This document shows, in pieces, positions 1 to 64,000 of a stretch of 64,000 bases of DNA. The stretch's first letter is position 1; each line of letters begins with the position of its first letter. The notes under the pieces were generated by a model, which worked only from the letters and a program-made list of their open reading frames with translations, did no database searches and had not been told where the DNA came from. The position numbers and the translations under genes are program-made. Origin of the DNA: Eledone cirrhosa (lineage: Eukaryota); contig OZ024740.1 of NCBI GenBank assembly GCA_964016885.1, positions 393,948,001 to 394,012,000 on the forward strand, in the 5' to 3' direction.

Positions 1-1068
1 ATATGAAAAAAAAAAAAGATCAGCGATACCAAATTAATAAATTTGCCTTTAATATCAATATAATATCACCGAGTTTATAGAATGGACCTTGTATAGATTA
101 TAAAATATATTTGCAGCGTATATGTTATATCGACTGCGTGCGGACGAGGATTAAAGTTACAGTTGTTTCCAACAACATCCACCCAATATATATGCGTAAC
201 AACCAAATATATTTTGACCACCGTGCTAGTATGCCCGCTACTTCTTCAGCCTATGTTATAATACTTTCTAGCTTAGATACCTGGTCACGCCATAGTGATG
301 TCTAGCTTATACATCAGGTCACACAAGAGGAACAGAGATTTTGATTATATTGACTACAGTACTTAGTTTGCACATGTTTTCTCGATAATGGAAGGATGAG
401 AGCCAAAGTTAACTTTGGCAGGAATTGAACAGATAAGACAAAAGAACAAATTTGCAAGTATTTTTAAGATTCATAAAGGATTTTATTTCTATTTTGAATC
501 ATAAAAAAATGAATCTATGATGTCTTCTCTTGCTTACTGAAACTTTAGCTCCTATTTTAAGGAGGTCACCATATGTATTCACTCTTTATTCTTGTAATAT
601 TTCATCAACTTGTACTATGAAGTTAAACAGAAGGAAAGAGTTGCACAGAGCTGCATTACATGAGCCAGGACAACTGGGATCTGAAATTCCCTCTCATGTT
701 CCAGTTTGTTTCACGAATATATATCGCCGCCATACCAAATGGACACATTATGATTTGAAATACCTCTTCTGTACGGTACAATCATATAGCTTGCTAGATT
801 ATTTGAGATATTATAAAGAAAGAAGCGGCATTGGTAGTAGTGGCAGGAATATGAGATTCTAAATGGAATAGAGCATCTTTTTTTTTCAACATTGTCGTTA
901 AAAGTGCACAGGCAAACACACAACAGAAAAACAACAACAACATAATGATGAGAATATGAGAACATGACATATATTAAAGGGGTAAAGGGAGAATAAAAAG
1001 AGCAAGTTGTGAAAGAAGGGTGATAAAGAGATTAAGAAAATAGAAAACATAGAGTTATGTGTGAGTAT

Positions 1069-1187
<119 letters not shown>

Positions 1188-2220
1188 GAGTGGTAAAAAA
1201 TAGGAAATTAAAGAGGAAAGCGAAAGTGAAAGCGAACCGATTAATAATAGTTTATTATGATTAAATAGCGAAAATATACGAGAACCTTGAAAATAAAGAA
1301 AACATATGAATTGGATTCCAGAATAATGATAACAATAGGATTATGATGAAAATAATGATGATGATTGTCAGGATAATGACAAATAGTGTCGGAAAAAGTG
1401 GATAATTCATTTATAATGTTATTGGCGTTGGTATAGAAAGTTTTTTTAAAGTATAAATTCCATTTATTCAGAGATTTTCCTTGGTTTCCCATCATTTAGA
1501 AGTCGGTGTTTTCACAATGACAGTCAGTGATAGGGTTTTATACAATGAGCTTATAATGAGATTAACTGATTGTTTATAATGATATATATGTTCTCGGTTT
1601 CACTTAGGATAGCATTTATTCAAATTTAATGCGGTTTCGATTTAAACTTATATAATACGGAAACTTACCCTTCTTAGGAAATTTAGTCTATGTATACTTG
1701 GCAATGGGAAATTAATTGTGCGTGCACTCGTTAAAAACTCATCCACAAGAAGATGTATTACATTCGTGTAGGCATGTCTATTTATTCACCTCTACAGCTA
1801 TCGCATTGAATCTCCTTTAAGAATTACAATGAATACTATGCTCCAATATTACAATGAATAAATAGTTTAAATCACAAACAGGAAGTGCAGTGGGATCAGT
1901 TTTCTCGTAAGAATGCAATTCCACCTCTTATTGTTCTTCATGTATTGATCCTCTTTATATTCCAATCAAAAGCTACAAACAACTGCTTTATTTAACTACG
2001 AGACTGAACTACAGTTGAATGAAAATCTGGAAAGGTTTAACAAGAACATGGCACGTGGAAATCCAAACACATAGCCTTTAACAATGAAGCACTTCTCATC
2101 TTACTCTTGCTTGATGGGACTAGATCAGCGATCACCGAGGCGTCATCGGACGTAGAGCTGAATGAAGCTGAGTTAACAGTTATTTCTAAACAAGGGCAGC
2201 GAATTTGAAGCAGCGGTGTC

Positions 2221-2300
2221 CTTACGGGGTCGATAAAATAAAGTACCAGTAATACACTGGGTGATTGCTGGCCTTGTGCCTAATGTAGAAACAATTATTA
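2221..2300 (+). mobile_element. 3' fragment of the main tRNA-derived SINE
   Basis: cttacggggtcgataaaataaagtaccagt...ggccttgtgcctaatgtagaaacaattatt matches the 3' half of the full copies (e.g. 27396-27590). Confidence 0.85.
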
Positions 2301-2839
2301 GTAGCAGTAGTACCTTCCATGAGTGGTGGATTGGCACAATTCCTTGTGGTACCTAGTAACAACTAATAACGTTCAAATCTTTTTAAGTACCAGTCAAGTA
2401 CTAGGGTAATTTAATCGACTTTTCATTTACTCGGAAATTACTGGCATAGAGTCGAAATTAGAAATAATTATTACTGTTCGTCTGACACACAAGAAATGCA
2501 GACTGTGGAAAGAATGTGAAAAATGTAACCCACACTGGTAGGTAGATGTGGGGGCCTTGTGAAAAAGAATACAATCGCCGCCATGTTAAAGTCTGTTTGT
2601 ACTCTCATTGGCTGTTATGTCCTAAATACCAATTCGAATTAATAGAGAATTGGTATGGAAGGATGAAAAACAAAAGATATTCTAGGATTATGATTTCCAA
2701 ACTTATAGAGTAATTGAGCATCGCAGACGAAAGTATTATCTGTCTGAGCTCCTTGTGACTTCAGAGATGACTAAACACTCTAGTGCATTTTCCATCTAAA
2801 CTGCGTGACACAATAAAAAGAATTTAAATAATAATAATA

Positions 2840-2924
2840 GAAGAAGAAGAAGAAGAAGAAGAAGAAGAAGAAGAAGAAGAAGAAGAAGAAGAAGAAGAAG
2901 AAGAAGAAGAAGAAGAAGAAGAAG
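2840..2924. repeat. (GAA)n microsatellite
   Basis: Pure GAA run. Confidence 0.99.
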
Positions 2925-3464
2925 ACAGGGGATACAGGTTTTGACCCTGTCTAATAAATTTTGTCAAACATATATAGGTTATCAGGGCCATGTGGCAGCT
3001 GCATGCAGAACATAGTGCAGACTGTTCGAAAGATATGGTTGTTTAACATATCAACTCACTGTGGGTGGCATTTTGGCATTTTGAATGCAGATACAGTGCA
3101 TGTGGTTGGCAATAATCGGCCATAATAAATATAAGGTGATTATAAATAAATTTCTTTGCTAAATGAAAGAGATAGTGGGTTTTTTTTTTAATACTGAATG
3201 AATGCATCCATTGAAACTAGCGTATTTAACCCTTTCGTTACCATATTTCTAACAAACTTCGCTGCTATAATTTTCAAACAATTTTAAAAATAACCATGAA
3301 CGTGCAGAGATTTTCCTATTCAGTTGGTGATTGGAACATTTCACAGAGTGTCTTGTCTTACATAAAATGATAATGATAATGGAAGCTTTATATATATATA
3401 TATACGTATAAATATGATAATAATACAAGGAAGAATGGTTACTCATTCATTATATTTATTGGTT

Positions 3465-3549
3465 GGTGACGCGCGTTTCGCGACTGATCAGCTGAAGGTT
3501 CGATCTGTATCGATTTAGCCCGACTCTGGAATGAAAAGCTCGTCGGACC
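3465..3549 (-). ncRNA. Mirror copy of the hammerhead with a core U4C change
   Basis: Minus strand reads ggt-CCGACGA...GAAA-CGCGCG-TC-acc, with palindromic stem III ACGCGCGT. Confidence 0.6.
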
Positions 3550-3581
3550 TCTGTGGTAGTAATGACAGAAAATATCACAGA

Positions 3582-3666
3582 GGTCTGACGAGCTTTTGAT
3601 TCCAGAGTCGGTCTAGATCGATACAGATCAAAGCTTCAGCTGATCAGTAGCGAAACGCACGTCACC
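3582..3666 (+). ncRNA. Type I hammerhead ribozyme with long stem II
   Basis: ggt-CTGACGA-[gcttttgat...atcagtagc]-GAAA-CGCACG-TC-acc: intact core, G10.1-C11.1 pair, GUC cleavage triplet, short helix I ggt/acc. Confidence 0.75.
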
Positions 3667-3808
3667 AACCAACAAACGTAATGAAAGAGTAACCATTCTT
3701 CCTTGTATTATTATATTACACTCTGTCTAGCTCTACACCTCGATACTGACGTGAAACTAAACATGGAGTGCTCACCCGGGTGAACCTACAGTAACTCCGC
3801 GTTGCACT

Positions 3809-3860
<52 letters not shown>

Positions 3861-3862
<2 letters not shown>

Positions 3863-4652
3863 TTGTTTGTTTACACTCTCGCTGTTCCCTTTATTTACGT
3901 GTCCCAACGACTTTCTTTAGCCGTTGCTCGCACCAACCGGAGGTATATGGTCTTTAAAGCGAATATATACCGATGATGGTTGGAAGATCACTGATGAAGG
4001 ACCACTTTATTCATATGTAACCCATTTGCAACCACGCAGCACGTTTATTCTCATATTTACGCATATTTTTTCCCCCGCTGTAACCCGTCTATTTTGTTCT
4101 TACTGCTTCCTCTTTCTCTGTATCTTTACCCTCTCTAACAGTCACTCTCTCTGTTAGCCTCTTCCTCACCCTTCACTCACTCACTCTCTGTTACTACCTC
4201 TCCTCCTTCTCCTTCTTCCCGTTTGACCTGTGCGTAATTATTTTCTTTCGCACGCTTGGTCAGGCTGGTTGGCTTTTTTTCTCTCTCTCGTCTACGATTT
4301 CACAGAACTTATGTTCACCGAATTCACGGACTAGACCCCTTCTTCCTCCCATTAGACCTGTGCGGAATTCCTTCCTTGCTCACATTTCAACCAGGTTTGA
4401 TGGTCTTTATTCTCTCTCGTTCACGATTTCACCGAACTTATATTCATGGAAATTTGGGACTTGACTCGTTCTTCTTCACTTTTCGTTGCTTCACCATCTT
4501 TTTTTGTTTACACTCTCGCTGTTCCCTTTATTTACGTCTCCCAACGACTTTCTTTAGCCGTTGCTCGCACCAACCGGAGGTATATGGTCTTTAAAGCGAA
4601 GAAATACCTATGATGGTTGGAAGATCACTGATGAAGGACCACTTTATTCATA
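3861..4652. mobile_element. Non-coding element with ~155-bp direct terminal repeats, bounded by (TA)n
   Basis: 3861-4015 is repeated at about 4498-4652; a related diverged copy lies at about 21888-22335. Confidence 0.7.
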
Positions 4653-5279
4653 TATATATATATATATTCGTTCAAATAAAGTTTGGTATCATAAAAACAT
4701 GATAGTTTCAGGCAGTTTAATATCATAATGGATACTTTTTTGCTATCGCATTGTTTTCTATATAATATATCGCATATTAGTAATGGACCGATTATACTTA
4801 AAACTACATCAATTATATATTCCTTAGTCGACGACCATGTTTACCATCTAACTCTTTAAAATTCGATATCATTGAGTAATCTCATTGACATTATGTCTTT
4901 TAGATGATACCACTAGCATGTAACTGCTTAGTAGATCTCACTCACAGGAGTTGTTCTCAATTAATATAGCAAGTTTTACAGTATTGTTGCTGTGTGCCTA
5001 TAGTGAACGAAATAGACTAAATCATTTAGGAACTGTGAACACGACGAAAGAATAAACGCTGGAAAGGAGAATGAAAATATGAAAATTAAGCAGAAAAACT
5101 GAAAGAAAATGCATGGAATTTTCTTCAAAAACAATTCATTTAGAAGCGCGCGATTCTGATACTGTTTAAGGAGAAGGGATCTGAAGAAGGGCACAGAAGT
5201 TACTATAATGGTAGCACAAGTACAGACCTTGGAACATGAGTAGTTAGAAAACAAGGAGGGTATATGGCCACTATGTTAA

Positions 5280-5735
5280 TCATGTTGCGAAAGAGAAGAG
5301 ATTATTGTCCATTTATTATCAAACTAAGAACCCGGGGAAGAAATAGTACAAAGGCTGAAGACACGACAAAACTTCTTTATTTATACACTGGCAATTGTGC
5401 AAAAGACACTATAAACCACAAAAAGGTAGTATGAGCATAGACCATCGAAAGTCGTTGAAATGAACAAGAAAAAATATTATGAGACAAGAAAATCCAAACA
5501 GGCAAGTAACTGGAACACTAGAGAACGAAAATGAAAACGAGAAGATAGATAAATGCCAGGATCTACATTGGGTACTATAAACGAAACAAAATAAGCTTTG
5601 AACTGCAGTGTTATAATAGGATCTCTAAGTATAATGTCTGAAAATATCGCCAAATGGTTTTCTATGATCAGCTTAACATTAAAACTTGCCTCTTTGGTAC
5701 AGCTAAAACCTTAAGATATATGCTGAGTGTCTGAA
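5280..5735 (+). pseudogene. Degenerate R4/Dong-like RLE endonuclease C-terminus
   Basis: Broken frames give EKIDKCQDL, VIIGSLS and LFGTAKTLRYMLSV*, typical of the end of an R4-clade ORF. Confidence 0.55.
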
Positions 5736-8292
5736 GACCTGAGTGAACAAAATCGGTAGAATCATCAACAACAACGACAATAATTGTTTCCACTTTTGAC
5801 GAAAGGCCAGCAATTTGGAGGGAATGGGAAAGTCGATTAAATTTACCCCAGTTCGTTACTGGTACTATATTTTATCGACCACGTAATAATGCATTCATTG
5901 CTTATAGATATGGTATCCAATTACCAGATTTCACGTCTGTATACTCTCTTCACCATCAGATGTTGGATGTTTCTGCATTCACATACTATTTCCCCGTTTC
6001 ATCTGAGACTGCAGCAATAATTCCTCTGGAAAGAGGTAGTGGAGTTGTGGGTAATTTGCCAAAGACTATTCATCTCAACAATACGTTTTTTTTGTCAAAT
6101 TTACATCAGCGGAAGATTCATTCCGGATTCATTCCGGAAATTACGAAGAAAAGTATATGAAAAGGTGGAATGGGAACACAAATATTGCTAAATGACACGC
6201 ATGCTTCAAAATCAGCCAGCTTTTGCACTTCGTGTAGACGAAATGGTTGAGTAAAACAGACGTTCATCGGCTCTCCTTATCTCCTATAAGCTGTGGTATT
6301 CGAATATCGAGACTGAGGATACATATATACATGATTTTAGGATTCGACATTTTCCGAGAAAATGAACTGGTATGGTTGTCTTTAACTGGACAATCTCTTC
6401 CACAGTCCATCTCATTAACTGAGTCGTAGTCTTACGCGAGTTTTAGCATCATAAGTGTTTCAGGCGCTCACAGCACTCTACCAGAGATAGAGTAATACAA
6501 ATAGTGCAACGTGCACCACGAGATTCCATCGAACGAATTTTGTCGAAAGACGTTTTATAGAAGCTAATTTTATCAAACGTCTTGTCATTAAACGATTTCT
6601 TTAAATCAAAGCAATTTTTTATTTAGTTTATTTTTTATGGAAATGACATTTCATAGTATAATTTTATAAAACTATTATTTTGTAAAAATATTATAACTAG
6701 AAAACAATTTGAAATATACATTAATTTCCGTTTGAAAAATTTAATTTAAAAACCAGTAACAATACTTTAAGTACTTCGATAAACAAATTTTGAATACAGT
6801 TAATTATGTCTAGCACATGTACGTAAAGTTTAGACGGCAGTTTGTAGTATAAAAATAAGACAGAGTTTAAGTAAACAAAAATGTATATGAAATGATATAT
6901 TACATGAAGGAATGAGATGAAAAATAATGTTTACACTATTATTATATCCAAAGTAGTTTTGATAAAAAGCCTTTGCGTTTCAATAAATGAACCACCACAA
7001 CTAAAAGGTACTGTAAGTGGATCACGCCGTTAATGTGTCTATTATCTGCAGCATTTAGCTTATGAAGCTAGTACAGGTAAGTATTTTTGTCTTAGTGTTT
7101 TTTAATCATATATTCTGATAAACATGGTGAATTGGCAGAATAGGTAAAGCTTCGGATAAAGTGCCATTGCAGTATTTGTTGTGACTCTTTAGATTCTGAT
7201 TTCAAATCTTACAGAAGTTAACCTTGCTTTTCATCCCACCAGGGTCCATAAATTAAAGTACCAGCCAATTACTAGGATTGATTTAATCAGTTTTGCCCTT
7301 CCCACAAATTTGCTGGCCTTGTGCTTAAATCAAATATCAATATTTAATGTGGATTGTGCATTTGTTGTTATATATTTATATTTACATTAATTTATATTTA
7401 TCAATTTATTTACATTAATTAATTTATATACATTTAAAATTAATTTACAAAATGAGTCGTTTCGCTAAAAAAATGTCCCCATTAGAAACTAATGTGATAA
7501 AAATCGTTCGATGAAAAGTTTCACCAGAATTTGCTTGAGATTAGAGGAAGTTTTGAACAGTGCTTAGCCCAGCAGTTAGAACTGGAAACATTGCCCTTTC
7601 ATAAAGCACTGGTGCTGCCATACAAATAATAATTCAATGTTTACGGTTTGCTGAAAAAGGTTATTGCAGAGAATATCTGTTAACACATGTTGGTTAGATC
7701 CAGTCCTGAACTGAGTTTCTTGTGAAGACTTCGTATTATTGTAATAACTAGTAGCGTTATGTCTAAGGATTTATTGGATATTCCTCTGCATGTATTGCAA
7801 AATAACTATTTTATATGTTGAGATTCTGATTAGAATCTGTGTACATTAGCTTCTCGTTTGGCTTTTTATATGGATAATATCTATTTGTCTCTAGGTCTAA
7901 AGTTATACATGAAAAGTTGAGTACGTTTATATTGATAGTACCAAAATGTTAAAAACCAAACATTTGAATTTATTGATTAACTCTTCCCTACATGTATAAT
8001 GTATGTTCATTTGTGTGATAGGAATGTAAAAGAACATCTTTGTATAGTTTTTTTTGCTTAACGTTTTGAAATTTGTTTTTAGTGTTTGGGGTAACCCATC
8101 TCACAAATCCCAGTCCCGTCATAGCTATCTATACAGATACCAAATGATCATAGATATAGCATCAAACAAGATATTCAGTTGCGTCTCTTTATGTGGTGTT
8201 TTAAAATCCAGTTGATATTGACGTCGTTGGTGCTGTCACGGTAAAATGCTTTGAAGTATTTGACTTTGTCCCGTAACGTTCAGTGTTTAAAT

Positions 8293-8583
8293 CAGTCATG
8301 AGCAACCTGCGGCCCGCGAAGCTTTCTGAATGGCTCTCCTAAGTCACCTAAGTTAAATCTTTTTGATTTTTTTACCCCGACTTTTCAGTCGTAATTTATC
8401 TTTCTATCATTTTTTCGATCGAGGAAAACAACTTGTACAAATTCTGAAGAAACAAATCAAAACAACCTGAGTTAGCGCCCTTTTTTTAAAATGTGGGTAC
8501 GAATGTAAATTACCGCTTGCGGCCCGCCCGATGATGAGCCATATCTCAAGAGACCCACTTCTCGAAAAAGGTTGCCATGCCTG
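8293..8583. mobile_element. Non-autonomous hAT element (MITE) inserted in an old SINE
   Basis: Imperfect TIRs cagtcatgagcaacct / aggttgccatgcctg; exact 8-bp TSD GTTTAAAT at 8285-8292 and 8584-8591; subterminal gcggcccg motifs. Confidence 0.85.
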
Positions 8584-9037
8584 GTTTAAATCTTGCCAAG
8601 GCAAACTGTGTTACTCATCCTTCACGGATCAATGAAATAAGTACATCTCAACTAATGGTCATCATTGAATATAAACTCAACCTGAATTTGTGGCTTTATG
8701 ACTATGATTGAAACTATTATTTTTTTCAGTAGCTATATCTTAGTTGTGTGCTTTCAATGTAGAGCCGAATGCTGTGTCTTGTTTTAGTATTGTATTTTCT
8801 TTTGTACTCTACGTAGTATGTATATAATGCCAATTAGCGCTATTTTCTTTGCTGTGCATATTTGCAACTATTATTTATTGGCAGTATCGGTAGAGGGTCG
8901 GACGTCATGCTTTGCTGCATAGAATTACAGCAGCAATAGTAGTAGTAGTAGTAGTAGTAGATTATTTAACTGTTATGGAATGAAAAGAGGATATAAAAAA
9001 ACAAACAACTAGGCAAATACTAACACAATAATATAAT

Positions 9038-9222
9038 TGTTTCTACTTTAGGCACAAGGCCACCAATTACCCAGTTCATTACTGGTACTTTATTTTATCG
9101 ACCTCGTAAGGATGAAAGGCAAAGTGAACCTCGGCGGGATTTGAACTCAGATCGTAAAGGGACGTAACTATGCTGGAAAGCATGGCGTCCGACCCTCTAC
9201 CGATACTGCCAATCCACCGCCC
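9038..9222 (-). mobile_element. tRNA-derived SINE, full length
   Basis: Pol III A box TGGCAGTATCGG and B box GAGTTCAAATCC on the minus strand; 17-bp TSD taacacaataatataat at 9021-9037 and 9223-9239. Confidence 0.92.
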
Positions 9223-9331
9223 TAACACAATAATATAATGTTCGCGAAGAGACAATTAAAAAATTCTTATTGTTTATTTATCATTTATCACTAATCCTTT
9301 TAAGTGTTACAAATCATTGTTTAACGCTTAC

Positions 9332-9384
9332 CTCTGGCCTTCGGCAAAGGTCCAATTATAAACAAAAGTTAGGGTAGGCGCCAT
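9332..9384 (-). CDS. Candidate first coding exon (MAPTLTFVYNWTFAEGQ, phase-2 intron)
   Basis: caaaATGGCG start context, open frame, and AG/gtaagc donor in non-repetitive sequence; protein not recognised. Confidence 0.35.
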
Positions 9385-10297
9385 TTTGTTTTCTTACTTC
9401 TTTTGTGAATTTTCTGTTTTTCTTGTCATTATTGTTATTCGGTAACGGGACTAATATCAAAAGATTAAAAAAAACTTTGATCTTTCCTTCTTTTTCCTGT
9501 TTTTCTTTATGCTTTTGTGTTGCTGCAACTGTTGTTGTCATTTTTGTTATTGTTATACTTTGTCATGTTCATCCTCCATGTTTCATATGAAGAAGAAAAA
9601 AATAATACATTAAAGGAAACAAAAAGAAAAGAAACAAATAATGTTTATTATTTGCTTTGAGGAGGAAAAGAATCGAAATAGAATAATTATACAAGAAAAA
9701 CTGCTAAATGGTGTTTAAATGTTTTCTTTCTCATGTCTTTTATATCTCTTATTTTGGTTTCTCTTACGTTTTGTTTTGTTCTGTCTTCTGTATAAACGAC
9801 TTTTATGTTCATCCAGTTAATGCGCAATTAAACAAAAAATTGTACTTTCGTTATTTTCGTTACTTTCGGATATTTTGTGTCAATTTAATTGATTTTGACA
9901 TCACAAATTCCGCGCCAATTTGGCTCCACCCATCGACAACCAGATCTTAATTTTTATGTGTTAAAATCAGATCATTTTAGAGCAAGGGTTCCCCACCGCT
10001 TTTTCAGCATCACCCACTTTCATGTGTATACACCTGTATAGTAAGTATTTAAAAGTATATGTCTGAGATGGGCAGATTTCTTGATAGAAACTTTCCCGAC
10101 AATAAAAAGTGGAACCGTCATAAAACGTCAGCATACAAAACCAGAAACAAACCGTTACACATTTTTAAAACTCTTACAATACAACAAGAATGAACAATAT
10201 TTGCATTACGAGATTCTTTATTGAAAGGACTGTAAAAGTAGAAACATCAAATATTTTGGGACACATATACCATTTTTATATATCATCAATGCGAATA

Positions 10298-10500
10298 GGA
10301 CGGTGGATTGGCAGTATCAGTAGAGCGTCGGACTCCATGCTTTGTAGCATAGAGTTACGACCCTTTCCGTTTTTAATTCATATCCTCTGCCTTTCATCCT
10401 TACGGGGTCGATAAAATAAAGTACCAGTAATGCACTGGGGAGGTTTAATCGACTTTCCACAACCCACCAAATCGACGGCCTTGTGCCTAAATCAGAAACC
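10298..10500 (+). mobile_element. tRNA-derived SINE
   Basis: Same family as 9038-9222, with a small internal deletion. Confidence 0.85.
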
Positions 10501-10962
10501 ATATATCAGAAACCAGAAACCATATTAATGCGAATCCTGTCTGATGTGACGCAGCTAGTGCAAACAGATTGAGTTTAAATTTAATCATCTTTAGTCGCAA
10601 GTTACCGCGCTTGGTCATATCCATCAGAAAGATACAGAGAACGAACAGGCAGCGCCAAGGAACGACGAATGTGAACTGTCTTCTTCATGAACTCTTTACG
10701 CTATGAGCCATTTAAAATTTACACTTATATAACCGACACTTCTCGCACCTCGGAAATTCTGTTTTTGAAACGTTTTTTTTTAAAAGTAATTTTGCAAATA
10801 TTTTTCTTTGAATTCTATATGGTATTACGTTGTTTATACTTACGTACTGAATTACTTAAACATGTTATATCCTTGGATACCGGGTTCGGTTATTCTATCA
10901 ATTCTATCAATTAATATCCAATTTTAATATCATTTATTTATTGTCATATTTTCCAGTATAAA

Positions 10963-11004
<42 letters not shown>

Positions 11005-11084
11005 GAAGTTCTATTTAAATTGTTGGGATACAACAAGCAAATATTTTTATAACTGATATAAAGCACTCAACAAATTATTGGAGT

Positions 11085-11132
<48 letters not shown>

Positions 11133-11137
<5 letters not shown>

Positions 11138-11816
11138 GGAAAAATGAAACGAAATTTCATTTCTCACTCTTAGTACGGCTGTTACTTAAATATAAGTATG
11201 TATACGTACATACATATATGTATACAGACGTAGAGTAGTATGTATATATATACATACACGCACACATATATACATATGTACGTATGGATTTACCGAACAT
11301 TTATTATAATGCTCGGTGTGTTTGTAAACAAACATCCCGAATTAAGCTGTACAGTGTTTAGCATCAATCGTTGCCCTTTTGTTCAACACTGACGTATACA
11401 TACTCATATTTAAGTAACAGCCGTACTAAGAGTGAGAAATGAAATTTCGTTTCATTTTTTCCGTTTATCGTTTTCGGTGCGCCCCGCCGATTAACTCACT
11501 CGATATGCAAATTAGGCTGCTCAGTTAATATGCATAAGGAAAATACATACTTTAAGACGTTCAATCATCTGGCAGGAAGGTATACGAGCTAATAAGATTG
11601 AAACTAGTACATCGTTCCTTTGTCAGTGTTGAACAAAAGGGCAACGATTGTTGCTAAACACTGTACAGCTTAATTCGGGATGTTTGTTTACAAACACACC
11701 GAGCATTATAATAAATGTTCGGTAAATCCATACGTACATATATATATGTGTGCATGTATGTATATATATACATACTACTGTACGTCTGTATACATATATG
11801 TATGTACGTATACATA

Positions 11817-11822
<6 letters not shown>
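11133..11822. mobile_element. (TA)n-flanked element with nested, permuted inverted repeats
   Basis: About 11190-11393 is the inverse of 11622-11822, and 11133-11205 is the inverse of 11394-11468; fragments recur at 36611-36670 and 52323-52374. Confidence 0.8.
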
Positions 11823-11909
<87 letters not shown>

Positions 11910-11942
11910 TATATATATATATATATATATATATACTATATA

Positions 11943-12008
<66 letters not shown>

Positions 12009-12058
12009 TATATATATAGTATAGTATATATATGTATGTGTGTATGTATGTATGTATG
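11819..12058. repeat. (TA)n grading into (TATG)n
   Basis: Direct inspection. Confidence 0.98.
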
Positions 12059-12442
12059 ACAAAACAGAATTCTAGGAGAAGGAAAATTCTGATAAAACAC
12101 CTGCAACCCTGATGGTATCCAATGATGTTGACTTGTTCTTCTTTTTGGTAAATATCATCTTGGTTAAGAGAGTGGGACTGGCTTTGTGCAGTGCTTTTGC
12201 TCACTATAAAAGCTTCACCGCACAGGCATTGCTTTATATCTGGAGATCTCTCTGCACTTGTCGTCGCATGGTACCATGGGCCCAGCACTGTATCAATAAT
12301 TGTCACAAGTGTAGTGTTCGTACCAGAGTTTTCAAGTCGCTGGCTGGACTAAAAAGTCACACTCGTTCAGCGCATCGGTAGGGGTTCTCCTACATGGATA
12401 TAAAGTAGTGGCCGTACTCGAAAACGAGTTGGCAGCCACCAT
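12059..12442 (+). mobile_element. Short bipartite RTE-derived non-autonomous element, 5'-truncated
   Basis: RTE-type 5'UTR motif ctaggagaaggaaaa.tctga, relic C2H2 finger HKCSVRTRVFKSLAGLKSHTRSAH, 3' stem-loop ctcgaaaacgag; near-identical copies at 17984 and 49813. Confidence 0.8.
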
Positions 12443-13144
12443 ATATGTATATATGTATATATATATATATATGGGGGTGTGCGCGCGCGCGTGTGTGTAT
12501 GTATGTGTGTGCGAGATTATTCGCCAAACTCATACTTGTACATGATCTTACACGTCCTATTTTATCGTTACTTTCCGACTGGAGGCCAGATTTGCTGAAA
12601 ACACAAAAACAAACGAAAAACTCATTTCATTTCCAACGAGAGACGGATGTAATTGTAAGAATTTACCAATTGAACAACACATAATCTAGCTGACATATCT
12701 TTTAGTAACAATAAGAAAATGAAAATATATATGTAATTCTAAAAGGAGCAGATTTAGACCATTGGAAGCCCGGAACAAAACTGGCTTGGTGCTCCCCCCC
12801 CCCACTACTTACACAATGAGGTGTTATGATCATTAACAAATAGCTTTAATAAATCTAAAATAGTCAAGAAACAATTGATTAGTTAACAGTATTACACAAT
12901 GTTCAATATTTTCATTAAAAAACAAACATACTAATCTAATCTAGTCGAGTTTACACTGGCATATAAGAAGAACCAGGGCTGCCCCTAGGAGCATTGGATT
13001 TTGTGTACTTCATATTTGTTTCCGTTGCTGAATATAACCAGGGGCTGCTGCTTCTCCTGAAGGTCAATAGTTCTCTTCTAACTCGAGTGGGAGCGCCTTT
13101 CCATTGTCAATTTGCATTGATCATCTGCCACCCATTGATTTGGC

Positions 13145-13293
13145 AGGATCGCAACTCATTTCTACAGCTGAGTAAATTGGAGCAACGTGAAATAAAATGT
13201 CTTGCTGAAGGACACAACACATCACCCGGTCCGAGAATCGAACTCACAACCTTTCGATTGCAAGCCCAATTCTCTATCCACTAAGCCATACGC
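13145..13293 (-). mobile_element. Second tRNA-derived SINE family (5' part)
   Basis: Minus strand shows TGGCTTAGTGG A box and GTTCGATTC B box, followed by gtgtccttcagcaagacatttt. Confidence 0.75.
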
Positions 13294-13369
13294 ATTCACA
13301 AACATACACTAACATCAAACATTGACTTCCCACAACTTGTATGGAAAATTTATAACTCCTGAGATTATG

Positions 13370-13860
13370 GATGAGTTGATGTTTGACGTCGGTGACCATT
13401 TCGTTTTACGTCGAGAAATTGTGTTATCAGTAATAACTTATTAGTAAGTGGAATTGTCTCGATAATTCTATCAGGCTTTTTATTCATTACAGTTGAGAGA
13501 ACTTCTTCAATAACTGCTCGAAGGAGTGTTTCTCCTATGGTGTGGGACTTATCGGCCTTTGCAACAAGTAACTCAATCCTCCTGTTATCCTGCTGCGTAG
13601 GTGCTTTCTGAAAATCCGAGATCAACGTTTTTCGCTTTTCGAATGAAGTCCTAAGTTGTAAGAAATATGACAATGGGCTTTCCTTGTGGTTAGCAAGCTT
13701 AGAATATAAATGGTACTTTAAGCGTTAGAATATAAATGGTACTTAATGGGTTCGTTGCTTAAAGTTTGGAGACAGATAATTGACTGCTCTAAGGAGAAAC
13801 GACAAACCAATAAGAAAAATAATCAATGTTGTATTCACAATGTTTCTTAGATGGAGACAT
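13370..13860 (-). pseudogene. hAT (Buster/Charlie, ZBED5/SCAND3-like) transposase relic
   Basis: LLVAKADKSHTIGETLL...EEVLSTV...IIETIPLTN matches the IAK..KPHTIGE.L...IPLSN motif; upstream relic CLQTLSNE; frame broken. Confidence 0.8.
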
Positions 13861-15649
13861 TAAGGTACTTAAAAATCATACAATATACTAAGAAAATAGT
13901 AGGAACAATAGATACCAACATTTTCGTTCAACACGTTATATTTCTATTCGAAAGCCGTTTCCAATAATCCACAAATACGAGAACAGAAGAATGCTGCAAT
14001 CTCTTGGCGATCAATAATATCCAACAACTTAAAGTGATTGTCTGTTTATATGAAGATGCACATTGAGCTGTGAACTAGTCCCATCTTGGGATTCTCATAT
14101 CTTGTCTGGCATTGCTGTCTACGCCTCCTTGTCTACGGCATGTTGTCAGAGTTCTGAAAGGTCATCGCTCGTGTCAAATTTATGTTTGATCTCTCGGCAA
14201 GGTTACCCTCAGGTCACTTCTCAATTTTACTGGCACTAGCAAAGTTGTTCTTGGTCTTCCATTATCTGATTTGTATCTAAAACAAAATGTTATTTCGTTC
14301 AAAGAACTATTTGAATATTAATCACCCTTCTCAAACTATAGAAAATACCATTGTTTTGGGGGTTGTTTATATGTTATCTAGGAATGACCTAGTTATGCCC
14401 GTTCAGGCTCCTGTTTTATTATATAAGTTCTTTGCATATCTCCTTTGAATACTTTTTCTAGTAACATATGAAGAAATCCCTTCTTAACACTAAATATCCT
14501 ATACCACCAAAATCTCCAATCGCCAACAGTTGAAATCACACACGTTGGGAAACTCTATTTTAGAATAACCATTTATTATATTTCACTAAATACAAACTGT
14601 ATACTAAACGCCATATTGTTCTCAACAGAAATACCGGTTTTTATCTAATTGAGACATTTTATTGAAACTGGGTGATTCATAGAAAAAGGATATACAGGGA
14701 TTTGTTTTGTATTTGTTTTTCTAATTTCTTTTAGATGTTTCTCTTTTCTTGCTTCTTTCCGCCTCTTTTAGATACATTTGTTATAAGTACAAATGTGATT
14801 TCCCATACTCTGCTTTTAGCGGCTTTCACAATATGTTCCATAAACGACAGGAATACATACACATTCCTACAGCTCATAAATTTTTGCTACAAGGGAAAAT
14901 CTTTTGTGCAAGAGATAAGCTTATGATGGTGTAATAAAAGTGAACTATATTCAGTCTGCAATTTCATTGCATTAAACCCCAATTAGTACCACAGGATACA
15001 TATCGCACAATTACAGTTTCGCTGAATGAGACTGGTTATGTCAGTTATTTGTTGACTCAATTGGCAATCTTTACAAAAATGCAATAAGTGTTAATAATCT
15101 ATGAGACCGCAGAAAGAAATTGCTTCATATTTATTGTGAGAGGATGGCATAATAGAATCGGATGAACAACGGATAGAATACCTTGAGAAATTTCCTCTCA
15201 TCTTTCTGCATTCTGAGTTCAAATCCCGCTGATTCAAATCCAGTATTGTAAAGAGCAGTAGAATTGTAAATTTGATAAGTGGTTTGTTAACTTTCACGAA
15301 TGAGTATACATCCACATGTGTGTCAGAGGCATCAACGCCAGTATTCAGGTTAGTTAATTACCATCTTATCGATTAGAACGCTGGTTGTGTATTCAATGTT
15401 TCCGTGATGGGTTTTGAGTAGCAGACAATTCCAAGTAAATATCATAACACACAGGTATCCACTTGGCGTTGGATATCATCATTGGCTTCCAAAGTCTCGC
15501 GTCAATTATTGGCAAGTCTCCAGATTAAGTTGATAATTCTTGAACCTGTTGCTTTTATAGTCTTTTCACAGATTATATATGGATAATTAATTCTTCGTTC
15601 TGAATGTATTAAGTTTAATTTAGTTCGTTCACGCAATGTTTATAGTTTC

Positions 15650-15680
<31 letters not shown>

Positions 15681-15742
15681 TGTATGTATGTATGTATGTA
15701 TGTATGTATGTATGTATGTATGTATGTATGTATGTATGTATG
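15650..15742. repeat. (TATG)n microsatellite
   Basis: Direct inspection. Confidence 0.99.
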
Positions 15743-16120
15743 TCAGGTCACCAGTTGGTGCTACTGGTAACATGTATCCCAATACAACCGTCTCATGATC
15801 GGGTCGTTGGCGACTAAACTGGCAACCCCACCAAGGTTTCTTGGTGAGGAGGGTGACTTTGGACATACTGCAGGACTAAAAACAAAACCTGTCAAAGCCC
15901 AAGTAGCTCTTAAGAGTCAATGGCCATCCAAAATGACCGGGAGAGATGACCCCTTAGCCTTTGTCAAGGCAGAATTCTAGGAGAAGGAAAACTCTGATAT
16001 AACACCTGCAACCCTGATGGTATCCAATGATGTTGACTTGTTCTTCTTTTTGGTAAATATCATCTTGGTTAAGAGAGTGGGACTGGCTTTGTGCAGTGCC
16101 TTTGCTCACTATAAAAGCTT
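15743..16120 (+). mobile_element. 5' half of the bipartite RTE-derived element (longest 5' end in the window)
   Basis: 15938-16120 matches 17984-18166; the copy ends abruptly at aaaagctt. Confidence 0.8.
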
Positions 16121-17965
16121 TTCCATTAATGGATTGTACTTGAAATTTCCTAACTAGTTGTGTTCTTTCTGTTCCTGTGAAGCCTAGCTTCTCAAGATTT
16201 GTATTGAGGCAGTTACTAACATATCCTAGTGCCCCAATAATCACAGGCATAAATCTGAAGGTGTAATCATAGTGGAGTATCTGCAGATTTCTCATCAGGT
16301 CTGCATAAATATTCTCCTTTTCGCTAATCTTTGATATAATATTGACATCTGCTGGGCAGCTAATTTCCACTACTGTGCATGCTCTCTTCTCCCTGTCCTA
16401 TATCATAATATCTGGTCTATTATGCCTGCATTTTATTGGGGTTTTTACTTGAACATTCCACCAGTACTTTTTCATATTATGTACATGGATGTCTTCCACA
16501 TTGCTGTAGCTTTTAATGTGTTTATTATCGGGGCTATCCTTTTTACGAACTGCATTGTACAGGGTTTTGGCCACTACATCATGCCTCATAGGTAGATAGT
16601 ACCGCGATGACACCTTTGGACAGCTGCTGATGACATGGGTGATATCCTCTATGTTAGTTCTGCAGAGTCTGCATTTGTTTTGCCTGCATCCCTATCTCTT
16701 TTATGAATCAGGTATTTCGTGTTAATCTCCTGTTCTTGGATTGCAAAAGCGTATCCTTCAAAGTGGGAGCCAATATAGCGGTTGTTGGTCCAAGACAGGC
16801 TATTTCCTTATCTATATTACTCTCACTCTGGAGCTTCCTGGCAACATATCCATGCATGATTTTTTGCTGATAAGCATGCAGTTTTTCATCCATGGATTCA
16901 CTGTGATACTGCTGAGCAACTTCCCTGGGTGTAAGGTTTTGATTATCACACAGGGAATATCTCTCGAGGAGTTCCTTCCCAACTGTCATGATCTTATCTG
17001 TTTCATGCAGATAGACTTGCTCGAGAAACGGGCTCCTACGCTCCTATGTTGTCTGGACTGATGTTAGGTCTCTACCTCCCTGCTTACGTTTCAAGTAAAG
17101 GCGGTCTATGTCACTGTTCATGTGGAAGTTTCCGGTGTTGTTTAGTATTTTTTGATTATTATCATTATCGATAGTATTTTCCACAACAGACGAGGTAGAC
17201 TTGGATGGTACACGTGGTGTCAAATATCTTCGATTATTATTATTATTTCTTCGATTATTATTATTATCGATAGTGTTTTCCCCAGCATTCGAGGTAGACT
17301 TAGATGGTACATGTGGTGTCAAGTTTCTTACAGGCATAGTTGTTTCAAGGCACTGTTCAACCTGGCTGCTAGGAAGTCTAGTTACATGGAGACCTGTAGC
17401 ACGTGTTGTTGATAACATGTTCGTTGTGGGGACTTACAATTAATACTATTTATCTTATTTTTACGTTCAACAAACGTCGCTTGTTGGCGTAATTGTTTCG
17501 CTGTGAAATAATTTAGCTCTGGGTGCATTTCGTCCCAGTGTAGCTTCATTCTGTTCATATAGCCAATGGATGGATTGCTTTTTGCCATTTTATAACAATT
17601 AAATAAATCATTATTAAGTTCGCAACTCCAAGAGAAATGCGATTCATAATTTCGGTCTCTTCTGTAGCTACAACTGAATAAAGTTTGTTTACCTCTCTTG
17701 TTGTTTGTCTTCGATACTTCCTTAATTTTGTTGTTGATGTTGTGTTCAGCCATGCTGTTTGTAGCAAATCCTTGTAAAATGAATTATGTATTTAGTCGGA
17801 TGTCTCTACGAATTCGAATAAAAGGTGTCTTCAGAAGATATAGTTAGAAGAATAACCAGTTATTCAACGTGACTGTAGTTGTGGCATTACTATCGGAGAT
17901 AGTATTCATCTTAAATTTAATAAATAGTCTCCCACGCCAAAATATGCGACTGATCGCGTTGACTG
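16121..17965 (-). mobile_element. Internally deleted R4/Dong-like RLE retrotransposon
   Basis: N-terminal WSCELNNDLFNCY...GYMNRMKLHWDEMHP...QLRQQ is fused near 17152 to the RT thumb, then CCHC relic and RPDI...EISCP RLE; highly similar to 46624-49112. Confidence 0.85.
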
Positions 17966-17983
17966 TATATGTATATGCATCTC

Positions 17984-19013
<1,030 letters not shown>

Positions 19014-19082
19014 GTATGTATGTATGTATGTATGTATGTATGTATGTATGTATGTATGTATGTATGCATGTATGTATGTATG

Positions 19083-19750
19083 TTTTATAATTTCACAAAT
19101 GTTTGCCAATAGAGAGAGAGTCAGTTTCTAACATAGACACACGACTCTCTCATTGGAATTTACACAACTGTTACTGTGAAGCCTACCTTCTCAATATTTG
19201 TATTGAGGCAGTTACTAACATATCCCAGTGCCCCAATAATCACAGGCATAAATCTGAAGGTGTAATCAGGGTGGAGTATCTGCAGATTTCTCATCAGTTC
19301 TGCATAAATATTCTCCTTTTCACTAATCTTTGATATTATATTGGCATCTGCTGGGCAGCTAACTTCCACTACTGTGCATGCCGTCTTTTCCTTGAGCCAT
19401 ATCATAATATCTGGTCTGTTATGCCTGCATATTATTGGGGATTTTACTGGAACATTCCACCAGTACTCTTTCATATGTATATGTATGTCTTCCACATTGC
19501 TGTAGCTTTTAATGTGTTTATTATCGGGGCTATCTTTTCTACGGATTGCATTGTATAGTGTTTTGGCCACTACATCGTGCCTCATAGGTAGATAGTACCG
19601 CGATAACATCTTTGGACAGCTGCTGATGACGTGGGTGACATATTCGATGTTAATTCTGTAGAGTCTGCATTTGTTATCACATCTAGGTTTTTTACCTGCA
19701 TCCCTATCTCTTTTGTGAACCATGTATTTCGTGTTGATTTCCTGTTCTTC
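19083..19750 (-). mobile_element. 5'-truncated R4/Dong-like copy (CCHC, RLE, 3'UTR)
   Basis: ORF 19160-19723 contains CRLYR...HVISSC and RPDIMIW...EVSCP; its 3' end abuts (TATG)n at 19011-19082. Confidence 0.88.
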
Positions 19751-21079
19751 TATATTTCCTTCTCCCCCATCCCTTCCTAGTCCTTCCTAGTCCTTCCACC
19801 CCAGTCCTCCTTCTTTGTCGTCGTCCTTTTCACTTTCTCGCCCACCCGAGGCAGCTCCTCTGTCCTTTGTAGCCTCAGTACCCCCACCCCCATCCCCAAT
19901 TCTATGATAGAATTGGCCGACTCCGCTTTTTATAGCAGATGTGATAGACCCCGGTTACTTGCTTTCTTATCGGATGGCTGCCCCATTTCCGTGCTTTCTA
20001 CATTTCTTAGTGGTATCTTTGCTTTAATTTCTCGTATATCAGTATTTATTTTTTGGGGGGGGGGGGGGGGGGATTCTGAATTAATTTTCCGTATCAAATT
20101 TTTCATATACTTCGTACGAGCATTTATGTAGTTTGCACTAGAATTTTTGTATCGTAGCGGCACCCTTAGAGATAGTATTAGTATTCATTTTCGGGATTCT
20201 GAATTATTATTTCGTATTAGTTTATTTTTTGCACTGGGTGGTTGCTGGCCTTGTGCCTAGGGTAGAAACAATTATTTCGTATTAGTCTCGGGACTCTGAA
20301 TTATTATTTCGTGGTAGTTTCTTTAGTATTTTGGCCCCCCACTTGTTGTTCTGTCACCGTAAGATATACTCGGTTGATTACTACTAACTCTTAAAATGGT
20401 CTCATTATAATTCCGTCCCACCTAGTAAACTTTTCTATAGTTTAGCAGTACCAGTGAGAGACTTGATGACTGTCGTTAGGGAATAATAACCAGAAATTGT
20501 TTTTTTTTTAATACTTTTAACATTCTCGGTATTCTTCTATATATTTACCCCATATTGTTTTACTTATTGTTTCGACTTCCTCCGCCTCCCCCTCCCTAGT
20601 ATATTTGCTTGACCTCCTTCCCTACTGTAGTTGGCACTATCAACGCACGACTGGGTTTCCTCCACCCCCTCTCCCTCTTTCTTCTACTGGCAGGTTCAGC
20701 TACCCCTTCCTACCACAAATTGCCATGATAGAATTATGTGTCTCAACAACAAACTTTTGACCAATCCTTGTGACAATCACTTTTACCATATATGGAATTA
20801 CCCCCTGGGAAGCTCGGCTATTCATATACCAGGATAAAAATTTTCATTTAGTCCAGAATTAGCCGTCGAAACGTTCCTATATATATATATATATAAGAGA
20901 TATATTTTAACTTTAATTATATCTCATAAAATAATACAACTGGCTTTTCCACATAATACATATTGTTAGCACCCCAAACACTTAAATTGGGTTTATATTA
21001 AAATATAACCTAATGTTTGTTGAGTGAGATGGTTACCAGTCAGAGATTAGCTTTAAACTATCTCTGTTATTGTATTAAT

Positions 21080-21104
<25 letters not shown>

Positions 21105-21117
<13 letters not shown>

Positions 21118-21841
21118 GAGGATGTCTGTGTGTCAGTTTCCTTAAAACTCGAGAAGTACCCAACCGTTTTTTTTCAAACTTTATACATGTAACTCGTATG
21201 ACCCCGGAAGTATTTTGAGCAAAGACAATTTCAAATTTTCTCTTTCTCTTAGTCTTTCTCTTTTTAGTTAGATACATAGATATGACGTTGCGCCTTCATA
21301 ATATCTGTATGTATGCCTGACTGTCTGCATTAGGTCATTATGACGTGATCAGTGTGTGTGTGTGTATATATTCTTATGCCAGGGAACGTCTTCACGAACC
21401 AAAGTATCGTCTTCCTGTTTTCCAGATTGATTTTTTTAGTTTAAGAAGATCCCGTTAAGGTTGAAAGCAGCGATTCTTTGCTTAAACATTAATATGTTAT
21501 TTTAATATAGATATTCGTGTACAGATATTTTTGCATACACAAAAACAAAATATAAACAAACAAGGCCAAAGATTACATCAATTAGTCTTAGTGTATGTAC
21601 TGCATACTGCTTTTAGGTAGAATATCCCGTTAAGGGTGAAAGCAGTGATTCTTTGCTTAAACTTTAGTTTATTATTTTAATATATATATATAATTATATA
21701 TTTAGGGACAGATATTTTTGCATACACAATAACAAAATATAAACAAACGTATTTATTTCACGAGGTTCGATAAGGATAAATATATATCAAATATATAAGA
21801 ACCCTATAGCAAATCCCGAGCAACGCCGGGCCATTCTGCTA

Positions 21842-21842
<1 letters not shown>
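21105..21842 (+). mobile_element. Non-autonomous Helitron-like element
   Basis: 3' hairpin cccgagcaacgccggg (21815-21830) followed by CTAG-T (21839-21843); internal 175-bp tandem duplication; TA flanks. Confidence 0.65.
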
Positions 21843-21889
<47 letters not shown>

Positions 21890-22330
21890 GTTTCTCCTGC
21901 TTTCTTTCGCCCCCTCTGTCATGTCAGTTAACTCTTCCTCACACTTCCACTCACTCACTCACTGTTTCTCCTCTTCTCACTTCACACCGTTCGCGACGAA
22001 ATCATTTTCTCTCTCTCACATTTGAATTCGCTGCTGAAAGGTCTTTTTTCTAAGCGCTCATATATTCACCTAGCTTATGCTAACAGAATAAGTATGAAGC
22101 TTGTCTCCTTCGTTCTACGGTTAGCTATCCTCTTTGTTGTTATCTTGTCTCACTCGCTTTACGCGTTTTAATTGTCCTAATAACTTAATTTAGTTATTAT
22201 TGCACCGACGTGAGGTATATGATTATTAATGCAATGAAATATCTATGATCGTCGGCAAATCACTGATGAGGGACTTATTTTATTACATGTTATCCATGTG
22301 CAACCAGCAGTATTCTTCTCCCCATTTTTT

Positions 22331-22361
<31 letters not shown>

Positions 22362-22784
22362 CACATCATAATTGTTGATGACGTATACCTTCCGGTTTTT
22401 AGTTATGTATCTTTACATTCTGGGTTCAAACTCCGCCATGGTACATGTTTGTATAATTAATTGGTTGCTATATCGTTCAAAGCTGCTACTGGTTCTCTGG
22501 AACAAAACAATCCAATTTAAAAGGTATGTATTCAAATAAAAATCTTACAAAATAATTTGACAGGGGAATTCTTCTTCTTCATTAATTAATTCAAATAAAA
22601 TGTACTTCATTATAAATATAGTAATGAAAAGGAAAAGTGGATCAATGTAATTAATTATACTATACTCCTCCCATCAAATTGAGAGAAAAATTGCCATCAC
22701 ATTTACATAGGATTTGTTTTAAAGTCTTTTTCGCCGCTTTCATTACAGTCATTTCAAAATTGATATTTAAACAGTATTATTTTT

Positions 22785-22975
22785 ATGGTGGATTGGCAGT
22801 ATCGGTAAAGGATCGGACACCATGGTTTACAGCCAAGAGTTACGTCCCTTTATTGGCCTGAGTTAAAAATCGCCGAGGTTAATTTTATCTTTCATCCTTG
22901 CGGGGTCGATAAAATAAAGTACCAGTAATGTACTGGGATAATTGCTAGCTTTGTGCCAAAAGTAGAAACAATTAT
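22785..22975 (+). mobile_element. tRNA-derived SINE
   Basis: Family match. Confidence 0.88.
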
Positions 22976-23322
22976 TTTTATTGATAACTTATATTTATTA
23001 AGATTCTAAAATATAATTTTGTTTTAATGCAGAACAATTTTATTTTGAAAGTAACTATGCAAATCATTATCTTGAAATTAATGAAAAGAAAAAAAAAAGG
23101 TAGAATGATAATTAGTCAGGCTATGTGTCATTACCTCTTGAACACCAAGTTATAAAAGTATATTCCTAACGTTACCTGTCATATGATAGGTAACATTGTG
23201 ACAATATCGTTAAAAGTAGTTTGAGAAAGTAATAGTTTAATCCAGCTGGCATGACACACATCATATATCTATTGCAGGCGCATGTCCGATCGGACAACAG
23301 TATGTCTTCAACTCCTCGTTAA

Positions 23323-23388
<66 letters not shown>

Positions 23389-23615
23389 GAAATACATACA
23401 GTACACAAACACATACACACACACACACAGACATACACACACACATATATATATATATATATATCTATCATACACTATATACATATATATATACATATAT
23501 ATCATACACTATATACATATATATACATATATATATTTAGAAACATATGTATATTCATAAATACATACACATGTAGAGAAATTAATAAGTGTATGCAATT
23601 TGACACGTTAAAGCA

Positions 23616-24170
23616 GATGTGTATGTATGTCCTTATGTGTATGTGTATGTATGTCCTTATGTGTATGTGTATGTATGTCCTTATGTGTATGTGTATGTAT
23701 GTCCTTATGTGTATGTGTATGTATGTCCTTATGTGTATGTGTATGTATGTGCTTATGTGTATGTGTATGTATGTCCTTATGTGTATGGGTATGTATGTCC
23801 TTATGTGTATGTGTATGTATGTCCTTATGTGTATGGGTATGTATGCCCTTATGTGTATGTATATGTATGTCCTTATGTGTATGTATATGTATGTCCTTAT
23901 GTGTATGTGTATGTATGTCCTTATGTGTATGGGTATGTATGTCCTTATGTGTATGTGTATGTATGTCCTTATGTGTATGGGTATGTATGTCCTTATGTGT
24001 ATGTGTTAGTGTGTCTGCATGTGTGTGTGTATGTATGTCCTTATGTGTATGTGTTAGTGTGTCTGCATGTGTGTGTGTATGTATGTCCTTATGTGTATGT
24101 GTTAGTGTGTCTGCATGTGTGTGTGTATGTATGTCCTTATGTGTATGTGTTAGTGTGTCTGCATGTGTGT
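23616..24170. repeat. Minisatellite with an 18-bp unit (atgtgtatgtatgtcctt) switching to a 36-bp unit
   Basis: Direct inspection; explains the MCMYVL repeat ORFs. Confidence 0.95.
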
Positions 24171-24351
24171 TTGAACAAGGAAACAGAAAACGTGGGTTTA
24201 TAAGTCGTTGGGGGTTAAATAAATATATCAGATCATTAAGCCAAGAATACGCAGAGAAAAGGAAATAAGAGCATGGGTGGCTATATTAGTGCACGTGAGC
24301 TGCCATGTATGTATGTATGTATGTATGTATGTATGTATGTATGTATGTACT

Positions 24352-24403
<52 letters not shown>

Positions 24404-24419
24404 GAGTATATACATACAC

Positions 24420-24491
<72 letters not shown>

Positions 24492-27058
24492 ACATATATA
24501 CGTTCCTGTTTATTTGTGTTTATACATACACATTCGTATATACACACATATATATATATGAGGTTGTAAGTACTTCCTTTCGCAAGTGTCACACTTCTTC
24601 ACTCTGTTGGGAGGGTCGCATGAAATATCTACCTCCCACGTCTTTAGGGAATATAGCAAAAGATTTAAAACAAGAACTGCTTTATTTCCTTGGTGGGGGA
24701 ATATAGTTATCCGTGTGAGACACTATCAATTGAGTTTAGTGAAAATAATGCACACACAAACCCCAAAACATACATACACAAATGCACGCACATACACACA
24801 AAAATCTCTTCACACAGCGAATAATGACGGGTGGACACATAACAGATTTATATGCCATTCAACGTAGATAGATTGAAAGGGAGAAAAAAGAAATACTAAA
24901 TAAAATAAAATAGAGAATAAAATAAAATTGTAAATAAACCTAAATCTTAGGTTAAGCAAAATATTTGTGTGTGTGTGTGTTTGTGTGAGTGTATGCGTGT
25001 TTGTGAGTGCGTGTGTGTATGTTTGTGTGTATGGTCTTTGTCGTATTTTTCAGAAACTGAAGCCAAAGAATTTTCATATTAAAAATATATCTTTATTGTT
25101 TTGCCGTTTTTCTTAACTGATTATATTGTTGAATGTGTCAAAAAAATTGAACACTTGGTGGTCTAAATTTTTCAGAATCTGATAGTGGGCGGGGATTGAT
25201 TACAGAGGTTTCTCCATGAAAAGAGCAGACTGGGAGAAACTTTAGAGAAATATGCTTTGCAGTATTTGTCCCGGCTATCAGCGTTCTGAGATCAAATCTC
25301 AAACGACTTCAACTTTGCCTTTCTGCTTTTCTAGGTGGATAAATAAAGTACTAGTCTGCCGTTCTCCCCCTGTCTTGAAGAAATCTACTATATTCAAACC
25401 TGGAAAGTGTTGGGCATCTCAAGGTATAAATGCCAAGTCACGTCCTATGTCATTACGGAATCTCTAAAACTTCATTAGGAGTTGAAGGCCTATAGATTGA
25501 TCACATCTCGTTACTGCGCATTGCTGCAAAAAACATTTCACTTTTTAACCACAAACTCCCGCGTTCGCCCTCATTGCGTGTCACCTTGTGCAAGTGTTAT
25601 ATTATAGTCTTGGTACAACTCAACCAAGAGTTATCAATTTATTTTGTGCTTTATTTTTGTACAAAAGACTTGGATTCAAAATTTCAAGCTAATGAAATAC
25701 TCGTTACTTATTCGTTAGTCATTCCCCGTGGAGGTTGAGTAGCGCAGGGCGAGAACGAAACTCCCAAGTCAGTAGTGGTAGTATTGCATTTTAAAACCCG
25801 GTCGAAGGGAATTTTCACCATTTATTCTGTTAGTTCTCTCGAAAAAGAATATCATAAAAAATCCGATGCGAAAAAGCAATATTTTGTAAATCGCTTCGTT
25901 AGGAAGGAGGATACTGCTCATGTCTCTTTTCAGGGCTGCAGAGATCTAGTGCAAATGTTTTCAGCAAAGCGGTCTAAAGACATCCTTGAGCTAGTTATCA
26001 AATAGGTCAGGGCACTATTTGAACGTAGAATGCGAAGACACGGAATAAATACCACACACAGCGCGGAGCTTTTCCTAACATCTAGATGAAATAAGCCAAC
26101 GACGGTTTAGTCTATGAGCCATTCTAGGCCAAGTTCTCCAAAGGTTTCTCATAATTTACGTAAACATTTCTACTCCCATGGCGTCATATAATTTCAAAGA
26201 CTTAAGAGTAACTGTCGATATCATCCCGCGGTAGAGCACCGAGGAATATCAATTATATACCCAGTTTGGTCCGCAGGATATTTGCCAAAATCCTTAAAAT
26301 GTTCGTGAAAATCAAGAAAGACAAAGACCCCATAAACTTTAAACTGTACCTGGAAAATTCCTCCAAGAAATACTAGTTAAACCACAGACTTCCATAAATG
26401 TTTTGTCCAAAAGCTAATCTCCATTCGGCTAATTCATTTAAAGCTTGAGAATCTAGAAATACTGGCATGCATTAACATTTTACATCTTATGAAAGAGTAA
26501 ATCCTCAGACAACAACAGCAACAATAGAACTAGCAACCACAAACCCCAAACCTTCCCATTACTGCCTTATCAATTGAAAAGGGAGTCACAGGCATAGGAA
26601 CAAAGTCCTCATCAACGTTTTAAGTTCCACTTGAAGAGGAAGATGGGAGTAGAGAGGGAACATGTGCTCTCCAGTAAATTTGTTGGACGGTCTGTGAGAG
26701 TTAACCTTTACTTGTAGGTCAAAAATGCAGCCAGTAGAGGGTGCTTACTCTCTGGGGTTCCATTGGCAGTGGTTCTCTTCTTTAAGGTCTCTATTACATA
26801 TTTATGTACTATGTACTGTATATAGTTATTCTTTATTCATTTCGATTTTTTAGCCTGTCCTTGTAACCTGCCCTTGTGACAATAATAAATAATTATTATT
26901 ATCACAGCTGATTTTGTACTTTTCGTTGTTCTGGGAAATGTAAACGAGCAAATAAAAAATATATCAGTTAACCAATATCCCTAAAAAACAACTGCCAATT
27001 AAATACATAAATAAATCAATGAACAAATCAATCTCTCAATACATAAACATGAGTTACC

Positions 27059-27151
<93 letters not shown>

Positions 27152-27395
27152 ACATCATTGTGTTGTTCATTGATGTTTTACGTATTAATATGGAGCTCAG
27201 GCGGTTGAGGAACTCTCTAGTCAACGATAGCCTGCTTCTCTTTTCTTTATTAATTTTCTGTTCTCCATTTGCTGTTCATGACTCTCTATTAATATTTCTA
27301 TTATTATTAATGTATAATCGGCTTTCCCTACTCGTAAATTGTGGCCTTGTGCCAAAATCAGAAACTAAACTATTATTATTAATATTATTAATAAT

Positions 27396-27590
27396 AGGGT
27401 GGTGGATTGGCAGTATCGGTAGCGAGTATAACGCCATGCTTTGCAGCACAGTTACGTCCCTTTATGGTCTGAGTTCAAATCCCGCCGAGGTTAACTTTGC
27501 CTTTCATCCTTAAGGGGTCGATAAAATAAAGTACCAGTAATGTACTGGGGTAATTGCTTGCCTTGTGCCAAAAGTAGAAACAGTTATTAA
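27396..27590 (+). mobile_element. tRNA-derived SINE, full length
   Basis: A box tggcagtatcgg, B box gagttcaaatcc, tail gtagaaacagttatt. Confidence 0.9.
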
Positions 27591-27753
27591 TATTTCTTTC
27601 TAAGCTAGTTATGTGGTTTATTATTTTAGTTTGTTTCTTGTTCATACAAGGTCTGTCGTTTTTTTTTACTTAATTCCTTTTGTTAGTTGTTTTTTCCCGC
27701 CTTCTTACTAACTTGTTTCCGCTTGCTGCATTAGCTTGTGTATGTGTGTATGA

Positions 27754-27785
<32 letters not shown>

Positions 27786-27835
27786 GTATGAGAGAGAGAG
27801 AGATTAAAAATAACAAAAGCAAGTGATGATACTCC

Positions 27836-27886
27836 TCCCCTCCCCCTCCTCCTCCTCCTCCTCCTCTTCCTCCCACAACAACAGCA

Positions 27887-27926
<40 letters not shown>

Positions 27927-28025
27927 GTAGTAGTAGTAGTAGTAGTAACATGATCAACAACAACAACAACAATAATAATAATGATGATGATGATGATGAT
28001 GACGATGACGATGATAATAATAGTA
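27836..28025. repeat. Compound trinucleotide microsatellite (CCT, CTA, TAG, CAA, TAA, TGA)
   Basis: Direct inspection. Confidence 0.95.
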
Positions 28026-29045
28026 AAACAATAGTAGCAACAAAAAGCAACCGACAATAATAACATGAAAAATTCACTATTATATTTCGTCCTATCACGT
28101 GGATTTTTGATTAAATGCTCACAGTGCAGTCCTTTATATTAAGCGTCTAGCTGTCCTTGTCTATCAAGTCCATCTACAATCAATACTTCTTGTTCAATAC
28201 AAATCTTATCCTTGAACCAGAAAAAATAATAACAACAAATAAAAAAAAACAATAAATAAATAAATAAACAAACACAAAAAAAAAAAAACAATAAAAAATA
28301 AATGCCTTGCGAAATGAAGTTTATGGATTACTGGTGTATGAATATCAATGGCCGCTGTTATCAGCTATGAAATAATACGTACTGAACCCATACATAGTTC
28401 CCAAAGTTGCATGTGTTAGTCGAAGCTAATTTAAGCGAGCTTTATTCCAATCCACATCAGGAATGAAGGCGTGAAGATAGAGAAATGATTTTTACTATTT
28501 TCTTTTTCGGGTTTCCGTCTTTTTCTTGTTTCTTTTCCTTCTGTTTTGATATTGATTTTGTCTTTTTGTTAATCTCAATGCTGTTGTTTCTGAAAATTCC
28601 TTTTAACATATACTTTTACATTCGATGCTGCCTTTCGTACTATATTTCCAAATAAAGTTATGATTTAAATTAGAAATAAAGTTGAAAGAGTTGGAAGAGA
28701 TGGCTGAAACAACGATGCTTTTTAATGTAATATGATGTGTCGTTAATTTTTAGAAAGAAAAGCGAAAGATAATAAATAATTTACAAATTTGAGATGTCTA
28801 CGGATGGAGAAACATTAGTATCTTTTGGAATCTATACCTAAAGGATTTGGTCCATTAAAAGATCATTTCCTAACCATACTTGAAACTTGAATCATTGAAA
28901 AAATTTGAGGGATAATATAGTATTTAAAGTGAGACACCCATATATTTCAATAATAGCATTGTAACTAAAACTTTCTTTTTTTAAATTCACATAATAAATT
29001 CGTAAAATATTAATAAGAACTGATCTCTTATCACAGTACGCAAAC

Positions 29046-29145
<100 letters not shown>

Positions 29146-29167
29146 AAATAAAGGGTATATATATATA

Positions 29168-29318
29168 AAGGAACCAGATGGACCATAACGCACCAGAGTA
29201 CTCAATACTTAGGGTAGTAGAGTGGGTAATAGGAAAATGTATGACCCCGACGGCAGAGCTCAAGCCGTTTCGACGTCGAAACGGCTTGAGCGCTGCCGTC
29301 GGAGTCATACATTTTCCT
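29168..29318. mobile_element. (TA)n-flanked fold-back element with a near-perfect hairpin at 29231-29318
   Basis: Palindrome centred on gacgtc; same family as 38119-38504. Confidence 0.85.
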
Positions 29319-29349
29319 ATATATATATATATATATATAAAATAAAGGG

Positions 29350-29383
<34 letters not shown>

Positions 29384-29840
29384 CGTGTGCATGCGCCACG
29401 CACGCCTCACCCACAAAAATATGTATTCGCCTTGTACCCATTACATACGTATGAATTTGGGTGAATCTGTTGGTGTATGTAGCATGCATAAAATAATGGA
29501 AAGAGTAAGAGTGAAGCTATAGTCTCATTATAGATGGTGTTATAATGACAGCTATTGAATGTATAGCGTGAAGAAGACCGCCAGTACAAAGCTGGTGTTA
29601 GTCAGTGATGCCATGTATATCAATGTCTTCTGTTAAACGGGTTCCCCTTCATTTAATATCAGCTTAGATAATTAAACTACCGCATCACTTACTTTCCAGT
29701 TACTGATTTTATACTCCGATGTCTCTTTCCTTCTTGCTTCCCATCTTTCTTACACACTTTTATTCTGTTCTTCCTTCTTCCCTTATTTTTTCCTTCGTTA
29801 CTTTTTCCTCTACCTTTATCTTTCTCGCTCAAGTTTATAC

Positions 29841-29873
<33 letters not shown>

Positions 29874-30195
29874 ACAGACACCCATACACACACGCACACC
29901 CACACTCATACACATACACGCACACACACTCACATACACACGCGCACACACAGTCACACACACGCACATACTCACACACACAGTCACACACAGTCACTCT
30001 CATACGCACACACACTCATAAACACACGCACACCCACACTCATACACACGCACACACACACACACACACAGAGAGTCACACACACGCACACACACACTCA
30101 CTCACTCACACACACGCGCACACACAAACACACACACACACACACACACTCATACACACACGCACACACACTCACGCACACACTCTTACACACAC
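29841..30195. repeat. Degenerate (CA)n tract
   Basis: Direct inspection. Confidence 0.95.
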
Positions 30196-31431
30196 ATGCT
30201 CTCCCTGTGTCCCTCTTTATCTCTCTGTCTCTTACCCAAATACTTACAGATACTTCCTATCTATCTGTCGTATTGTAACAGTGGTTTTTTGTATTATCAT
30301 TACCTACTCCTTATCTCACACCTTTTCTTTTTCTTTCTTTCTCTTATTACCTTTCCCATGTCCTTTTCCCCCTCTCTTTCTGCTAAGATTTCTTTAACGT
30401 CTCTAACGCAAGTGTTTTTCTCTCCATCAATACATATTCTCTGCTTCTCTCTTCACCTCTCTTGTATTTTTACTCTCATTGTAAATTTCTCTTTTATATG
30501 TATTCCTCTAACTCTTTCCTAGTCAACTTCGTTCCCACTTTCCCTATCTAACGATATTTTTACCATTTCTAAATATTTCATTCTTTATTCCATTTGTCAC
30601 TTTGTTCTTACTCGTGCTAATATCTCTCTCATTCTATCTCCTTCTATCTCATTCTATCTTTTTCTCACATCTCCCTTCCATATCACACGAAGAAGCGTAG
30701 CGTATCAAATATTACTTTGTACATGAAAGTATTCGTAAAAAAATGTTTCTACGTGAACCAATAAGAATATATTTTTTGAAATTTGTCTATCAATGAAATT
30801 TTATCAGTGGAGAAATGGACTTTCATAATAAAAAGTTTCGAGTTTGACTACTGTCCAAGAACATACAACTTATATTCTTTATGAGATTTAAAGTTAATTA
30901 CCAAAGTATTTAAGTAAATCTAAAAGAAGTCAGAAATAACATCATCTCCTATGGAGTGTTTTTGTTTTATAAATCATTGTACACTTTGGATCATTTAAAC
31001 ATGCTAATCTAAATGTCGATTTCCGAATGTATAAAGTTTTCTTGAATGAGCACAGATTTAGCTCGTATCATTTCAGGATTAAAATTCGATAATTATTAGT
31101 TTCATTCAAAAAAGAAATAAAACGAAAAAAATCCATTCTCACTTATATATTTACTAGTTTTGTACTTTAGTAATTTACGATGTCAGCTAGGTATATTGGA
31201 CCAATCAGTATTAAATGTGTTTGCTGTGATCTACAAACTGATTCAGTGATTCTTAAGACAAAATTAGTTATTTGGTTCGACACAAAATTCATAAATCTAC
31301 GTGTCTCGATATTTACTTTTGGTACATTACATCAATCTGGCCACAGTCATCTGGAATATGTCCGGTTAAAGTGACAAAGAAAACAAGGCTGATTGTCCAG
31401 ATATAATAACCAAGGACTATATATATATATA

Positions 31432-31780
31432 TGAGATAACATTTTGGCCGTTTGGACTGCTGCTATTTCTAGTGGCAGGACATTGACCTGTCCACCCTGC
31501 CTTTTGTCTTTGCACACGGCGCCAGACAGAATTATTTCTTTCATCATCCGCTCTCATTTGGGAATGGTTTTGTATGGCGTCAGTTTGTGATTTGAACTCA
31601 GGAATTTTATATTCTCCGAGGGAGAAGAGCCTTCTGAAGATTGCTCCCTTCTCAATGGAAATCCGCTTGGATTTTCCGTTTATTCTGGAGTATGAAACCG
31701 CGGTAAAGGCACATATAGTAAGTACAGCGAACTTTTTAAAATTTATTTTAAAACTTTTTCTCTATTTGCTAGACCTCGAT
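31432..31780 (+). mobile_element. ~350-bp TA-flanked HHR-bearing repeat (Penelope pLTR-like or retrozyme-like)
   Basis: Diverged reverse-complement homologue at 36689-37028; contains an intact HHR core. Confidence 0.8.
31629..31710 (+). ncRNA. Type I hammerhead ribozyme with long stem II
   Basis: gcctt-CTGAAGA-[tgctcc..aatggaaatcc/ggattttccgtt..ggagta]-GAAA-CCGCGG-TA-aaggc; helix I gcctt/aaggc; GUA cleavage after 31705; U-U at 10.1/11.1. Confidence 0.82.
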
Positions 31781-31839
31781 TATATATATATATGCACACT
31801 CACGGACATCACAATTTCTTCAGACTAATACTTTGCCCA

Positions 31840-32072
31840 AAAAGAAGTAGGAAAACTATCAAAATATAAGAATCTTTAAACTGAAATATACAAACCGATG
31901 GGAAAATAGTTGAAAACAACAGTGCCAACAATAATTGGAGCACTAGGTATGATAAAAACTGTGAACAAAAAACATAGAAACCATACCAGGTATCACAACA
32001 TTACTTACTATTCAAAGAATAGCTCTGCTAGGAGCAGCCTACGTCCTGCACAAGCCATTATCGATTCAGTAG
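31840..32072 (+). pseudogene. Old R4-clade RLE C-terminal relic
   Basis: KEVGKLSKYKNL...TVPTIIGALGMIK...IQRIALLGAAYVL, with stops and frameshifts. Confidence 0.65.
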
Positions 32073-33789
32073 CATAGCTGAATCAGAAGACCGAGAGGGA
32101 GTGCTTGGAAACTGGAATGTCTCCAAGCGATCACAGCTCTCAGCCATTTGGGCAGTGCTATCGGTGGAAACTTAATCTTTGAGTGTGCGCCTTTAAATTG
32201 GAGGAGAACATCTGAGAGAGGGTACTTGCCCTAACGGTCAAGATTACCGTGATTTTATGTGAGCTTCCTCCATGAATGACCCTCGGAGGTATCCTCATTT
32301 TGGAGGAATTTGTTGTTTTTATTTTAAATGTTTATTTTTTAGTCTGCTTTATAAACCTTTCCTTCACAAAACACACTGTACTGTCCTGTAATGTTCTGTA
32401 CTGATCTGTATTGTCCTTAATGTCCCCCTAATGCTAGCCTTGTGTGGCTAATAAATACATCATTATTATTATTATAATTCCTGGAACATTTTCCTCGGTC
32501 AATGCTTTAAATTGTTGAATCAGAGAATCTATTTTTACTTAGTTCCATTATATTCTGAGTCATTCTCAGATCTAGAAAGTACGAACAAGTTTGAAGAGCT
32601 GTAATAAACATAAGTTACTTCATGCAATTTTCAATAAATTTGAATGTTGGATTATATCTTCCTTGCATTATAACTGACATTTTTTCTTTTCAATAAGGAT
32701 GTAAATTTAGTCGCTTAAACTTTTCTTCTTTTGTGGGGTTTAGGGGTGGTATTACTGTATTAAGTATGTTAGTTCCCACGTAAATATATGTTCTTCATGC
32801 AATGTTCACCTACTGGAAATTTCCACATGTCTTTAGATTCAATGTATGGTTAGTTTGAGTGAAACTATAAAATTCAATCCATGCAAGATACAATAAACTG
32901 CATAATAAACGAATCTCTATTAAGCACACGCTCCTCATTATGTCACATAAAATCAGGCGAATGTTACAGTTAATCGTTATTAAATTTAATTTACGCACAG
33001 ATATAATTTAGCCACAGAATGCTTACAAACCATGAAAGCAAAATAAAATTGAAATAACAGCTACAAAAATTAAAAAAAGTATATATAAAATACCCTCCTC
33101 ACCTTTCTTCCTAGAAATAATCAAAATATTACTTCGATCAATCAATCTAATTTATTGATTAAGCGTATCGTTTTCATTTCTACCTTTCATTAACAAAGTA
33201 ACTCAGATATTTGTCGTGTGAGCAAGGGTTAATAACTATATTGTACGCCTGAAATTAAAAACAACAATAAAACCAAGACAGCAAAAATTACTAATAAAAA
33301 AAATTACTGATTATAATTCTATTTATTTGTTTCTCTTTACTTCATTCACTTTAGTGTTTAATAATAATTTTTTTTCTGAATTGTCTTCATAATATTTTGT
33401 TATATTATTTCAATAAAACAACAACAACAAAAAAAATATCAGGCTCCCATTATTTTAGACTTCGTTCTATCGTCAATGTGTGACATTGTTGTTCTTGGTT
33501 AAGAATCAGGTCATCACAGATCGATAGATATATGATCAAATGCGTTCTAGCTATGACCATTCCATCTTTCTTTTGCAAAATTTGGAATGGAATAAATCTC
33601 CGTCGATTTTGATGAGGAGTGTTCCTGGTGTTTGATCAACGGAAAAGCCTGCGTATGATATTAATTTACAAGCAGTCAAGCATTCTACAAACACATGTAT
33701 CTTTAACGTAATTATCGGTGAGATTCACCGTGACCCTGTGTGACATAGCTGGATCTTTGAATTACATATATAGTGCACCTGATGGGTTT

Positions 33790-33895
33790 CCAAACAGTTT
33801 CTGTCTACCCAATGTAACTCACAAGGCTTTGACTAGACCTGAGGCTATAATAAATGAAACTTGCACATGATGCCATATAGGATCGAACGCCAAGC
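33790..33895 (-). mobile_element. Old SINE fragment of a family recalled from Octopus genomes
   Basis: cagtttctgtctacccaatgtaactcacaaggctttg...gaggctata...acttgc...ggatcgaac; recognised from memory only. Confidence 0.5.
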
Positions 33896-34526
33896 AAATG
33901 TCTATGTCATTCCTCCATGTCGCGCTCACTTTATAAGTGAAATGAATATAGCAAATACGTTAAGTGCGTAATTAAAAGGAGATTTCGCTATTATAATAGG
34001 CATCTGTGTAGTGGTTAAACATTTCATATCTTGAAAACCATGTGTGAGTGCGTATGTATCTGATAAGGTTTTTATCCCCAAGTGAGATATTTTGTTTAAC
34101 ATGTTCATCGGTTGTTCTTTATTTGTTGTTGAGGCACATATAACCCCTCACTCACAATAGCATAAACTATGTCTTTGACCAACGTCGGTTGGTCCTGTAG
34201 TTAATGTCCTTTACGTTCTATATTTACATATGAATGGAAATACAATAGATTACTAATAATACAAGACAGCTGTCAAGTGTAACATGGTTTTATAATAATT
34301 TCAGCAAATTTTAAGTGAAGGGCAGAGCAAGAGATAAACTGGTGGCAAACTGAGAACTTGCTGAATTAAAATTTTACTTACAATACTAGCACAAGTATGG
34401 GACTCTGCAACAACCTGGGAGTTTACTTTTAAACTAGAAAGAAAGCAATATTGTTTAGATATGAGAATTAGTGTTATCAAAAGTGCTACAATGCCAAACT
34501 AAATGCTTTTTCTATAATTTCCATTG

Positions 34527-35130
34527 TTTGGCTGACTCGTGTGTGCCGAATAGCTTGAATCTCTGGAAAGGCACCTAAGCAATGGCAATCAGGAGTGAAA
34601 ATACCAATCTTCAAAAAGGGAGACAGAGATTGCTCTAATTATAGAGGGATATCCTCGTTATGCCTCCCCGGTAAAGTCTGTACAACGTGTCTGGCAAAGA
34701 GATGAAGAGATATTGTCAGAGTCTAAGCTAGCTGGCGAACAGTGTGGTTATCGCTTCTGACTCAGCACGGCCGACCAAATATTCAGGTTTTTAAGAAATC
34801 GTGGGAGTATTGCCAAGAGGTGTATACTTATTTTGTAGACCTTGAAAAGGTATATGGCCGCATTCTACGGGATATGTTGTTTGAAGGTTCTGCAAGAGTA
34901 GGAGGTCGATTAACAGTTTCTTGTTGCCCTGGTGTCTTTATACGAATGCTTTAGTATTTGTTTTCGGATAAAAGTCTAAACCATTAATGAATAGGATTGA
35001 CATCCGCAGCTGGGTTGGAAGTGGTATCAAGACCCAAATGGCTAGAATTTGTGAACGACATTGTATTACTTAACACGTCAGATAGTGATCTCCGACATGC
35101 TCTTGATAGGGTTGTTCATTACTGTTGCTA
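34527..35130 (+). pseudogene. LINE (RTE-like) reverse transcriptase relic
   Basis: SGKAPKQWQSGVKIPIFKKG, CSNYRGISSLCLPGKV, FVDLEKVYGRI, FVNDIVLL..SDLRHALDR. Confidence 0.8.
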
Positions 35131-35289
35131 TTGATTTTGTTGTTGCTATGAAAATTATCATTACTATATTTAAGGATATTAAGGATCTTACTAGAGCTTA
35201 TCTCCCGAACTTGTATCGAATTCGAAACTTGTATCGAATTCGAAAGGCCATACATAAATTTACGTAATATGCTATTGTGAGTAATTATA

Positions 35290-36135
35290 TTTGAGCGTCT
35301 ATTTCTACAGTTATTTTTATCTATGTGGTATTGGATATTTTCATTATGACCTGATTTAGTTAACACCTCATTATAATATTGTGTATATTAGTTAAAAATA
35401 ACGCTGCTAGAGGATAGACTAGAGATCCTATTGGATACATTTTTTACTATAGACTTAAGTATAGTTTTAGGGAGACATGAGAGGTTATTTACGTAGAAAA
35501 AGTGCTTATGGTGAGGCTTATAAATCCCGGGATATAAATCAAAGGTGATATCTAGGAAATAAACTACTTTATTATTTATATCTATCGTAATGTTCAAGCC
35601 ATTATCTTAAAGAAAACCTATGTAAGTGTTTTTTGTTCTTTCTAGATTTCTTATATTGTAGTTAATTTTAAAAAAAAGCATCATCGCGATATAAACCTCC
35701 GTTTATGAAAAAGGATTTTATGTAGACTACTTAATAAGAGAAGACAAACTGTCAGTAATCTGAGCCGAATCACTAGAAGATTCTATTGTGATATAAAAGT
35801 TATCAGGATGATTCTTCCAGGTCCAGAGGTTACTGTCAAATTCTATTAATGTTTTCCTTGCGGCCAAGATGATGTCAATTTCAGTTCTAGTTAGATTGCT
35901 CATACTTTTTGTTAAAATTAAAGCTCTATTTAGAAGTTTAGAAAATATAGAGTAATAATAATTATCTATGTCAAATTGTATGAAACTAATAACATTTTTA
36001 TCTTCTAACTTAATGAATCAATTTATTGCCTTATTTGGGTTATTCCAATGGCTTAAGTTTATTTTTAGCGAGTATTTCTTTGCTATTTACCCTTATATCC
36101 GACGTAGAGGGAGAAAAAGTCGAATTTAAGGGTCA
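35290..36135 (-). pseudogene. Penelope-like element reverse transcriptase relic
   Basis: FIQFDIDNYY...AARKTLIEF...W, catalytic GGLYRDDA (35678-35700), and YFLDITFDL..GIYKP...YVN...RISSLSS. Confidence 0.82.
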
Positions 36136-36149
36136 TTATTACAGTCCTA

Positions 36150-36242
<93 letters not shown>

Positions 36243-36278
36243 TAGGGCGGGTAAAATTCCCGAGATCCATGGACGAGT

Positions 36279-36592
36279 TCTCTCTAGCGGTCTCTGTCCC
36301 TCATTATCACTGCCATGTCCTGCGTCTCCAACAGACTAGTGTCTGTCCTTAGGGCATCATTATACGTTAACCTTGGTCTTACTCTTCCAGTGTGTCCATG
36401 TAGGGGCTCCCACAGGAGCACTGAGTGCAATGTCAACTCTAGATGCCGGTGAGCATGTCCAGCTAACCTCAGTCTCCTCTGTGTCACTTTTGAGCTGACT
36501 TTTGGGAGGCTCCCATACAGCTCTGAGTTTTTCATCCTCAGTGTATACTGATTAATGTTCAGAGCCATCCTCACCATTCTTGTGTAGCACCC
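36279..36592 (-). pseudogene. RTE-like LINE C-terminal fragment
   Basis: RRLRLAGHAHRH...VLLWEP.HG...GRVRPRLTY. Confidence 0.8.
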
Positions 36593-36688
36593 AGGAATTG
36601 ATCTAGTGGTATTTAAGTAACAGCCGTACTAAGAGTGGGAAATGAAATTCGTTTCATTTTCTCCGTTTATATATATATATATATATAT

Positions 36689-37028
36689 AATCAAGGTTTA
36701 GCAAATAAGAAAAAGTTTTAAAATAAATTTTTAAAAGTTCACTGTACCTGCTGTAATTACCCTTACCGTACGGTTTCAAGTCTCAAAATAAATGGATAAT
36801 CCATGCGGAAATCCATTGAGAAGAAGACTTTCGTCAGAGGGTTCTTCTCACTCAGAGAATATAAAATTCCCGAGTTCAAATCACGAACTGGCGCCATACA
36901 GAACTGTTCCCGAGATGAGAGTGTATGATGAAGAAACAATTTTGTCTAGTGCCGTGTGTAAAGATAGAAGGCAGGGGCGGAAAGGTCAATGTACTGCCAC
37001 TAGAAATAGCAGAAGTTAAAACGACCAA
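36689..37028 (-). mobile_element. Second copy of the ~350-bp HHR-bearing repeat
   Basis: Homologous to 31432-31780; TA tracts on both sides. Confidence 0.8.
36759..36842 (-). ncRNA. Type I hammerhead ribozyme with long stem II
   Basis: accct-CTGACGA-[aagtctt..aatggat/atccatt..gagactt]-GAAA-CCGTACGG-TA-agggt; all helices pair; GUA cleavage triplet. Confidence 0.88.
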
Positions 37029-37051
37029 TATATATATATGTGTGTGTGTGT

Positions 37052-37135
<84 letters not shown>

Positions 37136-37996
37136 ATATATATATATATATGTATAATCATACATACACAAACATACATGCATATATGCATACAGCATAC
37201 TTACATACATACGTAAAAACATACATACGTACATATATACATACATACATAAATTCATTCATTCATACATACATACTTACATACATACATACATTCATTC
37301 ATTCATAATACATATAGATATTTATTAAAAATTAAACCATCCACATGGAAAACCATAGCTAATTCATTGTTAATACATTTAATGTAGCAAACATAAAAAA
37401 ATTAATTAAAAATACTTTGTAATTAGATTTTCGATACTTACTAACTTACCCATTATTTTTCATACGGATGGCGTCTCTGGGTAATTAGCATCAGAAAACC
37501 AATTTTTCAGTATGGTAATTCTTTTACTTTACATATATCATATATCTACATAATGATGCTTTTATCAATATTCTGGCAATTACTTGAGTCGAAATACTCA
37601 AAATAATATTAATCATTGTTAATGATGCCTTTTCCCCCTGGTATAATTACTTGAAGTTAGATTATTTTATGTGTAATTCGTTGCATTTTTCAATACTACG
37701 AGGTAGCCCCAAAGTCACTAGATCATTGTAGAATATAATAACCTCTTACAATTAATTTGTAATATATAAAAGGGTCATTATATTTTGAATTGATCTAGTG
37801 GTGTTTGGCCAAACTAGGTGTATATATATATAGAGAGAGTATTTACGTATTTAGAGAGAGAAAAAAGGAGGGATAGGTGATACATGTAGTTATTTGCCAA
37901 ATAGCGTATGCAGAAGGTGCTCAATACTAGTGCCGGCAGTATTAAATATTAGAAGTGTTAATATTTAGTGGGCGAGAGAGTTAGCAGAGCGTAAAC

Positions 37997-38096
37997 ACGT
38001 GGGAAAGTAAGAAATAGGAGAACAGACCGTTAATACAAGTTTATTTTAATAAACTTGTATTAACTGTCTGTCCTCCTATTTCTTACTTTTCCACGT
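37997..38096. repeat. Near-perfect 100-bp hairpin abutting (TA)n
   Basis: acgtgggaaagtaagaaatagg...tttatt-tt-aataaa...cctatttcttacttttccacgt. Confidence 0.9.
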
Positions 38097-38118
38097 CTAT
38101 ATATATATATATACATAC

Positions 38119-38504
38119 AGGAAAAGAGTCAGGACCCCGATGGCTGAGCTCCGGCCGTTTCGACAGCTAGATTTCGAACTCGGATCTAGTCGAAACGACC
38201 AGAGCTCAGCCGTCGCGGTCCTGACTCTTTTCCTATTACCCACTCTACTACCCTAAGTATCGAGTACTCTGGTGCGTTATGGTCCACCTGGTATCTTACT
38301 ACACCTTCTTTGTTATATATATATATATATTAAACGAAGGAAGTGTGGTAAGGAACCAGATGGACCATAACGCACCAGAGTACTCAATACTTAGGGTAGT
38401 AGAGTGGGTAATAGAAAAATGTTTAAACTCGACGGCAGAGCTCAAGCCGTTTCGAGGGCCGTCGAAACGGCTTGAGCTCTGCCGTCGGGGTTAAACATTT
38501 TCCT
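38119..38504. mobile_element. Two fold-back elements in inverted orientation around a TA spacer (dumbbell)
   Basis: Hairpins at 38119-38234 and 38413-38504; bodies 38235-38312 and 38332-38412 are inverse copies. Confidence 0.85.
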
Positions 38505-38935
38505 ATAAATATAACTGCAGCTGTCACTCGAAATCCAGCCCCAATATCCCCCTATAGCTTACCTTTGAAATGAAAATTGTAATTTAATCCTGATGCGTAA
38601 TCCATTACATTTACCCCAATTTGGCAAAAACCCAACATTTGTAGACTACATATTCGGAATGTAGTGGATACCAAAACTGAATGCAATTTGTTCTAATTGT
38701 TTGTCCTGACCACCTCATTAGATATTCATTTATCTACAGACACATATACGTTATATTTTGAAGGAACGAGAGAAACATTTTAAAGGACATTGTTCGTGTA
38801 GGTAATACACAGATAGAAGTAAAATAAAACTATTTGAATATTTAACTTATTTCAAAATCAAATATTTTGTTTATTTCCGATCCCTTGTATTTAACTAAGG
38901 ATTATTCGGATAATCAGAGTTTATAGATAATAATT

Positions 38936-39123
38936 GTTAATACTTTTGGCACAAGACCAGCAATTATCCTAGTATATCACTGGTACTTTATCTTATCGAC
39001 CCCGTAAGGATGAAAGGCAAAGTTAACCTCGGCGGGATTCGAACTCTGACCATAAAGGGCCGTAACTCTACGCAGCAAAGTATGGCGTCCGACCCTCTAC
39101 CGCTACTGCCAATTCACCGCCCT
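38936..39123 (-). mobile_element. tRNA-derived SINE
   Basis: Family match; TSD-like tttatagataataatt. Confidence 0.88.
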
Positions 39124-39455
39124 TTATAGATAATAATTACCATTTACTGTATAAACAGAAATCAGTAAATATTGTTTTTGTTATTGTGTAATGTGAAATC
39201 GTATAGGTTAAATTGAAATAAATTTTAAGTGATTTGAACTCCATTTCATCGTACCTCGCGGTAATCATATTCTTTTTACTGTTTAAGTAAGGGAGGAAAT
39301 GTCAGTGCCCATAAACATTTTCAGGGGCTTTACACATGGTTGGAGGAAGGTGTCCTCAAACTGGAAACTTGGCCTGAATGCTTACAATATAGTGGACTTT
39401 GCTAAAGTGATGGTGTTAAAACCTGCAAAATATCAAATCTAGTACCCATAGATTA

Positions 39456-40295
39456 TATCTTCTTCTTCTTCTTCTTCTTCTTCTTCTTCTTCTTCTTCTT
39501 CTTCTTCTTCTTCTTCTTCTTCTTCTTCTTCTTCTTCTTCTTCTTCTTCTTCAGCCTTGAAAAGTCCATTGTTGAACATAAGCCTACCCCGAGCTGCAGC
39601 ATCTTTGCCGATTCCGAGCCATTCGTGGCCAAAGTTTTCCGATTTTCTCGAGGTCGTCTTGCCACATGGTCTTCTGGCGACCTCGGTTTCTTGTGTGACT
39701 TCGTGGGGTCCAGAATGTGACGCGTGTGGTCCGTCTGTTATCAGTTCTTCTGGCAATGTGTCCCGCCCACTTCAATTTTGCTTTGCTAAGTATTTCTAGG
39801 ATGTCGCGAATTTTTGTTTTTCTCGGATCCATTCGACGGTTTTTCGCTCTCACTATGTTTTGTTTAACTTGATCCTTTCGTGGGCACTTTGTATTGCTTG
39901 TAGCTTTTGAACTTTAGGTTTTCTGGCGATATCATTATCTTTGCCAGCAACAAAGAACTACAACGAATGCTTAGCGAACTGAAAACAACTAGCTTAGAGG
40001 GAGGACTGAGCATGAACCTCAAAAATACCAAAACCATGTGCAATAAATACATTGAAGATGCAGACCTGGTCACCACTATCAATAAAAATGAGATCGAGGA
40101 GGTCGACCATTATATTTTAATGGACTCGGCGTTTAAAGAACCGTATCAAGCGCCGTATCACACTGGGGTGGCTGGCTTTTGGAAGAGCGTGTGGCATCTT
40201 CAAGAACAAAGACATGCCAATCGTCTTGAAACATCGGGTTTATGATCAGTGTATTCTGCCGACTGTCACCTACCAATCAGAAACCTGGAACCTAA
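39456..40295 (-). mobile_element. RTE-clade LINE, 5'-truncated with an inverted 5' segment and (GAA)n tail
   Basis: Minus strand 39553-39906 encodes KLQ...KLKWAGHIARRTDNR...WTPR...RGRQ; plus strand 39907-40295 encodes the upstream RT motifs through LPTVTYQSETWNLT; tail at 39456-39552. Confidence 0.82.
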
Positions 40296-42667
40296 CACAC
40301 ATATCGTAATTAACTCCCCCTTTCAAACTTAAACATAATTTCAAATTATCTTGGTGTAATGTGAATCAGAGATAATGTTTTAGATTGTTTCACCAGCAGG
40401 CTTTGAAATAAAAAGGGAAAGGGTCCTAACTAGATGTTGCCCAGCATTTAGTTTGGTTTTTTAGTGTCCCTGTTATACCACTCACACTACTTACTACTGC
40501 TCTAACACTAAACAACGCAGAAGAGCATCAACGTGATTCGCTTGATGTGCAAGTTAGAAATAACAACCAAAATCTCCCCGAAAACACTCATTAACAAGGA
40601 AAAAACTTATATGGACGCCATGATAATGTAGTCCTATATACATTATGTCTGAATGGTCATAGCCGAAATGTTTTTCATCATAGGTCTGTTCGATCGGGGC
40701 TGACCTGATGCTAATCAACAGTAGCCAGAAGCTTTTCATAAAGAACAATATTGAATGTCACACACACACACACACACATTCTAACACACTTACCCACCCC
40801 CCTACACAGCCAAATACGCACCCATACGCTTCTACAGTCACACATATATAAATATAAATAATAATAAAGATGAAATATATAGATAAAATAAAATAAATAA
40901 ATGAATATATAAGTTAGTAAATAAATAAATGTTATAGCTTAGCAGTCTTGCTAGATACACATTTTGTTGTTTAGAATAGTGTAAAGGAAGAAAGGAGGGG
41001 AAAAAGATTTCTTTCGAACTAATGCGATGCACACAAAAGCCATTTTTCTTTTTCTTGTGCTGTCAATAAATGTTGAGATTGCATGGTTAGACACAAGTGA
41101 TCGATCTCTTTTTCCTTCACATAAGACTAACCTTTGACCTGTGACCTCTCACTTACCACCTCAATCACCTCCAGACAGACAAGCATGGCAACCAAAACCA
41201 ACATGCATTTATTTATATATTTCTTTACTTTTTATTTTTATAAATTTTCTTCTTTTTTTTCACAAATCCTGTAATACACACAACCATCCATCTAACCTGT
41301 CAACCAGCCAGCCAGCCAGCTACTGGCCAACCGATCGACCAACTGACACACCATCCCCACCCCTCTCTTTATCTAGCGACTAACTGACCGATCATCAAAC
41401 AATCCAACAAACCAAGCCTTACTAACTAGTCCCATAATGCCGCATCATGAATCACATTATTATCTGTTTTGGCAGCACATTTACTAATATTATGATCCAG
41501 AGATTAGTCTCACCCCTTACCTAGAGATGACTCGAATATATATATGAATATTTCCATCTAATAACGGGCGGTGTATTAGCCGAATAGGTAAAGCGTCGGA
41601 TAAGATGCGTTCAGTTACACCGTTTAATTCGTGTGTTCAAATCCTGCCAAAGTCGATTTTGTTTTTCATCTTTTTAGGATTCATAAAATAAAGAAAGAGT
41701 TAACTAGTAGGGCTGATATAATCAACTGTACCTTCCCCCAAAATGTCTATCTCTGTATCATTATCTGTTACTCATGGAATTTGCAACCGCACTAGTTGTT
41801 TTCGTTATTTTTGCTTCACATTTTTGCTTCACATTGCCACAGTTCTTTTCAAGCGTGCATATGATAACATGTTTTCTAGTTTTGAGAATTCGGTCTTTTA
41901 TTCTGACAGTGTATCTAGGGATACACTATCCAAAGTATTCAAATAGTTGATAGGTTTTTGGATTAGCGATGAATAGAAAAGAAGGCCAATACTTCGTATA
42001 TTGAGGACCGACATTGCTCTTGTGTATGCGGTTAGCAATTTAGCGCTTTTAAATTACGTTTATCTAGTCCACGATGTCAAGCACTTTTACAAGCAGAGTC
42101 AAGACAGTAGCCATTACGTCACCAATTGAGCATCTAAAAATAGCAGCTATGTTTCATTCAAACCAGACCCTGATCTCTTTAAAATCTAAGGATATATTAG
42201 ATAATATTATATGAGACACACTGCCTGGTCACGGCTCCTTTGTTCATTGGTGCTGAATCAAGGTTGATTTGAAGCTAAAAACAAAAAGTGCTCGTCATTT
42301 TTATGTAGTGGCCGTAACTGTGATCAGCAGAAATAATATACATCGCTGCGTGCACAGATGTGGGTATTGTTAAGATCTCTAGCGACACTAGCATTCGGGC
42401 TACTATCTATTTCAAATTGGAACGCTGTCATATGCCTTTTCGAGGTCAACGAAATAAGCATGTACCACTTGGCAATACTCCCACAAATTATCAAAGACTT
42501 GCCTCAGTGTGAATATTTGGTCAACTGTGCTGCACGCGCCGGAAAAATTAAGAAGAAAAGAAAAAAACAATGATTTGTTTTAATTTTACTATGATTCAAA
42601 GAATATAGCTTTGCTTTAAATTTGTAGTTTAACATATTGACTTAAATAAATTTGTTGTTCATAATAA

Positions 42668-42784
42668 TTGTTTCTACTTTTGGCACAAGGCCAACAATTA
42701 TCCCAGTGCATTACTGGTACTTTATTTTACCGACCCCGTAAGGATGAAAGGCAAAGTTAACCTCGGCGGGATTTGAACTGAGAA
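42668..42784 (-). mobile_element. 5'-truncated SINE with TSD
   Basis: TSD ttgttgttcataataat on both sides. Confidence 0.85.
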
Positions 42785-45700
42785 TTGTTGTTCATAATAA
42801 TGTTATCGCGCATATCGAGCTTATATCCGTGAGCCCGACAAAATGAAAAAAATAACTTTTCTTTAATCCTTCTGATAATGTGATTCGGTGAATAGCAGCC
42901 TGATATATCAATAATACACTTTAATTCGTCAAATGATTTTAATTTATACATATATACATACACACCTAGTAGGAACACAAAGGAACCAAACTCTCACTGT
43001 CACTGCCTCCGTCTCTTCCGCTCTCCACAGCTCTCACTATTATGAGCAAATGGGGACCCACACACTGGCCGTCACGACTTCATAACATAAAATGTTGGCT
43101 TAAATGAACCTTGCTGCTTATGATACAGTTCATATGAAGAATATTTATTAAAGTAGGTCATGAGGCCAATGTGTGAGCTGCAAAAAACTCTGATCAGAAG
43201 GTTCTGAAAGCGAAGACGTTTCAAAACCCGACTTTGATCACCCATCGTTGTTTGTTGCAAGTAAAAGTAATATGAAACACACAGAAAATGGTGCTGCATT
43301 TATCCTACTATGTTTGGTTACGAATCATTGGTAGATGAGTTCAGTTATATGTACAATGACAATGACTTTATAACTTTTGATTTAAACTCGGCCAAACCTG
43401 CTCTGATCCATGAAACGAAACCACTTCCCAACATGGTTTTATATAATAATTTTATGTTAAGTTATTTTCTTAGTAATGAATTAATTAACAATTCTCGTGA
43501 ATCCCGTATTCATTAATTGAAATTGTGTTACAAAAATGTTAAGGCAAGTAATAACATTTTTGTGATACTTCATAAACTAGCTTTATTATTTGTTATGTTA
43601 AACAGTTATTGCTAGACTAATTAAACTTTTTTTCTCGCCATCCCCACATCTTCGAAAGACGCTTTTCAATCGCCAACAAAAATCGATTGTTACTAAGATA
43701 GACAATGACTCAAGGTCAGTTGATTGCACTGGCTCGTATTTCTATCAGAAATACTCACTCGTCGATTTAGAAAGACAAAATGAATTGCACGACAAGATAT
43801 CATAAAACGTTATATATATAACAAAGACGCTTGCATAATACTTTCAATTGATGCGGTTATCTTTTATAATAATGTATCTCTTTTTACTATTAAATGTACT
43901 AGTGCAGTGCCCATTCCATGTAAATACATTGCTGATTCTCATATGGAAAAATCTTTCAAATGATTTTACTATAGAAATACATTGAAAATCCTGTCCCTTT
44001 CATTACGTCTCACTACATTAAATAATTATAGGTATAACTATATTTGTACATAAACCACAGGTGACATAACTACAGTCTTCCTTTTTTCCCTTATATATCT
44101 TTCTTAAAAATGCATATTTTGTAGATATACATTTTCGACGAAAATAGTTTTTTTATGCAATTCATAGTGAAAAATGGTCTTACGTTCCAAGCTTACGTTG
44201 AACTTAATTTCAAATACAAATCGAAAATATACATTGCATTTTAGATTCACGGTAAGCCCCAAAGAAGCCACGATGTAATTTTGTCTCTGGTTTAGACAGT
44301 TGATACCTCTCAATGTAAAATAATTTCGTCGTTTATCTTGAAATACAGCATAAACGAAATAAGAACCATAACTTGACAACACAACAGCGTCTCATTAATT
44401 TGAAATTTAGACCATTTTAGACCATAACTGAATTTAATCTTAGTAGGGAACGCAAGATGTTTGTAGTCCACTGCTGTAACAGCGACAGCAGCGGAAATGT
44501 GGACAGTCTTTCCTTTGGTATAATGTATTGAAGAGTTTAGCGGTTTGACTTTGTTGCAGTGACGGGTGAGGGAAAGAGTGCATTATTCTTTAGAATTTCT
44601 ACAGAAAGGCTTCTCAATGTTCAGTGACCAAACCGATCTAAATATAGTTAAAATCACTATCATCATGAAGTTTTTCTCCAAATGTCTTCTGTTCTGATAT
44701 TTATCTTTCTGTCAAGTCAGTGAAGTTATTTGGAAGAATAAACAAATCAGATTTTTTTACATGCTCGACGGTGATCAAAGTTCGAGACCTCACCGTTTTC
44801 AGTTCAGATGTTCACGTGCTAGACTAAATAAAGCAAAGTAAAATGCTCATATATTAAATTTTTCATGGACACCAACTACATATTCATTAGACAGTTACGT
44901 AATTGTTCATGAACAAAGAATACACACTGCCAAATGTTATTTTTTTTCTTTCTGCATATATGAATATAATTTAGCTATTTAATGAGATAATCATTAAATA
45001 TGTTTTCACCTACATAACTGTCTGGAGAAAAATGACATTCCTGCACGCGGTTATTGAAATTGGGTCACGGAAAGGATATAGAGTAATTAATTATTTTAAT
45101 TAAATTTCTCAGAGGTTGACAAAGAACACTGTTCGATGGTTTGAAGATTAGGTGCTTTGGTCGTGTGCCAAATGTGGAGGGAGATACCAACGTGGATGGG
45201 TTCAGTCACATGTCTATATGTCTCGTATTGTTAAGGTGAAGCACATTTTACTTCAAGTGTAGTTAACTTGGCTTGATTACTAGAAGGTTCAGAGATTACG
45301 CTTTGTAATACAGTTGATAAATATAATGTGTGTGACGTCATTCGGCTTTGGTCAGACCATTCAAAGGGTTCTAAAATGGTGAAAACTATATAAATGGGAT
45401 ATATGAAAATATTTTTTGGTGTTTGAAGAATTGGTGTAATTTGCAAAGTAGGAGTATGTACAGGGTATCAGTGTATACGTTTGGAGATTCAGATGGTGTG
45501 GATTGTACGAACAGAGCAAATCAAGATAAAAAGCTATATTTATATAAAAACTAAATTAAATCGCCGTTGATGATTTGATTTTGTATAAGATTTGTATAGG
45601 TAATATTCTCGGCTTGCAGAGCATCCATTTCTGTAAGATGGTAATAATTTCATTTGCATAGCAACATAGAACAATTTGAAACGGCGCGAAAACATCTAGT

Positions 45701-45792
45701 TGATATTTTAATTATTTTATAGAACATTTAGCAATGTTACTTCGAACCAATGAGGCTCCTGAGTCATACAATCTCATTTCCATTACTCTTAA

Positions 45793-45980
45793 ATAATTGT
45801 TTCTACATTTTTGCACAAGGCCAGCAATTATCCCAGTTTATTACTGGTACTTTATTTTATCGATCCCGTAAGGATGAAAGGCAAAGTTAACCTCGGCAGG
45901 ATTTGAACTCAGACCGTAAAGGGACGTAACTCTATGCTGCAAAGCATGGCGTCCGACCCTGTAATGATACTGCCAATCAA
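45793..45980 (-). mobile_element. tRNA-derived SINE
   Basis: Family match. Confidence 0.88.
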
Positions 45981-46549
45981 CGTTCGATTTGGTGAATTAC
46001 CAAAAACTGCCAAACTTTTAAAAAGATTAGCTGATATCTTCAAAGGCATCTTATACTGCATAAAAAGGCCATCTGAATTATAGGTTTGAATTCACTCACT
46101 AATGAACTCCAGCTTCTAATGAGATCTCGCCATCCAACACCTTTTCTGCTGTTGTTAGCGTGGCCTCTGTATTTCGGAGCTGGTTGGTCTCATACAAATT
46201 TCATTTAGGATCTCCTGATTAACTCAACTCGCTCTACTTTTCACCCCCTATGTTGAATCAACTCTTCAGAACCCACGCTGACCCTATAATCAATCCTTTC
46301 CCTAAAACAAATATCGGTTTGAAGGAATTTCCGCCCTGCACATATTTTTCCTTCAATTATCCCAGTAGAATGTTAAACGTATCAACAAATTCAGTAAAAG
46401 ATGTAAAACTCCATTGGAGAAATTCAGGTAACAACGGGGTATTGTATCATGCTGAATTTTTCTATCGTCCCGCTTACATATTATATTTACAAAAGTTAGT
46501 CATTTCTGAAAACCACAGCTATTCGAGATAGTATGCTTAAGTCGATTTT

Positions 46550-46581
<32 letters not shown>

Positions 46582-46623
46582 TGTATGTATGTATGTATGT
46601 ATGTATGTATGTATGTATGTATG

Positions 46624-49112
46624 TTCTTCTGGTTTTATAATTTCACAAAGTTTTACCAATACAGAGAGAGTCGGTTTCTAACATAGACACAAGACTCTCT
46701 CATTGGAATTTACACAACATCAACTAGGTAGATATGTATGTATGTCTGCATGCATGCATGTGTATGTTTTGAGTTGTATGTGTGCATGTGTATATGCTTT
46801 GTATCTGTACATGTGTATATGCAGTTATTAGATGCAACATTTTTGGAATGTTTTACATATTTTTACTGTTCCATTAATGGATTGTACTTGTAATTTCCTA
46901 ACTAGTTGTGTTCTTTCTGTTCCTGTGAAGCCTAGCTTCTCAAGATTTGTATTGAGGCAGTTACTAACATATCCCAGTGCCCCAATAATCACAGGCATAA
47001 ATCTGAAGGTGTAATCAGGGTGGAGTATCTGCAGATTTCTCATCAGTTCTGCATAAATATTCTCCTTTTCACTAATCTTTGATATTATATTGGCATCTGC
47101 TGGGCAGCTAATTTCCCCTACTGTGCATGTTTTCTTCTCCCTGTCCCATATCATAATATCTGGTCTGTTATGCCTGCATTTTATTGGGGTTTTTACTGGA
47201 ACATTCCACCAGTACTCTTTCATATTATGTACATGGATGTCTTCCACATTGTTGTAGCTTTTAATGTTTGTTATCGGGGCTATCATTTTTACGAACTGCA
47301 TTGTACAGTGTGTTGGCCACTACATCACGCCTCATAGGTAAATAGTACCGCGATGACATCTTTGGGCAGCTGCTGATGACATGGGTGATATCCTCGATGT
47401 TAGTTCTGCAGAGTCTGCACTTGTTATCACATCTAGGTGTTTTGCCTGCATCCCTATCTCTTTTGTGAATCAGGTATTTCGTGCTAATCTCCTGTTCTTA
47501 GATTGCAAAAGCGTATCCTTCAAAGTGGGAGCCAATATAGCGGTTGTTGGTCCAAGATAGACTACTTTCCTTATCTATATTACTCTCACTCTGGAGCTTC
47601 CTAGCAACATATCCATGCATGATTTTTTGCTGATAGGCATGCAGTTTTTCATCCATGGATTCACTGCAATACTGCTGAGCGACATCCCTGGGTGTGAGTT
47701 TTTGATTATCACACAGGGAATATCTCTCAAGGAGTTCCTTCCCAACTCTCATGATCTTATCTGTTTCATGCAGATAGACTTGCTCGAGAAGCGGGCTCCT
47801 ACGCTTCGAGGTTCGTAGATGTTGTCGGAGAGATATGATGCGACATTCAAATGTTGTCTGGACTGATGTTAGGCCTCTGCCTCCCTGCTTACGTTTCAAG
47901 TAAAGGCGGTCTATATCACTGTTGATGTGGAAGTTTCCGGTGTTGTTCAGTATTTTTCGAGTTCCAACATCAACTGCTCGGATTTTGTCTATTGTCCAAT
48001 TGAGTATTCCAAACGTTGGTGTTAGGACAGGCACAGCAAACACATTGTGAGCCACTGTTTTGTTTTGCGCAGAGAGTTCCGATGTCCAGATCTTTCTTAA
48101 TCGGGTGTAGTATTCCCTGGTTACGCGTTCTTTATTACAGATACCATTATAGAATATGTTCTCATCTATCCCCAGGTATCTGTAGCAGTCCTCATCAGAT
48201 ATCGGTGAAACAGTTAGACCATTGATGACAATGTTGCTAGATTGGGTTGTTGTTTTTCCCCGCTTTACAGTCATGTATGAGGATTTATCTTGGCCAAACT
48301 CCATTCCTATATCCTTTGAGAACGTTGTAACCAGGTCAAGATTTTTCTTCATCCCATCCATGTTCTTGGCATAGAGTTTCAGATCGTCCACAAAGAAGTT
48401 ATGGGTTAGGTTCGTATTTCTGTCCTCCTGTGAGCCAATGATGTATCCCTCACATTTCTTGAACAGAAAGGACAAGGGGTTTAATGACAAGATGAACAAT
48501 ATCACAAAGAGACTGTCCCCCTGAAATATACCCCTGCAATATTTTATTTTATCAGTGAAAGTAGAGTCCTCCTTCTCTGTCTTTAACCTTAGGATAGTAG
48601 CCCAAGAAGAAGACAGCCTCTCTATGGCTCTGACAATAATGTCTGGGACTTTAGCAAGTTGGAGGGCCTCTATCATCCAAGAGTGGGGAACAGAATCGAA
48701 AGCTTTCTTGTAGTCCAGCTAGACTGTAGTCATATTCCTCCTAAGTTGTCGCACCTCCGACATCGCAGTTTTGTTGATTAGGAGTTGTTCAGCACATCCC
48801 CAAACCCTTTTCTTTCCAGCTGCTTGTTCATCTGTGATGATGTTATTATTTTCACAGTGATCTTGGAGGAATAGGTTGTGGCAGGCCGTATACATCTTAT
48901 ACATCAGGTTCTGGCATGCAATGGGTTGGTAGTTTTTTGCCAAGTGGGTGTTTTTGTTCTTGGGGACCAGTAACGTTTGTGCTAATGTCAACCATTCTGG
49001 TATAAGTGTATCTCCATTAAGAACTTGTTGGTAGAGGTCAGTAAGATACCTCCGATAGAATATTAGTTTTTTGTACCAGTAGCCGACAATCATCTCTCTT
49101 CCTGGTGTTTTC
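46624..49112 (-). mobile_element. R4/Dong-like non-LTR retrotransposon (RT, CCHC, restriction-like endonuclease), 5'-truncated and inactivated, inserted in (TATG)n
   Basis: NYQPIAC, LDYKKAFDSVPH, GIFQGDSL, FFVDDLK, YRYLGI, CRLC..HVISSC, RPDI.IWD..EISCP..K..EK, PVIIGALG; stops at 48719 and 47498; frameshift near 47280; TATG arrays at 46551-46623 and 49113-49187. Confidence 0.93.
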
Positions 49113-49187
49113 TTATGTATGTATGTATGTATGTATGTATGTATGTATGTATGTATGTATGTATGTATGTATGTATGTATGTATGTA

Positions 49188-49717
49188 TTATCTCTTTCTC
49201 TTAATTTCGAGTATATTTTTTTGACCGGCCACCTTCCTGGTGGCAGGTTGTAAATGAAAAGAAATTGTCATCCCTTGAGTCGCAAGAATGTTTTGCAAAT
49301 TTTGAAGGTGCCAGCTATCGCAGCCATTTGTAGACTATGAATTAGGGAGCTGCGCTTTTTGTCCACAAATCCAAGTTCAGTCATACTTTGGTCCAAGCGG
49401 GTTGGTATATAACCCGTAGCTCCAATAATGATGGGTATGAAGCTAAAGGTGTATCTTGGATACTGGATTTGTAAACTCCTCATCAATGGTCCGTAGATGT
49501 CCTCCTTCTCCTGTATTTTTCTGACAACGTTTACATTAAGTGGGCAGCTGATCTCCACAACAGAACACGTTTTCAATGTGTGGTCCCAAACAACAATATC
49601 AGGTCGGTTGTGCTTTAATTTGGTGGCAGTTTTTATTTTCAGGTTCCGCCAGTATTCCTTAGTGCCATCTGTCTCAATATATTCTTCCTCGTTTGTTGTT
49701 TATTTTGTTTTCCGAAG
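49188..49717 (-). mobile_element. 3' fragment of a second, distinct R4-clade RLE family, also TATG-flanked
   Basis: RPDIVVWD..VVEISCP..KIQEKEDIY..PIIIGATG..KICKTF; diverged from the neighbouring element. Confidence 0.85.
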
Positions 49718-49761
49718 TATGTATGTATGTATGTATGTATGTATGTATGTATGTATGTATG

Positions 49762-49795
<34 letters not shown>

Positions 49796-49812
49796 TGTAT
49801 GTATGTATGTAT

Positions 49813-50214
49813 GACCCCTTAGCCTTTGTCAAGGCAGAATTCTAGGAGAAGGAAAACTCTGATATAACACCTGCAACCCTGATGGTATCCAATGGTGTTG
49901 ACTTGTTCTTCTTTTTGGTATATATCATCTTGGTTAAGAGAGTGGGACTGGCTTTGTGCAGTGCCTTTGCTCACTATAAAAGCTTCACAGCACAGGCATT
50001 GCTTTATATCTGGAGATCTCTCTGCACTTGTCGTCACATGGTACCATGGGCCCAGCACTATGTGTCAATAATTGTCACAAGTGTAGTGTTTGTACCAGAG
50101 TTTTCAAGTCGCTGGCTGGACTAAAAAGTCACACTCGTTCAGCGCATCGGTAGGGGTTCTCCTACATGGATATAAAGTAGTGGCCGTACTCGAAAACGAG
50201 TTGGCAGCCACCAT
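49813..50214 (+). mobile_element. Bipartite RTE-derived element
   Basis: Near-identical to 17984-18394; preceded by (TATG)n at 49717-49813. Confidence 0.85.
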
Positions 50215-50974
50215 ATATGTATATATGTATATATATATATATGTATGCATGTATGTACACATGCATTTTTGAAATGTATGTATATATGTATATTTAATTG
50301 AATAAATAAGGGAGATGAACACTAATATAAAAATACATGTGTTCGAATCGTAAGGACTAGGTTTGCTAGGGTGAAAAAATACTAACTACAGCAATATGGT
50401 TTGTCAGACTTAATTTTAAGTAGTAAATTAAGGAAAATAACAGACCTATATTGGGCAAAAGCCTGGAAACAACTAGAGAGTTTTTGAAACTGTTTCGTAA
50501 CGTCTTATTAAGCGGACTCATCAGTAGTTGTTGAGAAATTAGCGATCCTTCCACTTCTAAAAGTATTAGAAGACTGAATTGTGTGCGATATGACTTAGCG
50601 CACGTGTCTTCAGAACCCAGCTTGTCTCGAAATCTTATGCCCCTAAAAATAGCAGCCTGGTTAGCAAGACATTAAAATTAGCTCTACATGATGGAGCCGA
50701 CAAATATATATATATATATGTATATATGTATTTAAGACTAGCTAACTAGCTACGTGGATATCTGCGCGATTGGTTGACTGTCTGACGTGTGATGAAGAAA
50801 GATCGATAAGTTGGGTTATATTATTACAGATGGTCAGAGTTCAGACTATATGGCTGACGTGTAGAAGGATACTTGTGAAAGGAGGCATGACAGCGGGCGA
50901 TGGAAGAAGGAAGAGAAGACAATAAAATGTATTTAAACAGTGTAGTTTGCAAATGTGACTGTATTAACTTTTCT

Positions 50975-51410
50975 ACATACACACACACACACAAACATAG
51001 ACACACACAAACATAGACGCACACATACACACACAAACATAGACACACACACATACACACACACAAACATAGACACACACAAACATAGACACACACATAC
51101 AAACATAGACACACACATACACACACAAACATAGACACACACATACAAACATAGACACACACATACAAACATAGACACACACAAACATAGATACACACAT
51201 ACACACACACATACATAGACACACACATACACACACACAAACATGGTCACACATACACACATACAAACATAGACACACACAAACATAAACACACACATAC
51301 ACGCACACAAACATAGACGCACACATACACACACACACACATAAAACATAGATACACACAAACATAGACACACACATACACACACACAAACATAATCACT
51401 CACGCACACA
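50975..51410. repeat. CA-rich minisatellite (aaacatagacacacac variants)
   Basis: Direct inspection. Confidence 0.93.
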
Positions 51411-51842
51411 TATACAAATATTACACATATGTGTAAGCATATATATAATTATGTATGTTTATATGTATGACAACGTGTATGTATAAATGTATGTGATATG
51501 TGTTCCTGATATCTGCGCTTTGAGCTCAAATCCTGGTAAGATCAACTTTGTTTGTCGACTTTTTGAGTTGGGTGGTGGATTGGTGGAAGAATTTAATCGC
51601 TGGACAAAATGTCTTGTGATATCTCTTCAGACACTGTGGTAATTAAAATAATAACTACGATCTAGAGACAGTGGTTATGGGTGCGATAACTAACACTCAG
51701 GAAACGATTTGCACGTAGATATACTTAAGAGAAACACAGAGTGGTTTATCATTGGTTGTTTTGGTTTTAGGAGATTTAAAACAGTGAGTGTATACGAACG
51801 GTTGTTCTAAATTTTTATTCTTTCTTTTTCTTTTACTTTCAG

Positions 51843-51954
51843 AAATATGGGTGGCTTTTATGCCCTTTTGTAGGTTATGTAATACTGTTTAATTTGATGT
51901 AGCTGAAATGTACAGTCTCAACTTCAGCAGACTGGTACCAGTAGGAAGATGTAG
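51843..51954 (+). other. Candidate exon (non-coding or 5'UTR)
   Basis: Long polypyrimidine tract ending ttttactttcag and an AG/gtaagt donor; all three frames closed; ATG at 51908. Confidence 0.3.
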
Positions 51955-52223
51955 GTAAGTAACGATTTCCAGTGAACTGCAATTCTAGGTAAGACAGTTT
52001 GAGGTTGGTTTTTAGTATGTTTATGGGAATTAAGACACCGTAGGGATTATGTGAGGAGTGAAGTGAGTATTGTGGGATGAAACCTCCTTCAGAGGAACAT
52101 AAATGTATAAATGAAAGACAGCGAAACAGAACGTCTGCAGGTAGCTCGCTGTAAGACGTTGGTGATTGAAGTGTTGCGAATCTACATGATGGCTATTGTT
52201 AGAAAGTAGACTATAATATATAT

Positions 52224-52322
<99 letters not shown>

Positions 52323-52394
52323 CATTTAAGTATCAGCCGTACTAAGAGTGAGAAATGAAATTTCATTTTTTCCATATATATATATATATTTTTT

Positions 52395-52438
<44 letters not shown>

Positions 52439-54656
52439 CTGCTGCTACAACACGAAAGATCAAGGCTGAAATATTTTGTAACCCTGAACAGGAAAACTAG
52501 TAATGGGGATGCAGTTTTGGCAATGTTATAGATATGTGATAGTCATGAAAGATCGCCAGAGATATTTTGACGCTTTGTATTTGCTTTCTAAGTACTTTCT
52601 CGATTCCATCACTCATGCTCTTATAAAACTATGTTCCAATGTGACATAAAATGACTATAATGATTGCTAGTCCTATACATTATACGTCATTTGCTCGCTA
52701 ATGCCCTGGCCAAAAAAATGTATGTAGTACAATCCAATTTCTACATTTCCCCATAAATATAAGGTGTTGTCATGATGTAAGAAATCAATATTTTACTTAT
52801 TGTTGCCATTTGGTCTGAAGAATCAATAAAACGATATTGAGTTGTGTTTCGAAACTAAAAACAGCGTTACATTGATCTGTTCTCAATATAGTGTCCATTC
52901 AGAATGATAGTGGAGTTAGACTGAAGCAATAGAAAGAGAGACTATATGTATTAAAGTACTTAGCTTCGTCTCTTTCAGTTCAAAGTTCAAATCCTGCTGG
53001 AATCGACTTTATCTTTTATCTTTCATCTTTCATGCGTTCGATGAAATAAGTAATAATCGATTTACATATTTTCTAACCCACCCCTCCTATGTGTATAATC
53101 TAAAGAAATCAATATAGTGTCAAAGTGAGTAAAGGGTGTTGTTGGTAATCGAAGCCCGGCACTTGGTGTCGATTCCCTGTTGTTACATATGTTGTGTTGC
53201 TAATTCTCTTCAAAAATGCATAAAAGTTTCTTTTACCCTATAAATCTGAGGCCTTATCAGTACTGTCAGTATATTGTTATACATTAGAGTCAATATATTG
53301 GTACAGGCATTAGAGTGCCAGTTATGCAGTTTTAGGTTAAAATCTCGCAGGGTTGAATTTATCTACATCGCTCAAGGGTTCATAAAATAAAAACTAATCG
53401 TTATAAATATTGTGTAGTGACTAGCTAGACCTAGTCGAATAGATCTATAATCAAAGAGATGTTTCTCCTGACAAACGAATCATTTCAGACATTTCCTTTC
53501 GGGATACGTTATGTAATATCTCGTTTCTTTTATTAAAGATGGTGTAATGTGATAAGATATAGATTTGGTTGCTATTTCTGCACTATCAAATGGATACAGA
53601 TGAATTGTACAAACAATTCGAGTGACCAACCTTGTTACTCACTCCGTCATATTACATATCACTAAAAACAATGTGGAATGCTCAGCCACTTGTTCATTAG
53701 TTTCACAAGCAGGTTGTTCCGTTGATTGAATAACTGGAACACTTATTGTCGAAACCGATGGAAGTCCATTCCTTTTTATTTCAGTCATAGTATCTTCATC
53801 CTTAAAAAGGAATATAATAATAATTCCTTATACTGGCATTTGAAAGTAGTAGGTATAGTCACCTAAATGTTCATAAAGACAAGTATAGTAATTTAAATTT
53901 AGATTCCATTGGGAGAATCTTTACTGCGTTAGAATCTTGCGGTTTCAACTCTATGAGCTGAGTTCAAATCTCCCCGAACACAACTTTGTTTTCCATGCTT
54001 GTAAGGTCGATAGAATAAAGTGTTGTTGAAGAACTGGGATGGATTTTATTGACTATCTCCCCTTCCCCTAAAAATAGGTGGACTTCAACTTATGTAATAA
54101 AAATATATTATCAATTCTAAAAGTAAAAAAAACTAAAGCAATTCCAACGGAATTTTAACATAGAATGTAGAAGTGGGAACATATCTAGGTCAATGGGGTA
54201 TTGTTTCTGCCATTTCATTGAATGAAAAATAAGAGACATCAATAATATCGATCCGTTGTGGAATAAACAACATAGCTGAGCAATTTCGATTGGGTTTCCA
54301 CTGTATTAAGTTAACAGAATGCCAATGAGGAAACATCTATACTACCACTGGATTGATTAAAAATAGTAAACAAACCTCCTTCAATGTTTGACTTATTGGA
54401 AGGACACATAAAAAATGTCGTTTTGGATGCGCACTCACATACACACACACAGACACACGCACACGCACACACACGCACACGCACACACACACACACTCAT
54501 ATAAACGTAAGAAAGGCCATCAATTGCCTTAATTTGAACATAAAAAAATGTACACGAAGCCAATGTTATTCATGAATACAAGTAAATACCATAACCTCCG
54601 TTCCTACTGAGGGATTTTATATCAACGGAGAACTCGATACATAAGGTGTTAAAGTA

Positions 54657-54731
<75 letters not shown>

Positions 54732-54997
54732 TAACTGAAACCGTCAATAGCCTTAACACGAATATCTACAATAAGATAAAACTTTCCATGAACTCAAGCA
54801 AACTTAATCCATAAACCTACATTCGAATCCACTCAGTATATCCATACCATATAAGGAAACGTAAAGGTCACATGTGTCCCTTAAAACCATATCACAACCT
54901 TCTCGGCAAAACAGTCAACAACCTGTATCGAAGAACAATACAATATAATTATGATATATTAGTTACACGCTTGATATAATTGGGAAAAGGTTGTAAG

Positions 54998-55035
54998 AGT
55001 CTTAATGTTTCGGATTATAGTCCTTCATCTGAAAA
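54998..55035 (-). ncRNA. Degenerate minimal hammerhead (Penelope pLTR type)
   Basis: CAGATGA-AGGA-ctataa-TCC-GAAACATTA; U4A core change, stem III decayed. Confidence 0.45.
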
Positions 55036-55426
55036 TAGAATGAGAGAGAGAGAGAAGAGAGACCGGTGATATTTAGAATACTTTTAATCATATGTCTGAA
55101 CCATGGAAATCGATAAAAGATCATTTAACTTTTGTGTACTAGTTTTAGTATTTGGACTGTGGCCACGTTGAGGCACAATTTAAAAGTGCTTTAGTTTGTC
55201 ATATAGAACCCAGTACTTATTTGAGTCTGATTTTAATTCTATCTTACACTATTTAGTCGAAAGGCTAAAACACGCAGCATGGAATGATACCACATAAACA
55301 ACATTAGTTTTTGTACCAGTGTGAATATAAACACAAACGCATATAATCTCTCACTCCCGCATACACATACATGCATACATACACACATACATATATATAT
55401 ACATACATTCACCCCACCCCCCATAT

Positions 55427-55481
<55 letters not shown>

Positions 55482-55588
55482 TTAGTATATCTACCAACAT
55501 ATGCGTACAGATGTACACTAATGCTAGCAAATACATAGGTTATGTCATAGTACCTAGGTGGTTCAATGCAGGAGGATGCAGAACAATA

Positions 55589-55718
55589 ATATGAAAGACG
55601 TAAAATAAGAAAATTAAAAAAAAAATTAAAAATTATCCCATTACAGAAACTAATTAGTTGGAGTGAAAATTTTAGTAAGTTAATTTTTAATTTTTTTTAA
55701 ATTTTCTTATTTTACGTC

Positions 55719-55726
<8 letters not shown>
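55589..55726. repeat. AT-rich inverted repeat abutting (TA)n
   Basis: atatgaaagacgtaaaataagaaaatt... / ...aattttcttattttacgtctttcatat. Confidence 0.8.
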
Positions 55727-55755
<29 letters not shown>

Positions 55756-55947
55756 TATAGTGCATTGGTGTGTAAGGTTTTGTTACTATTGGTTCACCAG
55801 TTTGAGCAGTCAATGCTAATATGGGTCCGGCTGTCAATGTGGTATTCCCGTTTAGTATTTCACCATAGACGGTATCTTTAAGAAGCAGAGTGTTAAAAAT
55901 GTAAATAATGAGGAGGAACGAAGTATCAGTATAACATCATTGTGTAT

Positions 55948-56056
<109 letters not shown>

Positions 56057-56526
56057 AACATACATATATATATATACATATGCAAAAGGCGCAAACAGAT
56101 ATAAAACACAATCCTTATTTTTGTTTGTTACGTTGTTGTTTATGATTTTGCAAGTGAAATATGTAGCTGATGTGAGACAAATTCTGTCACATTATTTTTA
56201 TAGGATACACAGCAGTTCTTGACGAGGTTGACATCTTTCACAGACTGTCTTCTTGATTTTCTGACAGAATATGATACATAACTCCTAGTTTAGCCTAACA
56301 GATATCAACATTATTAAAATGCTCTTTTTAGTAACTTATGTTGTAACAATCAATGGTAGTGTAGGATCATACCTTTATTCACGAGTTCAAATTCTGCTGG
56401 TGCCATCATTGCCTTTCTGTGGTTAATGAAATAAATAGACATCTAGTAAGAATTGTGGTTAATTAAATCGACCTTATCTAAATCATTTTACAAATTATAA
56501 TTGTGTTTCACTTTAAGATGTTATTA

Positions 56527-58130
56527 TTCATCATCATCATTGCGACCACAGTCGAACATTCCTGGAAAAGTATCTCCACAGTTCACGATTTTCGTTTGCT
56601 CCTGGCAACCGTTCTCTACTGAGGTTTGTATCATCTGAGAGTTGATCGTTGAATGTTCGAGCAGATCTTCCTCTATTGAATCTCCCGTGAGTTGGTTTCC
56701 ACAATAGCAGCTTAGTAGCTTGTGTATATCTTCTTGCTTACTTCTACAGCAATGTCCTGCAAAATTTAACTGTCTTTGAGCAATTATAGTTGTTATCTTA
56801 GGCAAGTTTCTGTATGAACTTTCATTTGTAATACGTTGACGCCAGTTTGTATTTTGTACAACCCTAAGTAGTTTAGTATATACACCATCTAGTTTCTTCT
56901 CAAGTGCTTGTGTCAGGGTCCATGTATCTAATGCATACAATAACACTGACTCAACAGATATTCTGAAGAATTATATTTTGATTTTTCTGGGTAGATCTGA
57001 CTTCCATATCCTTTCGATGTTATTCATTGCCAACCAGACTTTGGTAATTCTGATGTCAATGTCCTTTTTTGATGAACTCATCCAGCTGCCCAAATATAGA
57101 AAATCATCAACTCGATTTAGTATTCCATCATCCAGTATGATAAGATTTCCATGGTTTAGTGACATGAACTCTGTATTGGCAATTTTTAATTCCTTCCTGT
57201 TCCTTACTACCTCTTGGTTTTCCCATGGTACCTTCTTCGATTTGCCCGGTTTTAAAGATATGTGCAGTTCAGAAGCTTTTTATGTGTTTCAATTACGTTT
57301 CCATACATTGTGTTGGCAGAGTTGTCTTGAGGTTGGTCTTAAAGAGCATGATATCTGTTACTAATTTCAACTGTGTAATTTTCCCTGATATTCTCATTTG
57401 TGTTCAGTTGAGACCAGTCAAAGGGAATTTTCTTTGTCTCTTTAGTTTTGTTACATATTAGTGATAACCTGATCCTTGCTGTGATAAGGTGATGGTTTGA
57501 CTCTAGTGGTAAGAAGGAGCTATAAGCTTCACAGTTCATTGCACTATTTTTCCATATGTTATTTATTAAAATATAATCAGGTTGACTTCGGTCTCCATCG
57601 GGATATTTAAATGTTCACAACCTTCTTAGGTTTTTCTTGTATTCAGCTTTCAAGTCAGTCAGATTTCATTCATTTAAAAGATGCAACAATAATTCTCTAT
57701 TTCCGTCTTTTTTGTCATGAAAGCAAAACTCTTTAAGCTTGTCTTGTCCAATCTTTGCGTTAAGATATCCTGCGATGAGTTAGGTGATATTTTGGGACTT
57801 CACTTATAAAACCTGAAAGTTCGTTGTAAACATTTCCCGCAATCTCTAATTCTGCAGTATTTGTAGAACTGCTACAACATATGGTTAGCTTTGTATTTCC
57901 ATTGTAAGTTGCTAGCATTAATCTTTGTGTTACAGACTCAATATATAGCAAAAAGTCTTGTGCTTTTGGATTTAAAATCATGCCTACCCCTCCAATAGTT
58001 GAATTGTTTTGAGCCTTCTCAGCTGAATTAGACACAATCATGATATCTGATTACATCTAGGATAGTAATAACGATGTTCTTGTACACATGTAACTTCGAG
58101 CTTGAAAAGTTCGCAGTGATGTAAGTTAAT
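56527..58130 (-). pseudogene. RTE-like LINE relic: APE endonuclease fused by deletion to the RT C-terminus
   Basis: CVQEHR, GGVGMILN, DYILIN...SNHHLITARIRLSL, then VDDFLYLGSW, LLYALDTWTLT, LNFAGHCCR; (TGA)n tail. Confidence 0.85.
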
Positions 58131-59445
58131 TTATTCTCCATATTTGGGGTCCAAGTTATATTTATAAATTTCATCCATTTTGTTACTACCGGATATCTAT
58201 ATAGAAAATATGAAGATCGATAAAGTTCACGCCATTTTCTAGATTTAAGTAATAAAAAATTGTTTCAAACTCTTTCTATTTTTAAAACCTAAATAGATGT
58301 TTGAACATTTACTTTACTCGCTATTCGCTAGTAGGTAAAAGGTATATGTTCATGTCTTAATTAAAGGACAAACCTTTTAATTTCATGTACCTAAAATACT
58401 ACCTGCCACCTCAAAATGAATGCGGATTAAACCGGTTGAAACGGAAAAAGGATAAGGTTAAGTCTTTAAGCATCTACCTCACTATCAGTACCAATAATAC
58501 CATAGCTTTCAAATAAGAATTAGGCTACAGTCAGGAATGAAAACTGAAACACAAATTTGACTAAATAAGAGCTTATATTTTTATCCTACTGTCACATGGA
58601 AAATATTTTCTTTGCTATCTTAAGACTGGAGTGCCTCTACGCGTTTCGTTCAATTTCCGCCAGTGACACCATTATATTTGAACCCTCGATTGTCGGCAAA
58701 ATAATTACCAGATGTTTATCGGGGCTATTTTAATCAATATTCCCATTTCTTAAAGATTGTAGCAATCTTCCAAAGTTAGAAATCAATACTTGTATCATAT
58801 CACTAATATCAAGATTCAGGACCAATTGGCAATAACTTTGTAAAACATATTTAACATGGCAGGACCATATTCCCTTAAAGAATTAAAGAGTAGTTATGAT
58901 TATTGTGGGAATAAATCTAAGTAGTAACAATTGTATCCGACTCTAAAAGTTCATAGCGAATAAATTGTGAAGATTGTTTCAATTCAAATTACCTCAGTAT
59001 TACTGTTAAGAAATAGATTAACGTCACAGTATATAATAGCCCGATAAATATGACATAAATATGACATAGTTTGCTTATGTATCACATTAAACTTATAAAT
59101 TAGGTTTTGGGCAATAGATTCCTTGCATTGACCTTGTGCGAGGAACCTAATAAAGAATGGTTGTGAAGCTGTGATGTTTATATCTTTATCTCATGTTAGT
59201 ACGATGAATAAATATTAAATATTTTCAACGGGAAATCGAAACCACGTAACACTTGCAAATACCACTTCCAACAAAAACGACCACAAATGATAACAAGATC
59301 ATCAATTTGAACAATTCATCACCAGTTAAATTACAATTATCCATATGTAATATCTTCAACATATGCTTTCCTACTGCGCTTATATACCTACAGCTATATG
59401 ACTGGCCTTAGCAATGTCAGCACTACCGGCACCGACCCCATAATT

Positions 59446-59910
59446 ACTACCAACCACTACCATCACCACCATCATCACTACGACCACCATCACCACCACC
59501 ACCACCACACCATCATCATCATCACTATTACCACCACCACCACCACCACCACCACCACCACCACCACCACCACCACCACCAACACCAACACCATCACCAC
59601 CACCACCATCATCACTACTACCACTACAACCACCACCACCACCACCACCACCATCATCATCATCACTACTACCACCACCCCACCACCACCACCACCACCA
59701 CCACCACCAATATCATCACTACTACCACCACCACCATCATCATCGTCACCATCTCCACACTCACCCCCAACACACCAACACCACCATCATCACTAATACG
59801 ACCACCACCAACACCATCACCACCGCCACCACCAACACCAACACCAACACAAACAGCACCACTAACAACAACAACAACAACAATCTCCAAATCAACATCA
59901 CCACCAACAT
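59446..59910. repeat. (CAC/CAT/CAA)n low-complexity tract
   Basis: Direct inspection. Confidence 0.95.
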
Positions 59911-60710
59911 AAACAGTAATAACTACCAGTTTGTCTACAGCAGAAGAGTAATGACCAGAAGATAGTAATAATAAATATCCACGTCCCTATATGGCTAACA
60001 CCATGTCACAAGTAAATGAAAATCCTGTTTAATTTTCGCCGAGAGTAAATAACAATCCCTTAACCTAGTTGGAGCTAACGACAGACCATCTTTTGTTTTC
60101 TAAATTACCTCTTGAGAATTTGTAGACGATGCTTTATTAAACACGATCTAACTCATGTAACGTTGTGTGAATACATGTATCTTTTTAATTAATGGACGAA
60201 CTGACAATAGAACAAGGGCCGGATATAGTAACCTGCAGCGGAGCAAATCACACTTACTTTCTCACTACTAAACTTGGTTTCAGTTGAAGCCCTCAAACCA
60301 AACATGTACACACGACATGGTACATCATGTTGCTTACAGGCACCATATTCATATAAAGTGTTCTCTTGTATACATTGTTATCGCAATAAGGATATAAATA
60401 CATTCATGATAAACGTAAATGATTCATTCATTTCGGAGAATGAAAATGTATTTGAATATCGCGAAAGACTGTTTTCACATATTTTCATATAAATTAATGT
60501 ATTGTACGTTTTACATATTTCTGTTAGAGAAAGACTATTAACCGAAGTTTTCCTACGAAAATCCCTAGTGATATTTGTTCCACCCAAGGGGAAAAATCAA
60601 TTCCTTGTCAGGTTCACCATCGTAAATGGTAACTGCAGTGACGCAATGAATGGCTTATTGGAAACCTGAAACCAACAAATATATTAACCACAAAATGTGT
60701 TATAGGATAA

Positions 60711-60850
60711 ATAAAAGGAAGTAAACACCCTATATATATATATAAAAGGAAGTAAACACTCTATATATATATATAAAAGGAAGTAAACACCCTATATATA
60801 TATATAAAAGGAAGTAAACACTCTATATATATATATAAAAGGAAGTAAAC

Positions 60851-60860
<10 letters not shown>
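60711..60860. repeat. 31-bp tandem repeat, 5 copies (ataaaaggaagtaaacacYc(ta)n)
   Basis: Units alternate accct and actct. Confidence 0.95.
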
Positions 60861-60890
<30 letters not shown>

Positions 60891-60963
60891 GTAATAATAA
60901 TAAATGTGAAGACTAAAATCCAAAGAGGGCTCGATAAGAACCCTAGAGCAAATATTTATTAAA

Positions 60964-61080
60964 ATAACAGATTAAAGTTTAAGCAAAGAATCGCTGCTTT
61001 CACCCTTAACGGGATCTTCTGAAACTCAGAAGATCTCGTTAAGGGTGAAAACAGCGATTCTTTTCTTAAACTTTAATCTG

Positions 61081-61084
<4 letters not shown>
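60964..61084. repeat. Hairpin homologous to the internal repeat of the 21105-21842 element, with a variant HHR fold
   Basis: ataacagattaaagtttaag...gatcttctga-aac-tcagaagatc...cttaaactttaatctgttat. Confidence 0.85.
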
Positions 61085-61134
<50 letters not shown>

Positions 61135-61767
61135 TTTAGCAAGCCTTATGCTTTCATTTGTATAATTCTTGTTACAAATGAAACATACTGGATGATGTTC
61201 TTTGTACTCATGAGTAAAAATAAGAATGTTCTTCGCAATTCCCCTTTCGAGTCTATTGACAATGTTACTACAGTTAGGATAGTATTGCAGTGACCTTAAC
61301 CGTCATTGACACTCCGACATCGCGGAAATCGATGCCATTGAGGTTCTATTTAAAGTGTTATATGTTAAATCGGGAGAAGGGCTTCTAGAGGTCTGACATT
61401 CTGAGCAAAGAAAACGGACGTAGTGTTTACTGTAAGACCGGAAGAATTGGACACAACATGGGTGATGAGAGGAGAAAAGACGAATAAGTTGCAAGTGACT
61501 GAATAGAGGTGGCATGAATTCAGCAATCTTCGAGGAGTAGAGATAGCACATATGTGGACCAGAAGTTAGTAGTGTCAGAGAATGACTTTAAATTGATTAA
61601 CCGAAGGGCGTTTTTCTTGATGTGCCCTAGGATCCCTGTGTGAGCATGAAAGGCACTGCTCCAGATATCACAGTAATAGTCCATTGTGAGTCTCACCTGA
61701 GCTTTGTAGTTGTTAATCTTTCTTTCTCCCCGCCTCTCTCTGTATATATATATATATAAATATATAT

Positions 61768-61818
<51 letters not shown>

Positions 61819-61822
61819 GTGT

Positions 61823-61907
<85 letters not shown>

Positions 61908-61934
61908 CGTGCATGATTGTATGTATGTATCTAT

Positions 61935-63229
61935 GGACCGCAGGATTGGAAAGATGCATTGATGCTGGTACTTTACAAAGGAAAGGGAGCAAAAGATGAC
62001 TGTGGCAAGTGCAGAGGCGTTTCACTGCTATCTGTGGCTGGGAAGATCTTGCACAGGATATTGTTGCGCAGATTAATACAGCACATTGCTGTTGAGATAC
62101 TTCCTGAGACCCAATGTGGATTTAGGAATGGCAGAGGCACTGTTCACATGGTATTCTCGGCCAAACAACTTCAAGAGAAATTCATTCAGCAGCGCATGGA
62201 CTTATACCAAGTTTTTGTCGATCTGACCAAGGCATTTGACACTATAAGTCAGAAAACTTTGTGGGTTATTTTGGAGAGATTGGGCTGTCCTGAAAAGTTT
62301 GTAAACATACCCAAGCTCTTCCACGATGACATGCATGCATGGGTAAACATCGGAGGTAAACTGTCTGAGCCAATCCCGGTTGAAAATGGTGCAGGGGAGG
62401 AATCTCAATGAAGACCAATGTAAACGTGTATGCCGCATGTGTACTGTCAGCTTTGCTGTATGCGTGTGAGACATCGGTTGCCTACAAACGGCATAGCTAA
62501 AGACTGGAACGATTTCACCAGCAGTGTCTCAGGAAGATGCTTAGTATCAAGTGCAGATGTATGTCAGTGATATTGAGGACCTTGAGAGAAGTGAATGTCG
62601 GTGCATTGAAAGTATCATCCACCAACCACATTTACGATGGACCGGACACCTCTGCAGAATGGAGGACGAACGAATCCCGAAACAACCTTTCTATGGCGAG
62701 CTTTGCAAAGGTAAGAGACCACCTCACAAGCCAAAGCTCAGATTCAAAGATTGTGTTAAGGACACATCGAAAAGAAAAACTGGTTTGATGGTGGCTTACT
62801 GGAAGATAGAAGCTTTTGAGAAAGAAACTTGGCATGGAGTGGTGAATGATGGGGTCCATAACTTTGAGGACAGACTCATAGAGCACGAGAAGATCAAACA
62901 GGATGTGCGTAAGCAATGCACTGGTGTATCTCTCGAAACAATCGGTGTCTCCATTGAATTGAAGTGCCTTGAGTGTGGAAAGATTTGCTTGAGCAAATCT
63001 TGTCTCAGGAGCCACAGTCACAGCCGTATTCACAGAGAACCAGTGAACTATGATCTCCACGGTGTTGCGAAGGTTCACAGGCAACCTCATGCAAGACCTG
63101 AGGCCAGGGAGATCCATAGTTGTCGTCAATGTGCGAAGGAGTACAAGTCTCTAGCAGGCTTGAAAATCCATATCCGTCACACATCTGAATCTGTCAAGCG
63201 ATTGCAATACTCTTAGCGTGAGCCATCAT
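61935..63229 (+). pseudogene. RTE-like LINE relic with C-terminal C2H2 zinc fingers and (ATGT)n tail
   Basis: LYKGKG..DCGKCRGVSLLSVAGKIL, QCGFR.GRGT, FVDLTKAFDT, LRWTGHLCRM..RIPKQ.FYGEL, CLECGK..LRSH, CRQCAKEYKSLAGLKIHIRH; tail at 63228-63306. Confidence 0.9.
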
Positions 63230-64000
63230 GTATGTATGTATGTATGTATGTATGTATGTATGTATGTATGTATGTATGTATGTATGTATGTATGTATGTA
63301 TGTATGCAGTGGCGGACAGGGTCTAGGAATATTTGTTGCCAGGAGATAAAGGAGGCCCACCTATTTATAGAATGCTATCATTTAATTTTTATAATGAATA
63401 AATAACATTTTCGAAAAATACATAAGTAGAAACAAAACAGTGCAATCAAATTTTTGCGGAAAAATATCTTACCTTCTCCAATAAAAAATATTATGTGTTT
63501 TGCGAAATCCAGAGAATTTCAATAATGACCAGATGTCGACCCTAAATATTACTAACAGCTCTAGGAAAGCCATGAATGCCACCACATCTTTTAAACTTTG
63601 ATTTTGAAAGTAGGTTAACTTTCGTTGTACCTTTGTAGCTGTCTCTGTGGCCTACTTGAAGGAATCCTAGACGGTGCTGATCCCGGTCTGAAGTTCGATC
63701 CTGGTTGGAAGCCGGGTTCCCGGTATACCTTTTCAGTTTTTTTCTTTGTGTTTTAAAATAAAAACTGAAAAGGTTATCTCTCAACTAGGATTGAACCCAA
63801 GGACAAGATTTTCACCATCTCTAGTACCTACCGCTAGGCAACAGAAGCAACTACGAAAAATCTTCTGAAAATTCATACTTATAAACCTACTTTCAAAATG
63901 TTCAAAAGAAAGTGTTGTGGTGTCGTTCAGGTCTTTCTTAATAATATTGCTGCTACTTAAGGTCGACTTCTAAATCCTTTGGGTGTTCCATAAACTACAT

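Follow-up and report, generated by a model that had tools for sequence, protein, structure and literature searches.

A retrozyme of Eledone cirrhosa with a predicted pseudoknot-braced hammerhead ribozyme, probably copied by enzymes of Penelope-like elements

The genome of the cephalopod Eledone cirrhosa contains a small noncoding retrozyme whose predicted hammerhead ribozyme appears to be braced by a pseudoknot, and which was probably copied into (TA)n tracts by enzymes of Penelope-like elements (PLEs). This explanation, drawn from genomic sequence, is held as a whole with good but incomplete confidence. Retrozymes and pseudoknotted hammerheads are already known; the new part is the wiring, which connects a tract beside helix I to an internal loop of stem II. 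A search of the literature found neither cephalopod hammerheads nor this tract–loop wiring, although some unseen supplements may hold such motifs.

Two insertions in the window and their family

The window, i.e., the whole 64,000-nt stretch that was analyzed, was described in an earlier note as holding two hammerheads with conserved cores. Both were confirmed at their positions, with CUGAAGA in copy 1 and CUGACGA in copy 2, each accompanied by GAAA. The core (CUGANGA, GAAA, NUH) lies inside helices I–III and helix I is open, as in type I hammerheads. A motif scan of both strands with pairing checks found only these two matches in the window, in agreement with a covariance model, and an Rfam scan returned no hammerhead among 89 matches at E ≤ 1. 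The features are as follows.

31433..31781, + strand: retrozyme copy 1, subfamily A0, 5'-truncated, ~349 bp of a 483-490-nt unit, with (TA)n tracts on both sides
31629..31710, + strand: copy 1 type I hammerhead, with helix I 31629-33/31706-10, core CUGAAGA 31634-40, stem II 31641-93 (U.U at its base), GAAA 31694-97 and palindromic helix III 31697-31704
after H17 31705, + strand: copy 1 predicted cut
31622..31627, + strand: copy 1 predicted pseudoknot strand, the purine tract GAGAAG immediately ahead of helix I on its 5' side
31648..31653, + strand: copy 1 internal-loop 5' strand of stem II, CUUCUC, complementary to 31622-31627
31711..31781, + strand: copy 1 post-cut hairpin, ending at a U/A-rich fixed 3' end that is followed by (TA)n
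at the fixed 3' end, ~76 nt past the cut, + strand: copy 1 putative reverse transcriptase (RT) priming site 1
36689..37028, - strand: retrozyme copy 2, subfamily A1, 5'-truncated, ~340 bp of a 478-486-nt unit, with (TA)n tracts on both sides
36759..36842, - strand: copy 2 type I hammerhead, with helix I 36842-38/36763-59, core CUGACGA 36837-31, stem II 36830-778, GAAA 36777-74 and 10-nt palindromic helix III 36774-65
after H17 36764, - strand: copy 2 predicted cut
36843..36850, - strand: copy 2 predicted pseudoknot strand (pairing over up to 8 bp), the purine tract UGAGAAGA on the 5' side of helix I
36817..36824, - strand: copy 2 internal-loop 5' strand of stem II, UCUUCUCA, complementary to 36850-36843

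Over 355 nt the two copies share 82.8% identity. They had been taken for a diverged repeat of ~350 bp; the divergence stands, but 350 bp is only the 5'-truncated part of a 478-490-nt unit. Each copy departs from its subfamily majority at only 1-2 bases of the ribozyme region, and the two-sided differences between them are fixed differences between subfamilies. The copies are independent insertions of two subfamilies of a noncoding tandem unit, the retrozyme. With one ribozyme each they are likely dead ends, and in themselves both are ordinary decayed insertions. A single composite element covering both was rejected, the subfamilies being different, the strands opposite, and no frame of at least 120 aa lying in between. 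The window is also rich in LINE RT fragments.

The family of the window copies, group A, comprises 3,739 exact motifs in the genome (control, 0), and two further long-stem-II groups, B and C, comprise 2,445 and 10,846. Group A motifs with a stem II of 8-38 nt gave only 26 matches, of which 24 were judged by eye to be apparent deletion derivatives. Group A monomers measure 459-493 nt and form nine subfamilies, with no open reading frame (ORF) noted; units are ~520-570 nt in group C and ~650-720 nt in group B. One tandem array consists of 9 x 483 bp; in another, two opposed arms together hold at least 28 units, spaced ~457 bp apart. Like non-LTR retrozymes, these are small noncoding tandem units with one hammerhead each, bearing neither an attached RT ORF nor LTR structure. 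The earlier proposal of a retrozyme whose type I hammerhead has a long stem II and a conserved structure is supported. The three groups, one of which comprises over 12 subfamilies with multiple copies, offer a large natural mutational scan of a predicted hammerhead tertiary architecture. A combination of long stem II with PLE-type helix III was discarded as a candidate; among the 100 listed of its 804 matches, almost every one was a PLE motif with a short stem, preceded by a spurious core.

Stem II and the predicted tract–loop pseudoknot

The long stem II (~50 nt) begins with a basal helix, opens into an internal loop, and is capped by a hairpin that varies widely in sequence and length. Taken alone, it is more stable than its shuffles in both window copies (z -4.7 and -4.3; 0/200). 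Among 20 diverged group A copies, 19 of 30 helix pairs exhibit two-sided changes, and the helix covariation score of 0.431 was reached in 0/500 shuffles, with slid controls at or below 0.22; misregistration of some rows in alignment A1 lowered the pair counts. The claim of compensatory changes in every helix thus holds for helices I and II, while helix III differs between the window copies by a 2-nt insertion that kept the palindrome. Position 10.1-11.1, A-U in copy 2, is a previously unremarked U.U mismatch in copy 1. Of the 21 group A clusters, 10 pair this position and 11 have a mismatch there, as do 28/28 group C copies; U10.1-U11.1 is described as tolerated in hammerheads (PMC3088659).

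The 5' strand of the internal loop is predicted to pair with the bases just 5' of helix I, which likely creates a pseudoknot in place of the usual loop 1–loop 2 contact. The suggestion that the stem II extension supplies a tertiary contact is thereby borne out in the form of a covarying predicted pseudoknot. In the same 20 group A copies, two-sided changes occur in four of the six tract–loop pairs. Native partners form a mean run of 6.2 bp versus 4.8 bp for swapped partners among 17 subfamily sequences, four of the 21 clusters having been left out for a truncated or damaged 5' flank, and this difference was reached in 0/20,000 permutations. The permutation values given here are not probabilities, because the subfamilies are related. 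On the group A tree the tract–loop changes fall between the two main clades and also within one, amounting to only about three independent two-sided changes, and the tract pairing of subfamily A2 is interrupted by a G.A mismatch.

The pairing was forecast in advance for groups B and C, and proved clear in one and weaker in the other. Group B contains GAGC/GCUC in 17 of 32 copies and GAGU/ACUC in 12, with no mixed pair (0/20,000 permutations) and with the pair broken or absent in the remaining three. Group C contains GAGAA/UUCUC, GAAAA/UUUUC, and GGAAAA/UUUUCC (507/20,000 permutations), and two of its copies with an altered loop retain the old tract. The 3' strand of the internal loop, considered as a third strand in a test for an ENE-like triple helix, is U-rich in group A, UUUAU/C in group C, and A-rich in group B, without covariation; a general triple helix is not supported in group B. 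A distal extension of helix I was also dropped, because the strand past helix I folds into a hairpin of its own.

Nested folding leaves the loop strand unpaired (P 0.92-0.98). In full context, half or more of the tract is paired in 8/17, 7/11, and 0/11 cases, yet it is cheap to free, at ~1 kcal/mol versus ~-6 kcal/mol for the tract–loop duplex. The minimum free energy fold pairs helix III with the core and lacks the active fold.

These values bear on an alternative in which the main role of stem II is to be bound or recognized by the partner RT or a host protein, tract–loop pairing being an alternative or inhibitory fold of a dimer-only ribozyme. Such a reading would suit a helix III whose self-duplex (-14.1 and -16.4 kcal/mol in the two copies) is far more stable than its monomer hairpin (+1.9 and -0.9 kcal/mol), as well as the frequently mismatched base of stem II; a precedent exists in the green anole PLE hammerhead, which cuts only with protein (PMC11167929). 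Against it, the probability of tract–loop pairing in the nested ensemble is below 0.01, and therefore it is not a favored secondary alternative. A decoy hairpin acting as an off switch appeared only in short folds, none of them conserved. The loop strand equals the paired tract in length in most subfamilies, and the variability of the cap also argues against a binding site. A pseudoknot and dimer cleavage are compatible with each other. The binding-site alternative is considered unlikely. The favored reading remains a pseudoknot that braces the active fold. It is a more tentative proposal, and one more apt to fail than to hold, that the ~17,000 exact motifs of the three retrozyme groups form a structural class of their own among type I hammerheads, in which the pseudoknot, with U.A-U triples in group A, replaces both the loop–loop contact and the 10.1-11.1 pair that is conserved elsewhere.

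Insertion scars and the mobilizing enzyme

Of the 122 insertions scored, 109 terminate in (TA)n, 44 are accompanied by an inverted 5' partner, and 64 are longer than one unit and constitute partial tandems, although insert lengths are inflated by the selection of about half of the scored loci as BLAST picks of at least 331 nt. Their 3' ends cluster at +70-99 (83 insertions) and +170-209 (34 insertions), and 34 of the 122 possess a 3' tail, here of ~110 nt rather than 30-40. Partial tandems, inverted 5'-truncated copies, an optional 3' tail, and a (TA)n target are the features of PLE-mobilized sequences. No 5' end lay 0-3 nt from the cut in 95 insertions, loci below 88% identity having been left out; seven apparent cases of a 5'-end peak at the cut were BLAST edge artefacts, and the refined 0-19 bin held 6 versus 3.8 expected (p 0.19). 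Because the 3' ends are fixed and the 5' ends variable, reverse transcription is indicated, and the scars indicate PLEs and templates with an intact cut site. The retrozyme was thus likely copied by Penelope-type retrotransposons, to judge from these genomic traces.

A further alternative, a satellite or MITE-like repeat that exists at the DNA level and whose ribozyme motif has decayed and lost its function, would agree with the observation that the ribozyme region mutates about as fast as the rest (2.97 versus 2.35% and 2.89 versus 2.88%). Neutral decay after insertion would be expected anyway, however, and between subfamilies the core is retained and covariation is seen in the helices. Together with the pattern of fixed and variable ends, this makes a satellite origin extremely improbable.

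The genome contains near-intact PLEs of Neptune type. One of them (L121) has a 938-aa frame encoding RT, CX4CX2C, and GIY-YIG, and its pLTRs are 97.8% alike and end in (TA)n. Its C-terminal GIY-YIG, CX2-5CxxC linker, and (TA)n target correspond to the Neptune clade as described (PMC8557442), an assignment made by features, of which Nematis shares the linker. A protein search with this type of ORF identified 789 homologues, almost all without a name and a few filed under bivalve-symbiont assemblies. The Neptune-type hammerhead has a short stem and a U3-A8 core, with 19,771 pattern matches.

The earlier note offered a PLE family as the other option. Neither this nor a pLTR was upheld, since 0/217 loci had a PLE ORF in pLTR geometry and the PLE pLTRs examined carry the short-stem hammerhead; the accompanying premise that PLE hammerheads have a tiny helix II was also wrong. 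A related alternative holds that the units are orphan pLTRs of an unsampled autonomous PLE and form no independent retrozyme lineage. Group A and the Neptune pLTR motif do share an ACCG..CGGU helix III core, two subfamilies have the CCUU/AAGG helix I of that motif, and Xenopus retrozymes were derived from pLTRs by Li et al. 2026 (10.64898/2026.07.22.740005). Moreover, the PLE sampling consisted of 48 GIY-YIG loci among 10,595 candidates. None of those 48 loci has the long-stem motif in its pLTR, two apparent cases (L131 and L122) being insertions nested in TA tracts, and comparison of group A monomers with the pLTRs of 58 PLE loci by nhmmer profile and blastn found no homology, only short core-adjacent motifs being alike. 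A unit is preceded by a further unit, by a copy in inverted orientation, or by (TA)n, and pieces of PLE ORF, present at 7/217 loci, are on the opposite strand in all seven. An orphan-pLTR origin is accordingly judged very unlikely.

Because pLTR homology is absent, only the scars point to the partner enzyme. A Naiad PLE or a (TA)n-preferring LINE might be substituted for a Neptune-type PLE, given that octopus Naiads also prefer (TA)n (PMC8557442 supplement) and that the window contains many LINE RT fragments. It is PLEs, however, that are characterized by fixed 3' ends inside the unit, partial tandems, and inverted 5' copies, and cephalopod Naiads are described as long-inactive remnants (PMC8557442), while Neptune-type copies persist in near-intact form. 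Mobilization by a Naiad or LINE is therefore given only a slim chance, and a Neptune-type PLE is the preferred partner.

Proposed cycle and comparison with known systems

In the proposed cycle, tandem arrays would be transcribed, and the braced hammerhead would cut out monomers, acting as a monomer if helix III forms 3 bp, or as a dimer through the palindrome if it forms 2 bp. Monomers may then be circularized, by analogy with other animal retrozymes. A Neptune-type RT/GIY-YIG protein would nick (TA)n and prime at either of two internal positions rich in U/A, which lie ~80 and ~190 nt beyond the cut, and reading through the intact cut site would generate partial tandems and inverted 5' copies. 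The literature is in line with this proposal (PMC7229834, PMC8557442, PMC11167929, PMC3088659); against it, only one of nine Xenopus retrozyme dimers is reported to cut in vitro (10.64898/2026.07.22.740005). If the more tentative proposal of a separate structural class is true, the parasite would have a fast, monomer-competent ribozyme and its Neptune-type host a minimal, dimer-only one, and the genomic copies would record how circular RNA was copied by a PLE enzyme that started from two internal priming sites. The family bears on two points left open in PMC7229834, namely the mobilizing enzyme of animal retrozymes and whether the template is circular.

The closest relatives in organization are the metazoan non-LTR retrozymes of coral, mussel, and axolotl (PMC7229834; 10.64898/2026.07.22.740005), which likewise consist of tandem noncoding units of low GC, each with one type I hammerhead and a short palindromic helix III. 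The axolotl HHR_Amex2 even has the U.U mismatch found at the base of stem II in copy 1. As described in those sources, their units are ~170-400 nt, shorter than in any of the three groups here, and their loop 1–loop 2 contact is noncanonical, in contrast to Watson-Crick tract–loop pairing and a stem II with internal loop and capping hairpin; their expression and circles are known, whereas the present family is known from genomic sequence.

Perreault et al. 2011 (PMC3088659) describe pseudoknotted hammerheads of types I-III, which resemble the prediction in that the active fold is held in place by a helix linking the stem I side to the stem II side (~40% of their set). There, a terminal loop is partnered with a tail, and many of the stems II are very short, while here the partner is one internal-loop strand within a long capped stem II. 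The HDV-like type III hammerheads of toad and termite (PMC7936874) also have a long helix composed of a short stem, internal loop, and capping hairpin, and their internal-loop 5' strand also pairs with the other arm. They are a mirror image, with helix I as the long arm of a type III ribozyme, whereas the ribozyme of the present genomic retroelement is of type I and has helix II as its long arm. PLE hammerheads share the type I form, a 4-5-bp helix I, and a palindromic helix III, but helix II is a simple hairpin (loop ≤9 nt) in all Fig. S3 rows examined. The retrozyme motif, by comparison, keeps C3-G8 where the Neptune-type PLEs of this genome have U3-A8, has a longer helix III, and stands without an ORF.

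Window hammerheads and their genomic family

Inspection of the sequence at both sites confirmed two hammerheads where the earlier note had placed them. In each, helix I has 5 bp and stem II 53 nt, the core is intact and helix III is palindromic.

31629-31710, plus strand: hammerhead of copy 1 (subfamily A0), cut predicted after 31705
36759-36842, minus strand: hammerhead of copy 2 (subfamily A1), cut predicted after 36764

A both-strand scan of the 64-kb window with pairing checks found only these two, and a covariance model trained on 20 members of the family gave the same result; an Rfam scan recognised neither. Both stems II fold far more stably than shuffled sequences (z -4.7 and -4.3). 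The pair had been called intact, which holds for places and cores but overlooked a U.U at 10.1-11.1 in copy 1, and the repeat described as ~350 bp proved to be two truncated elements. The copies, 82.8% alike, come from different subfamilies and lie on opposite strands; the DNA separating them contains no long frame, and they are thus independent insertions. Other features of the window are as follows.

15954-19786, 46828-47319 and 47498-49699: LINE fragments that contain RT and a motif of a restriction-like endonuclease, next to (TATG)n tracts
3417-3714, 37995-38098 and 38224-38423: MITE-like inverted repeats that form long, perfect hairpins, their centres at or close to TA tracts
23449-24288: tandem array of ~30 copies of a 24-bp unit

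A first look at the genome gave ~2,700 candidates per window copy; the best scored relatives are 95-98% identical, and their repeat extends further upstream, giving head-to-tail units. Cut-to-cut monomers of nine subfamilies of this family (group A) measure 459-493 nt at 33-39% GC and, folded as branched circles, lie below shuffles (z -1.7 to -8.5, from only 12 shuffles each). The exact long-stem pattern of group A matched 3,739 times in the genome (control 0). With stem II shortened to 8-38 nt there were 26 matches, of which 24 resemble deletion derivatives as judged by eye; the long arm is therefore a fixed trait. Among relatives chosen by overall similarity, 24/29 and 28/30 retain an intact core, and mutations are about as frequent in the ribozyme region as elsewhere in the element. 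Individual genomic copies decay neutrally, the signal of selection lying between subfamilies. One array holds nine 483-bp units, and another has two opposed arms totalling at least 28 units spaced ~457 bp apart. The two-armed 457-bp array at G000:C1:156425778-156438443 (contig C1 of this genome), with arms of 19 and at least nine nearly identical units, is very young.

Stem II covariation and a predicted tract-loop pseudoknot

Clustering of the 139 distinct group A motifs gave 21 clusters, of which 15 have more than one member. Most stems II comprise a basal helix of 6-7 bp, an internal loop with a pyrimidine 5' strand of 5-7 nt and a U-rich 3' strand, and a capping hairpin of 11-12 bp; the fold is poorer in a few damaged copies. 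In a MAFFT alignment of 20 diverged copies, two-sided changes occur in 19 of 30 pairs, and the covariation score of 0.431, a measure inflated by kinship of the copies and taken with some rows misregistered, was reached by 0/500 shuffles, slid controls giving at most 0.22.

In group A, a purine tract lies immediately 5' of helix I and is the reverse complement of the loop 5' strand (tract/loop GAGAAG/CUUCUC, GAGAAA/UUUCUC, GAAAAG/CUUUUC, GGAAAA/UUUUCC and GGAAA/UUUCC). Native runs average 6.2 bp versus 4.8 for swapped partners (0/20,000 permutations; 17 of 21 subfamily sequences, four with damaged flanks having been dropped). Two-sided changes affect 4/6 tract-loop pairs in the group A alignment, and the tree requires about three independent compensatory events. 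Because the pairing idea arose from group A, the prediction for two other long-stem-II groups of the same genome was written before their flanks were read.

Long-stem-II groups found by genome pattern search
Group B: helix III ACCAUGGU; 2,445 matches, control 1
Group C: helix III ACUAAUUAGU; 10,846 matches, control 0

Group B carries GAGC/GCUC in 17/32 copies and GAGU/ACUC in 12/32, with no mixed pair (0/20,000 permutations); the remaining 3/32 break or lack the pairing. In group C it is kept across three variants, more weakly than in B (507/20,000 permutations), and two copies have a changed loop with the old tract. Both groups show weak homology to A beyond the ribozyme, so neither is fully independent of it. 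Covariation for the pseudoknot is clearest in group B.

In fold predictions, the loop 5' strand is unpaired in the nested ensemble, and freeing the tract costs little in full context. By analogy with known structure, the strand directions would fit a parallel stem I/stem II fold. Position 10.1-11.1 is mismatched in 11/21 group A clusters and C.A in 28/28 group C copies, a mismatch for which the pseudoknot may compensate. Helix III is marginal as a monomer hairpin (+1.9 kcal/mol in copy 1, -0.9 in copy 2) and strong as a dimer duplex (-14.1 and -16.4 kcal/mol), modelled energies that keep dimer cleavage likely, at least in the subfamily of copy 1.

Group C units span ~520-570 nt, with an invariant C.A at 10.1-11.1, a GUU cut triplet and a long stem II as in A (for example at loci L099:347-445 and L258), and group B has ~650-720-nt spacing and an A-rich 3' loop strand (for example at L151:2944-3041 and L256). 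The GAAACAAUUGUAA motif occurs 17,955 times in the genome (control 248) and takes in two or more additional hammerhead-like families: in one, the core is the variant CCGAAGA and stem II is short; in another, stem II has 58-62 nt (loci L288-L299, including L294-L296; L095:2246-2387; L119:2362-2504).

Insertion scars and Penelope-like elements

About half of the 122 scored insertions are similarity picks of at least 331 nt. (TA)n stands at the 3' end in 109/122 and at the start in 57/122; 44 are accompanied by an inverted copy truncated at its 5' end, and 64 are longer than one unit. In 83 the 3' end lies at +70-99 after the cut and in 34 at +170-209, at U/A-rich sites. Partial tandems, inverted 5' copies, optional tails and (TA)n targets are described as features of Penelope-like elements (PLEs) (PMC8557442), and two internal initiation sites have been demonstrated for an anole PLE (PMC11167929). 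Since loci were selected for containing the motif, it is partly a product of that selection that they span the cut site. The position of the 5' ends carries more weight: it coincides with the cut in 0/95 insertions, consistent with a template that is circular or uncleaved.

The genome holds 10,595 GIY-YIG candidates. Locus L121 (G000:C1:145869500-145877500) is a near-intact Neptune-type PLE whose 938-aa frame joins RT, a CX4CX2C linker and GIY-YIG, with a (TA)n end and terminal repeats (pLTRs) 97.8% alike; the hammerhead in its pLTRs combines a stem II of 4 bp with a U3-A8 core and a palindrome of 6 nt, a pattern with 19,771 genomic matches (control 29). The suggestion that the long-stem motif might belong to a PLE family was not borne out: PLE ORF pieces occur at 7/217 retrozyme loci, all seven on the opposite strand, and the group A monomer profile finds no homology to pLTRs at 58 PLE loci, so that at the loci covered the motif is not a pLTR. 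For the same reasons, we infer a PLE as mobilising partner from the insertion scars, not from sequence. Retrozymes also lie inside or adjoining PLE ends and TA tails (L122:6100-7420, L131:1174-2506, L092 and L118); at L092 no TA tract separates the unit from the inverted PLE 3' piece that it abuts.

Comparison with known systems

Lunse et al. (2017) reportedly mention pseudoknots in which loop II pairs with bases ahead of stem I. Pseudoknots that connect the side of stem I with that of stem II are described as common in hammerheads (PMC3088659), and type III motifs of HDV-like RNAs have a mirror-image capped internal loop (PMC7936874). In the PLE motifs tabulated in the supplement of PMC4209133, helix II is a simple hairpin, and one entry has an additional A ahead of GAAA. 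The literature consulted yielded no description of tract-loop wiring or cephalopod hammerheads, which supplements outside it may contain. Group A elements would act like animal non-LTR retrozymes and share their testable features, tandem units with one hammerhead each (PMC7229834; 10.64898/2026.07.22.740005), in agreement with the retrozyme option of the earlier note. The group A hammerhead is real and structurally selected, a variant ribozyme within an already known kind of element.
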